Shown here: piece after piece, positions 1 to 64,000 of the stretch
How the letters are laid out: the number at the start of each line of letters is the position of its first letter
Numbering within the stretch: position 1 is the stretch's first letter
Source: Escherichia coli
GTDB lineage: Bacteria > Pseudomonadota > Gammaproteobacteria > Enterobacterales > Enterobacteriaceae
Length of the DNA stretch: 64,000 bases
NCBI RefSeq assembly: GCF_003334765.1
Contig: NZ_QOWT01000011.1
Reading direction: 5' to 3' (one strand)
Made by a program: the position numbers and the translations under genes
Notes under the pieces: model-generated
Database searches by the model: none
The model's input: only the letters and a program-made list of their open reading frames with translations
What the model was told of the DNA's origin: nothing

Positions 1-1103
<1,103 letters not shown>

Positions 1104-1150
1104 TAATTTCACTATTTTCAGAAGGATAATTAATCTTTCTACGTGCACGA

Positions 1151-1200
1151 ACGGTCCCCTCGCCCCTTTGGGGTGAGGGTTAGGGTGAGGGGAACCCGTT
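1151..1200. repeat. GC-rich imperfect palindromic element downstream of tldD
   Basis: acggtcccctcgcccctttggggtgagggttagggtgaggggaacccgtt; CCCCTCGCCCC / GGGTGAGGG arms; a second related copy lies at 19008-19043. Confidence 0.5.
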
Positions 1201-1236
1201 GGCACAGGTTTGTACAACGTAACAGTACAATATGAA

Positions 1237-2166
1237 TTACTTCTCTTTCCCGCGCCCGTGCATCTCCTGAAACAATTTACCGACCTCAACAAAATAATCC
1301 GTCAGCGAGTTGATCACGACCTGTACCTTCAGCGGCAGCTTATCTTTTTCGGTATATAACGCATAAACCGGGCGTGGATCTGACTGGTAACGCGGCAGCA
1401 GGATCTCCAGCTCCCCACGATTGATCTCGTTGATCACCCACATCAGCGGCACGTAGGCGATCCCGGCACCCGCCGTCAGCCAGCGCACCAGCGTCATCGG
1501 ATCATTAGTCACAAATCTTCCTTGTGGGATCAGGCGAGTCGAGATCCCTTCCGGTGCGATCAGTTCAAATTCATTGTCGGGCCGCACGCTGTATTCAAGC
1601 CATGAATGACTACTCAAATCGGCGGGTTTTTCCGGTATGCCGTATTGTGTGAGATAGCTTTTCGCGGCGCACACCACCATTGGCATCGCGCCCAGACGGC
1701 GGGAAAACAGGCTGGAATCCTGCAACGCGCCGACGCGGATCACCACATCCAGACCGTCGGCAATCAGGTCGGGGGCTGGAATTCCGGTAACCAGATTGAC
1801 GCTCAAACCTGGGTATTCTTTCAGCATTTTGGCTGTCAGCCCGGCGAGAACATTTTGTGCCATAGTTGAAGAACAGCCAATGCGTAGCGTCCCGATGGGG
1901 GTGTTATTGAAGGCATACAGTTGCTCATGAACATCCTGCACTTCATGAAGCATACGACGGCAGCCCTGGTAGTAAATTCTACCGGCTTCGGTCAGGCCAA
2001 TGCTGCGTGTGCTACGGTTTAACAGCTTTACCTGCAACTCATCTTCCAGTTTTGATACCGTCTGACTGATGGACGAAACGCTCATCTGTAGCTGTCTGGC
2101 GGCGGCGGTAAAAGAGCCAAATTCAACTACTTTGGCAAACACCGACATGCGTTTTAGTCGTTCCAT
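1237..2166 (-). CDS. aaeR: LysR-family transcriptional regulator AaeR
   Basis: 309 aa ORF with an N-terminal LysR helix-turn-helix region; divergent from aaeXAB. Confidence 0.9.
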   Translation of the reverse strand: MERLKRMSVFAKVVEFGSFTAAARQLQMSVSSISQTVSKLEDELQVKLLNRSTRSIGLTEAGRIYYQGCRRMLHEVQDVHEQLYAFNNTPIGTLRIGCSSTMAQNVLAGLTAKMLKEYPGLSVNLVTGIPAPDLIADGLDVVIRVGALQDSSLFSRRLGAMPMVVCAAKSYLTQYGIPEKPADLSSHSWLEYSVRPDNEFELIAPEGISTRLIPQGRFVTNDPMTLVRWLTAGAGIAYVPLMWVINEINRGELEILLPRYQSDPRPVYALYTEKDKLPLKVQVVINSLTDYFVEVGKLFQEMHGRGKEK

Positions 2167-2348
2167 TATTCACTCTGACTTAAAAGTGATTTAGATCACA
2201 TAATATAGATAACAGCATAACAGTTACGCTAATATATTAAATATCAATCTACAGCAATGTTGCTCTCGCCCGGCTTTCCATGCCCTTCTCTGCGGCGACA
2301 GATGCTGAAAATAATAACGCCTGCTCTCTCTTTACAACCAAGGTCAAC

Positions 2349-2552
2349 ATGAGTCTGTTTCCCGTTATCGTGGTGTTTGGGCTGTCCTTCCCACCGATAT
2401 TTTTTGAATTGCTTTTATCACTGGCGATTTTCTGGCTGGTGCGCCGGGTACTTGTGCCAACAGGTATCTACGACTTTGTCTGGCATCCGGCGTTGTTCAA
2501 CACCGCGCTCTATTGCTGCTTGTTTTATTTGATATCGCGACTGTTCGTTTGA
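2349..2552 (+). CDS. aaeX: Small membrane protein AaeX
   Basis: 67 aa from the internal ATG at 2349 of ORF 2280..2552 ([12 protein letters not shown]...); hydrophobic; immediately upstream of aaeA. Confidence 0.8.
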
Positions 2553-2559
2553 GGTTGAA

Positions 2560-3492
2560 GTGAAAACACTAATAAGAAAATTCTCCCGTACGGCCATCAC
2601 GGTCGTATTAGTCATTCTGGCCTTCATCGCAATTTTTAATGCCTGGGTCTATTACACCGAATCCCCCTGGACGCGTGACGCGCGCTTTAGCGCTGACGTC
2701 GTTGCGATCGCGCCGGACGTTTCTGGACTCATTACCCAGGTGAATGTTCATGATAACCAGCTGGTGAAAAAAGGACAGATACTGTTCACCATCGACCAGC
2801 CGCGCTATCAAAAGGCGCTTGAGGAAGCGCAAGCCGATGTTGCTTATTATCAGGTACTGGCACAGGAGAAACGCCAGGAGGCCGGACGTCGTAACCGTCT
2901 CGGTGTGCAGGCGATGTCTCGCGAAGAGATCGACCAGGCCAACAACGTACTACAAACGGTTCTGCATCAGTTAGCGAAAGCGCAGGCGACCCGCGATCTG
3001 GCAAAACTGGATCTTGAACGCACGGTGATCCGCGCGCCAGCAGATGGCTGGGTGACCAACCTCAACGTCTATACCGGTGAGTTTATTACTCGAGGATCAA
3101 CGGCGGTTGCGCTGGTGAAACAGAACTCCTTCTATGTACTGGCCTATATGGAAGAAACTAAGCTGGAAGGGGTGCGTCCGGGGTATCGTGCAGAGATCAC
3201 GCCGCTTGGCAGTAACAAAGTGCTGAAAGGGACTGTTGATAGTGTTGCCGCAGGGGTCACCAACGCCAGCAGCACGCGTGACGACAAAGGGATGGCGACT
3301 ATAGACTCTAACCTTGAATGGGTGCGTCTTGCGCAACGTGTTCCGGTTCGTATTCGTCTCGACAACCAGCAAGAGAACATCTGGCCTGCGGGCACCACTG
3401 CTACAGTGGTGGTCACTGGCAAACAAGATCGCGACGAAAGCCAGGATTCGTTCTTCCGTAAAATGGCCCATCGCCTGCGTGAGTTTGGTTAA
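2560..3492 (+). CDS. aaeA: p-Hydroxybenzoic acid efflux pump subunit AaeA (membrane fusion protein)
   Basis: 310 aa ORF with a GTG start and an N-terminal transmembrane anchor; precedes aaeB. Confidence 0.9.
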
Positions 3493-3497
3493 TCACG

Positions 3498-5465
3498 ATG
3501 GGTATTTTCTCCATTGCTAACCAACATATTCGCTTTGCGGTAAAACTGGCGACCGCCATTGTACTGGCGCTGTTTGTTGGCTTTCACTTCCAGCTGGAAA
3601 CGCCACGCTGGGCGGTACTGACAGCGGCGATTGTTGCCGCCGGTCCGGCCTTTGCTGCGGGAGGTGAACCGTATTCTGGCGCTATTCGCTATCGTGGCTT
3701 TTTGCGCATCATCGGCACATTTATTGGCTGTATTGCCGGACTGGTGATCATCATTGCGATGATCCGCGCACCATTATTGATGATTCTGGTGTGCTGTATC
3801 TGGGCCGGTTTTTGTACCTGGATATCCTCGCTGGTACGAATAGAAAACTCGTATGCGTGGGGGCTGGCCGGTTATACCGCGCTGATCATTGTGATCACCA
3901 TTCAGCCGGAACCATTGCTTACGCCGCAGTTTGCCGTCGAACGTTGTAGCGAGATCGTTATCGGTATTGTGTGTGCGATTATGGCGGATTTGCTCTTTTC
4001 TCCGCGATCGATCAAACAAGAAGTGGATCGAGAGCTGGAAAGTTTGCTGGTCGCGCAATATCAATTAATGCAACTCTGTATCAAGCATGGCGATGGTGAA
4101 GTTGTCGATAAAGCCTGGGGCGACCTGGTGCGACGCACCACGGCGCTACAAGGCATGCGCAGCAACCTGAATATGGAATCTTCCCGCTGGGCGCGGGCCA
4201 ATCGACGTTTAAAAGCGATCAATACGCTATCGCTGACGCTGATTACCCAATCCTGCGAAACTTATCTTATTCAGAATACGCGCCCGGAATTGATCACTGA
4301 TACTTTCCGCGAATTTTTTGACACGCCGGTAGAAACCGCGCAGGACGTCCACAAGCAGCTCAAACGCCTGCGGAGAGTTATCGCCTGGACCGGGGAACGG
4401 GAAACGCCTGTCACCATTTATAGCTGGGTCGCGGCGGCAACGCGTTATCAGCTTCTCAAGCGCGGCGTTATCAGTAACACAAAAATCAACGCCACCGAAG
4501 AAGAGATCCTGCAAGGCGAACCGGAAGTAAAAGTAGAGTCAGCCGAACGTCATCATGCAATGGTTAACTTCTGGCGAACCACACTTTCCTGCATTCTGGG
4601 CACGCTTTTCTGGCTGTGGACGGGCTGGACTTCCGGCAGTGGTGCAATGGTGATGATTGCGGTAGTGACGTCACTGGCAATGCGTTTGCCGAATCCACGC
4701 ATGGTGGCGATCGACTTTATCTACGGGACGCTGGCCGCGCTGCCGTTAGGGCTGCTCTACTTTTTGGTGATTATCCCTAATACCCAACAGAGCATGTTGC
4801 TGCTGTGCATTAGCCTGGCAGTGCTGGGATTCTTCCTCGGTATAGAAGTACAGAAACGGCGACTGGGCTCGATGGGGGCACTGGCCAGCACCATAAATAT
4901 TATCGTGCTGGATAACCCGATGACTTTCCATTTCAGTCAGTTTCTCGACAGCGCATTAGGGCAAATCGTCGGCTGTGTGCTCGCGTTCACCGTTATTTTG
5001 CTGGTGCGGGATAAATCGCGCGACAGGACCGGACGTGTACTGCTTAATCAGTTTGTTTCTGCCGCTGTTTCCGCGATGACTACCAATGTGGCACGTCGTA
5101 AAGAGAACCACCTCCCGGCACTTTATCAGCAGCTGTTTTTGCTGATGAATAAGTTCCCAGGGGATTTGCCGAAATTTCGCCTGGCGCTGACGATGATTAT
5201 CGCGCACCAGCGCCTGCGTGATGCACCGATCCCGGTTAACGAGGATTTATCGGCGTTTCACCGACAAATGCGCCGCACAGCAGACCATGTGATATCTGCC
5301 CGTAGCGATGATAAACGTCGTCGGTACTTTGGCCAGTTGCTGGAAGAACTGGAAATCTACCAGGAAAAGCTACGCATCTGGCAAGCGCCACCGCAGGTGA
5401 CGGAACCGGTAAATCGGCTGGCGGGGATGCTCCATAAGTATCAACATGCGTTGACCGATAGTTAA
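3498..5465 (+). CDS. aaeB: p-Hydroxybenzoic acid efflux pump subunit AaeB
   Basis: 655 aa polytopic membrane protein ORF followed by a rho-independent terminator. Confidence 0.9.
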
Positions 5466-5468
5466 GTC

Positions 5469-5497
5469 AAAACCGACGCCAAAAGCGTCGGTTTTTT
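5469..5497 (+). terminator. Rho-independent terminator after aaeB
   Basis: Stem ccgacgc / gcgtcgg (5473-5491) followed by a T-run at 5492-5497. Confidence 0.8.
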
Positions 5498-5556
5498 CAT
5501 GGCTATACTTAGCGATGCACGGCAGAACTCGCCGCGAAACGTGACGGTGGCAACAG

Positions 5557-5829
5557 ATGAATATTTATACCTTTGATTTTGATGAGATTGAGAGTCAGGA
5601 GGATTTTTATCGTGACTTTAGCCAAACCTTTGGTCTGGCGAAAGATAAGGTACGCGATCTCGACTCACTATGGGATGTGTTAATGAACGATGTCCTGCCG
5701 CTACCACTTGAGATTGAATTTGTTCATCTGGGAGAGAAAACGCGTCGCCGTTTTGGCGCGTTAATATTGCTGTTTGATGAGGCGGAGGAAGAGCTGGAAG
5801 GGCATTTGCGTTTTAATGTTCGTCATTAG
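5557..5829 (+). CDS. yhcO: Barstar-like putative ribonuclease (barnase) inhibitor YhcO
   Basis: 90 aa ORF with an acidic C-terminus, recalled as barstar-family YhcO; position between aaeB and yhcN conserved. Confidence 0.85.
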
Positions 5830-5832
5830 CGC

Positions 5833-5857
5833 AAAAAAAAGCCCCCGAACCGGGGGC
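5833..5857 (-). terminator. Rho-independent terminator after yhcN
   Basis: GC stem gcccccg-aac-cgggggc (5841-5857) preceded on the plus strand by an A8 run, which is the U-tract for the minus strand. Confidence 0.75.
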
Positions 5858-5884
5858 AATATCGTCGGACAAGACGATGAGGGT

Positions 5885-6148
5885 TTATTTGTACAGTTCA
5901 GCCGTAGCGTGCCAGGTGTCACCGCTACGAGCTTCAGTAATCTGGTAGGCCGTTGCGCCTTTCTCTTCCGCTTTTTTGTTCAGCATTTCACGCATATCCA
6001 TTGGCGAAGACGCCACACCACTTACGGATACGGTCCCGATTGCTTCACGATTTTGTGCTTGTGCAGCATCAATGGAGTCGGCAGCGAATGCACCGAAAGA
6101 GAGAACAGAAAGTACGCTTAATGCAGCAACAGTGGTTTTGATTTTCAT
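5885..6148 (-). CDS. yhcN: Periplasmic stress-induced DUF1471 protein YhcN
   Basis: 87 aa from the internal ATG (MKIKTTVAALSVLSVLSFGAFA...) with a signal peptide; AT-rich promoter region upstream. Confidence 0.85.
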   Translation of the reverse strand: MKIKTTVAALSVLSVLSFGAFAADSIDAAQAQNREAIGTVSVSGVASSPMDMREMLNKKAEEKGATAYQITEARSGDTWHATAELYK

Positions 6149-6512
6149 GATTTTTACCTCGACATAATCTTTTAGCTGGGCCTTTGTTTCGTGACCCATA
6201 TCACAAAATCAAGTATACACTAATTATTGAGCTAATTAATACCGCGCTAACTGTTTCAGTTGATACTAAGTGTTAAAAATGTGAATTTTAATAACAAAAA
6301 AGAATTAAAAATACGGTTATTTATCGTTAATTCTAGTTTTTTCAATTAGATAATGAATTTTGCATAATGTGCTTTTTTTACCTTATGTATTCATTGTGTG
6401 AATGACATGTCGCAGTAAAACGCACTATTCGTTAAATTAATCGCAGGGGAAAGCAGGGGGTTGAGAGGGATAAGCAACATTTTCCCCGCCGTCAGAAACG
6501 ACGGGGCAGAGA

Positions 6513-6986
<474 letters not shown>

Positions 6987-7010
6987 TCACCCGATATGGT
7001 GGTTGATACA

Positions 7011-7046
7011 ACATTATTGTGCATACAGATGAATTTTTATGCAAAC
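7011..7046. promoter_or_regulatory. Tandem ARG boxes (ArgR autoregulatory operator) in the argR promoter
   Basis: The minus-strand reading tgcataaaaattcatctgtatgcacaataatgt resembles the TNTGAAT-N4-ATTCANN ARG box, 30-60 bp upstream of the argR start. Confidence 0.5.
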
Positions 7047-7342
7047 AGTCAGCCCTGAAGAAGGCTGAAATAATGTTATGAAAGAGCGGGATTTTATCAA
7101 ATTTCGTTATTGAGAAACATGCCTGCGTCACGGCATGCAAATTCTGCTTAAAAGTAAATTAATTGTTATCAAATTGATGTTGTTTTGGCTGAACGGTAGG
7201 GTATATTGTCACCACCTGTTGGAATGTTGCGCTAATGCATAAGCGACTGTTAATTACGTAAGTTAGGTTCCTGATTACGGCAATTAAATGCATAAACGCT
7301 AAACTTGCGTGACTACACATTCTTGAGATGTGGTCATTGTAA

Positions 7343-8356
<1,014 letters not shown>

Positions 8357-8372
8357 TTGATTAGCGGATAAT

Positions 8373-8402
8373 AAAAAACCGGAGCACAGACTCCGGTTTT
8401 TT
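8373..8402. terminator. Bidirectional rho-independent terminator between convergent mdh and degS
   Basis: Hairpin ccggagcacagactccgg (8379-8396) flanked by an A-run (8373-8378) and a T-run (8397-8402). Confidence 0.85.
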
Positions 8403-8418
8403 GTTTTGAGCGCACGAC

Positions 8419-9486
8419 TTAATTGGTTGCCGGATATTCCTGAATGGTGACCTGCAGCGTTAACTGCTTATCATCACGCATCACTACTACAGGGATCACC
8501 GAACCAGGGCGAATTTCCGCCACCTGATCCATCGTCTCCAGAGCAGAGATGGCCGGTTTGTTATCCACCGAAATAATCAGATCGTTGACCTGAATACCCG
8601 CATTCGCCGCCGGGCCGTCAGGTGACACTTCATTAACCACGATCCCTTGCAGTTGATCTATACCACCGCCCTGCGCGTGCAGTGGTGCGATCTCACGTCC
8701 GCCGATACCAATGTAGCCGCGGATCACGCGACCATCGCGGATCAGCTTATCCATAATTTTGGTTGCTAACTGGAAAGGAATCGCAAAGCCGATACCTTCC
8801 GGCGTTTCGCCATCGTTACTCTTATCAAACGACAGCGTATTAATGCCCATCAGTTCGCCCAGCGAGTTCACCAGCGCGCCGCCAGAGTTACCGTGGTTAA
8901 TGGAAGCATCGGTTTGGAGGAAGTTTTGCCGCCCGGTCGGGTTCAGACCGATTCGACCCGTGGCACTAATAATCCCCTGGGTAATGGTCTGCCCGAGGTT
9001 GTACGGGTTACCGATCGCCAGTACTACGTCGCCAATGTGCGGTACGCGACGTGCATTAATTGGAATGGTAGGTAAACCGCCAGTGGCATTAATTTTAAGT
9101 ACCGCCAGATCGGTTAGAGAGTCAGATCCCACCAGCAATGCTTCAAATACACGTCCATCCTGTAAGGCGACGATGATCTGATCGGCGTCGTTGATGACGT
9201 GTTTATTGGTGATGATATAACCGCGTTGATCCATGATTACACCGGATCCCAGGGTGCGGATCTCAAGCTGGTTGTGAGAGTTGGTGTTCAAACCACGGTT
9301 GTAAACGTTAACCACCGCTGGCGCGGCGCGGCGAACCGCCAGATTATAGCTGGCAGGCGTCTCATCGGTACTGTCAAATTGCGGAGTGGAAAGCGGGTTA
9401 AGGCTGCGCAGCGAAGGCATGGCAACCAGCAGAATAGCGCCGACAATTAATCCAATCGCAACGGAACGTAAGAGCTTCACAAACAT
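8419..9486 (-). CDS. degS: Envelope-stress serine endoprotease DegS
   Basis: 355 aa ORF with trypsin-like protease and PDZ regions; adjacent to degQ. Confidence 0.95.
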   Translation of the reverse strand: MFVKLLRSVAIGLIVGAILLVAMPSLRSLNPLSTPQFDSTDETPASYNLAVRRAAPAVVNVYNRGLNTNSHNQLEIRTLGSGVIMDQRGYIITNKHVINDADQIIVALQDGRVFEALLVGSDSLTDLAVLKINATGGLPTIPINARRVPHIGDVVLAIGNPYNLGQTITQGIISATGRIGLNPTGRQNFLQTDASINHGNSGGALVNSLGELMGINTLSFDKSNDGETPEGIGFAIPFQLATKIMDKLIRDGRVIRGYIGIGGREIAPLHAQGGGIDQLQGIVVNEVSPDGPAANAGIQVNDLIISVDNKPAISALETMDQVAEIRPGSVIPVVVMRDDKQLTLQVTIQEYPATN

Positions 9487-9575
9487 GATGGAGGCGTCAT
9501 TAAAAAAGGGAACGGCAGCAGCATACCACGAGTTAACCGGACATCACACGTAAGCCTGATGCCCGGTTTACGACA

Positions 9576-10943
9576 TTAACGCATCAGCAGATAGATGCTT
9601 TCATTGCCGCGTACAATTTGCAGGGCGATGATGGCCGGTTTTGCCGCCAGCACTTTACGCATTTCAGCAATCGAGTTCACCCGATCGCGGTTGACGCCAA
9701 TGATCACATCGTCTTTTTGCAAGCCAGCCTGAGCAGCTGGGCTTCCTTTGACAACTTCATCGATTTTAATACCTTTGCCGCCATCTTTTAGCTGACCATC
9801 GCTCAACGTTGCACCTTCCAGCGCTGGCGTGATCATTTCAGCGCTGGCCGACGAAGAGGTGCTGGTATCGAGCGTCACTTCTACTTCCAGTGGTTTGCCG
9901 TTACGCAGCAGGCCAAGCTTCACTTTCGTGCCCGGCTCGGTGGTCGCGATACGAGAGCGCAACTCAGCAAAGCTATTCAGCGGTTTGCCGTTGAGGCTGG
10001 TAATAATATCGCCCGCTTTGACGCCCGCTTTTGCCGAGCCAGAACCTGGCAACACTTCGCTGACAAACGCGCCACGCTGCACGTCAAGGTTGAAGGCTTT
10101 GGCGATATCGGCACTCATCTCGGTGCCTTTGATGCCTAACAAACCGCGTTTGATTTCACCAAAGTCGATAAGCTGCTGCGCCAGTGTTCGCGCCATATTA
10201 CTGGGGATGGCAAATCCAATCCCGACGCTCCCGCCGCCAGGTGCAAGGATTGCAGTGTTGATGCCAATTAACTCACCGTTAAGGTTTAATAGTGCACCGC
10301 CGGAGTTACCGCGGTTAATGGAAGCATCTGTCTGGATAAAGTTTTCCAGACCTTCAAGATTCAACCCGCTGCGGCCTAATGCGGAAACAATGCCAGAGGT
10401 GGCGGTTTGCCCAAGGCCAAATGGGTTACCGACCGCTACGGCAAAATCACCGACGCGCAATTTATCGGAGTCGGCAATAGCGATTTGCGTTAATTTGCTC
10501 GGGTTTTGAATTTGTAACAGGGCGATATCGCTCTGGTCATCGCTACCAATCAGTTTTGCATCAAACTCGCGCCCATCATTGAGCTGAATACTGATTTTCT
10601 GTGCCTGATTAATCACATGGTTGTTGGTCAGCACATAGCCTTTACTGGCGTTGATGATGACACCGGAGCCTAAACCTTCGAAGGGTTGTGCAGGTTGATC
10701 CGGTAAATCATCACCAAAAAACTTTTTGAATTCTTCCGGGATTTTCTGTCCCTGACTGGCCGTTCCTTCCACCCGTACGCTCACCACTGCCGGAAGCACT
10801 TTTTCCAGCATTGGAGCCAGACTGGGGAGAGGGGCCTGATCGGCAACCTGGCCTGGAATCGACGCGACGGCCTGAAATGACGCCGAGAGAGTTAACCCGA
10901 CACTTAACGCTAATGCACTCAACAGCTGGGTTTGTTTTTTCAT
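9576..10943 (-). CDS. degQ: Periplasmic serine endoprotease DegQ
   Basis: 455 aa from the internal start MKKQTQLLSALALSVGL (signal peptide); HtrA-family protease with two PDZ domains. Confidence 0.9.
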   Translation of the reverse strand: MKKQTQLLSALALSVGLTLSASFQAVASIPGQVADQAPLPSLAPMLEKVLPAVVSVRVEGTASQGQKIPEEFKKFFGDDLPDQPAQPFEGLGSGVIINASKGYVLTNNHVINQAQKISIQLNDGREFDAKLIGSDDQSDIALLQIQNPSKLTQIAIADSDKLRVGDFAVAVGNPFGLGQTATSGIVSALGRSGLNLEGLENFIQTDASINRGNSGGALLNLNGELIGINTAILAPGGGSVGIGFAIPSNMARTLAQQLIDFGEIKRGLLGIKGTEMSADIAKAFNLDVQRGAFVSEVLPGSGSAKAGVKAGDIITSLNGKPLNSFAELRSRIATTEPGTKVKLGLLRNGKPLEVEVTLDTSTSSSASAEMITPALEGATLSDGQLKDGGKGIKIDEVVKGSPAAQAGLQKDDVIIGVNRDRVNSIAEMRKVLAAKPAIIALQIVRGNESIYLLMR

Positions 10944-11096
10944 TATTCCTGCTCTCGTACCTGAATGATAAGAAAAGAGATTCAAAACAGTTTGATGTTA
11001 TTGAATTTTCAGACGGCTAACAATGAGACACCAGATTAAATGATAGTCGGGGAGGGAGAGAAGAGGAGGGCGCAATGGCTGCGCCCGAAAAATAAA

Positions 11097-11495
11097 TTAG
11101 TCGCGCTTCGCGCCAGTACGCAGCAGGCCGGATGCGCCTTCAGAATAGTCGCGAGGCATCTGCACCGGTGCCTGATCGTTGCTGGCTTCAGACTCTGCCA
11201 GACGATTACGGAACGGGTTTGCTTCAGCAGACAGTTCCGGCAGCAGGCTGCTGGAGCTTTTTGCCATGTGCTGATACAGCTGGCGATAGTCGTGCGCCAT
11301 GGTATCCAGTAATTCCGCGCTGCGGGCAAAGTGGCTAACCAGCTCTTCGCGATACTCGTCCAGTTCAGCTTTATTCTTTTCCAGTTCGTACTGCAACGCC
11401 TGTTGCTGGCGTAGTTTACGATTACCAAAACGCATGGCCACAGCACCAATAATGATGCCGACGACTAACCCAATTAGCGCATATTCCCAGGTCAT
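11097..11495 (-). CDS. yhcB: Inner-membrane protein YhcB (ZapG)
   Basis: 132 aa from MTWEYALIGLVVG; single transmembrane helix plus coiled coil. Confidence 0.85.
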   Translation of the reverse strand: MTWEYALIGLVVGIIIGAVAMRFGNRKLRQQQALQYELEKNKAELDEYREELVSHFARSAELLDTMAHDYRQLYQHMAKSSSSLLPELSAEANPFRNRLAESEASNDQAPVQMPRDYSEGASGLLRTGAKRD

Positions 11496-11688
11496 GAACA
11501 TCTCCCGTTGTCTTTTGTTTCCGTAGGGTGTTGGCTTCAGGCTCCATGCCTGCGGCTGATTATGCCACTATAACCGTTAATTCCACAGAAGTGGAATCCC
11601 GACTGCATATCGCGTAGTGTAGAACGGCCTTTTTTTCGTCAACCGTGAACAACGGCGTACCGATTATTCAAGGAATAACAATAAGATC

Positions 11689-12816
11689 ATGCAAAGCGTT
11701 ACCCCAACATCGCAATACCTGAAGGCGCTTAATGAAGGCAGCCATCAACCCGACGACGTTCAAAAAGAGGCCGTCAGCCGCCTGGAAATTATTTATCAGG
11801 AACTCATCAATAGCACGCCACCAGCCCCCAGGACGAGTGGGCTAATGGCGCGGGTCGGTAAGCTGTGGGGTAAACGCGAAGACACAAAGCATACGCCAGT
11901 GCGTGGCTTATATATGTGGGGCGGTGTAGGACGCGGGAAAACCTGGCTGATGGACCTTTTCTATCAAAGCCTGCCGGGAGAGCGGAAACAGCGCCTGCAC
12001 TTTCACCGTTTTATGCTGCGGGTGCATGAAGAGCTAACTGCCTTACAGGGGCAGACCGATCCGCTGGAAATTATTGCCGATCGCTTTAAAGCCGAAACTG
12101 ACGTGCTCTGTTTTGACGAATTTTTTGTTTCTGATATTACCGATGCCATGCTACTTGGCGGTCTGATGAAAGCCCTGTTCGCTCGCGGTATTACCCTGGT
12201 AGCGACGTCAAATATTCCGCCGGATGAACTTTATCGAAATGGCCTGCAACGTGCGCGTTTTCTGCCTGCAATCGATGCCATTAAACAGCATTGTGATGTA
12301 ATGAACGTGGACGCTGGTGTTGATTATCGTCTGCGTACACTCACTCAGGCGCATCTGTGGCTTTCGCCACTTCACGATGAAACCCGGGCGCAAATGGATA
12401 AACTATGGTTGGCGCTGGCGGGGGGGAAACGAGAAAATTCACCGACGTTAGAAATCAACCATCGGCCATTAGCAACAATGGGCGTCGAGAACCAGACGCT
12501 GGCGGTCTCTTTTACTACGCTGTGCGTCGACGCCCGCAGTCAGCATGACTATATTGCGCTCTCACGTCTCTTTCATACGGTCATGTTGTTTGATGTACCA
12601 GTTATGACGCGGTTGATGGAGAGCGAAGCGCGGCGCTTTATTGCGCTGGTGGATGAGTTTTACGAGCGCCATGTCAAATTAGTGGTGAGTGCAGAAGTGC
12701 CGCTGTATGAAATTTATCAGGGCGATCGGCTGAAGTTTGAGTTCCAGCGTTGCCTGTCACGTCTGCAAGAGATGCAAAGCGAAGAGTATCTGAAGCGCGA
12801 GCATTTGGCGGGTTAA
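11689..12816 (+). CDS. zapE: Cell-division ATPase ZapE (YhcM)
   Basis: 375 aa ORF with a Walker A motif (GGVGRGKT); divergent from yhcB. Confidence 0.9.
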   Translation: MQSVTPTSQYLKALNEGSHQPDDVQKEAVSRLEIIYQELINSTPPAPRTSGLMARVGKLWGKREDTKHTPVRGLYMWGGVGRGKTWLMDLFYQSLPGERKQRLHFHRFMLRVHEELTALQGQTDPLEIIADRFKAETDVLCFDEFFVSDITDAMLLGGLMKALFARGITLVATSNIPPDELYRNGLQRARFLPAIDAIKQHCDVMNVDAGVDYRLRTLTQAHLWLSPLHDETRAQMDKLWLALAGGKRENSPTLEINHRPLATMGVENQTLAVSFTTLCVDARSQHDYIALSRLFHTVMLFDVPVMTRLMESEARRFIALVDEFYERHVKLVVSAEVPLYEIYQGDRLKFEFQRCLSRLQEMQSEEYLKREHLAG

Positions 12817-12947
12817 AACCTGTCACAAATCACAAAAAGGGGTCGATCTTTGACCCCGACTTCTCTATAATCCTGCGACCCCACGTTACAAGAAAGTTTT
12901 TTTCCCAAAACTTTTTGTGTGCTGGCATAGGCTATTCGAAGGGGTAG

Positions 12948-13463
<516 letters not shown>

Positions 13464-13475
13464 TCGGGATTATAG

Positions 13476-13871
<396 letters not shown>

Positions 13872-13903
13872 TTGGCTTCTGCTCCGGCAGAAAACAATTT
13901 TCG

Positions 13904-13930
13904 AAAAAACCCGCTTCGGCGGGTTTTTTT
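13904..13930 (+). terminator. Rho-independent terminator of the rplM-rpsI operon
   Basis: aaaaaacccgcttcggcgggttttttt: GC stem with a tetraloop-like loop followed by T7. Confidence 0.85.
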
Positions 13931-14265
13931 ATAGCTAAAATCTGAATCAGCGTAAAAACTGGAAAGTTGCTTTTTGCTGCCACCTGACAGACAGGTAAAA
14001 CAAAAACCACATCGCCAATAAGGGACTAAGTCAACTATTTCAGACTAAAGCGCATCTCTTTTTCCCCATTTCCGGCATCGACTCACCACAATGGTCGCAA
14101 AATCTGGTAAACTATCATCCAATTTTCTGCCCAAATGTCGGGTATTGCTCATTTTTTGTTTGATTTTCGAACAAAGAGAGTCGTTCCTTATTGGGTAACA
14201 CAACTTCTGACTGGCCACCTGGTGGCTGGTAGCAGTAAAAATTCTGACTATACCTGGAGGTTTTC

Positions 14266-25308: not shown

Positions 25309-27680
25309 TCTCCTGTTGCTGTCTCATAGAACACATCTTTTGGTGCATCTTCTGGGAATGTAAGGTGAATACGGCATGATTGCTGCTCATCTTTTATATC
25401 TAGCACCATGTCCGGTTTGATGTTATTGAGGAATACAACACCGTCATCCACTGATGTTGTCAGATAGTTGCCTTCACTATCTTCAATCGCAACGCCTCTG
25501 GGCAGTTTTTTGCCGTCGGAAAGTGTGATATTGAGTAATGCACGGCGTTGTGTTATCGCACTGAATCCGACTTTCCCTACTGCACCACGGCCTTGTTTGA
25601 TCATTTTTGTGCCGTTACCGATATCGACATTTTTTGGCAAGCTGGCGGTATCGATCTCAACTCCTGATGTTCGCCACGGCTGGATTGATGGAATGACGGC
25701 ATTACCCCGAAAATCTGTCCATACTGGGCCTGCCTGAGATGTAATTCTGACACCTGCAATATTGTTATCCATTTTTGCGATGGCGAAAGTGTCATTGATA
25801 GTCCACGGTGAAAAGGTCACTCCCTGATCATGTACGGCAATACCACCTGACATCGTACCGTTGTAAGTACGGCTATCACTGCCGCTTGCTCCTGCGGCAA
25901 GGCTGACTTGGGTGTAATGGAGATTGGAACTGATACTGCCGTTCAAGCTCGTTTCACGTTCGTCGTGATCTCGTTCAGCATTCACATAGTAGGACATCTC
26001 ATCTGAGACGACTCCCATGACACCAGTACCATAGTGGGTTTTATGATCGTCATGGCGAGTATACAGTGTGGCGGTGTTTGATCTGCCAAATGGAATACTG
26101 ATGTTGACGTAGAACAGATCACCATCGTCTTCATTATTTTCTGAAGCACTAAGTTGATGCTGCCAGTTGACGGAAACCGTGGCGTGTTTGAACGCTTTGT
26201 TCCAGTTAATATTAAGGTTGCTTGAGTCATTGTCACCGTCGTAACTATATGTTTTATAGCCACTGATGTTGAAACCACCCAGAATGGAGTTAGACCAGTT
26301 TAAACCAAGCGCATAAGTGCTTTTAGTCGGATCGGTATAATCATCATCAATCGCTTCAGACAGTTCGCGATAATGGCGATCAGATCGAGTGAGGCTGGTT
26401 GTTAGCCCAAGTGAAAATGGGAGATTGTAGTTCGCGTCAAGACGATATTTCTGTCCTTGCAGTGAGTCTTTCGTATCCTGCGATGTACTAATTTGGCTGC
26501 TCACTGTTAAATCGGGCAGGGGAACCAGACTCGACCGGATTGATGCCGCCTGATAATTTTCTGCTACGATAACGCCGCCGTTCATTGCACTCCAGCGTGT
26601 CAGATTCCATCCGCTCGATGCACTAATTACCCAAGGTGATTCGTCATAGTCATCGTCTACCCGCCCTATCGCGAAGCGATAACCCTGGAAGCTTTCTACA
26701 TGCTGATTAAACAGGGTGGAGGGAACAATATAGTTGTGCGAACTACCGTCTGTTTCGACAACGGTGACATTAAGATCACTATTACCATTGCGAACAGGTA
26801 CATCAGGGATAGTGAATGCGCCCGCAGGAACCAGAATGGAATGAATTAAAACTCCTTGTTGACGAATCTCGACACGAGCCTGAGAGGTGTTGGCTATACC
26901 AGTAACTTGCACACCACTGCCGCTGGTTTGCAATGCGTTGTCCGGTGCGATTTCGATACCGTAAATACTGGCTCCTTCCAACACGCTATTATTGAGGTTA
27001 ACTTCACCTGCTCGCATGAGTGTTTTAAGATCTGTAAAGGTACGTTGAAGGTAGGTTGACGAGTTCTGGTTACTGAATGTGCCATTTGTTTGTGTAAGGA
27101 ACTGATGGCTGCGTAACATCCAGTCATTAATATTAATCCCGCCTTCAAGTGCAGCCTGGGAGTAGTCCGAACTCCCATTAGAAAATTCTGCACGGCTGCT
27201 CATCAGAGAGTAGTTTAGCAGCGCAGCTGTTCCACCAGTTGCTGCGTTTGTGAGATCCAACCCTATGGGAATGATCGCCTGTGGTGAAACGATAATATCT
27301 AACGCTTCCTGGTTAGGTAATGGTGTGATTGTGGTACCCGGGTAGGACAATATATAGTCGTAACAGCCATTTTTTTCTTCAGAAGGAATTTTTAAACCGG
27401 CTTGTTGCAGAAATGCCTGATCAAGACAAATGTCGCCATTTTCATCAAAGCGCGTAGCAATGTTGCCTTTTTTTTCGCCATTTACTGATACTATCAGTGA
27501 ATATTCACCTGGCAAAAAACGGGCTGAACGGGAAAAATAATGCGATATATTAGGATCTACACCTAGTGATTTTAATGTTTCCCGATCAAAATCAACAGCG
27601 GCAATCTCTATACCATCTGCATTGGCTGGGGGAGAAAAGGCAAAACCAATGGTGTAGGCCAGTAACGTTTTTTTTAACAT
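25299..27680 (-). CDS. yhcD: Outer-membrane fimbrial usher YhcD
   Basis: 793 aa from MLKKTLLAYTIGFAF; usher-family size and composition; follows the chaperone gene. Confidence 0.85.
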   Translation of the reverse strand: MLKKTLLAYTIGFAFSPPANADGIEIAAVDFDRETLKSLGVDPNISHYFSRSARFLPGEYSLIVSVNGEKKGNIATRFDENGDICLDQAFLQQAGLKIPSEEKNGCYDYILSYPGTTITPLPNQEALDIIVSPQAIIPIGLDLTNAATGGTAALLNYSLMSSRAEFSNGSSDYSQAALEGGININDWMLRSHQFLTQTNGTFSNQNSSTYLQRTFTDLKTLMRAGEVNLNNSVLEGASIYGIEIAPDNALQTSGSGVQVTGIANTSQARVEIRQQGVLIHSILVPAGAFTIPDVPVRNGNSDLNVTVVETDGSSHNYIVPSTLFNQHVESFQGYRFAIGRVDDDYDESPWVISASSGWNLTRWSAMNGGVIVAENYQAASIRSSLVPLPDLTVSSQISTSQDTKDSLQGQKYRLDANYNLPFSLGLTTSLTRSDRHYRELSEAIDDDYTDPTKSTYALGLNWSNSILGGFNISGYKTYSYDGDNDSSNLNINWNKAFKHATVSVNWQHQLSASENNEDDGDLFYVNISIPFGRSNTATLYTRHDDHKTHYGTGVMGVVSDEMSYYVNAERDHDERETSLNGSISSNLHYTQVSLAAGASGSDSRTYNGTMSGGIAVHDQGVTFSPWTINDTFAIAKMDNNIAGVRITSQAGPVWTDFRGNAVIPSIQPWRTSGVEIDTASLPKNVDIGNGTKMIKQGRGAVGKVGFSAITQRRALLNITLSDGKKLPRGVAIEDSEGNYLTTSVDDGVVFLNNIKPDMVLDIKDEQQSCRIHLTFPEDAPKDVFYETATGECQ

Positions 27681-27700
27681 CCTTGTCGCTCCAGGCAAAG

Positions 27701-28375
27701 TTATTTTAAGTCAGTGACATATTTATTACCGCGATAACCATATCGGCTGGCTGGGTAAAACTCGACTTTTGTATCCGTAGCGTTTGTTAATGCAGTAGTT
27801 GTACTGGTGTGTGGTAGAAAATAGGTCTTATTTATAGCCCCCGTTTTTCCTGAAGGGAGCGTTTTAAATTGTAAGGTCATACGAACGACATAATTACTGG
27901 GGTTGCTAATCTCAATTTGGTCGCCATTTTTACGCCATTCCAGGAATTTCCAGGTCTCTCGCTCTTCCGGCAGGGAAGCCGGGTGGATCAGTACAGGTAG
28001 ATCCTGACGAATTGAAACAGTAACTCTGCTGCTCTTGTCATCTTTTGGTGGAATACCTTCGAACGTTACGCGTTTCAGCTCTTCTGATTGCAGAGGAACA
28101 GTCGCCTGAAGTAAAAATCGAACCTGTTGTACTTGACCGGCTTCAACACGAATAACGGGCTGAGTCGGGATTAAACGAATTGATTTATTGCTTTCAGGCA
28201 AATCAACAATGGTGGTGTAAAGCAATGAAGGATGATCATCTGTATTCTTAATATTAATACTAGCTTCACCACGCTTTTCATCAACCAGCAATACTGATGT
28301 TTCAGGAACCATCCCTGTGGCTAAGGTATTCATTGATGTTGTTATAAATACAGTGAATGTAATGTGTCTGAGCAT
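27701..28375 (-). CDS. yhcA: Periplasmic fimbrial chaperone YhcA (PapD-like)
   Basis: 224 aa ORF with a signal peptide and PapD-like chaperone features. Confidence 0.85.
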   Translation of the reverse strand: MLRHITFTVFITTSMNTLATGMVPETSVLLVDEKRGEASINIKNTDDHPSLLYTTIVDLPESNKSIRLIPTQPVIRVEAGQVQQVRFLLQATVPLQSEELKRVTFEGIPPKDDKSSRVTVSIRQDLPVLIHPASLPEERETWKFLEWRKNGDQIEISNPSNYVVRMTLQFKTLPSGKTGAINKTYFLPHTSTTTALTNATDTKVEFYPASRYGYRGNKYVTDLK

Positions 28376-28546
28376 TTAAATTAAAACTCCTGTAATAATG
28401 ATAAATAACGCAGAAACATATTGTTAATATATGTTATGCACTGTTTGCGATGAGATTGATTAAGACAGACCATGTCATAGGGCATAATCTGTCCGAGTTA
28501 TAGCTAACTGGTTAATGCGTAAAAATAAAAACTGTATTACAAGTTC

Positions 28547-29311
28547 TTATAAATACTGAACGCTGATAGTGACGTTACCATCCAGTTTGATCGTTTCATC
28601 AGAACCAAGAATAGTATTGTCATTTACCGCAGCATCAATCAGTAACGGGAAGGTGACCGCTGTAATGGCAACAGGTGTCAGTTCCCCTGTTTTTGCAACA
28701 GAATAACCGCGCTCGATTGCTGAGCAACTTGTCAGCGAGCAGAATGCGCCATTAGATGAGGCTTTCCATGTGGGGGTCGCTGCTGACCAGTGGTCAGTTT
28801 GAATCAGGTCGACAGGAATTTCACCTGTATCGTCCGCCGCGTGAATCCCACCATTAGACCTGTCAATACCAATGGATGCAGCGCCAATTTTTTGTCCATT
28901 AGGCGCAGAACCTAAACCAAAGGCGTTTTTCGTTCCCTTCATATCTACGAGAGTATCATAAGCTTTTTCAATATAGGATGTGTCGTTTAACGCTACAATG
29001 GTCGACTGACGGTTATCCTTGGAGGTTACAGCAATTAGCGTTGGTGCTGTGCAGGTTATATTTAATGTGCTGTTTTTGCGGCCCAGTTGAACCAGTTTAT
29101 TACTTTTACCGGTCGGATTCAGCGCACTGTTATGATGTTTCCCATAGTCAACAATGCCGCCGCCCGTAACAACTGGGGTACATGCACCAGGGGTATACTC
29201 GCCGATGATAGTTAATTCTGTATCAGTTGAATCTGTTGCCATGGCACTGAATGCTGCAACAGAAAGTGCTGCACAAATAGCAGCTGTTGTGAGGTTCTTT
29301 TTGAAAAACAT
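28547..29311 (-). CDS. gltF: Periplasmic protein GltF (fimbrial-like, DUF1120)
   Basis: 254 aa ORF with a signal peptide; downstream of gltD; related to yhcF. Confidence 0.85.
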   Translation of the reverse strand: MFFKKNLTTAAICAALSVAAFSAMATDSTDTELTIIGEYTPGACTPVVTGGGIVDYGKHHNSALNPTGKSNKLVQLGRKNSTLNITCTAPTLIAVTSKDNRQSTIVALNDTSYIEKAYDTLVDMKGTKNAFGLGSAPNGQKIGAASIGIDRSNGGIHAADDTGEIPVDLIQTDHWSAATPTWKASSNGAFCSLTSCSAIERGYSVAKTGELTPVAITAVTFPLLIDAAVNDNTILGSDETIKLDGNVTISVQYL

Positions 29312-29829
29312 ATGAACATATCCTTAATAACAAATTTATTTTTTAAAATAAAAAGCTGAAGCAGTATATATATCTGTTTGTGAATGTAAATAAATAACTC
29401 GTTCAGAAATAGCCAACTTGCTGGGATGTATTTATTTAATGAATTTTATAGTTACGATCATGTGAATAATAAGGTGCTGGTGAGGTGGTTTGTGGTGATA
29501 ATTATTCATTACATGAATGTTTGCGCTGAAAAATAGGAAAATATATAGATAATTAAGGATAATATATTGGTTTTTTATATTCGTATTTTGTATATTAATA
29601 TCGAGACAATTTACATGGAATGAAAAGACTGAATAGCTTGCAGAATCGGTATTGTCAGAGGTGTTAACAAGTAATTGAGACGGATTGTAAATGAGAAATT
29701 GCTTGATGTGCTTCACTCATCAGACTTGGTGAACAAAGCACAATTTATTGAAAATTATCCCTATTATAGGAAAGGTCAAACGCTCATGCCGCATTTGCCA
29801 GAAAACAACGCGCACTTCGTCAGTAATTT

Positions 29830-29857
29830 GATTCGCCAGACACAGTCTGGCGAATTC
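29830..29857. repeat. Single copy of the same dyad-symmetric unit 14 bp downstream of the gltD stop
   Basis: gattcgccagac-aca-gtctggcgaattc. Confidence 0.7.
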
Positions 29858-29870
29858 ATTGTTACCTCGC

Positions 29871-31301
<1,431 letters not shown>

Positions 31302-34300
31302 TTACTGCGCCTGCACGCGCAACTCAGCTGCGCTACGACTACGGTGACCCAGCAGTGCTTTTACATCACTGGACTTCGGTTTAACCAGCGCAAATTTAGT
31401 GGCGAAGGTTGACCAGTTCGCCAGAATCTCTTCACCGCGCTGAGAGCCGGTATGCTGCACATGCTCGGTGATAAGACCACGCAGATGCTCTTCATGGATC
31501 GCCAGAGCGTCAACGCTTAAGACCTCGACCAGTTCCGGGTTAACGCGTTTGCGGAAATCGCCGCTTTCATCGAGAACGTAAGCGAAACCGCCGGTCATGC
31601 CCGCACCGAAGTTAACGCCGGTTTTACCCAGAATGCAGACGATACCACCCGTCATATATTCACAACCGTTGTCGCCAATGCCTTCTACCACGGTGATAGC
31701 ACCGGAGTTACGCACGCCGAAACGTTCACCCGCGCGGCCTGCGGCATACAGACGACCACCGGTCGCGCCATACAGGCAGGTGTTGCCGATAATGCTTGCT
31801 TCATGGCTGCGGAAGGCGGAACCAACCGGAGGACGAATGGCGATTAAGCCGCCCGCCATGCCTTTACCGACATAGTCGTTGGCATCACCGGTCAGGTACA
31901 GTTCCACGCCGCCCGCGTTCCACACGCCGAAGCTCTGGCCTGCGGTGCCGTTGAAGTACGCTTTGATAGGATCGGCTGCCAGCCCCTGATCGCCGTGCGT
32001 CTGGGCGATATAGCCTGAAAGCGACGCGCCGACAGAACGGTCGGTGTTGCGAATATCGAACCAGAAGGTTTTGCTCTGGCGCTCATCGACAAACGGTTTC
32101 GCCTGTTGCAGCAACTGCGCGTTCAGCAGGCCGTTATCAAACGGCGGGTTGTTTTCGGTGCAGTAGAGTGCCTTACCTGGATGCGGTTCGGCAGTCTCCA
32201 GCAGCTTCGACAGCGCCAGCTTCTGCTGTTTGGCGGTGAAACCGTCCAGCTCTTTCAGCAGGTCGGTGCGACCAATCAGATCCACCAGACGTGTTACGCC
32301 AAGCTGTGCCATCAGCTCGCGGGTTTCACGGGCGATAAACTCAAAGTAATTCGTCACCTTGAATGGCAGGCCGTGATAGTGGTTCTTACGCAGTTTGTCA
32401 TCCTGAGTTGCTACACCCGTTGCGCAGTTGTTCAGATGGCAAATACGTAGATATTTACAGCCGAGCGCCACCATCGGGCCAGTGCCGAAGCCGAAGCTTT
32501 CTGCGCCGAGAATCGCCGCCTTGATGATATCGACACCCGTTTTCAGGCCGCCATCGACCTGCAAACGGATCTTGTGACGCAAGCCGTTAGCAACCAGCGC
32601 CTGCTGGGTTTCAACAAGCCCCAGCTCCCACGGACAGCCTGCGTATTTCACCGATGAAAGCGGACTTGCGCCGGTGCCGCCGTCATAGCCTGCGATGGTG
32701 ATCAAGTCCGCATAAGCTTTTGCCACGCCAGTCGCGATGGTGCCTACTCCCGGTTCGGAAACCAGCTTCACGGAGATCATCGCTTTCGGGTTAACCTGCT
32801 TGAGGTCGAAAATGAGCTGCGCTAAGTCCTCGATAGAGTAGATATCGTGGTGCGGCGGCGGGGAGATCAGCGTCACTCCGGGCACCGAATAGCGCAGTTT
32901 GGCGATGTAAGGCGTGACTTTATCACCCGGCAACTGACCGCCTTCGCCTGGCTTCGCGCCCTGGGCGACTTTAATCTGAATGACGTCGGCATTGACCAGA
33001 TACGCCGGAGTAACCCCAAAGCGACCGGAAGCCACCTGCTTGATGCGCGACACTTTGTTGGTGCCGTAGCGCGCCGGGTCTTCGCCGCCTTCACCGGAGT
33101 TCGAATTACCGCCGATGCTGTTCATCGCTTCCGCCAGCGCCTCGTGGGCTTCCGGGCTTAACGCGCCGATAGACATCGCGGCGGTATCAAAGCGTTTAAA
33201 CAGTTCGCTTGCCGGTTCAACATCAGCAATGTTGACCGCGTTTTCACCCGGCGTAATTGCCAGCAGATCGCGCAGCGTGGTTGCCGGACGCTCATTAACC
33301 AGCTTCGCGTATTCCTGATAGTCGCTGTACTCGCCGCTTTGTACCGCTTGTTGCAGCGTGCGCACCACGTCCGGGTTGTAGGCGTGGTATTCGCCGCCGT
33401 GGACGTATTTCAGCAGACCGCCCTGGCTGATGGGCTTACGCGCCAGCCAGGCACGTTTCGACAGATTCAGCAGATCCTGCTGGAAGTCTTCAAAGCTTGC
33501 TCCACCAATGCGGCTGACCGCCCCCTGGAAGCACAGGCCCACTACATCATCGTGTAGACCGACCGCTTCAAACAGTTTCGAGCAGCGGTAAGAGGCGATG
33601 GTGGAGATGCCCATTTTGGACATGATTTTGTACAAGCCTTTGTTGATGCCGTTACGGTAGTTGAGCATCACGGTACGATAATCTTTGGCAATCGCATGGG
33701 TGTCTACCAGGCGGCCCAGCGTTTCATAGGCAAGGTATGGATAAATAGCCGTCGCGCCGAAGCCCAGCAACACGGCGAAGTGGTGCGGATCGCGGGCGCT
33801 GGCGGTTTCGACGATGATGTTGGCATCGCAACGCAGGCTTTGATCGACCAGACGGGTCTGGATCGCGCCAACCGCCATCGGGGCTGGAACCGGCAGGCGA
33901 TCTTTAGCGATATTCCGGTCGGAGAGCACCAGCAGCACGGTGCCGCTACGTACCATTTTTTCGGCTTTGTCGCACAGCTCTTTGACTGTCGCTTCGAGCG
34001 TGGTTTTAGTGACGTCAAAGGTGATATCCAGCGTATCTGCGCGGTAGTGCTCCTCTTTCATCGTCGTGAGCTGTTTGAAATCGGAGTAGAGCAGAATCGG
34101 CGATTTAAAGCTTAAACGGTGCGCCTGGCCCTCTGCTTCGCAAAAGACGTTCATTTCACGACCGATACTGGTGGCGAGCGACATAACATGCGCTTCACGC
34201 AGCGGGTCGATTGGCGGGTTAGTCACCTGGGCAAACTGCTGGCGGAAGTAGTCGTAAATAATGCGCGGCTGACTGGAGAGCACGGCGAATGGGGTATCAT

Positions 34301-35855
34301 CGCCCATCGAACCGACCGCTTCCTGACCGTTTTCGCCCAGTACGCGAATTACGGAGTCCAGCTCTTCCGCGCTGTAGTTAAACTGTTTCTGGTAGCTGGC
34401 AAGCGTGTCGTCGTCCAGTTCGCGGCTACCCACTTCTTCATCGGGCAGATCTTCAAACGGTACCAGTCGGCGGACGTTTTTCTCCATCCACTCTTTATAT
34501 GGATGGCGGCTTTTCAGATCGTCATCGGTTTCTGCCGAGTGCAGAATACGCCCACTGCGGGTGTCGATAACCATCAGTTCGCCTGGCCCGACGCGGCCTT
34601 TTTCGACCACTTCGTCAGGCTGGTAATCCCAGATACCGACTTCAGAGGCGCAGGTGATGAGCTTATCTTTGGTGATGACGTAGCGCGCCGGACGCAGACC
34701 GTTACGGTCGAGGTTACAGGCGGCAAAACGACCGTCGGACATCACGATGCCCGCCGGGCCATCCCACGGCTCCATATGCATGGAGTTAAAGTCAAAGAAG
34801 GCACGCAGTTCCGGGTCCATATCCGGGTTGTTCTGCCAGGCGGGTGGTACTAATAGACGCATGGCGCGGATGATATCCATCCCGCCTGCCAGCAGCAGTT
34901 CCAGCATGTTATCCATCGAACTGGAGTCAGAGCCGGTTTCGTTGACGAACGGTGCGGCGTCGTGCAGGTCAGGGATAAGCGGTGTCTGGAATTTATAAGT
35001 ACGCGCACGCGCCCATTGGCGGTTACCGGTGATGGTGTTGATTTCACCGTTATGCGCCAGATAGCGGAACGGTTGCGCCAGCGGCCAGCGCGGTACGGTG
35101 TTAGTGGAGAAGCGCTGGTGGAACAGGCAAATGGCCGATTCCAGACGCAGGTCCGCAAGATCCAGATAAAAGCGCGGCAGATCCGTCGGCATACACAGAC
35201 CTTTATAGATGTTCACCAGATTCGACAGGCTACAGACGTAGAAGTCTTTGTCGGCTTCGAGACGCTTTTCAATGCGGCGGCGGGCGATAAACAGACGGCG
35301 CTCCATATCGCGTGGACGCCAGCCTGCCGGGGCGTTCACAAAAATTTGCTCAATGCGTGGCAGAGAGGAGAGGGCGATTTCACCCAGCACGCCTTCGTTA
35401 GTGGGGACATCACGCCAGCCCACAATCGACAAGGTTTCGCGTTGCAGTTCTTCTTCAACGATGCGGCGTGCGGCAGCGGCGAGTTCAGGATCTTTATTCA
35501 GGAAGAGCATCCCGACAGCGTAGTTTTTTGCTAAACGCCAGCCGCGCTCCTGCGCAACGATGCGAAAAAAGCGATCCGGTTTTTGTAACAGCAAGCCGCA
35601 ACCGTCGCCGGTTTTACCATCGGCGAGAATCGCGCCACGGTGCTGCATGCGGGCCAGTGCGTGTATTGCAGTACGCACTACCTTGTGGCTAGGTTCGCCT
35701 TCTATGTGGGCGATCAGGCCGAAACCACAGTTATCCCTCTCAAGGGATTTATCGTACAACATATCGTGAACCTCCCCCAGGCTCTGCGGGAACCCCACTT
35801 CCGAACCGCTGCGCACGGGCACAGAAAGAGCGTGGCGACGGGGTTTGCGTGTCAT
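31302..35855 (-). CDS. gltB: Glutamate synthase (NADPH) large subunit
   Basis: 1517 aa from [11 protein letters not shown]; propeptide followed by the catalytic Cys in CGFGLIAH. Confidence 0.95.
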
Positions 35856-36436
35856 ACGCGCGCCTCGCATTCGCCCCCTTGTTGTCCTTTTCGCATCGGT
35901 TAATACGGTGAAGAGGGGATCTCAATTACTGCATAAATATGATGAGCAGGCTGCTCATCCAGAAAGCTTCCAGCGGATTTCCAACTTATCGGGAAAGCTG
36001 ATACAGGTCAAATGGCAAGCTTATTGGTACAGAAATGTGCTTTAGCGCAAAATTCTTTATTAAATGACTGAAATTAAAATGGATTTCATCTTTAAGGCTA
36101 AAAGGGAAGTCGTTAGAGAAACAGTCAATTCCTGACTGTCATAAAGGTGTGTTAACCCTTATCCTGCCTTGAACTGACGACAAAACCAGCATTTTATACT
36201 GCCTTAATTGGTAATGACGTTTCATGCTACTGTTTTTGCCTAAAATCCATCAGGAGATAAAAAAATCTGACACAAGATAAGCAAAAGTGATTTATGTGAT
36301 TATGCATGAAATTTCGGTAATTTTGATTGATTATGCAGTTGATAAAAGCAGGCCGGGACGATTGATCCAGGTCATCGCCGAATTGAGCTAAAAATGGCAG
36401 GCTTTGGCCTCTTTTCAAGGCGCGGTCTATCAGATT

Positions 36437-37366
36437 ATGCAGTTACAGAAATTAGTCAATATGTTTGGTGGTGATCTCACCCGTCGTTATGGGCAAAAGG
36501 TGCATAAGCTGACGCTGCACGGCGGTTTTAGCTGCCCTAACCGTGACGGTACCATCGGGCGTGGTGGCTGCACATTCTGTAATGTTGCCTCGTTTGCCGA
36601 TGAAGCGCAGCAGCATCGTTCCATTGCCGAGCAACTGGCGCACCAGGCGAATTTAGTTAACCGCGCTAAACGCTATCTGGCCTACTTTCAGGCGTATACC
36701 AGCACCTTTGCGGAAGTTCAGGTGCTGCGTTCTATGTATCAGCAGGCGGTGAGCCAGGCCAATATTGTCGGTTTGTGTGTGGGTACCCGCCCGGACTGCG
36801 TGCCGGATGCGGTGCTGGATCTGCTTTGCGAATATAAGGACCAGGGTTACGAAGTGTGGCTGGAGCTGGGGCTACAAACCGCCCACGACAAAACACTGCA
36901 TCGCATCAACCGCGGCCATGATTTTGCCTGTTATCAGCGTACAACCCAGCTGGCACGTCAGCGCGGGCTGAAGGTGTGTTCCCACTTAATTGTCGGCCTG
37001 CCTGGCGAAGGGCAGGCTGAATGTTTGCAAACGCTGGAGCGAGTGGTTGAAACCGGCGTGGACGGCATAAAGCTGCATCCGCTGCATATTGTGAAAGGCA
37101 GCATTATGGCGAAAGCCTGGGAAGCGGGGCGTTTGAACGGTATTGAACTGGAGGATTACACGCTCACTGCCGGAGAAATGATTCGCCATACGCCACCGGA
37201 AGTGATCTACCACCGCATTTCCGCCAGCGCCCGTCGCCCGACGCTGCTTGCTCCGCTGTGGTGCGAAAATCGATGGACGGGAATGGTCGAGCTGGATCGC
37301 TATCTGAATGAACATGGCGTACAGGGATCGGCGCTGGGACGTCCGTGGCTACCTCCAACGGAGTAG
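36437..37366 (+). CDS. yhcC: Radical SAM family protein YhcC
   Basis: 309 aa from MQLQKLVNMFGG; cysteine motif CPNRDGTIGRGGCTFC; divergent from gltB. Confidence 0.85.
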   Translation: MQLQKLVNMFGGDLTRRYGQKVHKLTLHGGFSCPNRDGTIGRGGCTFCNVASFADEAQQHRSIAEQLAHQANLVNRAKRYLAYFQAYTSTFAEVQVLRSMYQQAVSQANIVGLCVGTRPDCVPDAVLDLLCEYKDQGYEVWLELGLQTAHDKTLHRINRGHDFACYQRTTQLARQRGLKVCSHLIVGLPGEGQAECLQTLERVVETGVDGIKLHPLHIVKGSIMAKAWEAGRLNGIELEDYTLTAGEMIRHTPPEVIYHRISASARRPTLLAPLWCENRWTGMVELDRYLNEHGVQGSALGRPWLPPTE

Positions 37367-37461
37367 GTTGTTGAGGGGAATTCCGCATTTCTCACACAAT
37401 TTATAACGTAACTGTCAGAATTGGGTATTATTGGGGCAGGTTGTCGTGAAGGAATTCCCTA

Positions 37462-39798
37462 ATGAAGCAAATTCGTCTGCTGGCGCAGTATTATGTTGAC
37501 CTGATGATGAAGTTAGGTCTGGTGCGCTTCTCAATGTTGCTGGCGCTGGCCCTCGTCGTTCTTGCCATTGTGGTACAAATGGCGGTAACCATGGTGCTGC
37601 ATGGTCAGGTCGAAAGCATTGATGTTATTCGTTCTATCTTCTTTGGTTTGCTGATTACGCCGTGGGCGGTCTACTTTCTATCGGTGGTCGTCGAGCAACT
37701 GGAGGAGTCACGACAACGTCTGTCACGGCTGGTGCAAAAACTGGAGGAGATGCGCGAGCGCGATTTGAGCCTCAACGTTCAGTTAAAAGATAATATTGCC
37801 CAGCTAAATCAGGAAATTGCCGTTCGTGAAAAAGCGGAAGCAGAACTGCAGGAAACCTTCGGCCAACTGAAAATTGAAATCAAAGAGCGCGAAGAGACAC
37901 AAATTCAGCTCGAGCAGCAATCCTCATTCTTACGTTCCTTCCTTGATGCTTCACCCGACCTGGTTTTTTATCGTAACGAAGATAAAGAGTTTTCCGGCTG
38001 TAACCGCGCGATGGAGCTGCTGACCGGAAAAAGCGAAAAACAACTGGTTCACCTGAAACCTGCTGATGTTTACTCACCGGAAGCCGCCGCAAAAGTCATT
38101 GAAACCGATGAAAAAGTGTTCCGTCATAATGTGTCACTGACCTATGAACAGTGGCTGGATTACCCGGATGGGCGCAAAGCCTGCTTTGAAATCCGTAAAG
38201 TGCCGTACTACGACCGCGTGGGTAAACGTCACGGTTTGATGGGCTTTGGTCGCGACATTACCGAGCGTAAGCGGTATCAGGATGCGCTTGAACGGGCCAG
38301 CCGCGACAAAACGACGTTTATCTCCACCATCAGTCACGAATTGCGTACACCGCTGAACGGTATCGTCGGTCTGAGCCGCATTCTGCTGGATACCGAACTC
38401 ACCGCCGAGCAGGAAAAATATCTCAAGACCATCCATGTTTCGGCCGTCACGCTGGGGAATATCTTTAACGATATTATCGACATGGATAAGATGGAACGGC
38501 GCAAGGTCCAGCTTGATAATCAACCGGTTGATTTCACCAGCTTCCTTGCCGATCTGGAAAATCTCTCCGCATTGCAGGCGCAACAAAAAGGATTGCGCTT
38601 TAACCTGGAGCCGACGCTGCCATTACCGCATCAGGTCATTACCGACGGGACGCGTTTACGGCAGATCCTGTGGAACCTCATCAGTAACGCCGTCAAATTC
38701 ACCCAGCAAGGCCAGGTTACCGTGCGCGTGCGCTACGATGAAGGCGATATGCTGCATTTTGAAGTGGAAGACTCTGGTATCGGCATTCCGCAGGATGAGC
38801 TGGATAAAATTTTCGCCATGTATTACCAGGTGAAAGACAGTCATGGCGGTAAACCTGCCACCGGCACCGGTATTGGTCTGGCCGTTTCTCGTCGTCTGGC
38901 GAAAAATATGGGCGGCGATATTACGGTTACCAGCGAACAGGGCAAAGGTTCAACCTTTACGTTGACGATCCACGCACCGTCGGTAGCAGAAGAGGTCGAT
39001 GATGCGTTTGATGAAGACGATATGCCTTTACCGGCGCTGAATGTGCTGCTGGTGGAAGACATTGAACTGAACGTGATTGTTGCGCGTTCTGTGCTGGAAA
39101 AATTAGGTAACAGCGTTGATGTCGCCATGACCGGCAAGGCGGCGCTGGAGATGTTTAAACCGGGCGAATACGACCTGGTGTTGCTGGATATTCAGTTGCC
39201 AGATATGACCGGGCTGGATATCTCTCGTGAACTGACGAAACGTTATCCGCGCGAGGATTTACCGCCGCTGGTGGCCTTAACCGCTAACGTGCTGAAAGAC
39301 AAACAAGAGTACCTCAATGCTGGAATGGATGATGTGCTGAGTAAGCCGCTTTCTGTTCCGGCGCTAACCGCGATGATCAAGAAATTCTGGGATACCCAGG
39401 ATGATGAGGAGAGTACGATGACGACAGAAGAGAACAGTAAATCAGAAGCATTGCTCGATATTCCCATGCTGGAACAGTATCTCGAACTTGTAGGACCGAA
39501 GCTGATCACCGACGGGTTAGCGGTGTTTGAGAAGATGATGCCGGGCTATGTCAGCGTGCTGGAGTCGAATCTGACGGCGCAGGATAAAAAAGGCATTGTT
39601 GAGGAAGGACATAAAATTAAAGGTGCGGCGGGGTCAGTGGGGTTACGCCATCTGCAACAGCTGGGTCAGCAAATTCAGTCTCCTGACCTTCCGGCCTGGG
39701 AAGATAACGTCGGTGAATGGATTGAAGAGATGAAAGAAGAGTGGCGTCACGACGTAGAAGTGCTGAAAGCGTGGGTGGCAAAAGCCACTAAAAAATGA
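37462..39798 (+). CDS. arcB: Aerobic respiration control sensor histidine kinase ArcB
   Basis: 778 aa ORF with transmembrane, PAS, HisKA (ISHELRTPLN), receiver and HPt regions. Confidence 0.95.
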   Translation: MKQIRLLAQYYVDLMMKLGLVRFSMLLALALVVLAIVVQMAVTMVLHGQVESIDVIRSIFFGLLITPWAVYFLSVVVEQLEESRQRLSRLVQKLEEMRERDLSLNVQLKDNIAQLNQEIAVREKAEAELQETFGQLKIEIKEREETQIQLEQQSSFLRSFLDASPDLVFYRNEDKEFSGCNRAMELLTGKSEKQLVHLKPADVYSPEAAAKVIETDEKVFRHNVSLTYEQWLDYPDGRKACFEIRKVPYYDRVGKRHGLMGFGRDITERKRYQDALERASRDKTTFISTISHELRTPLNGIVGLSRILLDTELTAEQEKYLKTIHVSAVTLGNIFNDIIDMDKMERRKVQLDNQPVDFTSFLADLENLSALQAQQKGLRFNLEPTLPLPHQVITDGTRLRQILWNLISNAVKFTQQGQVTVRVRYDEGDMLHFEVEDSGIGIPQDELDKIFAMYYQVKDSHGGKPATGTGIGLAVSRRLAKNMGGDITVTSEQGKGSTFTLTIHAPSVAEEVDDAFDEDDMPLPALNVLLVEDIELNVIVARSVLEKLGNSVDVAMTGKAALEMFKPGEYDLVLLDIQLPDMTGLDISRELTKRYPREDLPPLVALTANVLKDKQEYLNAGMDDVLSKPLSVPALTAMIKKFWDTQDDEESTMTTEENSKSEALLDIPMLEQYLELVGPKLITDGLAVFEKMMPGYVSVLESNLTAQDKKGIVEEGHKIKGAAGSVGLRHLQQLGQQIQSPDLPAWEDNVGEWIEEMKEEWRHDVEVLKAWVAKATKK

Positions 39799-39910
39799 CC
39801 CCGGCTAGACCGGGGTGCGCGAATACTGCGCCAACACCAGGGAAATCTTGGCTGCGCCGTAAATTATTATGATGAGTTACAAGGGCACAGCACTGTTTTT
39901 CAGGCCGCAC
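39790..39910 (-). ncRNA. arcZ: Hfq-dependent small RNA ArcZ (SraH/RyhA), convergent with arcB
   Basis: The reverse complement of 39790-39910 matches my recollection of the 121 nt ArcZ sequence (5' GUGCGGCCUGAAAAACAGUGCUG ... CCCCGGUCUAGCCGGGGUCAUUUUUU 3'); its terminator hairpin and U-tract overlap the arcB stop codon at 39796-39798. Confidence 0.85.
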
Positions 39911-40027
39911 GCAGTTAAGATAGCAAAACTTAAATGATTTGTTACATGAATCAGTTAAATGTGTGATGCGTACCATTTTTATTAAAAAAATTAATGTGTT
40001 TCAGTCAATTGCGAAAGGATGATCACA

Positions 40028-40681
40028 ATGAAGAAAATTGGCGTAATTCTGAGCGGATGCGGCGTCTATGACGGTTCTGAAATTCATGAAGCGGTGTTGA
40101 CGTTGTTAGCTATTTCACGCAGCGGTGCGCAGGCGGTCTGCTTTGCACCGGATAAGCAGCAGGTTGATGTTATCAACCATTTAACTGGCGAAGCGATGAC
40201 GGAAACGCGCAATGTGCTGATTGAAGCGGCACGAATAACGCGCGGTGAAATCCGTCCTCTGGCCCAGGCCGATGCCGCTGAACTGGATGCGTTGATTGTG
40301 CCGGGGGGGTTTGGCGCGGCGAAGAATTTAAGCAATTTTGCCAGTCTTGGTAGCGAATGCACCGTTGACCGTGAATTAAAGGCGCTGGCACAAGCGATGC
40401 ATCAGGCCGGAAAACCGCTTGGTTTTATGTGTATTGCCCCGGCGATGCTGCCGAAAATTTTCGATTTCCCGCTGCGTTTGACCATCGGTACTGATATCGA
40501 TACCGCAGAAGTGCTGGAAGAGATGGGCGCGGAGCATGTGCCGTGTCCTGTCGATGATATCGTGGTTGATGAAGACAATAAGATTGTCACCACCCCAGCA
40601 TATATGCTGGCGCAGAACATTGCAGAAGCGGCGAGCGGCATTGATAAGCTGGTTTCCCGCGTGCTGGTTCTGGCTGAATGA
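40028..40681 (+). CDS. elbB: DJ-1/PfpI-family protein ElbB (YhbL)
   Basis: 217 aa from [21 protein letters not shown]. Confidence 0.85.
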
Positions 40682-41406
40682 GTAAAAGCCGCTTAACGGT
40701 GTTTAGTTTCGTTCGCCGTTTTCTTTTGCGGTTAATGGTTGTCCTCGCCGTTTTCTGGGGCGGGGGCATCGCGTTGTTTAGCGTTGCGCCTGTTCCCTTC
40801 TCAGCGGTAATGGTCGAGCGACAGGTCAGCGCCTGGCTGCATGGCAATTTTCGTTACGTGGCACATTCTGACTGGGTCAGTATGGATCAAATCTCGCCGT
40901 GGATGGGACTGGCGGTGATTGCCGCAGAAGATCAGAAATTTCCTGAGCACTGGGGCTTTGATGTCGCTTCCATTGAGAAAGCCCTGGCGCACAACGAGCG
41001 CAATGAAAACCGTATTCGCGGTGCTTCAACGATTTCTCAACAGACAGCCAAAAATCTCTTTTTATGGGATGGGCGTAGCTGGGTTCGAAAAGGGCTGGAA
41101 GCCGGATTAACGCTGGGGATAGAAACGGTCTGGAGCAAAAAGCGTATCCTGACGGTTTACCTGAATATCGCCGAATTTGGCGACGGTGTGTTTGGCGTCG
41201 AAGCTGCGGCACAACGTTATTTCCACAAACCCGCGAGCAAACTTACCCGGTCGGAAGCTGCATTACTGGCAGCTGTATTACCTAATCCACTTCGTTTCAA
41301 AGTCTCCTCGCCATCGGGCTACGTGCGTAGCCGTCAGGCGTGGATTTTACGGCAGATGTATCAGTTAGGCGGTGAGCCGTTTATGCAACAACACCAGCTG
41401 GATTAA
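40678..41406 (+). CDS. mtgA: Monofunctional biosynthetic peptidoglycan transglycosylase
   Basis: 242 aa ORF with the GT51 motif (EDQKF...[11 protein letters not shown]); 4 bp overlap with elbB. Confidence 0.9.
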
Positions 41407-42035
41407 GCTTCGCGCGAAGTGAGGGCCAGCGTTTTGCTCTCACGAGGTTGCAGATCTTTCTGCAGGGCAATAGCCAGCGCCGGTTGGGCGATAAATCGTT
41501 TCCATAACCGCTCTTGCTTACGCAGACAACACCACTTCGACCAGGTCGCCAGTGGAATCAATGTGCTTTCACCAATGTTGTCGCAGACGACCGGGATAAC
41601 CTCTGACTCACTGATGCGGTGACAGAGGATATTCTGCGGCTTCAGCGACATCGTCACGATACGGTTATCCTGCAAATAACGCTTCAGCTGTTTCAGTAGC
41701 TGGCGCAGTTGTGCAATGTCTTCTTCGTAACGGCATTGTTCAGCAAATTCGGTCAGCGTAATGGAAGGCTTGCCGTCAAAATCTGCAATCACATCGTAGA
41801 CATAACCGGTTCCGCAATCCGTCTCAACGGTACCGTGATAGCGCGGTATTCCACTCCAGTCTTTTAACCGGCGACCAAGATGCGCGTAGTACTTTAACTC
41901 ACGGCGGATCTCTTTATCGCCACCATCGCCACGATGGTAGACAATCTTGATACAGCGTTGGGCATCTTCCGGATGCGCATAACATTTCCGATGTCTTCCG
42001 GTGCCCAGGGGACTTTGTTCAGATAAGCGAATCAT
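41403..42035 (-). CDS. yrbL: Uncharacterised protein YrbL
   Basis: 210 aa from [24 protein letters not shown]; convergent with mtgA with a 4 bp overlap. Confidence 0.8.
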
Positions 42036-42248
42036 GCCATCTCCTGGAAATATTTTCTGACGATCTCCAGTATGGTCGATTAACTTAAACAAAACCTAAA
42101 CAATGCCTCTTAAGGTTTTCTTAAGGTTCTTCTGAAAGTGAAAAGCGCACAAAATGTACAAATGACGTTGATTGAGAACGATTTCAGTACGTGATTTTCT
42201 TATTGTCGGGGGGAGTTTGAAGGGAGTTGTATGTCAAAGTGATGAAGA

Positions 42249-42521
42249 TTAATCTTCATCAAAACCAGAATTAAAGAGGGCGATAACGGCGGCCAGTGCT
42301 TCCTCTTCCTGTGGACCGGTCGCTTCAACTTCAATCTGCCGTCCTTTGGCAGAATCCAACATCAGCAGCGCAATAACGCTGTTGGCTTCAGCCTCGGTGC
42401 CTTCGTCATTACGTAAGAGCACTTCAGCGTCAAAACCCTGCATTAATTCAAACAGCTTCATTGCAGGCCGGGCATGCATGCCCAGCTTGTTTGTGATTTC
42501 AACAGTTTGCTTGACGGTCAT
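42249..42521 (-). CDS. ptsO: Nitrogen-PTS phosphocarrier protein NPr
   Basis: 90 aa HPr-like ORF ([20 protein letters not shown]...). Confidence 0.9.
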
Positions 42522-43372
42522 GGTTTACGTTTTTCCAGCGTACGATGGCGTGACTGGACGTTTTTACCGCGCGAGCGGAAGTAGTCTGCCAGTTGCTCTG
42601 CAATATACACCGAACGGTGCTTCCCGCCGGTACAACCAATGGCGACCGTCAAGTAGCTACGGTTGTTGGTTTCCAGCATAGGTAACCATAGCTCAAGATA
42701 GCTTCGCGTCTGGTAGATAAAATTGTGTACTTCTGTGTGGCGGTCGAGGAACGCGGCGACAGGTTTATCAAGACCTGTCATTGGACGCAGTTTCGGATCC
42801 CAGTGCGGGTTCGGCAAGAAGCGCACGTCAAAGACGTAATCTGCATCGATAGGGATACCGTGTTTGAAGCCGAAAGACTCAAAGACCATGGTCAGTTCGC
42901 GTTCACGTTTACCCAGCAGACGGGTACGCAGCATTTCAGCCAGCTCGTGAACGGACATTTCTGAGGTATCGACAATCAGATCCGCTCGCGAACGCAGAGG
43001 CTCCAGCAAATCGCTTTCTTTGTCGATAGCACTTTCCAGCGACAGGTTTTTGCTGGAAAGCGGATGCAGTCGGCGCGTGTCACTGTAACGACGAATTAAG
43101 GTATTACGGTCGGCATCCAGGAACAGGAGTTGCGGTGAGAAAGCGTCAGGCAGGTTACTCATCGCCTGTTCGAATATTTCTGGTGACTCCGGCATATTAC
43201 GAACATCAATGCTGACGGCGGCAGAAATCTCGCGATCGGCCAGGGTTCGAGCCAGATCGGGTAACAACACTACGGGAAGGTTATCCACGCAGTAAAAACC
43301 CATATCTTCCAGCGCACGCAGGGCGACAGATTTACCTGAACCTGAACGTCCGCTGACGATCATCAGTACCAT
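42518..43372 (-). CDS. rapZ: RNase adaptor protein RapZ (YhbJ)
   Basis: 284 aa ORF with a Walker A motif (GRSGSGKS); 4 bp overlap with npr. Confidence 0.9.
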
Positions 43373-43417
43373 GTACTGTTTCTCCTCACAACGTCTAAAA
43401 GAGACATTACCGAATAA

Positions 43418-43909
43418 CTACGCTTCATCCGGAGTACCTTCGGTATCCGTAATGATTTGATACAGCTCTTCATCGCTCTGGGCTGCGCGTAAACGGCGGC
43501 AGATGGTTTTGTCCGCCAGACGTTTCGCCACCAGCGACAGAGTATGCAGGTGCGTTTTAGTTTGGTCTGCCGGCACCAGCAGGGCAAAAAGTAAGTCCAC
43601 CGGTTGGTTGTCGATGGCATCGAAAGCTATAGGCGTTTCGAGCTGAACGAAAACGCCAACGGCGCGCAGAGTATCTTCTTCCAGTTTGCCATGCGGAATG
43701 GCAATACCATTGCCGATACCGGTACTGCCCATTTTTTCCCGCGTCAGGATAGCTTCAAAAACCACCTGAGGCGGCAGGCTAAGTTGTTTCGCCGCCAGCT
43801 CGCTGATGATTTCCAGGGCGCGTTTTTTGCTCTGACAGTGGACGCGGCTTCGCGTACATTCCCTGTTAAGAACACTGCTAAGCTGTAGAGTTGTATCATT
43901 ATTTGTCAT
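43418..43909 (-). CDS. ptsN: Nitrogen-PTS enzyme IIA (PtsN)
   Basis: 163 aa from MTNNDTTLQLSSVL. Confidence 0.9.
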   Translation of the reverse strand: MTNNDTTLQLSSVLNRECTRSRVHCQSKKRALEIISELAAKQLSLPPQVVFEAILTREKMGSTGIGNGIAIPHGKLEEDTLRAVGVFVQLETPIAFDAIDNQPVDLLFALLVPADQTKTHLHTLSLVAKRLADKTICRRLRAAQSDEELYQIITDTEGTPDEA

Positions 43910-44026
43910 AATTTCACCTAAGAACCTGCCCACTCAAACAGTGGAACAGGCTCGGAGCATTAACCGTACAAATGGCCCGTTGTGCCGCACAACAGACCGC
44001 CATGCACATGCTAATTGCCCGGACAA

Positions 44027-44314
44027 TTAGTGTTGTTTCAGTTTATCTTTATGTTTGGTCAACTGGCGTGTCAGCTTATCAATTAAGCCATCAATGGCAG
44101 CGTACATGTCCTGACCTTCCGCGCTGGCATGAATTTCACCACCGTTTACATGCAGTGTTGCATCTGAGGTGTGGGTGACTTTCTCCACTTTCAGAACAAC
44201 ATAGACCTGGTTGATTCGGTCAAAATATTGCTCAAGTTTGGCAAATTTGGCTGTAACAAATTCGCGCAGTGCCTCGGTGATCTCGACGTTATTTCCGGTA
44301 ATGTTGAGCTGCAT
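44027..44314 (-). CDS. hpf: Ribosome hibernation promoting factor
   Basis: 95 aa from MQLNITGNNVEITEALREFV. Confidence 0.9.
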   Translation of the reverse strand: MQLNITGNNVEITEALREFVTAKFAKLEQYFDRINQVYVVLKVEKVTHTSDATLHVNGGEIHASAEGQDMYAAIDGLIDKLTRQLTKHKDKLKQH

Positions 44315-44336
44315 AGTGTCTTCCTTATCGGTTGGG

Positions 44337-45770
44337 TCAAACGAGTTGTTTACGCTGGTTTGACGGCGGAATGGATAAAGACTCTCGGTACTTCGCAACA
44401 GTGCGGCGTGCCACCATGATACCTTGTTCCGACAGCAAAGAGGTTAACTTGCTGTCGCTCAACGGTTTCGCTGGGTTTTCCGCCGCGATTAATTTCTTCA
44501 CCAGCGCACGAATCGCCGTGGAGGAAGCTTCGCCGCCGCCCTCGGTATTGACGTGACTGGAAAAGAAATACTTCAGTTCAAAAATGCCTCGTGGACTATG
44601 CAGGTATTTTTGCGTGGTCACGCGAGATATCGTCGATTCATGCATTTCGACAGCCTGGGCGATATCGGCCAGTACCATCGGTTTCATATATTCTTCACCT
44701 TGCTCAAAGAAGGCTTGCTGCTGTTCAACGATACAGCGACTCACGCGCAGTAGCGTATCGTTACGGCTTTCCAGACTCTTGATCAACCATTTGGCATCCT
44801 GCAGATTGCTGCGGATAAACTGGCTGTCACCATCGTTGCGCGCGTTATTGCACATCGAGGCGTAGTGCTGGTTGATTTGCAGACGCGGAATGCTGTCACT
44901 GTTGAGTTCTACCGTCCAGTGACCGTTATGCTTACGCACCAGCACATCTGGAATGACATACTCAGGTTCGCCAGTCTGGATCGACTGCCCGGGGCGCGGA
45001 TCGAGCGACTGGATCAGATTGACGGCTTCTTTCAGCACATCTTCTTTCAGACGCGTGACGCGCATTAAAGTGCGGAAGTCGTGATTGGCTAACAGATCGA
45101 GATGATCGCTAATGATCAGTCTGGCCTCTTCCAGCCACGGCGTGGTCTTATCGAATTGGGAGAGTTGGATCAGCAGACAGTCACGCAGATCTTTTGCCGC
45201 CACACCGACCGGATCAAACCGTTGGATCCGCTTAAGGACGGCTTCAACTTCGTCGATGTCGATCTCTTCATCGCCTATACTTTCGAGAATATCTTCCAGC
45301 GGGACAGTCAGATAACCGGTTTCATCAACGGCATCGACGATAGAGGTAGCAATAGCGCGGTCAGTGTCGGAAAACGGTGTCAGCTCAACCTGCCACATCA
45401 GGTAATCCTGCAAGGTCTGCGTCGTTTCGCCCTGGTAGACCGGCAGCTCGTCGTCAATGTAGTCACCGCTGGTGCCGGATGGTGTACCAGCGGTGTAAAT
45501 GGTGTCCCAACTGGCATCGAGCGGCAGCTCTTCCGGCATCTCTTTTTGTTCGAGCGCGTCGGCGGTGTCCAGCGTTTCACTGTCTTGCGTTTCGCGGGTG
45601 TCGATTTCTTCATGAGTGTCGATTTGCTCAAGCAGCGGATTACTCTCCAGCGCCTGCTGTAGCTCCTGCTGAAGTTCCAGCGTCGACAACTGCAACAGAC
45701 GAATTGCCTGTTGGAGCTGTGGCGTCATCGCCAGTTGTTGGCTAAGCCTGAGTTGCAAACCTTGCTTCAT
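44337..45770 (-). CDS. rpoN: RNA polymerase sigma-54 factor
   Basis: 477 aa ORF with a Gln-rich N-terminus and the RpoN box ([10 protein letters not shown]) near the C-terminus. Confidence 0.95.
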
Positions 45771-45817
45771 GTTCAGAATCGTACTCTCCTGCTAAAACGT
45801 CGCAAACTTCTACCCTA

Positions 45818-46543
45818 TCAGAGTCTGAAGTCTTCCCCAAGGTATACACGCTTAACGTGTTCGTCTTGTAAGATTTCTGTAGGCGTGCCGTGGGCGATCA
45901 AATGCCCCTGACTGACGATATAAGCGCGTTCACAAACCGCCAGTGTTTCACGCACGTTGTGGTCAGTGATCAGCACGCCCAGGCCGCTGTCGCGCAGGTG
46001 CTCAATGATGCGTTTAATGTCGATAACCGAGATCGGGTCAACCCCGGCAAACGGTTCGTCGAGCAGAATAAATTTCGGATTCGCAGCCAGTGCGCGGGCA
46101 ATTTCTACACGGCGACGTTCACCCCCGGAGAGTGACTGCCCCATGCTGTCACGCAGGTGCTCAATGTGAAACTCTTCCATCAGCTCGTTCGCGCGGTCTT
46201 CACGTTGTTCAGCAGACAAGTCGTCACGAATTTGCAGTACCGCCATCAGGTTATCGTAAACGCTGAGGCGACGGAAAATGGAGGCTTCCTGTGGCAGATA
46301 GCCGATACCGCGGCGCGCGCGTGCATGCAGAGGCAGCAGACTGATATCGTCATCATCAATAATGATGTTGCCCGCATCGCGCGGCACAATGCCTACAACC
46401 ATGTAGAAAGTGGTGGTCTTACCGGCACCGTTTGGCCCCAGCAGACCGACAATTTCCCCGGAGTTGACGGTCAGGCTGACGTCTTCTACCACGCGACGGC
46501 CTTTATAGGCTTTTGCAAGGTTCTTTGCAGTTAATGTTGCCAT
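45818..46543 (-). CDS. lptB: LPS export ABC transporter ATP-binding protein LptB
   Basis: 241 aa ORF with Walker A (GPNGAGKTT) and ABC signature (LSGGERRR) motifs. Confidence 0.95.
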
Positions 46544-46549
46544 AACGAA

Positions 46550-47107
46550 TTAATTACCCTTCTTCTGTGCCGGGGTCTGGCCTTTGTTGTTTTTGTCCTG
46601 CAGCTGCGACGGCACCAGAACGGTTGTTACGCGCTTGCCTTTGTCGCTGAAAGCCTGCATTTTCTGCTCTTTCACCAGGTAAGTGATCTTATCGCCCTTA
46701 ATGTTGCTATCGACCTGCTGCAGATAAGCATTACCCGTCAGAACGACAAAATCTTTTGCCAGTTCGTAGTGCATCTGGGAAGCGTGACCTTCAACGGGTT
46801 TACCGTTGTCCTGCATCTGGTAGAACGTTGCCGGTTTACCGTAGCCGTCAATCACTTCTTTACCTTGTTCGCCGCCCGGACGGGTAACGACCACTTTGTC
46901 GGCATTAATTTTGATGGTGCCCTGGGTGACGATGACATTACCGGTAAAGGTAACCACGTTGCCTTGCATATCAAGAGATTGCTGGTCCGATTCAATGTGG
47001 ATCGGCTGATCAGTGTCTCCGGTTACGGCAAATGCCGGAATGCTGGCGGCCAGAAGTGAGCTGGCAAGCACAAGATTAAGGCTGAGTTTGTTTGTTTTGA
47101 ATTTCAT
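46550..47107 (-). CDS. lptA: Periplasmic LPS transport protein LptA
   Basis: 185 aa from MKFKTNKLSLNLVLASSLLAASIPAFA (signal peptide). Confidence 0.9.
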   Translation of the reverse strand: MKFKTNKLSLNLVLASSLLAASIPAFAVTGDTDQPIHIESDQQSLDMQGNVVTFTGNVIVTQGTIKINADKVVVTRPGGEQGKEVIDGYGKPATFYQMQDNGKPVEGHASQMHYELAKDFVVLTGNAYLQQVDSNIKGDKITYLVKEQKMQAFSDKGKRVTTVLVPSQLQDKNNKGQTPAQKKGN

Positions 47108-47651
47108 AGGATGTTCTAACCTTTTCAATCAGCTCGGCGTTCTTGCTGCGTAAGTTGCCGCGCATTTTCAGACCGCTGGAGTTAAATGTTGTTCCGTATA
47201 ACGTGACGAGGTCTTCAGAGGTAACATCCTGCGTCACCAGATTGATCTGCGCGTTATCCGTCGTGATTCTGCGAAGTTGAGAGTCTGGCACAAGTGCGTT
47301 GACTTCAACGTGTCCATATAAATAGAGCATCCGGTCATTGGTCAGCTTGGCTTTATCTGCTTTTACGGACCATGTCGGGATTTTATCCTTATCAAACGTG
47401 GTAAGTACCGGCTGCGTAAACCACGAAACGGCCTGATCGGAATAATATTCAACGTGTTGAGCAATCAATCGATAGCTTAGTGCCCCTTCTGGGTTATAGA
47501 CGAGCGTGTCCGTATGCTCGCTTTTATAGGTGGGATCATTGTTGTTGACGACCACCTGGGCGGTATCGTCTTTTTCGGCCATATTAATGCCGATCATCAC
47601 CAGAACCGCCAGTGATAGCACAATGATAACCCAACGTCTGGCTTTACTCAT
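47076..47651 (-). CDS. lptC: Inner-membrane LPS transport protein LptC
   Basis: 191 aa ORF with an N-terminal membrane anchor; its 3' end overlaps the lptA start by about 32 bp. Confidence 0.9.
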   Translation of the reverse strand: MSKARRWVIIVLSLAVLVMIGINMAEKDDTAQVVVNNNDPTYKSEHTDTLVYNPEGALSYRLIAQHVEYYSDQAVSWFTQPVLTTFDKDKIPTWSVKADKAKLTNDRMLYLYGHVEVNALVPDSQLRRITTDNAQINLVTQDVTSEDLVTLYGTTFNSSGLKMRGNLRSKNAELIEKVRTSYEIQNKQTQP

Positions 47652-48214
47652 ATCGATTGCCCTTTGGCTTCATCCAGTTTGCCCTGCGCCAGGAGTAATA
47701 AGTCGCAAACTTCGCGCACTGCGCCACGACCGCCAGCAATGCGCGTCACGTAATCGGCGCGCGGGATCAACAGTGGATGCGCATCGGCCACGGCGACGCT
47801 TAAACCCACTTTTTCCATTACCGGCCAGTCGATGAGATCATCGCCGACATAAGCCACATTTTCCGGGGCAATCGCCAGTTTTTCCAGCAGATCGCTAAAG
47901 GCGATCAGTTTGTTTGACTGCCCCTGATACAAGTGAGTGATCCCCAATGTGGCACAACGATCTTCTACCAGTTTAGCCTTTCGCCCGGTAATGATAGCGA
48001 CTTCAATATCAGAGGTGAGCGCACAACGAATGCCATAACCGTCACGAACATTGAACGCTTTCAGCTCTTCGCCATTATTGCCCATATAAATCAGGCCATC
48101 TGACAGTACGCCATCGACATCGAGGATCAGCAGACGAATGTTCTCTGCTTTTGCTATAACGTCGGCGCTGACAGGGCCGTAACAGGTCGCAAGCGACGCA
48201 CCTGCTTTGCTCAT
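47648..48214 (-). CDS. kdsC: KDO-8-phosphate phosphatase
   Basis: 188 aa HAD-family ORF (DVDGVLSDG); 4 bp overlap with lptC. Confidence 0.9.
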   Translation of the reverse strand: MSKAGASLATCYGPVSADVIAKAENIRLLILDVDGVLSDGLIYMGNNGEELKAFNVRDGYGIRCALTSDIEVAIITGRKAKLVEDRCATLGITHLYQGQSNKLIAFSDLLEKLAIAPENVAYVGDDLIDWPVMEKVGLSVAVADAHPLLIPRADYVTRIAGGRGAVREVCDLLLLAQGKLDEAKGQSI

Positions 48215-48234
48215 TGTTGTTTATCCTTGAATCT

Positions 48235-49221
48235 TTACACTACGCCTGCACGCAGTAAATCATGCATATGTAACACACCGAGTAAATGGTCGCCATCGGC
48301 AACCATCACGGAGGTGATATGGCGGGACTGCATTAAGTTCAGTGCCTCAACGGCCAGAATGCCAGGGCGCACACGTATTCCCCCCGGCGTCATCACATCG
48401 GCAATACTTAACTGACGAACATCCACGCCCATATCGAAGACACGGCGTAAATCACCGTCGGTAAAGATGCCTTCAATCATCATATTGTCATCGCAAATGA
48501 CAGTCATACCAAGATTTTTGCGGGTAACTTCCAGCAACGCGTCACGCAGACTGGCCGTTTTCTTAACATGCGGGATCTCATCGCCCGTATGCATAATATC
48601 GTTTACGCGCAGCAGAAGTTTACGACCCAGTGCGCCGCCTGGGTGTGAGAGCGCAAAATCTTCAGCAGTAAAGCCGCGTGCTTTTAACAGCGCGACAGCG
48701 AGGGCATCGCCCATAACCAGCGTGGCGGTGGTGCTGCTGGTCGGTGCCAGCCCTAACGGACAGGCTTCTTTCGCTACTTTAACACACAGATGCACATCTG
48801 CGGCGCGCGCCATGCTGCTCTCCGGGCGACCGGTGATGCAGATTAATGGTACGTGAAGACGCTTAAGCACTGGAATTAAGGCCGTGATTTCGCTGGATTC
48901 ACCAGAGTTAGAGATAGCAATCACCACATCCTGTGGGGTAACCATGCCTAAATCACCATGCGCGGCTTCACCAGGATGGACGAAAAATGAAGGTGTACCG
49001 GTGCTGGCAAACGTTGCCGCCATTTTTCGCCCAATATGCCCCGATTTTCCCATCCCCATGACGACAACTTTCCCTTTACACCAGAACATCTTTTCACAGG
49101 CAAGCGTGAAATTCTGATTGATGTATTGATCAAGCTCCGCCAGGCATTCACGTTCAATCGCCAGGACTTCTTTACCTGCTTGCTGAAAGTCAAAACCCGG
49201 TTGTAACTCTACGTGCGACAT
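48235..49221 (-). CDS. kdsD: D-arabinose-5-phosphate isomerase
   Basis: 328 aa from MSHVELQPGFDFQQAGKEVL; SIS domain followed by CBS domains. Confidence 0.9.
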   Translation of the reverse strand: MSHVELQPGFDFQQAGKEVLAIERECLAELDQYINQNFTLACEKMFWCKGKVVVMGMGKSGHIGRKMAATFASTGTPSFFVHPGEAAHGDLGMVTPQDVVIAISNSGESSEITALIPVLKRLHVPLICITGRPESSMARAADVHLCVKVAKEACPLGLAPTSSTTATLVMGDALAVALLKARGFTAEDFALSHPGGALGRKLLLRVNDIMHTGDEIPHVKKTASLRDALLEVTRKNLGMTVICDDNMMIEGIFTDGDLRRVFDMGVDVRQLSIADVMTPGGIRVRPGILAVEALNLMQSRHITSVMVADGDHLLGVLHMHDLLRAGVV

Positions 49222-49234
49222 AATGCGTTTCCAG

Positions 49235-50212
49235 TTATTCAACGAGTATTGGCGATAACCAGTACAACATCGCCAGCCATACGATAAATCCGCCAGTTAA
49301 TAATACCCCTACACCACGGCCCGGTTGCGGGGAGCGCCGCCAGCACAGCAACGCAAAAATAATGCTCACCAGCAACATCACGCTGTAGTCACGACTGTAC
49401 GCCAGTGGATCAATCTCTCCTGGCGTTATCAGCGCGGGTAAACCCAACACGATGACAATATTAAAAATGTTTGCGCCAATGATATTTCCGACAGCAATGT
49501 CGTTTTCACCTTTGCGAACCCCCGCTATTGCGGTTGCCAGTTCCGGCAGGCTGGTTCCGATAGCAATTGCCGTCAGACCCATCGTCAACTCGCTGATGGC
49601 AAAGTAATTCGCCAGCACCGTGGCGTTATCAACCACCATCCGCGTGGCCACTGGCATGATGATAAGCGCAATGCCGAGCCATAAAAACGCGACGGGCAAT
49701 CCGCCGTCACGCGGCAGCTCTGCAAGCTGCTCTCTGGTCAGGCTGTCAGTCCCCTGACGTTCAGCCTGACGTGCAAGTTTAACAATGAACAGCAGCCATA
49801 GCACAGCCAGAAAGAGGAGAAAGATACCATCGCTGCGACTAAGTTGTCCGTCATAGAGTACGGAACCGGCCACCACGCTGACCAACAACATTAAGGGTAA
49901 TTCACGGCGTAGAACATCAGAATGGACGGTAAAAGGACGAACCAGCGCAGCCAGACCGAGGATCAGCAATATATTGATAATGTTTGAGCCGAGGGCTGTA
50001 CCAACGGCTAAATCGCGTTGTTCGTGCAGAGACGCGGCAAGCGAGACGATGACTTCTGGTAACGATGTACCAATACTGACCACCGTCATGCCGATGATCA
50101 GCGGCGGGATGCCAAAGGTTCGGCAAAGAATAGACGCGGCAAAAACCAGGCGGTCGGCACTGTAAACGACCAAAAGTAAACCAACAATTAACAGTGCCGT
50201 AGCTAAAAGCAT
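49235..50212 (-). CDS. yrbG: Putative cation/Ca2+ antiporter-family membrane protein YrbG
   Basis: 325 aa polytopic membrane ORF. Confidence 0.85.
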   Translation of the reverse strand: MLLATALLIVGLLLVVYSADRLVFAASILCRTFGIPPLIIGMTVVSIGTSLPEVIVSLAASLHEQRDLAVGTALGSNIINILLILGLAALVRPFTVHSDVLRRELPLMLLVSVVAGSVLYDGQLSRSDGIFLLFLAVLWLLFIVKLARQAERQGTDSLTREQLAELPRDGGLPVAFLWLGIALIIMPVATRMVVDNATVLANYFAISELTMGLTAIAIGTSLPELATAIAGVRKGENDIAVGNIIGANIFNIVIVLGLPALITPGEIDPLAYSRDYSVMLLVSIIFALLCWRRSPQPGRGVGVLLTGGFIVWLAMLYWLSPILVE

Positions 50213-50421
50213 CTAACGTCCTTTCTTCAGGTATACTCGCCGGTCCGCTGAAGATTTTCAGAAAGCCGTAACGGATGCTTAATTTTGACTTTATGCGGCT
50301 AAAAAGTAAAACAAATGCCAGCTTTCGCTAACCACGGCGGGTAATATTCTGTAAATATGTTGGGTTCAAGGTTAAATTGAGCGCCATGCTTAGAAAATCA
50401 ACGCAAGACGAAGGGTGAATT

Positions 50422-52021
<1,600 letters not shown>

Positions 52022-52025
52022 GTTC

Positions 52026-52577
52026 ATGCAAACGAAAAAAAATGAAATTTGGGTGGGTATCTTTTTATTAGCAGCACTGCTGGCGGCGCTGTTTGTTTGC
52101 CTGAAGGCGGCGAACGTGACGTCCATACGTACTGAACCGACCTACACGCTTTATGCGACGTTCGATAACATTGGCGGCCTGAAAGCGCGCTCTCCGGTCA
52201 GTATTGGTGGCGTTGTTGTGGGTCGGGTGGCGGATATTACGCTGGACCCGAAAACCTATCTGCCGCGCGTAACGCTGGAAATTGAACAACGTTATAACCA
52301 CATTCCAGATACCAGTTCGCTGAGCATTCGTACTTCCGGCCTGCTGGGGGAACAATATCTGGCATTAAACGTCGGTTTTGAAGACCCGGAACTGGGGACT
52401 GCTATCCTGAAGGATGGCGATACAATTCAGGACACTAAGTCTGCGATGGTGCTGGAAGATCTCATTGGTCAGTTCCTTTACGGTAGTAAAGGCGATGACA
52501 ATAAGAATAGTGGCGATGCGCCAGCTGCTGCGCCAGGTAATAATGAAACCACTGAACCTGTGGGTACAACGAAATAA
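52026..52577 (+). CDS. mlaD: MCE-domain phospholipid-binding protein MlaD
   Basis: 183 aa from MQTKKNEIWVGIFLL. Confidence 0.9.
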   Translation: MQTKKNEIWVGIFLLAALLAALFVCLKAANVTSIRTEPTYTLYATFDNIGGLKARSPVSIGGVVVGRVADITLDPKTYLPRVTLEIEQRYNHIPDTSSLSIRTSGLLGEQYLALNVGFEDPELGTAILKDGDTIQDTKSAMVLEDLIGQFLYGSKGDDNKNSGDAPAAAPGNNETTEPVGTTK

Positions 52578-53230
<653 letters not shown>

Positions 53231-53231
<1 letters not shown>

Positions 53232-53524
53232 TGAGCGAGTCACTGAGCTGGATGCAGACGGGTGACACGCTGGCGTTATCCGGAGAGCTGGATCAGGACG
53301 TTTTGCTACCGCTTTGGGAAATGCGTGAGGAAGCGGTGAAGGGGATTACCTGCATCGATCTTAGCCGTGTCTCCCGCGTGGATACGGGGGGACTGGCACT
53401 GCTGCTCCATCTTATCGATCTGGCGAAAAAGCAGGGCAACAATGTGACGCTTCAGGGGGTAAACGACAAAGTGTATACCCTGGCGAAATTGTATAATTTG
53501 CCTGCTGATGTTCTGCCTCGTTAA
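53231..53524 (+). CDS. mlaB: STAS-domain protein MlaB
   Basis: 97 aa from MSESLSWMQTGDTLALSGELD; start lies at the mlaC stop. Confidence 0.85.
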
Positions 53525-53683
53525 ATTTTTTCAGGCCGGATATGGCGTTAACCGCCTGTCCGGCAAACCTGCCTGCAAGTCGAGCCTTGTCTGATTTATC
53601 AGCGAGGCTTTTTGCTTATTTATGCCAGCGCAACTTTGCTCTAAGATGTTTCGCTGGTTTATTAACTGATGATTGAAGATCCC

Positions 53684-53938
53684 ATGGAAAATAATGAAAT
53701 TCAGAGCGTGTTGATGAACGCTCTCTCCCTCCAGGAAGTCCACGTTTCCGGCGATGGCAGCCACTTTCAGGTTATTGCCGTGGGTGAGTTGTTTGACGGC
53801 ATGAGTCGGGTTAAAAAACAGCAGACGGTCTATGGTCCGCTGATGGAATATATTGCGGATAACCGCATTCATGCTGTGTCGATCAAAGCGTATACCCCTG
53901 CGGAGTGGGCGCGCGATCGCAAACTGAACGGCTTTTGA
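53684..53938 (+). CDS. ibaG: BolA-family acid-stress protein IbaG (YrbA)
   Basis: 84 aa from [14 protein letters not shown]. Confidence 0.85.
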
Positions 53939-53992
53939 GCTATGGGCGATTCGCCGGTAGCGGATATGAATTGTTAACTGAGAACAAACTAA

Positions 53993-55252
<1,260 letters not shown>

Positions 55253-55299
55253 TCGTCTGAGAGCTGGCAGCCCCGTTCGCGGGGCTACCGCCAGACCAC

Positions 55300-55578
55300 T
55301 CATTTTTTCGGTTTAGTGTAGCTACGCATCAACTGCGTTCTGTCGATAAACTCATGGGTCTGCGGATCATGGTAGCGTGATGGCCAGATAACCCAGGGGT
55401 CAGTTCCCAGGGCTTTCGCAATAATCATCTCTCCTTTCGGCCATGGGCGCGATAATGCATTCGCCAGCGTTGAGGAACTCAAACCATTTCTGCGAGATTC
55501 CGCCGCCATTGACGTTCCCTTCTTGCGCAAACCCGCAATGATGTCAGCGGGATGCCAGTCAATGAAATTACTTTCCAT
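55300..55578 (-). CDS. sfsB: Ner-like DNA-binding protein SfsB (Nlp)
   Basis: 92 aa ORF (MESNFIDWHPADIIAGLRKKG...). Confidence 0.85.
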   Translation of the reverse strand: MESNFIDWHPADIIAGLRKKGTSMAAESRRNGLSSSTLANALSRPWPKGEMIIAKALGTDPWVIWPSRYHDPQTHEFIDRTQLMRSYTKPKK

Positions 55579-55805
55579 TTTTCCTCACTCCTTAAGTTAG
55601 TCGCTTTCATTCAGAACACTTCTTCTGTCGAGCATCACTATACTCCTGATGGCCTATTGCTCTAAAAAGTTCCTGTAAAGAGTGTGAATATTCAGAATAT
55701 ATAAAGATGCACATCCCTATTTTTCAGGTGTTATAGAGCTGAATAAGTGTTTTTATGGAACTTACTGGAACCATCCCGCGCGCTGCGCGGGATGAGGGGA
55801 GGGGA

Positions 55806-56777
55806 TTAACGATCGCGTTGAACAGCGATGTGCGCGAGGCCGATGAGTGCTTCTCGCCAAGGGGTGTCCGGGAGCACCTGTAACGCTGCGATGGCTTTGT
55901 CTGCTTCTTCCTCGGCACGCTGACGCGTCCATTCAAGAGATCCACAAGCGTTCATTGCTTCCAGAACCGGTTCCAGAAGATGGCGACCGTTACCCTGTTC
56001 GATGGCGGTACGGATCATCTGTGCCTGTTCTGGTGTGCCATGATGCATCGCATGCAGCAGCGGCAGCGTCGGTTTACCTTCGTTCAGATCGTCGCCGACA
56101 TTTTTACCTAACTGTTCGCCATCGGCATTGTAATCGAGTAAATCGTCGATCAACTGGAAAGCAGTGCCGAGATAGCGCCCATAATCCTGCAGGCCTTTCT
56201 CCTCCTCCGGCGTACAGCCAGCCAGAATCCCGGAACACTGCGCGGCAGCCTCAAACAGACGCGCGGTTTTGCTATAGATAACGCGCATGTAGTTTTCTTC
56301 AGTGATGTCCGGATCGTTAACGTTCATCAGTTGCAGAACTTCACCTTCTGCGATGACGTTTACGGCTTCTGACATGACTTCCAGCACTTTGAGCGAACCG
56401 AGGCTGGTCATCATCTGGAAAGCGCGGGTATAAATAAAATCGCCTACCAGCACGCTGGCGGCATTGCCAAATGCGGCGTTGGCGGTAGCTTTACCCCTGC
56501 GCATATCTGATTCATCCACAACGTCGTCGTGTAGCAGAGTCGCCGTGTGGATAAACTCGATCAGGGCAGCAATGGTGACATGCGCATTTCCCTCATAGCC
56601 AACAGCTCGTGCAGCCAGTACAGCAATCATCGGACGAATACGTTTACCGCCGCCGCTGACGATGTAATAGCCTAACTGATTGATCAGTTGGACGTCGGAA
56701 TTAAGCTGCTCAAGGATTGCCGCATTAACACCCGCCATATCTTGCGCGGTTAACTCATTGATTTTTTCTAAATTCAT
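55806..56777 (-). CDS. ispB: Octaprenyl diphosphate synthase
   Basis: 323 aa ORF with two aspartate-rich motifs (LLHDDVVDESD and LIDDLLD). Confidence 0.95.
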   Translation of the reverse strand: MNLEKINELTAQDMAGVNAAILEQLNSDVQLINQLGYYIVSGGGKRIRPMIAVLAARAVGYEGNAHVTIAALIEFIHTATLLHDDVVDESDMRRGKATANAAFGNAASVLVGDFIYTRAFQMMTSLGSLKVLEVMSEAVNVIAEGEVLQLMNVNDPDITEENYMRVIYSKTARLFEAAAQCSGILAGCTPEEEKGLQDYGRYLGTAFQLIDDLLDYNADGEQLGKNVGDDLNEGKPTLPLLHAMHHGTPEQAQMIRTAIEQGNGRHLLEPVLEAMNACGSLEWTRQRAEEEADKAIAALQVLPDTPWREALIGLAHIAVQRDR

Positions 56778-56999
56778 CGCAAAAGCCGGGCTTTTCGCCC
56801 CGATTACCTTACTGTGAACAAAGGCAACTTAGGGTTTATGGTTAGGAATATAGGGTGATTGTACTGAAAAAATGGCACAGATAAACGTTACCGTACAAGT
56901 TGTGTTTTTTTTCTTCGTGTATTGACTGTAGCACTTGTCAAAGGCGTGCGTTTTGCGTAATATTCGCGCCCTATTGTGAATATTTATAGCGCACTCTGA

Positions 57000-57625
<626 letters not shown>

Positions 57626-57650
57626 GTTTTTCGCGTCCCGGTAACGGATG

Positions 57651-57680
57651 AAAGCCCCGCAACACGTTGCGGGGCTTTTT
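57651..57680 (+). terminator. Rho-independent terminator after rpmA
   Basis: aaagccccgcaacacgttgcggggcttttt: 10 bp GC-rich stem followed by T5. Confidence 0.85.
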
Positions 57681-57751
57681 ACATTCGATAACCGGTAAAA
57701 ATGCGCATGGTGCGACGTTAATCCGCAAATGCGCTTTGCAGGGAATACGGT

Positions 57752-58717
57752 ATGAAGCAGCAGGCAGGCATTGGCATTCTTTTGGCGCTCACCACAGCAA
57801 TTTGCTGGGGGGCGTTGCCAATCGCAATGAAGCAGGTGCTGGAGGTGATGGAACCTCCGACAATCGTGTTTTACCGTTTCTTGATGGCGAGTATTGGCCT
57901 GGGTGCCATTCTTGCGGTGAAGAAGAGGTTGCCGCCATTACGCGTGTTTCGTAAGCCACGCTGGTTGATTTTGTTGGCAGTGGCGACCGCCGGGCTGTTT
58001 GGGAACTTCATCCTGTTCAGCTCATCCTTGCAATACCTGAGTCCGACCGCTTCGCAGGTGATTGGGCAACTCTCGCCAGTTGGCATGATGGTTGCCAGCG
58101 TATTTATCCTCAAAGAGAAAATGCGCAGCACTCAGGTTGTAGGGGCATTGATGCTCCTGAGCGGCCTGGTGATGTTTTTTAACACCAGTCTGGTCGAGAT
58201 ATTTACAAAGCTCACCGATTACACCTGGGGAGTTATCTTTGGGGTCGGTGCGGCGACGGTTTGGGTGAGTTATGGCGTGGCGCAAAAGGTTTTATTGCGT
58301 CGGCTGGCCTCACCGCAGATCCTGTTTTTACTGTACACTTTATGTACAATTGCGCTCTTCCCTCTGGCAAAGCCTGGAGTGATAGCGCAGCTTAGCCACT
58401 GGCAGCTCGCATGTTTAATTTTTTGCGGACTGAATACCTTGGTAGGATATGGCGCCCTGGCGGAAGCGATGGCTCGCTGGCAGGCAGCGCAGGTGAGCGC
58501 GATCATCACGCTCACCCCACTGTTTACGCTGTTTTTTTCAGATCTTTTATCACTGGCCTGGCCCGATTTCTTCGCCAGACCGATGTTAAACCTTTTAGGT
58601 TATCTCGGTGCGTTTGTCGTGGTTGCGGGCGCGATGTATTCCGCCATTGGTCATCGTATTTGGGGCGGATTACGTAAGCATACAACGGTGGTATCGCAAC
58701 CCCGCGCAGGCGAATGA
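57752..58717 (+). CDS. yhbE: EamA/DMT-family inner-membrane transporter YhbE
   Basis: 321 aa polytopic membrane ORF. Confidence 0.85.
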   Translation: MKQQAGIGILLALTTAICWGALPIAMKQVLEVMEPPTIVFYRFLMASIGLGAILAVKKRLPPLRVFRKPRWLILLAVATAGLFGNFILFSSSLQYLSPTASQVIGQLSPVGMMVASVFILKEKMRSTQVVGALMLLSGLVMFFNTSLVEIFTKLTDYTWGVIFGVGAATVWVSYGVAQKVLLRRLASPQILFLLYTLCTIALFPLAKPGVIAQLSHWQLACLIFCGLNTLVGYGALAEAMARWQAAQVSAIITLTPLFTLFFSDLLSLAWPDFFARPMLNLLGYLGAFVVVAGAMYSAIGHRIWGGLRKHTTVVSQPRAGE

Positions 58718-59905
<1,188 letters not shown>

Positions 59906-59929
59906 TCACTGATGATAAACGCCAAATCA

Positions 59930-60027
<98 letters not shown>

Positions 60028-60060
60028 ATAAACAAAGCGCACTTTGTCAATAATCTGAAG

Positions 60061-60088
60061 CCCCGGCCATGTGCCGGGGTTTCTTTTT
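60061..60088 (+). terminator. Rho-independent terminator after obgE
   Basis: ccccggccatgtgccgggg hairpin followed by tttcttttt, immediately upstream of the convergent dacB stop. Confidence 0.75.
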
Positions 60089-60090
60089 GA

Positions 60091-61524
60091 CTAATTGTTC
60101 TGATAAATATCTTTATACAAACGGCTTTCAAAACGCACTAACGGAATACGGCGATTACGCTGATCCGCAGGTTCTACTGCATAGCCAGAAAGATATTGCA
60201 CAAACGCCATTCGTTGCCCGCTCGCTGTGGTAATGAATCCCGCCAGGTTATATACCCCCTGCAACGAACCGGTTTTCGCTGAGACTTTTCCATCCACGCC
60301 CGCCTGATGCAGACCTGCACGGTACTGCAAAGAGCCGTCATAGCCCGCCAGCGGCAGCATGGAGATAAAGTTAAGTTCATTGTCGTGTTGGGCAATGTAT
60401 TGCAGCACCTGCATCATGGTGGCGGGGGCAATCAGGTTATGCCGCGAAAGCCCTGAACCATCGGCAATAATGGTGTTTCCAATATCGACACCGGCTTGCT
60501 GGCGCAGGATCTGACGCACGGCGTCCGACCCGGCCCGCCATGTTCCAGGCACATTGAAGCGCGCATGGCCTATCATGCGGAAAACCGTATCGGCGATCAT
60601 GTTGTCCGACTTTTTCAGCATAATCTTAAGCAGATCGTGCAGCGGGGCCGACTGTTTACTGGCAACTACCGTTCCAGGTTCGTTAACCTGAGTCTGGCGC
60701 AGCAGTGTTCCGCTCCAGGTGATACCCGCCTGTTTTAACTCATCTTTCAGAATTGCACCGGCATAGCTGGCTCCATCCTGCACGGCAAAAGCCAACGGGA
60801 GCGGCTCAGAACGTTGTGGCAGGCATCCCGTCAGCGTAAAGCGGTTCAGGTCGCCTGGCACCACATCCAGTTCGCAGTATTGCGCTTCGGCAGAACCACG
60901 GGGGAGGGTGCGTACCTGGCTGAACATCGTAACGGGGTAATAAGATGCCACGCGTATAAAAGCCATATCACCAGGCTTTGGGGCACTGTAGAGCGAGACG
61001 GAGAAACAGTTGCGGTCAACTATGGCGGCGGCAGGCGGAGCGCTAAAGCATTGTGTCATGTCATTCCATGGCCAGCCGGGGGCTTTATCGTGGCTGGCGA
61101 AAATGGAGGTATCTATCAACACATTGCCATCGATTTGGTTGACGCCAGATTTTTTCAAAGTCGCGACCATATTGCGAATATCCTGACGTTTTAACGTCGG
61201 ATCGGCACCAAATCGCGCCACTAAGTCACCCTTAAGTACGCCGTTTTCCACATTGCCTTTGGTTTCAAGCGTCGTGGTAAAACGAAAATCGGGGCCGAGT
61301 TGAATCAACGCCGCCAGCGCAGTAATCACTTTCTGGGTACTGGCAGGCAGCGCCATCTGCTGACTGTGGTAATCAATAGCGGGGGCCGACGCGCCGACTT
61401 TTTGCACCATCAGGGCAAGGTTGGCACCAGCGGGGAGTTGAGTAATGTACTCATCAACATTTGCGGCCTGAACACTGAACGCTATACAGCTGGTCAATCC
61501 GATGATAAATCTGGAAAATCGCAT
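60091..61524 (-). CDS. dacB: D-alanyl-D-alanine carboxypeptidase/endopeptidase PBP4
   Basis: 477 aa ORF with a signal peptide and the STQK active-site motif. Confidence 0.9.
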   Translation of the reverse strand: MRFSRFIIGLTSCIAFSVQAANVDEYITQLPAGANLALMVQKVGASAPAIDYHSQQMALPASTQKVITALAALIQLGPDFRFTTTLETKGNVENGVLKGDLVARFGADPTLKRQDIRNMVATLKKSGVNQIDGNVLIDTSIFASHDKAPGWPWNDMTQCFSAPPAAAIVDRNCFSVSLYSAPKPGDMAFIRVASYYPVTMFSQVRTLPRGSAEAQYCELDVVPGDLNRFTLTGCLPQRSEPLPLAFAVQDGASYAGAILKDELKQAGITWSGTLLRQTQVNEPGTVVASKQSAPLHDLLKIMLKKSDNMIADTVFRMIGHARFNVPGTWRAGSDAVRQILRQQAGVDIGNTIIADGSGLSRHNLIAPATMMQVLQYIAQHDNELNFISMLPLAGYDGSLQYRAGLHQAGVDGKVSAKTGSLQGVYNLAGFITTASGQRMAFVQYLSGYAVEPADQRNRRIPLVRFESRLYKDIYQNN

Positions 61525-61642
61525 AATCTCGCGCTAACAACCTGGAATCGAGCCGTCATACTACGGCGCAACGCCCTATAAAGTAAACGATGACCCTTCG
61601 GGAACTTCAGGGTAAAATGACTATCAAAATGTGAATTGTAGC

Positions 61643-61676
61643 TGACCTGGGACTTGTACCCGGGTCGGTATTTTTT
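61643..61676 (+). terminator. Leader terminator/attenuator upstream of greA (GraL-type short leader transcript region)
   Basis: Hairpin gacctgggacttgtacccgggtc followed by a T7 run, about 95 bp upstream of the greA ATG. Confidence 0.6.
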
Positions 61677-61771
61677 TGCTTCTGGTCCCGGTAAGGAGTT
61701 ATGCCGGGCAGGCCGAACAGCCGGGGTGGGTGAAGACTTGCCCTATCAGGAATATTCAAGAGGTATAACAA

Positions 61772-62248
<477 letters not shown>

Positions 62249-62291
62249 GAATTACCCAATACTCAAGATGTTGATGTATTGTAAAGAAAGG

Positions 62292-62316
62292 AAAAAGGCC
62301 GCTATGCGGCCTTTTA
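62292..62316. terminator. Terminator hairpin between convergent greA and yhbY
   Basis: aaaaaggccgctatgcggcctttta: stem aggccgc / gcggcct flanked by A5 and T4. Confidence 0.7.
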
Positions 62317-62403
62317 TCAACGAACAGAGCGTGGCATTTTGCTCTCCTGCCTGCGGAAAACCCCTCGTTTTACACAGCAAATGTGTGTAACTTTAGGATA
62401 ATC

Positions 62404-62697
62404 TTAGCGTGGCAGCGAGATTTTACGTTCTTTAGTTGGGCGATAAAGCACCAGCGTTTTACCGATGACCTGTACATTACAGGCGCCGGTTTCGCGCACG
62501 ATAGCTTCCACGATCAAGGTTTTAGTTTCGCGATCTTCGGTGGCGATTTTCACCTTGATGAGTTCATGGTGCTCTAACGCTTGTTCAATCTCGGCCAGCA
62601 CCCCTTCGGTCAAACCATTACTGCCAAGCAGAACAACTGGCTTGAGCGGATGTGCCAGACCTTTCAGGTGCTGTTTTTGTTTAGTACTCAGATTCAT
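62404..62697 (-). CDS. yhbY: CRS1/YhbY-family RNA-binding protein
   Basis: 97 aa ORF (MNLSTKQKQHLKGLAHPLKPVV...). Confidence 0.9.
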   Translation of the reverse strand: MNLSTKQKQHLKGLAHPLKPVVLLGSNGLTEGVLAEIEQALEHHELIKVKIATEDRETKTLIVEAIVRETGACNVQVIGKTLVLYRPTKERKISLPR

Positions 62698-62720
62698 CGT
62701 ATTTTTTGCTTACGTTGGGA

Positions 62721-62748
62721 TTGAAAACGGGTCATTCTACCGCCATCT
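62721..62748 (+). promoter_or_regulatory. Candidate sigma-32 heat-shock promoter for rlmE-ftsH
   Basis: TTGAAA (62721-62726), a 13 bp spacer, then CCGCCATCT, approximating the sigma-32 consensus; judged by eye only. Confidence 0.35.
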
Positions 62749-62822
62749 CCCATATATCACCAAATAGGCGCGTAAAAATTTACGCAATTGGTTACGATGA
62801 GTTATCCCCATGGGAAAGTTAA

Positions 62823-63452
62823 ATGACAGGTAAGAAGCGTTCTGCCAGCTCCAGCCGCTGGCTTCAGGAACACTTTAGCGATAAATATGTTCAACAGGCA
62901 CAGAAAAAGGGGTTACGTTCCCGTGCCTGGTTTAAACTTGATGAAATACAGCAAAGTGACAAACTCTTTAAACCGGGAATGACGGTTGTCGACCTTGGTG
63001 CTGCTCCGGGTGGTTGGTCACAATATGTGGTCACCCAAATTGGCGGCAAAGGCCGCATCATCGCTTGCGATCTTTTACCTATGGATCCTATCGTTGGTGT
63101 GGACTTTCTTCAGGGCGATTTTCGTGATGAACTGGTGATGAAAGCACTGCTGGAGCGCGTTGGCGACAGCAAAGTCCAGGTTGTCATGTCCGATATGGCA
63201 CCAAACATGAGCGGAACACCGGCGGTGGATATCCCCCGTGCCATGTATCTGGTGGAACTGGCGCTAGAAATGTGTCGTGATGTATTAGCGCCAGGTGGCA
63301 GTTTTGTAGTGAAGGTGTTCCAGGGCGAAGGTTTCGATGAGTATCTAAGGGAAATTCGCTCCCTGTTTACGAAGGTCAAAGTTCGTAAGCCGGACTCTTC
63401 TCGTGCACGTTCGCGGGAAGTGTATATTGTAGCGACCGGGCGTAAACCCTAA
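62823..63452 (+). CDS. rlmE: 23S rRNA U2552 2'-O-ribose methyltransferase RlmE (FtsJ/RrmJ)
   Basis: 209 aa ORF ([24 protein letters not shown]...) with a SAM-binding motif ([13 protein letters not shown]). Confidence 0.95.
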
Positions 63453-63551
63453 CCGGGAGATTTCAGACGAAAGTTTGAAAGATGCTGGATATAGAGTATC
63501 CTGACGCTGTTTTTAACACAGTTGTAATAAGAGGTTAATCCCTTGAGTGAC

Positions 63552-64000
63552 ATGGCGAAAAACCTAATACTCTGGCTGGTCATTGCCGTTGTGCTGATGT
63601 CAGTATTCCAGAGCTTTGGGCCCAGCGAGTCTAATGGCCGTAAGGTGGATTACTCTACCTTCCTACAAGAGGTCAATAACGACCAGGTTCGTGAAGCGCG
63701 TATCAACGGACGTGAAATCAACGTTACCAAGAAAGATAGTAACCGTTATACCACTTACATTCCGGTTCAGGATCCGAAATTACTGGATAACCTGTTGACC
63801 AAGAACGTCAAGGTTGTCGGTGAACCGCCTGAAGAACCAAGCCTGCTGGCTTCTATCTTCATCTCCTGGTTCCCGATGCTGTTGCTGATTGGTGTCTGGA
63901 TCTTCTTCATGCGTCAAATGCAGGGCGGCGGTGGCAAAGGTGCCATGTCGTTTGGTAAGAGCAAAGCGCGCATGCTGACGGAAGATCAGATCAAAACGAC
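63552..64000 (+). CDS. ftsH: ATP-dependent zinc metalloprotease FtsH, N-terminal part (continues past the window end)
   Basis: ATG at 63552 opens a frame encoding [41 protein letters not shown]..., open to position 64000; not in the ORF track because it has no stop inside the window. Confidence 0.9.

Follow-up and report, generated by a model that had tools for sequence, protein, structure and literature searches.

The GC-rich imperfect palindrome between tldD and aaeR of Escherichia coli is, by its sequence, a catalogued copy of the BoxC/PIT/TMECO repeat family, no. 14 of the published list, and is real but ordinary. It lies in an analyzed stretch of 64,000 nucleotides (hereafter the window), and this exact copy is already known, having been listed between the 1990s and 2015. 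According to our explanation, which we hold with considerable confidence, BoxC copy no. 14 has no dedicated function here, is read through by tldD transcription and has a mainly mutational consequence. The parts of the element and the flanking genes, in window coordinates, are as follows:

1140-1209, plus strand: full BoxC repeat unit (nhmmer 60.6 bits, E = 4e-18, profile of 13 other K-12 copies)
1143-1156, plus strand: left outer flank GTGCACGAACGGTC, with gCAC...ACGGTC conserved in type-A copies
1157-1165, plus strand: block 1, the C block CCCTCGCCC, which fits the TMECO consensus
1166-1170, plus strand: loop 1, CTTTG, corresponding to N3-6 of the consensus
1171-1179, plus strand: block 2, GGGTGAGGG; the consensus and other E. 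coli alleles have GGGAGAGGG
1180-1182, plus strand: loop 2, TTA, which makes the element type A
1183-1192, plus strand: block 3, GGGTGAGGG plus G, partner of the C block in the predicted Watson-Crick fold
1192-1205, plus strand: right outer flank GAACCCGTTGGCAC, which pairs with the left flank in the predicted hairpin
12-1103, plus strand: 3' part of tldD, with its stop codon 53 nt before the core
1237-2166, minus strand: aaeR, convergent with tldD, with its stop codon 44 nt from the core

The stretch at 1151-1200 reads acggtcccctcgcccctttggggtgagggttagggtgaggggaacccgtt, exactly as quoted in the original prediction, which had also correctly placed it between the convergent genes tldD and aaeR. 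Its core at 1157-1192, CCCTCGCCCCTTTGGGGTGAGGGTTAGGGTGAGGGG, matches base for base the sequence CCCTCGCCCCTTTGGGGTGAGGGTTAGGGTGAGGGG that Table 1 of Holder et al. (2015, PMC4666352) gives for TMECO no. 14, at the same MG1655 position (3,390,529-3,390,494, minus strand). Window position p corresponds to MG1655 coordinate 3391686 - p, a conversion valid only to about p = 24,900. The entry is classified as "A mm", i.e., type A with one mismatched triplet, and in Supplementary Table S2 of that paper its neighbors are aaeR at 44 nt and tldD at 53 nt, just as in the window. The whole tldD-aaeR spacer is 100% identical to that of K-12 derivatives. Thus, the element and TMECO no. 14 agree in core, genome position, intergenic site, conserved flanks and membership of a multi-copy family, and the earlier guess of a "possibly box C-type" repeat was right. 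BoxC is the oldest name of the family; "PIT element" dates from a rediscovery and TMECO from a later renaming (PMC4666352). The literature on the family comprises Bergler 1992, Bachellier 1999, Hoyne and Maher 2000 and 2002, and Holder et al. 2015.

The published TMECO consensus is 5'-CCCTCNCCC N3-6 GGGNGAGGG N3 GGGNGAGGG-3' (PMC4666352), and window positions 1157-1191 match this three-block pattern, with CTTTG as loop 1 and TTA as loop 2. The internal duplication that had been noted is present as GGGTGAGGG at 1171-1179 and 1183-1191 and corresponds to the pair of G blocks that defines the family. Block 2 differs from the consensus GGGAGAGGG by one A-to-T change confined to the K-12-like allele, and because this allele has T where consensus block 2 has A, the two G blocks are identical here.

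Could such a palindrome have arisen by chance, outside any repeat family? The block GGGTGAGGG occurs three times in the window (1171-1179, 1183-1191 and 19030-19038) against 0.34 expected, a count reached in 1 of 100 shuffles, while the pattern CCCCTCGCCCC-N-GGGTGAGGG has one match against 0.00 expected over 100 shuffles. Together with the E-value of 4e-18 against the family profile, matches at approximately 18 places per genome and a published catalogue entry giving both sequence and position (PMC4666352), this refutes chance origin, to which we assign no probability at all.

General-purpose resources returned little at the locus. Rfam 15 had no covariance-model match to the element at the gathering score; at relaxed thresholds, the best match was an unrelated eukaryotic element (E = 0.46). 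No repeat is annotated at the locus in the MG1655 RefSeq record. The original prediction had paired the element with another at 19008; since this pair was absent from the top families of a generic repeat finder, the relation was tested with a family profile built from 13 copies at ten other MG1655 loci (published coordinates), leaving out the window copy. The profile (nhmmer) matched 1140-1209 with 60.6 bits and E = 4e-18. In the aligned K-12 copies, conservation reaches beyond the 36-nt core to a left motif gCAC-N4-6-ACGGTC and a right motif GAA[A/C]...GCAC. Consequently, of the extent first noted, the sequence at 1151-1200 stands and the boundaries do not, as the conserved flanks stretch the repeat unit by approximately 10 nt on each side, to about 1140-1209.

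Used as a BLAST query, the 50-nt element was found in 5,426 of 5,426 complete E. coli genomes, at a median of 18 places per genome (range 2-35). This genome-wide search, of the kind that the original prediction had proposed as a check, found further copies, and membership of an interspersed repeat family is borne out by copy number as well as by the profile. K-12 has about 20 such places, and Table 1 of PMC4666352 lists 23 MG1655 copies; overall, the family amounts to about 20 copies in an E. coli genome. The repeat unit of about 60-70 nt seen here agrees with the BoxC length of 56 bp that PMC2267715 credits, together with 32 copies, to Bachellier 1999. The K-12 copies that we fetched are all intergenic by annotation. 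One of them adjoins fabI, also called envM. The title of Bergler 1992, cited for BoxC in PMC4666352, names envM.

The original prediction of a long hairpin containing G:U pairs was supported by the folding check. The predicted RNA folding energies are -35.9 kcal/mol for the plus strand (z -2.8), G:U pairs included, and -32.2 kcal/mol for the minus strand (z -3.4); with DNA folding parameters, a long hairpin was again predicted on both strands. The predicted hairpin contains 12 flank-flank pairs, and among 11 type-A copies nine have predicted folds in which block 3 is the partner of the C block, continuous with the flank pairs, and block 2 is looped out. This predicted arrangement, in which the C block is joined to block 3 and the flanks, differs from the published triplex drawing, where block 1 is paired with block 2 and block 3 lies in the groove as the Hoogsteen strand (PMC4666352).

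A GC-rich stem-loop between convergent genes suggests a terminator, and this role had indeed been proposed for the element. A Rho-independent, possibly bidirectional, terminator of tldD and aaeR shares with the BoxC element a GC-rich stem-loop 3' of the stop codon, but the element lacks a U-tract, a mapped 3' end and published terminator activity. No T-run follows the hairpin on either strand (GGCACAGGTTTGTAC on plus, GTAGAAAGATTAAT on minus), and a terminator/promoter consensus scan of 1000-1400 gave no site in the spacer (1104-1236). According to Holder et al. (PMC4666352), Hoyne and Maher (2002) found no promoter or terminator activity of BoxC elements, no effect on RNA polymerase and no effect in vivo; a literature search for later functional work on BoxC or intrastrand triplexes turned up only reviews. 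For 3'-end mapping, a further proposed check, we consulted the Term-seq tables curated by Adams et al. (2021, PMC7815308). They list no 3' end in MG1655 3390300-3390699 and have no row naming tldD, these being thresholded lists from three growth conditions in which a weakly expressed tldD may yield no called 3' end. The same tables have no 3' end at the BoxC copies of adk, zntA and pstA-pstB or at the nanA-nanT hairpin described below. The table of Rho termination regions in that paper has an entry beyond the element:

Window ~1538 (MG1655 3390148), plus strand (the tldD strand, antisense to aaeR): peak of a Rho-dependent termination region (PMC7815308, Supplementary file 2)

Here reads fall from 148 to 26 in the absence of bicyclomycin (BCM), and the corresponding values in its presence are 231 and 243 (PMC7815308; Rho score 5.99, p = 5.5e-18). 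The peak lies approximately 350 nt downstream of the element, although the Rho score uses 800-nt windows and its position is imprecise. Within the limits of thresholded lists and 800-nt windows, these data indicate that transcription of tldD continues past the element until Rho terminates it ~350 nt further on. Taken with the missing T-run, the empty scan, the negative literature and the absence of a Term-seq 3' end, the BCM-sensitive termination downstream leaves scarcely any credence for the terminator reading, and the element should not be annotated as a terminator on the strength of its position.

Rho regions also occur approximately 150-200 nt past the BoxC copies after adk (MG1655 498060, plus) and hemB (MG1655 388499, minus) (PMC7815308). 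A rut-like role suggested by the Rho regions 150-350 nt past BoxC at tldD, adk and hemB was considered and set aside because there is no apparent excess: by a rough estimate, three of ~18 loci, in either orientation, have to be seen against ~900 listed Rho regions.

Another possibility is that the hairpin shields 3' ends, in that Rho-ended tldD and aaeR transcripts would be trimmed back by 3'-to-5' exonucleases as far as its foot and stabilized as at REP elements. The strong hairpins predicted on both strands, their retention in 11 of 11 alleles even where the middle block is gone, and Rho-dependent termination downstream on the tldD strand are what such protection would predict. The foot of the hairpin, however, has no curated 3' end in the three growth conditions, nor do the adk, zntA and pstA-pstB copies, and earlier studies saw no in vivo effect, although the assays listed in PMC4666352 do not include mRNA stability. 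On balance, we consider 3'-end protection unlikely; for the mRNA stabilizer named in the original prediction, we found no support.

REP/BIME elements, like BoxC, are short imperfect palindromes of high GC content, found between genes in multiple copies in E. coli and often after convergent genes. The sequences of the two are unrelated, and the tldD-aaeR element does not match the REP consensus (of the GCCGGATG...CATCCGGC type). REP elements are far more abundant than BoxC and have documented roles in mRNA stabilization, gyrase binding and IHF binding. For BoxC, no such roles are documented (PMC4666352). REP/BIME-like copies are present elsewhere in the window, at 53527-53565 and 59990-60028 (GCCGGAT..GCATCCGGC, also given as GCCGGAT...GCATCCGGCA).

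The spacer varies strongly among E. coli genomes. Identity to K-12 reaches 99% or more in only 957 of 5,422 genomes and lies in the 90-95% range in 2,756; for the nanA-nanT spacer, at a distance of 18 kb, 5,375 of 5,409 genomes reach the 99% level. Raised variability around TMECO loci has been reported independently (Holder et al., PMC4666352). Allele lengths were determined in 60 genomes taken at even steps down the identity ranking, and 11 alleles were read in sequence:

Spacer of 133 nt: 23 of 60 genomes (38%), full three-block length
Spacer of 126-127 nt: 29 of 60 genomes (48%)
Spacer of 121 nt: 7 of 60 genomes (12%)
Spacer interrupted by an insertion sequence: 1 of 60 genomes

All four full-length alleles read match the family consensus, and three of them have the exact consensus core, which most likely represents the ancestral form, as far as sequence comparison can tell. 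The seven shorter alleles all lack 6-7 or 12 nt in the core, depart from the consensus and retain three, two or one G-tracts. The G arm itself is a hexamer array, GGGTGA GGGTTA GGGTGA GGGG, and we infer stepwise slippage in this array, with contractions of 6 nt. All 11 alleles nevertheless fold to between -27.6 and -35.9 kcal/mol by means of the flanks, the C block and the last G block; this retention of the hairpin in 11 of 11 alleles could reflect selection rather than chance.

A different kind of change was observed in E. coli isolate 538 (NZ_OW967795.1, locus 300-454), where non-homologous sequence stands to the left of the last G block and the C block is lost (junction ...TGTGTATAAGAGACAG|CTGGGGTTAGGGGAACCCGTC). 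What is left, the right half, looks like the 121-nt allele. An IS4-like ISEc13 transposase CDS lies ~170 nt upstream, and no tldD is annotated within 400 nt upstream.

The allele series bears directly on whether the element is a selected non-B DNA structure, triplex or G-quadruplex, that locally modulates replication, recombination or expression. In vitro, the G-rich strand of near-identical oligonucleotides forms an intrastrand purine-motif triplex; the oligonucleotides used for CD and NMR have the consensus sequence, one base off this copy in block 2, and polymerase stops were also recorded in vitro (PMC4666352). Moreover, the G arm, GGGG-TGA-GGG-TTA-GGG-TGA-GGGG, is a canonical four-tract G-quadruplex motif with 3-nt loops, a motif that it has in common with the bacterial G4 motifs of E. 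coli yjbD and K. pneumoniae KP-PGQ-5 (PMC11170735). KP-PGQ-5 is identical to blocks 2-3 of type-B BoxC elements, related G arms have been measured as G4s (PMC11170735), and the three blocks are conserved across phyla. Unlike those motifs, the BoxC G arm stands beside a fully complementary C block, so hairpin formation competes with the G4, and with the C block present the hairpin is predicted even when G4 formation is allowed. The in vivo DMS footprinting of Holder et al. did not detect the triplex (PMC4666352). Finally, the four tracts are lost in most alleles: one or two G-tract hexamers are missing in ~60% of the sampled E. coli genomes, and in those genomes neither a three-block triplex nor a four-tract G4 is therefore possible. 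Such losses argue against selection for either structure at the tldD-aaeR locus, and we regard the non-B reading as highly improbable.

The second element, noted at 19008-19043, is flanked by nanA, whose stop is at about 19003, and by nanT, which starts at 19112. Does it, too, belong to the BoxC family? Its extent is as follows:

19005-19045, plus strand: two-block hairpin CCCCTCGCTCGCCCC TACC GGGTGAGGGG in the nanA-nanT spacer

The shared arms that had been claimed do exist, as CCCCTCGC..GCCCC and GGGTGAGGGG are found in both elements. In the nanA-nanT element, though, the C block has four extra bases (CCCCTCGC-TCGC-CCC) and there is a single G block, and its sequence does not match the three-block TMECO consensus. 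The sense strand is predicted to fold to -26.8 kcal/mol (z -5.1), and no T-run lies behind the hairpin. It is absent from nos. 1-21 of Table 1 in PMC4666352, which run past its position, and nanA/nanT were not found in the accessible part of the supplement of that paper. Against the family profile, it is the second-best match in the window (12.3 bits, E = 0.0048 for 64 kb), but the genome-scaled E-value of roughly 0.35 is not significant. The alignment has a 12-nt gap exactly at block 2 and loop 2, resembling the 121-nt tldD allele, and as a BLAST query the element gives a median of 1 place per genome versus 18 for the tldD element. Thus, of the single family originally proposed, the part concerning 1151-1200 holds as BoxC, while 19008-19043 is weakly supported (12.3 bits, departure from the consensus, median of one place). 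By its sequence, it appears to be a degenerate BoxC relative at best; it may be an old contracted BoxC relic, now fixed, or an unrelated hairpin inside the nan operon, and more evidence would be needed before it is counted as a BoxC copy. If the modeled hairpin forms, it could set differential stability of nanA versus nanT mRNA.

Beyond E. coli, a consensus scan of one genome per species gave at least 120 stretches, and those listed all come from three non-enteric genomes: Mitsuaria chitosanitabida with at least 150 three-block copies, a Methylomirabilota MAG with at least 13 and Candidatus Contendobacter with at least 3. Among the matches listed, the distant-phylum copies have the blocks CCCTC[T/G]CCC, GGGAGAGGG and GGGTGAGGG with lineage-specific loops and flanks (in Mitsuaria, the loop GCTTGC and the right flank tcttcgggct) and often occur as inverted pairs ~80-230 nt apart. 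According to a published statement, the motif is present in >260 genomes. The recurrence of the three blocks across phyla hints at some constraint or spreading mechanism, a point against a lack of function.

Similar sequences were found on 505 PLSDB records, including Klebsiella, Rhizobium, Sinorhizobium and Azospirillum. The PLSDB entries H113, H115 and H116 are E. coli "plasmids" of 4.8-4.9 Mb with 15-26 BoxC places; records of this size are evidently misfiled chromosomes, which makes the plasmid counts of the motif too high. A phage association was considered and rejected, the matches being limited to three records. Campylobacter phage A18a (MG065686.1, UNVERIFIED) holds E. coli pstA-pstB DNA, namely the pstA-pstB spacer with a REP and a BoxC copy, and A11a gave the same match. 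The A18a BoxC copy, together with about 25 nt of flanking sequence on either side, exactly matches one of our fetched sequences (L015), and the E. coli DNA in this record is probably assembly contamination. Real phages yielded essentially no BoxC matches.

Several other features were recorded in the window. Perfect or near-perfect local palindromes of 25-29 nt (e.g., AATTCGCCAGACATTGTCTGGCGAATT) occur at 22689-22717, 23454-23557 and 29828-29856: three in tandem inside the annotated yhcG (PDDEXK/DUF1016) ORF, another between nanQ and yhcG, and a further one between two ORFs that are probably gltF (28547-29311) and gltD (29871-31289). With a median of 2 places per genome, they are not a genome-wide repeat. 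The gene yhcE is intact (24757-25308, a 183-aa ORF), whereas MG1655 yhcE is split by IS5R (3365556-3366750); therefore, the window does not come from MG1655 itself, even though it carries the K-12 allele of the tldD-aaeR spacer. Two expected, ordinary structured RNAs matched Rfam above the gathering score:

39803-39910, minus strand: ArcZ sRNA
61555-61676, plus strand: greA leader

Taken together, the tldD-aaeR element is a non-coding intergenic unit of ~60-70 bp, an outer imperfect palindrome enclosing the C block CCCTCGCCC and then two G blocks GGGNGAGGG parted by TTA. It would have no dedicated cellular function at this locus, a reading that leans on absence of evidence for one; it is presumably transcribed through as part of the tldD 3' region, the transcript being ended by Rho ~350 nt on. 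Its main biological consequence would be mutational: the G-rich hexamer array appears to have been contracted by 6-nt steps in most E. coli lineages, so that the middle block goes and the long hairpin probably remains. The discovery value is small, as the family has been probed biophysically and functionally and no role was found; what is mildly new is only the allele series, in which the middle G block is lost with the hairpin retained. The locus is a clear natural case of hexamer-step G-tract contraction with three main allele sizes, and might be useful as a typing marker or for testing ideas on structure-driven slippage. A more general idea, which we put forward tentatively and consider rather unlikely, is that BoxC persists as the long hairpin made of the flanks, the C block and the last G block, and not as the three-block arrangement able to form a triplex or G4. 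If this were true family-wide, the constraint on BoxC, or its function, would lie in the hairpin, in RNA or as a DNA cruciform, and the triplex motif would be a transient, slippage-prone state of new copies.

Follow-up and report, generated by a model that had tools for sequence, protein, structure and literature searches.

The orphan barstar-family gene yhcO of Escherichia coli, a probable remnant of a chromosomal ribonuclease-barstar operon

Organization of the yhcO locus

The stretch of DNA analysed here (the window, 64 kb in full) is a K-12-like segment of the E. coli chromosome that runs from tldD to obgE and is 99.97% identical to MG1655. The IS5 element that splits yhcE in MG1655 is absent from the window. 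The ORF list places yhcO between aaeB and the convergent gene yhcN, beyond which lie argR and then mdh. The features at the locus, with the evidence for each, are as follows.

3498..5465, plus strand: aaeB, upstream neighbour and synteny anchor (ORF list, annotation)
5469..5497, plus strand: intrinsic terminator of aaeB, a hairpin with a T6 run (read from the sequence; RNA fold of -16.9 kcal/mol, z=-7.2)
5503..5512, plus strand: candidate sigma-S type -10 element CTATACTTAG, with C at -13 and then TATACT (read from the sequence; 45 nt 5' of the yhcO ATG)
5546..5550, plus strand: Shine-Dalgarno-like GGTGG, 6 nt 5' of the yhcO ATG (read from the sequence)
5557..5829, plus strand: yhcO coding sequence, ATG start, 90 codons and a stop, encoding a predicted cytoplasmic barstar-family protein of 90 aa (ORF list, PDB match, Pfam, AF2 and Foldseek, site conservation)
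5841..5879, no strand assigned: two hairpins between the convergent yhcO and yhcN (terminator scan and folds of both strands)
5841-5857, minus strand: G+C-rich hairpin with a T8 tail, the yhcN terminator (scan and fold)
5860-5879, plus strand: hairpin with a T-rich tail, the likely yhcO terminator (scan and fold)
5885..6148, minus strand: yhcN, convergent downstream neighbour, encoding a periplasmic stress protein of the DUF1471/YdgH-BhsA family and no toxin (annotation; PF07338 on the orthologs at locus L007)

The aaeB terminator is kept in all six Escherichia species loci and insulates yhcO from the aaeXAB transcript. Six bases beyond it begins CTATACTTAG, which agrees at 5503-5512 with the sigma-S -10 consensus, TCTATACTTAA. 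The string [G/T]CTATACTTAG is invariant in 6/6 Escherichia species loci, including those that diverge 5' of the terminator, and we infer that this element is the putative yhcO promoter. A consensus scan for sigma-70 promoters, which also missed the aaeB terminator, returned none upstream of yhcO. When the window was searched against Rfam, no RNA family was found near yhcO, with ArcZ and the greA leader detected elsewhere.

The initial annotation had described the gene as flanked by aaeXAB and yhcN, with no RNase-like ORF on either side, and this description holds. A tblastn search of the whole window with barnase, binase, RNase Sa and RNase T1 gave a best E value of 1.7 and thus revealed no adjacent toxin gene that had been missed. 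An RNase toxin was likewise absent from the 52 K-12 features covering approximately 11.3-60.0 kb of the window and from the 14 features around yhcO; the last approximately 4 kb were checked for RNases by tblastn alone. No mobile-element genes were seen among the annotated neighbours of yhcO.

YhcO is a member of the barstar family

The YhcO sequence matches PDB 2CX6 ('hypothetical protein YhcO') at 100% identity and the Salmonella entry 5F4C at 86% (identical columns counted in the alignment); both entries are solved structures. Residues 1-81 match Pfam PF01337 Barstar with E=2.4e-9; this is the sole Pfam domain of the protein, which has no DNA-binding domain, and PF01337 is carried by the full-length close homologs as well, apart from a few short or divergent ones at most. 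YhcO had no match among the NCBIfam and PHROGs families, nor among the PADLOC models of known anti-phage defence systems. RefSeq annotates the gene as 'yhcO: barstar family protein'. Databases therefore already list the gene together with its family and its structure, and as an object yhcO is already known; what is new here is the origin of the orphan as an operon remnant and the strength of the selection that still keeps it.

An AF2 model of YhcO (pLDDT 96.4) shows the element order E-H-H-E-H-H-E, in keeping with the barstar fold of three parallel strands and four helices. With this model as the query, Foldseek returned 2cx6_A at a TM score of 0.99 and 1brs_D, the barstar chain of 1BRS, at 0.80/0.83 with an rmsd of 2.0 A. 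Since the model superposes on both 2CX6 and the 1BRS barstar, the objection that the protein might lack a barstar fold falls away. Helix 2 carries three equivalents of barstar hot-spot residues (D36, W39, D40) as well as the DxxxD motif that defines Imm-Barstar proteins (PMC3482391), here D36-S-L-W-D40; the other two equivalents, E75 and E79, lie in helix 4. The placement of the ORF at 5557-5829 in the Barstar family (PF01337/Imm-Barstar), as proposed by the initial annotation, is thus borne out by the profile match, the alpha/beta fold, and the DxxxD motif together with the acidic residues of helix 4. A further trait of the family, a position directly downstream of a barnase-family RNase, is found at orthologous loci and not at the E. 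coli locus. As detailed below, the missing neighbour appears to reflect secondary loss and so provides no argument against membership.

Orthologous loci encode a barnase-family RNase upstream of the barstar

A search of 1.84 billion representative proteins gave 112 relatives of YhcO, with gene contexts examined at 30-45% identity. A second survey, a locus scan with one genome per species, defined by one peptide pattern, gave 80 loci and captured neither Pectobacteriaceae nor Hafniaceae. Genera are referred here to the families in which we take them to belong, the assignments of Buttiauxella, Izhakiella and Pragia having been checked. In all examined contexts outside Enterobacteriaceae and Erwiniaceae, a PF00545 'Ribonuclease' or barnase-like ORF was found directly upstream of the barstar gene, in agreement with the earlier statement that barstar genes usually adjoin their RNase. 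These paired contexts are those of Xenorhabdus, locus L006, Pragia fontium, 'Enterobacteriaceae bacterium LUAb1', four metagenomic contigs and Proteus mirabilis; at locus L095 the upstream partner is a fragment of a barnase-like ORF. In the locus scan, each of the 24 Yersiniaceae loci (from Serratia and from Yersinia, Y. pestis among them) had the RNase ORF directly ahead of the barstar; such an ORF also occurs in Xenorhabdus (L003-5) and at L006.

The RNase ORFs of Yersiniaceae, Xenorhabdus and L006 encode 149-158 aa with an N-terminal hydrophobic leader and are 54-62% identical to barnase over 100 aa; over all paired loci the size is 149-172 aa, and an export leader is predicted. The Y. pestis RNase matches PF00545 with E=1.7e-15, and the barstar encoded next to it is annotated as 'probable ribonuclease inhibitor YPO3690'. 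Equivalents of barnase K27, E73, R83, R87 and H102 are invariant in the 27 RNases measured. The two genes are closely spaced, with the RNase stop codon lying 4-5 nt before the barstar start in 27/27 measured loci (L005 left out) and the RNase ORF overlapping the barstar start in Pragia, Proteus and L091/L094. The operon is intact in three families, i.e., Yersiniaceae (Serratia, Yersinia), Morganellaceae (Xenorhabdus, Proteus) and Budviciaceae (Pragia).

The flanking genes place these operons and yhcO at the same site. All 24 Yersiniaceae loci have the order aaeR-aaeXAB-(aldH)-RNase-barstar; in Yersinia the order is aaeB-aldH-RNase-barstar, compared to aaeB-aldH-yhcO in most Enterobacteriaceae and Erwiniaceae. 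In Xenorhabdus, Pragia, Proteus, L006 and L091, the order is tldD-(0-2 genes)-RNase-barstar, followed by yjgA and pmbA within one or two genes. The gene order of these relatives thus starts from the same tldD that is found upstream of aaeR-aaeXAB-yhcO in E. coli, and the operon occupies one common position, downstream of tldD and, where these genes are present, of aaeXAB-aldH.

The RNase gene was probably lost once

The RNase is missing at the yhcO position in 56/56 loci of Enterobacteriaceae and Erwiniaceae (55 usable scan loci and L007), all with the order aaeR-aaeXAB-(aldH)-yhcO-yhcN-argR-mdh. The label of orphan given to the gene is accordingly sustained, by the window, which holds no RNase, and by these 56 family loci compared to the paired orthologs elsewhere. 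In Buttiauxella, Lelliottia, Citrobacter and Pantoea the gap between aldH and yhcO is approximately 30-50 bp, and this aldH is the same gene that lies 5' of the RNase in Yersinia; in Escherichia, aldH has additionally been lost.

Neighbour-joining analysis grouped the orphans in one clade (400 of 500 bootstraps) and joined them with Yersiniaceae in 464 of 500. YhcO is 52-57% identical to the Yersiniaceae barstars and 36-45% identical to those of Morganellaceae and Budviciaceae. That the orphan barstars form one clade, sister to Yersiniaceae, fits a single deletion in a common ancestor. As the simplest reading, the data point to one clean deletion that removed the RNase from an ancestor shared by Enterobacteriaceae and Erwiniaceae, the node being approximate with the families sampled. 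On sequence evidence, yhcO appears to be the positional ortholog, passed down vertically, of the barstar gene in those chromosomal operons, and so the surviving half of a pair whose other member encoded an exported barnase-family RNase. Taken jointly, this origin and the retention of an inhibitor-like function are probable, although well short of certain.

The orphan is maintained, with a changed interface periphery

The yhcO gene with its upstream region is present in all 5426 complete E. coli genomes, with at least 80% query coverage in 5424. These counts refer to presence of the gene region; intactness of the ORF was established for the 56 species loci, in every one of which it is intact. 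Pairwise dN/dS values (Nei-Gojobori, within genus groups) were 0.056 for Escherichia, 0.044 for Buttiauxella, 0.077 for Lelliottia/Enterobacter and 0.138 for Erwinia/Pantoea, compared to 0.063 for Yersinia and 0.089 for Serratia, whose barstars are paired with an RNase. Purifying selection on the orphans is as strong as on the paired barstars, with no decay after loss of the RNase, and yhcO is a real conserved gene rather than a chance ORF.

Residues D36, W39, D40, E75 and E79, corresponding to barstar D35, W38, D39, E76 and E80, are invariant in 56/56 orphans and 27/27 paired proteins. The C-terminal half, which served as an internal control, is nearly invariant, with a mean entropy of 0.54 in orphans and 0.54 in paired proteins, whereas the N-terminal third and the interface segment are approximately 2-fold more variable in orphans than in paired proteins. 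The F, G and A ahead of 'NLDALWD', as well as T42, are invariant in the paired proteins and variable in the orphans, which have gained one inserted residue in the loop that follows helix 2 and have fixed S37, P48 and D74. Invariant hot spots with a changed periphery suggest that selection acts on the core of the binding surface, and that the rim that determines specificity was relaxed or re-tuned once the RNase had been lost. The acidic hot-spot residues reportedly destabilise the barstar fold and are kept only for binding, a finding that is said to go back to Schreiber, Buckle and Fersht in 1994.

Expression and phenotype

In our literature search no functional study of yhcO was found, and the gene surfaced only in transcriptome and regulon tables. 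In stationary-phase EDL933, the expression ratio of wild type over rpoS mutant is 214 for yhcO, a strong dependence on RpoS (PMC2907692). An acid shift induces the gene (PMC2270276), and LldR activates it, in a table that lists its function as 'unknown' (PMC10272880). Deletion of the Salmonella ortholog STM3363 gave, in pure culture, swarming at 1.36 +/- 0.21 of the wild type, a small and uncomplemented effect, with swimming and flagellar number unchanged (PMC4534456). The primers used for this deletion map exactly around the yhcO ortholog. The swarming effect could be a neighbour effect on the convergent yhcN-B gene; taken at face value, the phenotype favours a cell-intrinsic role.

Searches for a partner RNase and alternative explanations

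E. coli K-12 is not known to have any protein annotated with PF00545. A tblastn search of a plasmid collection with the Xenorhabdus RNase found homologs in Bacillus, Clostridium and Proteus down to approximately 43% identity. Enterobacterial plasmids gave no match, nor did the chromosomes filed within that collection (three complete ones of E. coli and one of K. pneumoniae); these chromosome records are retrieved when YhcO is the query and hence were within the searched set. The same RNase query found no barnase-family gene among 50,697 phage records. At the DNA level, nine enterobacterial RNase genes (Serratia and eight more) were searched by blastn in 'distant' mode against the 5426 E. coli genomes, and none gave a match. 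This is an insensitive test, as Y. pestis barstar DNA, used as a sensitivity control, also misses E. coli yhcO, and the absence of a relocated RNase therefore rests on the protein-level tblastn. AF2 was also applied to the Serratia RNase and E. coli YhcO joined in one chain, with no inter-domain covariation and no natural-pair control; each domain was modelled confidently, but at a pTM of 0.50 the two were not docked with confidence, and the model carries no weight here.

These results bear on the suggestion of the initial annotation that YhcO might confer immunity, either to a toxin encoded at another site or to one that other cells deliver. In its fullest form, YhcO would be a stand-by inhibitor that neutralises barnase-type RNases entering the cytoplasm from outside, the envisaged targets being barnase-domain toxins of the T6SS, Rhs, CDI and Tc types and the RNases of Serratia, Yersinia, Proteus, Bacillus and Clostridium. 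The invariant acidic hot-spot residues are as compatible with such a function as with a cell-intrinsic one, and a relaxed or diversified interface periphery is expected of a generalist that has no single co-evolving partner. Inhibition across families is possible, given that barstar inhibits the distantly related RNase Sa (PDB 1AY7). Barnase-family RNases are also common in organisms that share the habitats of E. coli. Furthermore, pairs of Tox-Barnase or Ntox21 with Imm-Barstar are reported in gamma-proteobacteria, with T6SS, PVC or Tc delivery (PMC3482391).

Against this stands first the behaviour of the gene. Genes for orphan immunity usually belong to the accessory genome, vary between strains and reside on islands, whereas yhcO is a strict core gene, vertically inherited at a fixed position under a dN/dS of approximately 0.05, with no presence/absence polymorphism in E. 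coli, and its expression is RpoS dependent rather than constitutive. The tblastn searches described above supplied no barnase-family sequence in the chromosomes, enterobacterial plasmids and phage records covered, and we know of no route by which secreted barnases would reach the cytoplasm of a Gram-negative cell. Barnase and binase are toxic to E. coli and cannot be cloned in it unless barstar is co-expressed (PMC8403359), hence the chromosomal yhcO gives no protection against them in growing cells. The immunity suggestion finds no support in our searches, and we regard stand-by immunity, along with the set of targets envisaged for it, as less likely than not, if still the foremost competitor of a cell-intrinsic role.

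Very improbable is a relocated cognate RNase elsewhere in the E. coli genome, in which case yhcO would not be truly an orphan: an old copy would escape DNA-level searches, as the Y. pestis barstar control illustrates, but tblastn was blank in the three E. coli and one Klebsiella chromosomes and in the window, and the nine RNase genes had no match in the 5426 genomes. Even less credence is due to yhcO as a solitary immunity cassette that arrived by horizontal transfer and has no relation to the Yersiniaceae operon. Barstar genes occur widely and can at times move as toxin-immunity cassettes, but the flank tldD-aaeR-aaeXAB-aldH is common to paired and orphan loci, the orphans are monophyletic and sister to Yersiniaceae, no mobile elements lie nearby, and all 11 yhcO matches in the plasmid collection are of chromosomal size or context, with no true plasmid copies. 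A stray cassette was rejected on this synteny, which indicates a vertically inherited remnant of an operon at the same locus. A functionless relic awaiting loss, for which the missing RNase and the lack of a reported essential phenotype might speak, is contradicted by the selection data (dN/dS of 0.04-0.14 in four orphan genus groups, equal to that of the paired genes; the intact ORFs and universal presence in E. coli; the nearly invariant C-terminal half) and by regulated expression, and is just as hard to credit.

A proposed origin and role for YhcO

In the explanation that we favour, the ancestor carried a chromosomal two-gene operon for an exported barnase-family RNase (N1/T1/Sa-type, guanyl-specific) and a cytoplasmic barstar-type inhibitor; the RNase would have been deleted in the ancestor of Enterobacteriaceae and Erwiniaceae, with the inhibitor half surviving as yhcO. 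By analogy with barstar, helix 2 and the loop that follows it (D36, W39, D40) would form, with E75 and E79, an acidic plug closing the basic cleft at the active site of an RNase-like partner at a 1:1 ratio and without catalysis.

As no barnase-family gene was found in the E. coli chromosomes searched, the present partner would not be the lost cognate RNase. The lack of a cognate enzyme, the remodelled interface periphery and the behaviour of yhcO as a core stationary-phase gene lead us to judge a cell-intrinsic role, in which YhcO would bind an endogenous basic partner in stationary phase, the most likely reading, although we hold it tentatively and at somewhat less than an even chance. It ranks above stand-by immunity, which in turn ranks above the relocated RNase, the acquired cassette and the dead relic.

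More doubtful than either of the first two is a specific proposal, namely that YhcO has been re-targeted as an RpoS-induced cytoplasmic cap for another basic RNase that reaches the E. coli cytoplasm. Leaked RNase I would be one candidate. Others would be toxins of the RelE/YoeB type, which have the same barnase-like BECR fold, and phage RNases, for instance T4 RegB, described as a barnase-family enzyme, basic and cyclizing, with a resemblance to YoeB and RelE (PMC3014915). Re-targeting is compatible with an invariant acidic plug, with a periphery that was remodelled and then fixed (S37, P48, D74 and the insertion), with purifying selection on a core gene and with the pure-culture phenotype in Salmonella. 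If true, YhcO would be a previously unrecognised endogenous regulator of RNase activity in stationary phase.

The case has a wider interest. An enzyme-inhibitor operon appears to have lost its enzyme in the ancestor of two large families while the inhibitor was kept with its binding hot spots intact, which makes yhcO a clean and testable example of an inhibitor outliving its enzyme. The RNases of Yersinia, Serratia and Proteus provide natural positive controls, and the lineage-specific changes at the interface form a defined, revertible set.

Comparison with known systems

Barstar of Bacillus amyloliquefaciens (1BRS, 1BTA) resembles YhcO in its PF01337 domain, its alpha/beta fold (TM 0.80-0.83, rmsd 2.0 A), its size of approximately 90 aa, the lack of a signal peptide, and the DxxxD motif with helix-4 glutamates (D36, D40, E75 and E79 in YhcO). 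Identity between the two proteins is only approximately 20%, and yhcO has no adjacent RNase gene. At the position of barstar Y29 the paired enterobacterial proteins themselves vary (G/A/E). The F that they conserve at the position of barstar Y30 is lost in YhcO, which also lacks equivalents of T42-G43-W44 and carries an extra residue in that loop. Inhibition by YhcO is putative, and barnase is lethal in E. coli despite the chromosomal yhcO.

The barstars of the Yersiniaceae, Morganellaceae and Budviciaceae operons are the closer counterparts, sharing with YhcO the same flank (tldD, aaeR-aaeXAB, aldH) and the same clade. Those loci retain the exported barnase-family RNase, which the yhcO locus lacks; their barstars keep an invariant 'FGANLDALWDVVTG' motif, compared to 'x[VI]x[DN]LDSLWDV' and the insertion in the orphans. 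To our knowledge, the enterobacterial RNase-barstar operons are themselves uncharacterised.

Imm-Barstar is a catalogued immunity family (PMC3482391), and orphan immunity genes of polymorphic toxin systems (cdiI, rhsI arrays, acquired interbacterial defence clusters), like yhcO, have no cognate toxin in the genome. Such orphan genes are accessory and strain variable, adjoining a toxin locus or toxin-tip fragments, or carried by a mobile element. In contrast, yhcO belongs to the core genome, in one copy and always at the same housekeeping locus, between aaeB and yhcN in E. coli and with no toxin fragments nearby; it is inherited vertically under strong purifying selection and regulated by RpoS, in all of which it differs from typical orphan immunity genes.

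Solitary antitoxins left after toxin loss in type II systems offer another parallel, as the neutralising partner outlives the toxic one. Unlike these antitoxins, YhcO consists of a single Barstar domain with no DNA-binding domain, has no known autoregulation, and would have lost as its partner an exported enzyme, with an N-terminal leader in the paired relatives, rather than an intracellular toxin. On the practical side, barnase-barstar is a widely used tool in E. coli, and the report on the cloning of barnase and binase cited above states that E. coli has no barstar gene (PMC8403359).

Gene neighborhoods of the orphan and paired barstars

In E. albertii and another Escherichia species, an extra 260 to 800 bp of DNA separates aaeB from the module upstream of yhcO, i.e., the aaeB terminator hairpin followed by a sigma-S-like −10 candidate, CTATACTTAG. 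The regions concerned in these two relatives' loci are as follows:

L010, 9212-9900: extra DNA between aaeB and the yhcO module
L009, 9745-9900: extra DNA between aaeB and the yhcO module

Despite this extra DNA, the module itself is conserved, in its terminator as well as in its CTATACTTAG element. A spurious open reading frame (ORF) within the extra DNA contains the string '...PDALRLSGLQ...' and, judged by sequence, looks REP-like. Downstream of yhcO, yhcN is present as two or three tandem paralogous copies in most genera (L014-L060, comprising most of the Enterobacteriaceae/Erwiniaceae loci), whereas Escherichia has a single copy.

Among the paired loci, in which the RNase gene lies directly upstream of the barstar gene, the Y. 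pestis locus (L086) has a split aldehyde dehydrogenase gene (7818-9316), located after aaeB and before the RNase gene; it consists of two ORFs of 387 and 112 amino acids, compared to one 490-amino-acid ORF in Y. aleksiciae. The split gene is probably a pseudogene, while the adjoining RNase and barstar genes are both still intact.

Variant barstar proteins

Serratia barstars (L061, L064-L076, L085, and L087) end in a conserved C-terminal tail of 10 to 11 residues ('ESSGEPAHHRG'), which is missing from Yersinia barstars and from the orphan proteins. A different extension was found in P0214, a 255-amino-acid relative from the protein search, in which an N-terminal region of approximately 170 residues, unrelated to barstar, is fused to a barstar domain at residues 173 to 251.

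Strain background and RNA families of the window

Because only 16 mismatches to MG1655 were found over approximately 61 kb, the window is K-12-like but derives from a strain other than MG1655. The 1.2-kb IS5 element that interrupts yhcE in MG1655 is absent, and since the sequence continues uninterrupted over the insertion point (24932-24935), yhcE should be intact here. The Rfam search of the window returned two RNA families, with no others above threshold:

39803-39910 (−): ArcZ sRNA
61555-61676 (+): greA leader

Database and literature anomalies

One locus, L044, is a 241-bp scaffold (NZ_GG667244.1) from an assembly labeled 'Corynebacterium lipophiloflavum DSM 44291'; it matches E. coli yhcO with 100% identity and almost certainly represents E. 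coli contamination of that assembly. In the plasmid collection, six 'plasmid' records of 4 to 5.4 Mb (NZ_OL790696.1, NZ_CP134663.1, NZ_CP141089.1, CP125156.1, NZ_OL790811.1, and NZ_OL790812.1) are evidently entire E. coli, K. pneumoniae, and P. mirabilis chromosomes. These mislabeled chromosomes, a pitfall for plasmid statistics, served as a whole-genome control at the protein level. Finally, the statement in one paper (PMC8403359) that E. coli has no barstar gene misses yhcO, a barstar-family gene on the E. coli chromosome.

Follow-up and report, generated by a model that had tools for sequence, protein, structure and literature searches.

The gltD-gltF interval of Escherichia coli: a probable junction between the gltBD transcription unit and the AT-rich control region of an accessory, normally silent fimbrial operon

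The window, i.e. the whole 64-kb stretch of DNA that was analysed, carries on its minus strand the genes gltB, gltD, gltF, yhcA, yhcD, yhcE, yhcF and yhcG in this order, while nanQ lies convergently on the plus strand. Gene names were taken from the RefSeq annotation of near-identical genomes. gltB (31302-35870) and gltD (29871-31289) are followed by gltF (28547-29311), all three on the minus strand. According to the list of open reading frames (ORFs) and the RefSeq annotation of near-identical genomes, gltD encodes the small subunit of glutamate synthase and is the last gene of the core gltBD unit. The ORF list, Pfam and the literature identify gltF as the first gene of the beta-class gltF-yhcADEF locus, encoding a predicted fimbrial subunit with a DUF1120 domain (PF06551) (PMC5216030). 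The interval between gltD and gltF (29312-29870) is free of genes and, by the coordinates of the ORF list, exactly 559 bp long. A preliminary description of this DNA had given its length as 560 bp and had quoted two long A/T tracts, both of which are found in the interval; it was also right in regarding the spacer as too long and too AT-rich for a gap within an operon. The spacer differs from that of K-12 MG1655 at a single base. yhcE is intact in the window and lacks the IS5 element of K-12.

The spacer holds the lowest-GC 400 bp of the window (27.25%, compared with a median of 51.5% and a first percentile of 34.4%), and this is the sole 400-bp stretch in the 64 kb with less than 32% GC. Over 29300-29700 the GC content is 27-28%. 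Between 29312 and 29640 it ranges from 18 to 38% in bins of 50 nt and amounts to about 24-27% overall. The approximately 130 nt at the gltD side (29740-29870) are of ordinary composition, with 46-50% GC in the first 100 nt. Consequently, the extreme AT-richness, which had been ascribed to the spacer throughout, is confined to approximately 29312-29640; the earlier statement holds for this part and does not hold for 29740-29870. The neighbouring gap between gltF and yhcA (28376-28546, 171 bp) is AT-rich as well, with about 33.5% GC, and has a TAAC...TAAAAATAAAAA-like stretch in common with the DNA just upstream of gltF (repeat D5).

Two ORFs reach into the spacer, one of 94 aa with a GTG start (29432-29716, minus strand), already noted in the preliminary description, and one of 72 aa on the plus strand which overlaps the end of gltD (29675-29893). 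The coding potential of both was rejected, in agreement with the earlier view that the spacer contains no convincing ORF. We give next to no credence to the 94-aa ORF as a real protein-coding gene, for example for a fimbrial regulator. It is open and co-directional with gltF, and the same sequence has been deposited as a 'hypothetical protein' in some GenBank records of E. coli. However, no Shine-Dalgarno sequence is evident before its GTG start, a composition of this kind arises by chance in AT-rich DNA, and NCBIfam gives no match. Moreover, it is not kept in divergent alleles of the locus, where the longest ORFs are unrelated and encode 35-36 aa, and RefSeq annotates it in none of the 1,237 genomes which carry the spacer. 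Over 29312-29830, these 1,237 genomes contain no RefSeq gene.

These genomes are a minority. Of 5,426 complete E. coli genomes, 1,237 (about 21-23%) carry the accessory part of the spacer (29312-29830), with an identity of at least 99% in 1,230 of the 1,237, so that variation within E. coli is of no use for an analysis of constraint. The remaining genomes match the query from the gltD side only, and the match stops at window position 29831 or 29869. In 3,140 of the 5,426 genomes (58%), the fimbrial genes are missing and gltD is directly next to the DNA upstream of yhcG. In another 946 (17%), including Nissle 1917 and ATCC 25922, gltD and nanQ are 67 bp apart with a single hairpin.

The boundary between core and accessory DNA is marked by a perfect palindrome, ATTCGCCAGAC-ACA-GTCTGGCGAAT, at 29831-29855 on the minus strand, 15 nt past the gltD stop codon. 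This is the single palindromic unit that had been placed at the gltD-proximal end of the spacer, and it is indeed present there. The window contains five copies of the 25-nt motif ATTC(G/T)(G/C)CAGAC-NNN-GTCTG..GAAT, whereas zero are expected by chance. One further copy (22692-22716) lies at the nanQ-side end of the variable segment, and three tandem copies, 39 nt apart and in frame, lie within yhcG (23454-23478, 23493-23517 and 23532-23556), where they encode I(R/P/W)QT(M/P/L)S(G/A)(E/K) units. The variable segment of about 7.1 kb thus has one copy at each border. The empty site of B2-type strains consists of the nanQ-side left flank, exactly one palindrome and the gltD-side right flank. In strains no107 and BS-01, moreover, yhcG is truncated at residue ~135, which falls within the third palindrome copy. 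This arrangement suggests palindrome-mediated deletion or rearrangement at the locus. The 25-nt palindrome may even be a locus-specific recombination site by which the fimbrial operon and yhcG are gained and lost as modules. A weaker possibility at the same place is that the 123-nt RNA between two mapped transcript ends (29826-29704) is a functional fragment of the gltD 3' UTR. Taken jointly, the two proposals appear to us rather unlikely.

Two other identities of the palindrome were considered and rejected. It is not a REP element, since the spacer contains no REP match and the palindrome has 1-2 detectable sites per genome, all of them at this locus. The only good canonical REP match in the 64-kb window, with 1 mismatch, is located at 60000-60025 and has no relation to the palindrome next to gltD. 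Nor does the gltD-proximal part of the spacer hide a yhcG-like pseudogene, since the palindrome alone matches; because it is palindromic, it encodes IRQTxSGE on both strands.

GltF belongs to the DUF1120 family in the protein database, and its relatives were found through this database; a scan of representative genomes with GltF peptide patterns gave no match. At homologous loci, precomputed Pfam assignments reveal a co-directional cluster of DUF1120 (PF06551), PF00345 and PF13954/PF00577/PF13953 domains as in chaperone-usher systems, and the RefSeq product names likewise fit a beta-class chaperone-usher cluster. In agreement with this, gltF-yhcADEF has been described as the beta-class 'yhc' chaperone-usher locus, which occurs in phylogroup A only and is regarded as cryptic (PMC5216030). 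BL21(DE3) has been reported to be without gltF (PMC6150544).

At the gltD-nanQ site of other Escherichia lineages, in which gltD is 92-94% identical to its counterpart in the window, there are divergent alleles whose GltF proteins share 78% and 61% identity with that of the window. Their leaders are 342-449 bp long and contain 30-31% GC. The gltF-proximal ~330 nt of the spacer are 70% identical to the leader of the allele with 61% GltF identity (L007; z = 9.8 versus locally shuffled controls), and the gltF coding sequence itself reaches the same nucleotide identity. The gltD-proximal ~250 nt are not alignable with the divergent Escherichia alleles. In Kluyvera and Enterobacter mori, the homologous operon is found between sspB and gltD in the opposite orientation, with its last gene converging on gltD. 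Co-transcription with gltBD is therefore impossible in these bacteria. Nevertheless, their first DUF1120 gene is preceded by 518-548 bp of DNA with 26-30% GC. Since the AT-rich leader is kept at the convergent site, it travels with the fimbrial operon and is a property of this operon wherever it is placed. No sequence similarity is detectable between the leaders of Escherichia and those of Enterobacter and Kluyvera; what is conserved across genera is the leader's property and not its sequence. In one Kluyvera sp. operon (L010, 8011-10724), three tandem DUF1120 genes take the place of one, each with about 255 bp of DNA of 32-35% GC upstream.

The locus attracts IS elements. In strain CFS3246 (L013) an IS1A is inserted in the AT-rich spacer at approximately window position 29400, next to the promoter predicted below, with the start of its transposase coding sequence about 90 bp before the gltF ATG. 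K-12 carries the IS5 in yhcE mentioned above. In an experiment on laboratory evolution, IS5 inserted repeatedly between gltF and yhcA (PMC8403718).

For transcription through the interval, published K-12 data were mapped from their genome coordinates onto the window. Term-seq places a 'primary' 3' end of gltD at K-12 position 3360660, i.e. window position 29827, 4 nt past the palindromic hairpin (PMC7815308, Adams et al. 2021). An 'orphan' 3' end at 3360783 (window 29704) lies 4 nt past a second, weaker hairpin, GTGCTT...AAGCAC, which can be read from the sequence at 29708-29741 on the minus strand (PMC7815308 supplementary file 1). The orphan end has the higher score of the two (1859 versus 956; PMC7815308). 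The palindromic hairpin has the GC-rich stem-loop of an intrinsic terminator, with an 11-bp stem and a 3-nt loop, and appears in both the minimum-free-energy and the centroid fold. It is followed by CAAAUUACUG rather than by a U-tract, and the terminator scan made no call at this site; hence it is not a canonical intrinsic terminator. Both mapped 3' ends may instead be processing products or trimmed products of Rho-dependent termination.

In the bicyclomycin data of the same study, a Rho termination region peaks at K-12 position 3361307, corresponding to window position 29180 inside gltF (PMC7815308). Coverage upstream and downstream of this peak was 133 and 42 in the absence of bicyclomycin and 622 and 806 in its presence, giving a Rho score of 4.1 (p = 2e-16; PMC7815308). 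As the Rho score was computed on 800-nt windows, the point of termination is located only roughly. Upstream of it, at 29430-29710 on the minus strand, base counts reveal an untranslated tract which is C-rich and G-poor on the RNA-like strand, C being 2-5 times as frequent as G; the plus strand has a GC skew of +0.35 to +0.49 here. By its composition, this tract is a candidate Rho loading (rut) region for transcripts reading through from gltD. The same Term-seq dataset contains, elsewhere in the locus, a strong minus-strand 3' end at K-12 position 3367641 (score 67,634), which was assigned to an unnamed EcoCyc feature, G0-10703 (PMC7815308). The corresponding RNA maps to approximately 23995-24055 (+) of the window with its 3' end near 24045, antisense to the yhcF stop codon; it apparently starts between yhcG and yhcF and extends into yhcF.

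The orphan 3' end could also belong to a small RNA, either a free-standing gene or a fragment of the gltD 3' UTR ending at 29704, and an unannotated small RNA had been offered as one explanation of the long spacer. The score of this end, almost twice that of the primary gltD end, and its position just behind a hairpin speak in favor of this assignment. However, a search of 27500-31500 with the covariance models of Rfam 15 gave no relevant match at E <= 10, and RefSeq annotates nothing there in K-12 or other genomes. The hairpin at 29708-29741 has no U-tail, and the consensus scan found no convincing promoter upstream of the orphan end on that strand. The end moreover falls within the gltD-proximal ~250 nt that cannot be aligned with the divergent alleles, i.e. 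within a part of the spacer that is not conserved. It is more simply explained as a trimmed product of read-through or of Rho-dependent termination. For a fragment derived from the 3' UTR, the 3' end itself is the one observation that speaks in its favor. A small RNA in the spacer hence has little probability in our view.

Castano et al. reportedly argued in 1992 for co-transcription of gltBDF, and Goss et al. (2001, J Bacteriol 183:6607) are said to have come to the view that gltF plays no part in nitrogen regulation. In a rival reading, the interval would be an internal spacer of one operon. Expression of gltF would then depend mainly on transcripts that start at the gltB promoter and read through, and the AT-rich tract would only modulate this read-through. 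The three genes are co-directional, and some reads cross the region in the absence of bicyclomycin (42 in the downstream window). Lists derived from RegulonDB put gltB, gltD and gltF under the same regulators (PMC2374795), and the term 'gltBDF operon' is repeated in later papers (PMC8403718). Against this, gltF and its spacer are missing from about 77% of E. coli genomes, which nevertheless keep gltBD, and the orientation is not constant, given the convergent arrangement in Enterobacter and Kluyvera. Instead of a single mRNA uninterrupted by a terminator, the K-12 data give two mapped 3' ends of gltD and a region of Rho-dependent termination. In a compendium of 1,035 expression samples, gltF falls into a cluster with stpA, argR and waaA, and gltB and gltD are grouped together elsewhere (PMC13401006). 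The preliminary description, which treated the interval as a spacer inside one gltBDF operon, is not borne out in this respect. It had named continuous read-through across gltBDF as the outcome that would speak against its own interpretation, and the published 3'-end and Rho data show the opposite (PMC7815308). We therefore regard a single gltBDF operon as quite improbable, although some expression of gltF by read-through from the gltB promoter may occur.

The reading that we prefer is that of two independent units which meet in the interval. A scan with the sigma-70 consensus gives a single promoter-like site on the coding strand, TTTACA-16-TATACT at 29390-29363 (minus strand), about 50 nt upstream of the gltF ATG. 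The expected start of transcription would be at approximately 29356, so that the 5' UTR would measure about 45 nt. The site lies in one of the most strongly conserved parts of the leader alignment, and its -35 block ATTTATTTACA is conserved. An equivalent site, TTTACA-16-TACACT, was called independently in the divergent L007 allele, and Enterobacter has TTGACC-17-TATTAT at a similar distance. A Shine-Dalgarno sequence, AAGGA, is located 9 nt before the gltF ATG (29321-29325, minus strand) and is invariant in leader alignment A2. The earlier suggestion of an internal promoter for the fimbrial-like genes is in keeping with the data, in view of the conservation of the predicted site in the divergent allele and the separate distribution of the operon as a module. 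The supplements of Higashi 2016, of the SMRT-Cappable-seq paper and of the PhoB paper contain neither a gltF start site nor H-NS occupancy of the spacer. A peak for a minor sigma factor in a SELEX study is listed at the site gltF > yhcA > yhcD in old K-12 coordinates (PMC5493296).

Many fimbrial operons are subject to phase variation. The predicted promoter is bracketed by a perfect 10-bp inverted repeat, TATCCTTAAT/ATTAAGGATA, at 29319-29328 and 29552-29561, which raises the question of whether the leader contains a phase switch, i.e. an invertible segment like fimS or a methylation switch of the Pap type controlled by Dam and Lrp. An inverted repeat of this length, however, occurs in 27% of shuffled sequences, and the present one is absent from the other alleles. 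The inverted orientation was found in none of 1,171 genomes, and there is no recombinase gene at the locus; for these reasons, a fimS-like invertible switch was rejected. A Pap-like switch needs two GATC sites about 100 bp apart, whereas the spacer contains a single one at spacer position 412, and this variant was rejected as well. Altogether, we consider a phase switch in the spacer extremely improbable.

An H-NS nucleation site had also been proposed for the spacer in the preliminary description, and this is plausible. The AT-rich part of the spacer (29312-29640, minus strand), delimited by its GC bins and its 70% identity to the divergent leader, is a probable H-NS target and constitutes the leader or control region of gltF-yhcADEF. 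With 27% GC over the lowest 400 bp of the 64-kb window and a patchy, accessory distribution (1,237 of the 5,426 genomes), it resembles H-NS-silenced leaders of accessory genes. A PhoB site at K-12 position 3362763, at the yhcA/yhcD junction and thus 1.6 kb downstream within the operon, has been flagged as lying in an H-NS-bound region (PMC10294691 Table 1). The 10-bp high-affinity H-NS motif TCGATAAATT has two loose matches in the spacer, with little enrichment across the window. Judging by base composition, by the bound site 1.6 kb away and by the behaviour of cryptic fimbrial operons, it is likely that H-NS silences the operon via its AT-rich leader.

We thus consider it highly probable that the interval is the junction of two independent units, namely the 3' end of gltBD and the 5' control region of the accessory and normally silent gltF-yhcADEF operon. 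The following course of events would be compatible with the data. Transcripts of gltBD would mostly end within the first ~170 nt of the interval, at 29827 and 29704, as in the published K-12 Term-seq data. Polymerases reading through would then transcribe an untranslated stretch of about 280 nt whose RNA is rich in C and poor in G, and Rho would terminate them before or early in gltF; the effect of bicyclomycin is published, while the tract is assigned as rut from its composition. The gltF-proximal ~330 nt, which diverge together with the fimbrial operon, presumably carry its own sigma-70 promoter and ribosome-binding site, as prediction and conservation indicate. Finally, the AT-rich tract may serve as a binding or nucleation platform for H-NS and thereby keep the operon cryptic in the laboratory, as suggested by its composition, the downstream occupancy and the example of cryptic fimbrial operons.

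In substance, a gltBD terminator region next to the presumably H-NS/Rho-silenced leader of the beta-class 'yhc' chaperone-usher operon is already known and is an ordinary feature. The separateness of gltF, its fimbrial nature, and the 3'-end and Rho data are all in the literature. What is added here are the frequencies of the locus classes, the convergent arrangement in other genera, the leader that co-diverges with its operon and the variable segment bounded by palindromes. The result also corrects a habit of annotation, since regulatory databases and papers continue to list 'gltBDF' as one operon. Since gltF opens an operon of its own, which is accessory and silenced, regulators assigned to gltB should not be transferred to it. 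Beyond annotation, the case shows how a silent accessory operon is insulated from a strongly expressed core operon directly upstream, by two hairpins and a Rho-dependent tract and probably also by an H-NS-bound leader.

Compared with known systems, the locus agrees with the original description of the gltBDF operon (Castano et al. 1992; title cited in PMC6150544) in its three genes and in their order and orientation. It differs in that distribution, convergence in other genera, 3' ends, Rho termination and expression clustering all part gltF from gltBD. The palindrome resembles the REP/BIME palindromic units as a short, GC-rich palindrome just past a stop codon with a mapped mRNA 3' end. Unlike these, it fails the REP consensus and is not dispersed, and three of its five copies lie in frame within yhcG. 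Cardinale (2008) and Peters (2012) have reportedly described how Rho and H-NS silence AT-rich DNA that E. coli has acquired horizontally. The likeness here consists in a bicyclomycin-sensitive region at the entry to an AT-rich accessory cluster and in an untranslated RNA with more C than G. There is no unusual difference, and the published list, which includes the yhc site, runs to several hundred entries (PMC7815308). A further resemblance is to the cryptic, H-NS-silenced chaperone-usher operons of K-12 (Korea et al. 2010, cited in PMC5216030), which share the long, AT-rich and gene-free leader before the first pilin-like gene. They also have in common with the yhc operon its accessory nature, poor expression in the laboratory, an H-NS-bound region and IS insertions nearby. 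The yhc operon differs from them in being the only beta-class operon of E. coli and in its co-directional place just downstream of a highly expressed core operon. For this reason, its leader must also absorb the read-through from gltBD, with two hairpins and a Rho-dependent region.

Follow-up and report, generated by a model that had tools for sequence, protein, structure and literature searches.

The biological importance of ArcZ, as already published, is that it couples the sensing of oxygen to RpoS and stress, to motility and to mutagenesis. Hfq is reported to bind the RNA, and RNase E is described as cutting it after A65, at a site following the consensus R-N|W-U-U, so that a stable 56-nt 3′ fragment would be left (PMC11331407). 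The single-stranded seed of this fragment, CCCUGGUGUUGGCGCA, would then pair in trans with the mRNAs of rpoS, flhD, mutS and other genes; activation of rpoS translation and repression of flhDC, mutS, tpx, sdaC and others have been ascribed to ArcZ, and ArcB/ArcA are said to repress arcZ transcription at low oxygen (PMC11331407). ArcZ would also lower the level of arcB mRNA by a cis-antisense overlap of the 3′ ends, and a feedback loop would result. The primary paper on this ArcZ/arcB feedback is reportedly that of Mandin and Gottesman in 2010. Destabilization of arcB mRNA by ArcZ has been described (PMC3937726) and was assigned to a 3′ region including the 6 coding nt before the stop codon (PMC4281340); arcB mRNA is said to take part in repressing ArcZ and is "speculated" to serve as its antisense RNA (PMC11331407). 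The literature is the source of all that is said here on expression, on binding by Hfq and processing by RNase E, on targets and on ArcA/ArcB feedback.

Two further groups of small RNAs resemble ArcZ. MicL, named together with ArcZ (PMC11331407), and other Hfq-dependent small RNAs act as a stable 3′ fragment, released by RNase E, in which the seed is followed through to a Rho-independent terminator, and ArcZ likewise. GadY with gadX and McaS with abgR (PMC4281340) are pairs in which the small RNA converges on the neighbouring gene and can pair with that gene's mRNA at its 3′ end or in its 3′ UTR, the same arrangement as that of ArcZ.

Identity and genomic setting of the locus

The window, that is, the whole 64,000-nt stretch of Escherichia coli DNA analysed (contig NZ_QOWT01000011.1), had been read in an earlier note as carrying ArcZ in the reverse complement of 39790-39910, and a covariance-model search with the Rfam ArcZ family had been proposed. 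This search, run over the whole window with Rfam 15 at gathering thresholds, was strongly positive: the ArcZ model (RF00081; gathering score, 66 bits) matched 39910..39803 on the minus strand with 120.8 bits and E = 4e-27 over model positions 1-106 of 106. This E value is far beyond chance, and ArcZ is thus present at this location. The model stops inside the terminator, and the last 13 nt of arcZ lie outside it. Positions 39790-39910 on the minus strand constitute the 121-nt arcZ gene, whose reverse complement reads GUGCGGCCUG...GGGGUCAUUUUUU; the 121-nt sequence starts with GUGCGGCCUGAAAAACAG and finishes with CACCCCGGUCUAGCCGGGGUCAUUUUUU. It is 100% identical to K-12 b4450, which bears out the reading of this interval as ArcZ. 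The parts of the locus are as follows.

39790..39910, minus strand: arcZ primary transcript, 121 nt, from the start G at 39910 to the 3′ end after U6 at 39790 (RF00081 match and b4450 identity)
39790..39845, minus strand: processed active ArcZ, the last 56 nt, beginning at U66 after GA|UUU (form described in PMC11331407)
39843..39847, minus strand: predicted RNase E motif G-A|U-U-U, RNA positions 64-68, in the context CAAGAUUUCC, which fits RN|WUU (PMC11331407)
39827..39842, minus strand: seed CCCUGGUGUUGGCGCA, RNA positions 69-84, the highly conserved post-cleavage sequence named in PMC11331407
39817..39831, minus strand: small internal hairpin GCGC-AGUAUUC-GCGC (Rfam consensus structure and fold of the 56-nt form)
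39798..39816, minus strand: Rho-independent terminator hairpin ACCCCGGU-CUA-GCCGGGGU (terminator scan)
39795..39790, minus strand: U6 run (sequence)
39790..39798, no strand assigned: 9-nt antisense overlap of arcZ and arcB, tail UCAUUUUUU against AAA AAA TGA (Lys-Lys-stop), the same in K-12
39917..39945, minus strand: putative arcZ promoter, with -35 GTAACA at 39945..39940, a 17-bp spacer and an extended -10 TGcTATCTT at 39925..39917
37462..39798, plus strand: arcB coding sequence, 778 aa, convergent with arcZ (ORF; NCBIfam NF008302; K-12 b3210)
40028..40681, plus strand: elbB coding sequence, divergent from arcZ (NCBIfam NF008747; K-12 b3209)
39911-40027: elbB-arcZ spacer, 117 bp, containing the arcZ promoter

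The neighbouring genes were assigned as well. ArcB matched the NCBIfam equivalog NF008302 over its full length with 1482.9 bits (cutoff, 838) and ElbB matched the equivalog NF008747 with 357 bits (cutoff, 180), so that the locus identity, which the earlier note had considered confirmed by ArcZ, is established from both flanks as well as from identity of the region to MG1655. Two in-frame ATG codons, at 40019 and 40028 on the plus strand, could open elbB; we favour 40028, at which the K-12 annotation places the start, and the NCBIfam alignment begins at residue 4 of the longer ORF.

The segment 39760-40030, which adds to arcZ itself 120 nt on the upstream side and 30 nt on the downstream side, was identical to K-12 MG1655 in 271 of 271 alignment columns. 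In the MG1655 annotation, arcZ (b4450, "small regulatory RNA ArcZ") occupies 3350577-3350697 (121 nt) and arcB (b3210) occupies 3350689-3353025 on the opposite strand, with an overlap of 9 nt; the arcZ coordinates found here agree with this curated annotation to the base. Of 5426 complete E. coli genomes, 5417 have the 331-bp region 39700-40030, 5364 of them with at least 99% identity; in 54 of the 5417, no single piece covers 80% or more of the region.

The whole window aligns colinearly with the reverse complement of MG1655 3326487-3390486, with an identity of 99.97-99.98%; approximately 15 substitutions in 63 kb and the absence of IS5R from yhcE distinguish the two, and none of the differences falls in 39760-40030. 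A break in colinearity had been considered on the basis of 18686 mismatches obtained at first, and was rejected when BLAST traced their cause to the absence of this single 1.2-kb IS5R. In MG1655, IS5R splits yhcE, while the window has an intact, empty CTAA target site at 24932-24935, so yhcE should be uninterrupted in the window. The source strain is therefore a close relative of MG1655 and, judged by these differences, not identical to it.

The Rfam scan of the whole window gave two matches, ArcZ and the greA leader (GraL, RF01769). The latter lies at 61555-61676 on the plus strand, upstream of greA, and covers the full model with 127.5 bits against a gathering score of 60. It is a second Rfam-supported small-RNA or leader element in the window, and the earlier statement that ArcZ was the only small RNA supportable there does not hold.

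Taken together, 39790-39910 on the minus strand is almost certainly E. coli arcZ, with the mechanism described in the literature, and nothing contradicts this identification. The locus also serves as an anchor, which places the window in the arcB-elbB region of E. coli and makes it the counterpart, in reverse complement, of K-12 at approximately 3.35 Mb.

Terminator, antisense overlap and processing

The ORF of the oxygen-sensor gene arcB (37462-39798, plus strand) closes with TGA at 39796-39798, and the plus strand at 39780-39830 reads aaaagccactaaaaaaTGAccccggctagaccggggtgcgcg. A terminator scan of 39400-40300 returned one site only, on the minus strand, with the stem at 39816..39798 followed by CATTTTTTAG. 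The stem has 8 pairs, 6 of them G-C, and a CUA loop, with the tail CAUUUUUU 3′ of the stem; such a terminator with its U-tail is the 3′ module recognized by Hfq. The claim that this terminator covers the arcB TGA stood for the tail UCA and the outermost pair of the stem, but not for the 6-pair core (ccccgg/ccgggg, 39799-39815), which does not contain the stop codon: TGA is antisense to UCA, which separates the stem from the U6 run, and of the stem itself only the outermost A-U pair (39816/39798) reaches the codon. The 3′ ends of arcZ and arcB do overlap antisense, as had been described, over the 9 nt at 39790-39798, consisting of 6 coding nt and 3 stop nt; the 6 coding nt reported previously (PMC4281340) agree with this overlap. 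The arrangement had been noted as already known, and the same overlap is indeed present in the K-12 annotation.

Read on the plus strand (39799-39830), the hairpin runs into TGCGCGAATAC, which has no U-run; the scan of 39400-40300 found no terminator-like site on this strand between the arcB stop codon and elbB. The arcB gene may be co-transcribed with elbB-mtgA or be terminated by another route, and arcB transcripts may thus read through into RNA fully antisense to ArcZ.

The sequence around the cleavage site was compared with the published RNase E rule (PMC11331407), and both the GA|UUU context and the 56-nt 3′ remainder were consistent with it. In the minimum-energy fold of full-length ArcZ (-42.3 kcal/mol, z = -2.7), the seed region was paired with the 5′ half. 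The 56-nt form folded alone was predicted to have its 5′ 14 nt single-stranded, with two hairpins following. These predicted folds fit a model already in the literature, in which the seed becomes exposed on cleavage (PMC11331407).

Conservation among Enterobacterales

Related loci were collected by searching one genome per species for perfect copies of the 16-nt seed, which gave at least 120 loci. About half of the 120 seed matches listed were chance matches in unrelated phyla with no arcB nearby and were discarded. At least 56 loci had the ArcB C-terminus on the opposite strand, ending approximately 30 nt from the seed. Among the matches listed, these 56 arcB-linked loci include Escherichia, Citrobacter, Enterobacter, Kosakonia, Serratia, Yersinia, Dickeya, Pantoea, Erwinia, Photorhabdus, Xenorhabdus, Proteus, Providencia, Edwardsiella, Hafnia and others.

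The end of the U-run overlaps the arcB stop codon by 9-11 nt in 44 of the 56 loci among the matches listed, and ArcB ends in Lys-Lys-stop in 43 of these 44. The codons AAA AAA TGA/TAA, which encode Lys-Lys-stop, are the ArcZ U-tail read in reverse complement, and this suggests that the final codons of arcB may be under a constraint common to both strands. In the other 12 of the 56 loci among the matches listed, the overlap is 2 nt or less and the arcB stop codon lies at or beyond the U-tract; most of these low-overlap loci belong to Pantoea, Tatumella, Mixta and Rosenbergiella, with Hafnia, Pluralibacter, Superficieibacter and Morganella making up the rest. In the four genera named first, the stop codon is located past the tail.

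In the MAFFT alignment of the 56 loci among the matches listed, the 5′ half was variable with many indels, and aligned poorly, and the 3′ half was nearly invariant. Invariance of the seed itself follows by construction, as loci were picked by exact seed match; the seed flanks (UUU before, GCGC.C and the terminator after) were invariant or nearly so in the same 56 sequences among the matches listed. In the terminator helix, 96.9% of cells were paired across these 56 sequences among the matches listed, and changes on both sides occurred at 3 pairs, mostly from G-C to A-U, compensatory changes by which the predicted helix is supported. All 4 pairs of the GCGC hairpin were invariant in the 56 sequences among the matches listed, and this hairpin therefore gives no covariation evidence for or against pairing.

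At its gathering score of 66 bits, RF00081 recovered 8 of 20 loci having the exact seed, the terminator and convergent arcB, and missed 12, likely owing to the unconserved 5′ half. The missed loci (L007, L008, L031, L058, L059, L060, L070, L075, L089, L101, L123 and L124) include Yersinia, Photorhabdus, Dickeya, Moellerella, Arsenophonus, Tatumella, Mixta, Proteus, Edwardsiella and Hafnia. Identity, boundaries, terminator and overlap of arcZ are shown by the present analysis, and the terminator and overlap are conserved across Enterobacterales.

Promoter, alternative readings and known systems

A consensus scan for sigma-70 promoters in 39400-40300, with a threshold of 9 of 12 positions, found none. 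The arcZ promoter placed by eye has 8 of 12 consensus positions and an extended -10 TG; as this is under the threshold, it was positioned from the annotated start, with no support from the scan. In K-12, a transcription start with a 5′-triphosphate end has been reported at the equivalent of 39910 (PMC11331407), and a -10 promoter mutation abolished ArcZ on Northern blots (PMC3937726, in which the text gives no -10 hexamer sequence). Loss of the RNA in this mutant indicates that the gene has its own promoter. An IS1A copy was observed in E. coli HSP60, a urinary isolate (L125, NZ_CM137001.1), at 3227/3228, corresponding to window 39926/39927, between the extended -10 and the -35; the promoter elements of arcZ would be parted in that strain.

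The ArcA direct repeat TGTTA-N6-TGTTA, with up to 2 mismatches allowed, was absent from the arcZ promoter region (39911-40027); the same search gave 64 matches in the window against 46 expected. A single TGTTA is present at 39940-39944 on the plus strand, overlapping the putative -35. Direct ArcA binding is thus unsupported from sequence, there being no direct repeat in the promoter. Published statements on this point conflict, since a review states that ArcA-P binds the arcZ promoter (PMC11331407), whereas ArcA sites mapped by ChIP were reported to include none upstream of arcZ (PMC3798270).

As the palindromic hairpin lies directly 3′ of the arcB stop codon and hence also forms in arcB mRNA, it could be considered solely an arcB transcription terminator or 3′ UTR structure, in which case the minus strand would have no small RNA gene of its own. 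We regard this as very improbable, because the plus strand continues with TGCGCGAATAC without a U-run and the scan finds a terminator on the minus strand only, while the RF00081 match spans 106 nt, far past the hairpin. Moreover, among the loci listed, conservation across families extends over 65 nt upstream of the hairpin region and it is the arcB-distal 5′ part that varies, and in K-12 a noncoding RNA is annotated here, whose 5′-triphosphate start on the minus strand and loss in the -10 mutant were mentioned above. An ATG-started ORF of 62 codons crosses the region on the minus strand (39976..39788) and might suggest that a small protein, not a noncoding RNA, is encoded. Its start precedes the transcription start of arcZ by 66 nt, placing the start codon outside the transcript, the 62-aa product has no NCBIfam match, and the alignment of the homologues listed, in which indel lengths are not divisible by three, the 5′ half can hardly be aligned and the 3′ half is invariant at every position, has no codon pattern. 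The ORF was rejected on these three grounds, and a protein-coding role is hardly credible.

A different question is whether ArcZ, accepted as real, acts at this locus mainly as a cis-antisense RNA, with read-through arcB RNA fully complementary to it and the two RNAs destroying each other, in which case the 9-nt overlap with the coding sequence would understate the RNA overlap. The common orientation of arcB, elbB and mtgA and the lack of a plus-strand terminator between the arcB stop codon and elbB point in this direction, as do the contribution of arcB mRNA to ArcZ repression, its "speculated" action as an antisense RNA (PMC11331407) and the destabilization of arcB mRNA by ArcZ (PMC3937726, PMC4281340). 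However, such a role adds to the trans-acting one and does not replace it, and among the matches listed 12 of the 56 loci overlap by 2 nt or less and have nevertheless kept seed and terminator, whose conservation is therefore independent of the coding-sequence overlap. We consider a predominantly cis-antisense role possible but somewhat doubtful, and retain the reading of ArcZ as the trans-acting RNA described in the literature. A linked proposal, that the Lys-Lys-stop end of ArcB might be held in place by the need of ArcZ for its U-tail and that arcB read-through might provide a full-length antisense partner for ArcZ, is put forward tentatively, as an idea rather unlikely to be correct in full. 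If true, this combination of dual coding and read-through would give a physical basis for the reported mutual repression of arcB and ArcZ; both ideas extend points already stated or speculated in the literature.

In comparison with MicL-type RNAs, ArcZ differs in having its own intergenic promoter and in its cis-antisense relation to the gene next to it, at the 3′ end. GadY is reported to stabilize gadX mRNA and McaS is without a reported effect on abgR, whereas ArcZ destabilizes arcB mRNA (PMC4281340); unlike in those pairs, the major documented targets of ArcZ lie in trans, and rpoS, flhD and mutS are encoded outside the window. Compared with ArcZ of K-12 (SraH/RyhA; RF00081; b4450), the locus showed no difference in anything tested. 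The arcZ gene described here is already known in every respect examined, K-12-like and ordinary, with the same sequence, length, promoter region, terminator, 9-nt arcB overlap and position between arcB and elbB.

Follow-up and report, generated by a model that had tools for sequence, protein, structure and literature searches.

A perfect palindrome across the npr stop codon as a putative 3′-end hairpin of the Escherichia coli rpoN operon

The rpoN-hpf-ptsN-rapZ-npr operon of Escherichia coli ends in a perfect palindrome that lies across the stop codon of npr, its last gene. In the reading that we favour, with a probability of roughly 0.55, this palindrome acts as an RNA hairpin that defines the 3′ end of the operon mRNA; Rho would stop transcription further downstream, exonucleases would trim the transcript back to the hairpin, and the non-coding arm would have arisen by template switching. 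Both the hairpin and a 3′ terminus just beyond it are already present in a supplementary table of a genome-wide study, where they were never singled out.

The palindrome and its genomic setting

The window, by which we mean the whole 64-kb stretch of DNA that was analysed, contains the exact 20-mer palindrome of the original prediction, GATGAAGATTAATCTTCATC at 42241-42260. It extends by one base on each side to a perfect palindrome of 22 bp, TGATGAAGATTAATCTTCATCA (42240-42261), with two arms of 11 nt each (42240-42250 and 42251-42261) that are 100% complementary. The coordinates confirm that it is centred on the npr stop, as had been claimed: the centre of symmetry falls between 42250 and 42251, within the stop codon (TAA, minus strand, 42251-42249). 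Read on the npr strand, the sequence is T GAT GAA GAT TAA TCTTCATCA; its last nine bases (42248-42240), which follow the stop, are indeed a reverse complement of the codons for the final Asp-Glu-Asp (D-E-D), U+GAUGAAGA. A 221-nt query around the palindrome matches BL21(DE3) and other strains at 100% identity. Table 1 lists the features of the locus. On the minus strand the genes follow in the order rpoN, hpf, ptsN, rapZ, npr, yrbL, and mtgA, elbB and arcB lie on the plus strand, to the left of the region.

Table 1. Positions in the window of the hairpin, its flanking elements and the neighbouring genes
Feature	Position	Strand	Description
RNA hairpin, npr mRNA strand	42240-42261	minus	9-bp stem and UUAA loop, predicted fold; MG1655 3348226-3348247
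Hairpin 5′ arm UGAUGAAGA	42261-42253	minus	last base of Phe87, Asp-Glu, and first two bases of the final Asp codon
Hairpin loop UUAA	42252-42249	minus	last base of Asp90 and stop UAA
Hairpin 3′ arm UCUUCAUCA	42248-42240	minus	non-coding
C-rich, G-poor tract, candidate Rho-utilisation region	42162-42239	minus	25 C and 7 G in 78 nt directly after the hairpin
Published steady-state npr 3′ terminus	42233-42235	minus	MG1655 peaks 3348252 and 3348254, coordinates converted
npr (ptsO), PTS phosphocarrier protein NPr	42249-42521	minus	ORF and annotation; MG1655 3347966-3348238
rapZ	42518-43372	minus	
rpoN	44337-45770	minus	
yrbL	41403-42035	minus	downstream of npr; MG1655 start 3348452
Direct repeat CCTTAAG-N4-CCTTAAG	42109-42126		yrbL control region
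Perfect repeat TGTTTA-N5-TGTTTA	42086-42102		yrbL control region

Length alone does not set this palindrome apart. Across 5000 shuffled copies of the window, perfect palindromes of 20 bp or more occurred 0.059 times on average and those of 22 bp or more 0.013 times, and the analytic expectations are 0.061 and 0.015 per 64 kb, so that the chance estimate of about 0.06 originally given for 20 bp is right; the next-longest perfect palindromes in the window are of 16 bp. By the same formula, approximately 1.1 palindromes of at least 22 bp are expected per 4.64-Mb E. coli genome, and the length is therefore not significant in a whole-genome scan. What is unusual is the placement on the stop codon. 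We estimate that exact complementarity between the nine bases past the stop and the last nine of the coding sequence should be found in about 4300 x 4^-9, or approximately 0.016, genes genome-wide. A pure coincidence of sequence could appeal to the roughly one palindrome of this size per genome, but this stop-codon placement speaks against it. It is already disfavoured by the comparative data given below, in which the palindrome appears to persist across Escherichia clades with a compensated change and the Lelliottia group has a second, probably independent case at this gene end; we give it the least credence of all the explanations weighed here. A search for further copies found a single-copy element, with none elsewhere in the window at up to three mismatches and matches at a median of one place per genome among 5426 complete E. 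coli genomes.

The palindrome stands 213 bp upstream of the yrbL start codon, and the yrbL control sequences are found approximately 115-155 nt further downstream of it. They include the two repeats of Table 1, CCTTAAG-N4-CCTTAAG and TGTTTA-N5-TGTTTA, which we take to resemble a BasR/PmrA box and a PhoP box, respectively. In a serum study of ExPEC, yrbL is listed as BasR/PhoP-regulated; a link to Fur through that study was considered and dropped, since the gene is given there solely under BasR and PhoP.

Predicted fold, flanking sequence and mapped 3′ terminus

In the rpoN-operon mRNA the palindrome is predicted to fold into a 9-bp stem closed by a UUAA tetraloop that includes the npr stop codon, with the final codons GAT GAA GAT providing the 5′ arm. 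The predicted minimum free energy (MFE) is -10.2 kcal/mol (z = -4.0 against shuffles, 30 nt), the fold is retained in contexts of 71 and 121 nt, and it appears in both the MFE and the centroid structure of the whole 238-nt npr-yrbL region. Apart from the hairpin this interval is no more structured than its shuffles, which leaves it as the only robust local structure predicted between npr and yrbL. The stem is AU-rich, with G-C pairs at 3 of its 9 positions. Stop-spanning hairpins of similar energy are found at approximately 9% of long ORFs in the window, and uniqueness on the basis of energy was rejected, as several other long ORFs there have stop-spanning hairpins of -9 to -10 kcal/mol.

The sequence immediately after the stem, CUUUGACAUACAAC (CUUUGACA), has no U-tract, and a consensus promoter and terminator scan found no minus-strand terminator in 41300-43000 and no signal of either kind on the npr strand close to the palindrome. 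An Rfam scan of the same interval at E<=10 returned chance-level matches only (SNORD37, 20.3 bits against a gathering score of 45, E = 0.7); with no match above the gathering score, membership of an Rfam structured RNA family was rejected. The 78 nt that follow the hairpin are instead marked by their base composition. The C/G ratio of this tract is 3.57, at the 99.9th percentile among all 78-nt segments of the 64 kb, both strands counted; the segments of highest C/G within 41400-43400 start at the hairpin.

Published mapping places an RNA end at this position. The TRS map (PMC10687069) assigns npr a ‘Primary’ 3′ terminus that spans + strand 3348246-3348259 and peaks at 3348252 (Supplementary Data 3; LB RNAtag-seq), and prints the upstream sequence ...UUUUGAUGAAGAUUAAUCUUCAUCACUUUGA with the identical stem-loop and the same energy, -10.2. 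Supplementary Data 2 of the same work gives a terminus at 3348245-3348261, peaking at 3348254, in a dataset published earlier, and Supplementary Data 4 (LB RNAtag-seq termini, according to the legend of Fig. 7) gives an npr 3′ UTR of 15 nt. As the stem ends at MG1655 3348247, the mapped 3′ end lies 5-7 nt downstream of the last paired base. In the Term-seq lists of Adams et al. 2021 (PMC7815308), neither growth phase has a 3′ end at 33482xx, and no Rho-dependent 3′ end is given at npr; the nearest + strand entries are 3342985/3342992 (lptC) and 3348581 (inside yrbL). The npr 3′ end is thus real in some datasets, and not prominent. The TERMITe supplements do not mention the locus, and a literature search on termination at npr, the rpoN operon or yrbL found no paper.

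These properties recall a described class of transcript ends. Dar & Sorek 2018 (PMC6061677) found protective stem-loops at the ends of Rho-dependent transcripts, with no U-rich tail and an excess of C over G downstream, and such ends arise there by PNPase/RNase II trimming after diffuse downstream termination. Judged by its sequence, the npr hairpin fits this class. A stem-loop stands just upstream of a precise steady-state 3′ end (3348252/3348254), albeit with a stem of only -10.2 kcal/mol and an end that Adams et al. 2021 did not call; there is no U-rich tail, C exceeds G downstream, and the operon ends without an intrinsic terminator. Dependence on Rho and on exonucleases would follow by analogy. 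The npr element differs from the class in that its stem is weaker and more AU-rich than is typical, and in that one arm is wholly coding and the stop codon sits in the loop, hence the 3′ UTR of approximately 15 nt.

On this analogy, the favoured reading of the hairpin as the 3′ end of the operon would proceed as follows. Transcription would pass the hairpin into the C-rich, G-poor spacer, where Rho most likely stops it, and 3′->5′ exonucleases would then trim the tail back to the hairpin. Trimming would leave the steady-state end 5-7 nt past the stem and the short 3′ UTR seen in the published mapping. The hairpin probably protects the mRNA modestly and helps to keep the operon apart from yrbL, which is under PhoP/BasR control.

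The distance of the terminus from the stem would also suit a weak intrinsic (Rho-independent) terminator, in which polymerase stops at the CUUU after the hairpin and the mapped end is the primary site of termination. The end falls within or just after CUUUGA, at the distance usual for intrinsic termination, and ends of this kind may be inefficient intrinsic terminators with Rho as a backup (Dar & Sorek 2018, PMC6061677). A true terminator also has the same general layout, with the 3′ end a few nucleotides past a hairpin, and several Citrobacter/Pseudocitrobacter and Franconibacter have such terminators at the equivalent place. We nevertheless consider this explanation improbable. Only three U follow the stem, G-C pairs are few, the consensus scan is without a terminator, and the bases after the stem are not kept as U across Escherichia (CAUUCUGA, AACCCUGA, CACUCUGC). 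A canonical intrinsic terminator, with a G+C-rich stem and a U-tract of 7-8 nt, was rejected on the 3 of 9 G-C pairs and the three U.

Conservation in Escherichia and in other genera

Within E. coli the element is nearly fixed. A 36-mer core centred on the palindrome is intact in 5400 of the 5426 complete genomes, and the identity of the surrounding 221 nt falls to 90-95% in 1200 genomes. Among five phylogroup representatives the 3′ arm is identical at 9 of 9 positions, and the following 60 nt at 53-60 of 60. A rare E. coli variant, TTTTCATCA, occurs in strain 2020CK-00188, the weakest 60-mer match; here a G-C pair becomes G.U. The cryptic Escherichia clades and E. whittamii (L013, L017, L018) have TGACGAAGATTAATCTTCGTCA, a perfect palindrome of 20-22 bp in which the coding arm carries a synonymous GAT->GAC change and the non-coding arm the compensating A->G (U-A to C-G). 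Compared with these clades, the E. coli 3′ arm is identical at 8 of 9 positions and the next 60 nt are approximately 40% identical; the clade-type 36-mer is absent from the complete ‘E. coli’ genomes. Elsewhere in the genus the symmetry is reduced, to 18 bp in Escherichia L016 and to 14 bp plus a U.G pair in Escherichia sp. MOD1-EC7003, and in E. albertii it has decayed through two mismatches, including an uncompensated GAC.

Across six distinct Escherichia sequences, 88.9% of cells are paired and one pair has changed on both sides (UA/CG/UG), a count that 242 of 500 shuffles reach; the covariation is suggestive and statistically insignificant. Conservation of the 3′ arm has p ~0.04 when npr synonymous sites serve as the neutral baseline, which we regard as marginal, and ~0.005 when the hypervariable spacer does. 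The original prediction held that synonymous breakage of the palindrome in close relatives would point to coincidence, and on this the outcome is mixed, with GAT->GAC compensated in the cryptic clades and uncompensated in E. albertii. As for the proposed check of conservation across the Enterobacteriaceae, the core is nearly fixed in E. coli and the palindrome is absent from most of the other genera sampled.

For the wider comparison, 80 species-level npr loci were assembled, and at each a constrained fold was computed for the last 12 nt, the stop codon and the 15 nt after it, with other 15-mers of that locus as the reference. The actual downstream sequence ranked in the best 1% at only 8 of the 80 loci, four from Escherichia and four from the Lelliottia group (L043, L056, L058, L068). 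The palindrome is absent from Salmonella, where the npr-yrbL layout is the same, and from Klebsiella, Enterobacter, most Citrobacter and Kluyvera. The NPr C-terminus GFDED is invariant across Enterobacterales; despite it, no stop-spanning hairpin is seen in Serratia, Yersinia, Erwinia, Buttiauxella, Cedecea or Franconibacter, and for this reason the hairpin was rejected as a general feature of npr.

The Lelliottia-group counterpart differs in sequence and in setting. Two Lelliottia loci (L056, L058) and the unclassified RIT714 (L068) have GATGAGGAC-TAA-GTCCTCATC, a perfect odd palindrome of 21 nt whose arms differ from those of E. coli at two paired positions and whose register is shifted by 1 nt, with a UAA loop instead of UUAA; given this shift, the two hairpins were handled separately and not placed in a joint structure alignment. 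A bulged version is found in L043 and L032 (Huaxiibacter), with a compensated difference between the two (AGGAC/GUCCU versus AAGA/UCUU). The Lelliottia-group hairpin is probably of independent origin from that of Escherichia. In these genera yrbL is absent and npr and mtgA are convergent, their stop codons 3-9 nt apart. The 3′ arm overlaps the mtgA stop codon or the last mtgA codons, so that one hairpin would end both the npr and the mtgA mRNAs. Kosakonia has TAA-TT-TAGTACAAC, in which ‘TT’ stands between the stop and the end of mtgA; in the Lelliottia group GTCCTCATC takes its place, and compared with Kosakonia the Lelliottia 3′ arm resembles an insertion of 7-9 nt, an exact complement of the last codons. 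The spacer that follows TCTTCATCA in E. coli is weakly similar to the corresponding region.

Other structures occupy the same place in other genera. Several yrbL-containing Citrobacter/Pseudocitrobacter have a canonical terminator, AAAACGCC..GGCGTTTTTTT, right after npr, which has been lost in Escherichia; Franconibacter has a bidirectional intrinsic terminator after npr, and REP-like elements directly follow npr in Enterobacter, Citrobacter and Kluyvera. That a hairpin or terminator recurs here suggests that a 3′ structure at this position is useful.

The comparative data also bear on a DNA operator for a dimeric transcription factor that would control yrbL, or act as a roadblock at the end of the operon. 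A perfect dyad symmetry of 22 bp with an AT-rich centre, upstream of a regulated gene at the distance given above, is what this explanation would have in its favour, and we hold it to be very improbable. The one symmetric position that varies does so on both arms at once, and a variant of G.U type is found; the counterpart in Lelliottia departs from the E. coli site in register and at several positions, and the coding requirement fixes half of the site in any case. There is no second copy in the window and none at high identity elsewhere in E. coli genomes, and between the palindrome and the conserved PhoP and BasR-like boxes lies a hypervariable spacer, approximately 40% identical from clade to clade. 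With co-varying half-sites, a single copy and such a spacer before the promoter boxes, palindromic operators were also rejected as a known system to which the element might belong. We know of no regulator consensus that the palindrome matches; the Fur box is alike in base content only, with the wrong spacing. The original prediction had offered a protein-binding site and a 3′-end hairpin of the rpoN operon side by side. The symmetric change, the G.U variant, the single copy and the spacer leave the first unsupported, and the mapped terminus 5-7 nt past the stem, the missing U-tract and the C-over-G tract support the second.

Origin and significance of the hairpin

There is a possible explanation for the perfection of the arms. 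The conserved D-E-D codons fix one arm, and the non-coding arm is its exact inverted copy. This copy was most plausibly born, and kept in step afterwards, by template-switch (quasipalindrome) mutation seeded by the ATTAAT of GAT-TAA-T, since a snap-back copy of the last codons would yield perfect arms in one step. The GAT-TAA-T context forms a palindromic core of 6-8 bp in many genera (ATTAAT, and GATTAATC in some). Template-switch hairpins have been described in rRNA and RNA genes (Monttinen & Loytynoja 2022, PMC8794818), and the npr element appears to resemble them in its perfect reverse-complement copy beside the template, its apparent one-step compensatory change and an arm that looks like a short insertion relative to outgroups. 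The npr case is unlike them in that one arm codes for protein and what results is an mRNA 3′ end, and the mutational mechanism is our inference.

The same mechanism underlies the most serious alternative to a functional 3′-end hairpin. On this account, a template-switch error placed an inverted copy of the last three codons after the stop, the same process now and then re-homogenises the arms, and the 3′ terminus is an incidental exonuclease pause under no selection. A single template-switch event can yield a perfect stem or compensatory change at several bases at once, and later events can produce ‘compensatory’ change with no need for selection (PMC8794818); GAT-TAA-T would supply the palindromic core for free in many genera. 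A functionless by-product would further agree with an element that occurs in only two lineages of the genera sampled and in different registers, with its decay in E. albertii and MOD1-EC7003, with the insignificant covariation and with the insertion-like Lelliottia arm. It sits less well with a core nearly fixed in E. coli and a 3′ arm conserved beside a spacer that has diverged by approximately 60%, with a measurable molecular effect in the form of the mapped terminus, and with the hairpins and terminators found at the same place in other genera. We judge a by-product unlikely on balance, while granting it an appreciable chance. A selected role, if there is one, would be small, weak or lineage-specific, to judge from the hairpin's patchy distribution and its decay in E. 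albertii, from its weak AU-rich stem and from how common stop-spanning hairpins of comparable energy are in the window.

REP elements provide another point of comparison. They are said, in work of Liang, Rudd and Deutscher from 2015, to stabilise mRNA 3′ ends and, when less than about 15 nt from the stop codon, to stall ribosomes or lower translation. Like them, the npr element is a palindromic hairpin abutting a stop codon at an operon end, and REP-like repeats occupy this very position in the three genera named above. Membership of the REP/BIME class (multi-copy, G+C-rich imperfect palindromes of approximately 35 nt) was rejected, the npr element being single-copy, AT-rich and 22 nt long. 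REP-type stalling of ribosomes is not expected at npr, since, with the stop codon in the loop, the stem is already open by the time a ribosome terminates.

A broader proposal is that the npr end is a natural example of recurrent de novo birth of mRNA 3′-end hairpins, in which the GAY-TAA-T mini-palindrome repeatedly seeds an inverted copy of the codons, independently in Escherichia and in the Lelliottia group. The second palindrome in the Lelliottia group, of different sequence and register, suggests a template-switch origin; the proposal as a whole remains doubtful. If it were true, npr would have a ‘zero-UTR’ design in which the coding sequence makes up half of a 3′ stabiliser and the stop codon lies in its loop, and the Lelliottia-group hairpin would be common to two convergent genes, npr and mtgA. 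Every terminating ribosome would then have to melt the protective hairpin of an mRNA that ends approximately 15 nt past the stop, which could couple Npr translation to the decay or rescue of the rpoN-operon mRNA. For the present, the recurrent templated birth of stop-codon hairpins is an unproven and modestly interesting evolutionary side-story.

The understanding of any pathway is left unchanged by these observations. Under the favoured reading, the element would explain how the E. coli rpoN-hpf-ptsN-rapZ-npr operon ends without a canonical terminator, through a small hairpin and a rut-like tract upstream of yrbL. It would also offer a clean, experimentally tractable 3′-end structure half built from coding sequence, in which the part played by template switching in the birth of such hairpins could be studied, and since one arm is constrained by codons, the pairing constraint is directly testable.

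RNA 3′ ends and palindromes within coding sequence

The window holds 5 perfect palindromes of 16 bp or longer, more than the 0.96 expected from shuffled sequence. Apart from the one over the npr stop codon, all lie within long ORFs, such as arcB and elbB. A further, shorter perfect palindrome inside npr, GGGCATGCATGCCC, is coded by the active-site motif G-M-H-A-R (GGC ATG CAT GCC CGG). The tables of the published 3′-end map TRS list a terminus at MG1655 3348026-3348029, labelled ‘Alternative primary in TU’ and assigned to rapZ (PMC10687069), which falls directly downstream of the GGGCATGCATGCCC hairpin (window about 42458-42461, minus strand). The same tables include a terminus antisense to npr and inside the gene (PMC10687069). 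Its position is 3348153-3348154 on the MG1655 minus strand, corresponding to the plus strand of the window at about 42333.

A strong 3′ end at MG1655 3348577-3348581, called by both the Term-seq study of Adams 2021 (PMC7815308) and TRS (PMC10687069), was scored as not Rho-dependent. It maps to about 41906-41910 on the minus strand of the window, 125-130 nt into the yrbL ORF, and is preceded by the hairpin CCAUCGUGGCGAUGG. This end may represent premature termination or a processing site.

Positions of palindromes, repeats and terminators
Feature	Position	Strand	Context
Palindrome GGGCATGCATGCCC	42470-42483	minus	inside npr
TGTTTA-N5-TGTTTA, perfect direct repeat	42086-42102	minus	yrbL promoter region, PhoP-box-like
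CCTTAAG-N4-CCTTAAG repeat	42109-42126	minus	yrbL promoter region, BasR/PmrA-box-like
Other four perfect palindromes, 16 bp or longer	17633-17648, 23556-23571, 38518-38533, 40595-40610		
Terminator AAAACGCCnnCCGGCGTTTTTTT	about 35-70 nt past npr stop		L021, L039, L041, L049, L059, L065

Divergence of yrbL and its upstream interval

The divergence of YrbL within Escherichia is unusually high, as seen when L001, L012, L013 and L016-L018 are compared with the window gene (41403-42035). Amino acid identity to the E. coli protein is 64-75% for the cryptic clades and E. albertii, in contrast to 98-100% for Npr and 92-97% for MtgA; in other genera YrbL identity is 42-52%. At the nucleotide level, divergence within Escherichia rises sharply directly after the stop-codon palindrome. 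The spacer from there to the yrbL promoter repeats is hypervariable, and both repeats, TGTTTA and CCTTAAG, are conserved across the genus. We take these to resemble a PhoP box and a BasR/PmrA box, respectively.

In several yrbL-bearing Citrobacter and Pseudocitrobacter, the interval from npr to yrbL contains AAAACGCCnnCCGGCGTTTTTTT, a canonical intrinsic terminator that is missing from Escherichia. The cryptic clades have a 10-13-nt insertion forming CGCCC..GGGCG, followed by an A-run (columns 135-147 of alignment A1); the E. coli interval contains neither element. In E. coli S931B (L086), an IS1-like element lies between npr and yrbL, ~18 nt downstream of the hairpin (about window 42221), and the stop-codon palindrome is intact despite the insertion.

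Convergence of npr and mtgA

Most genera are without yrbL, and npr and mtgA then converge directly. In Leclercia and Silvania (L014, L010; also L023, L011) the convergent ORFs overlap, with -4 nt between stops, and the two stop codons have bases in common, so that neither gene has a 3′ UTR of its own.
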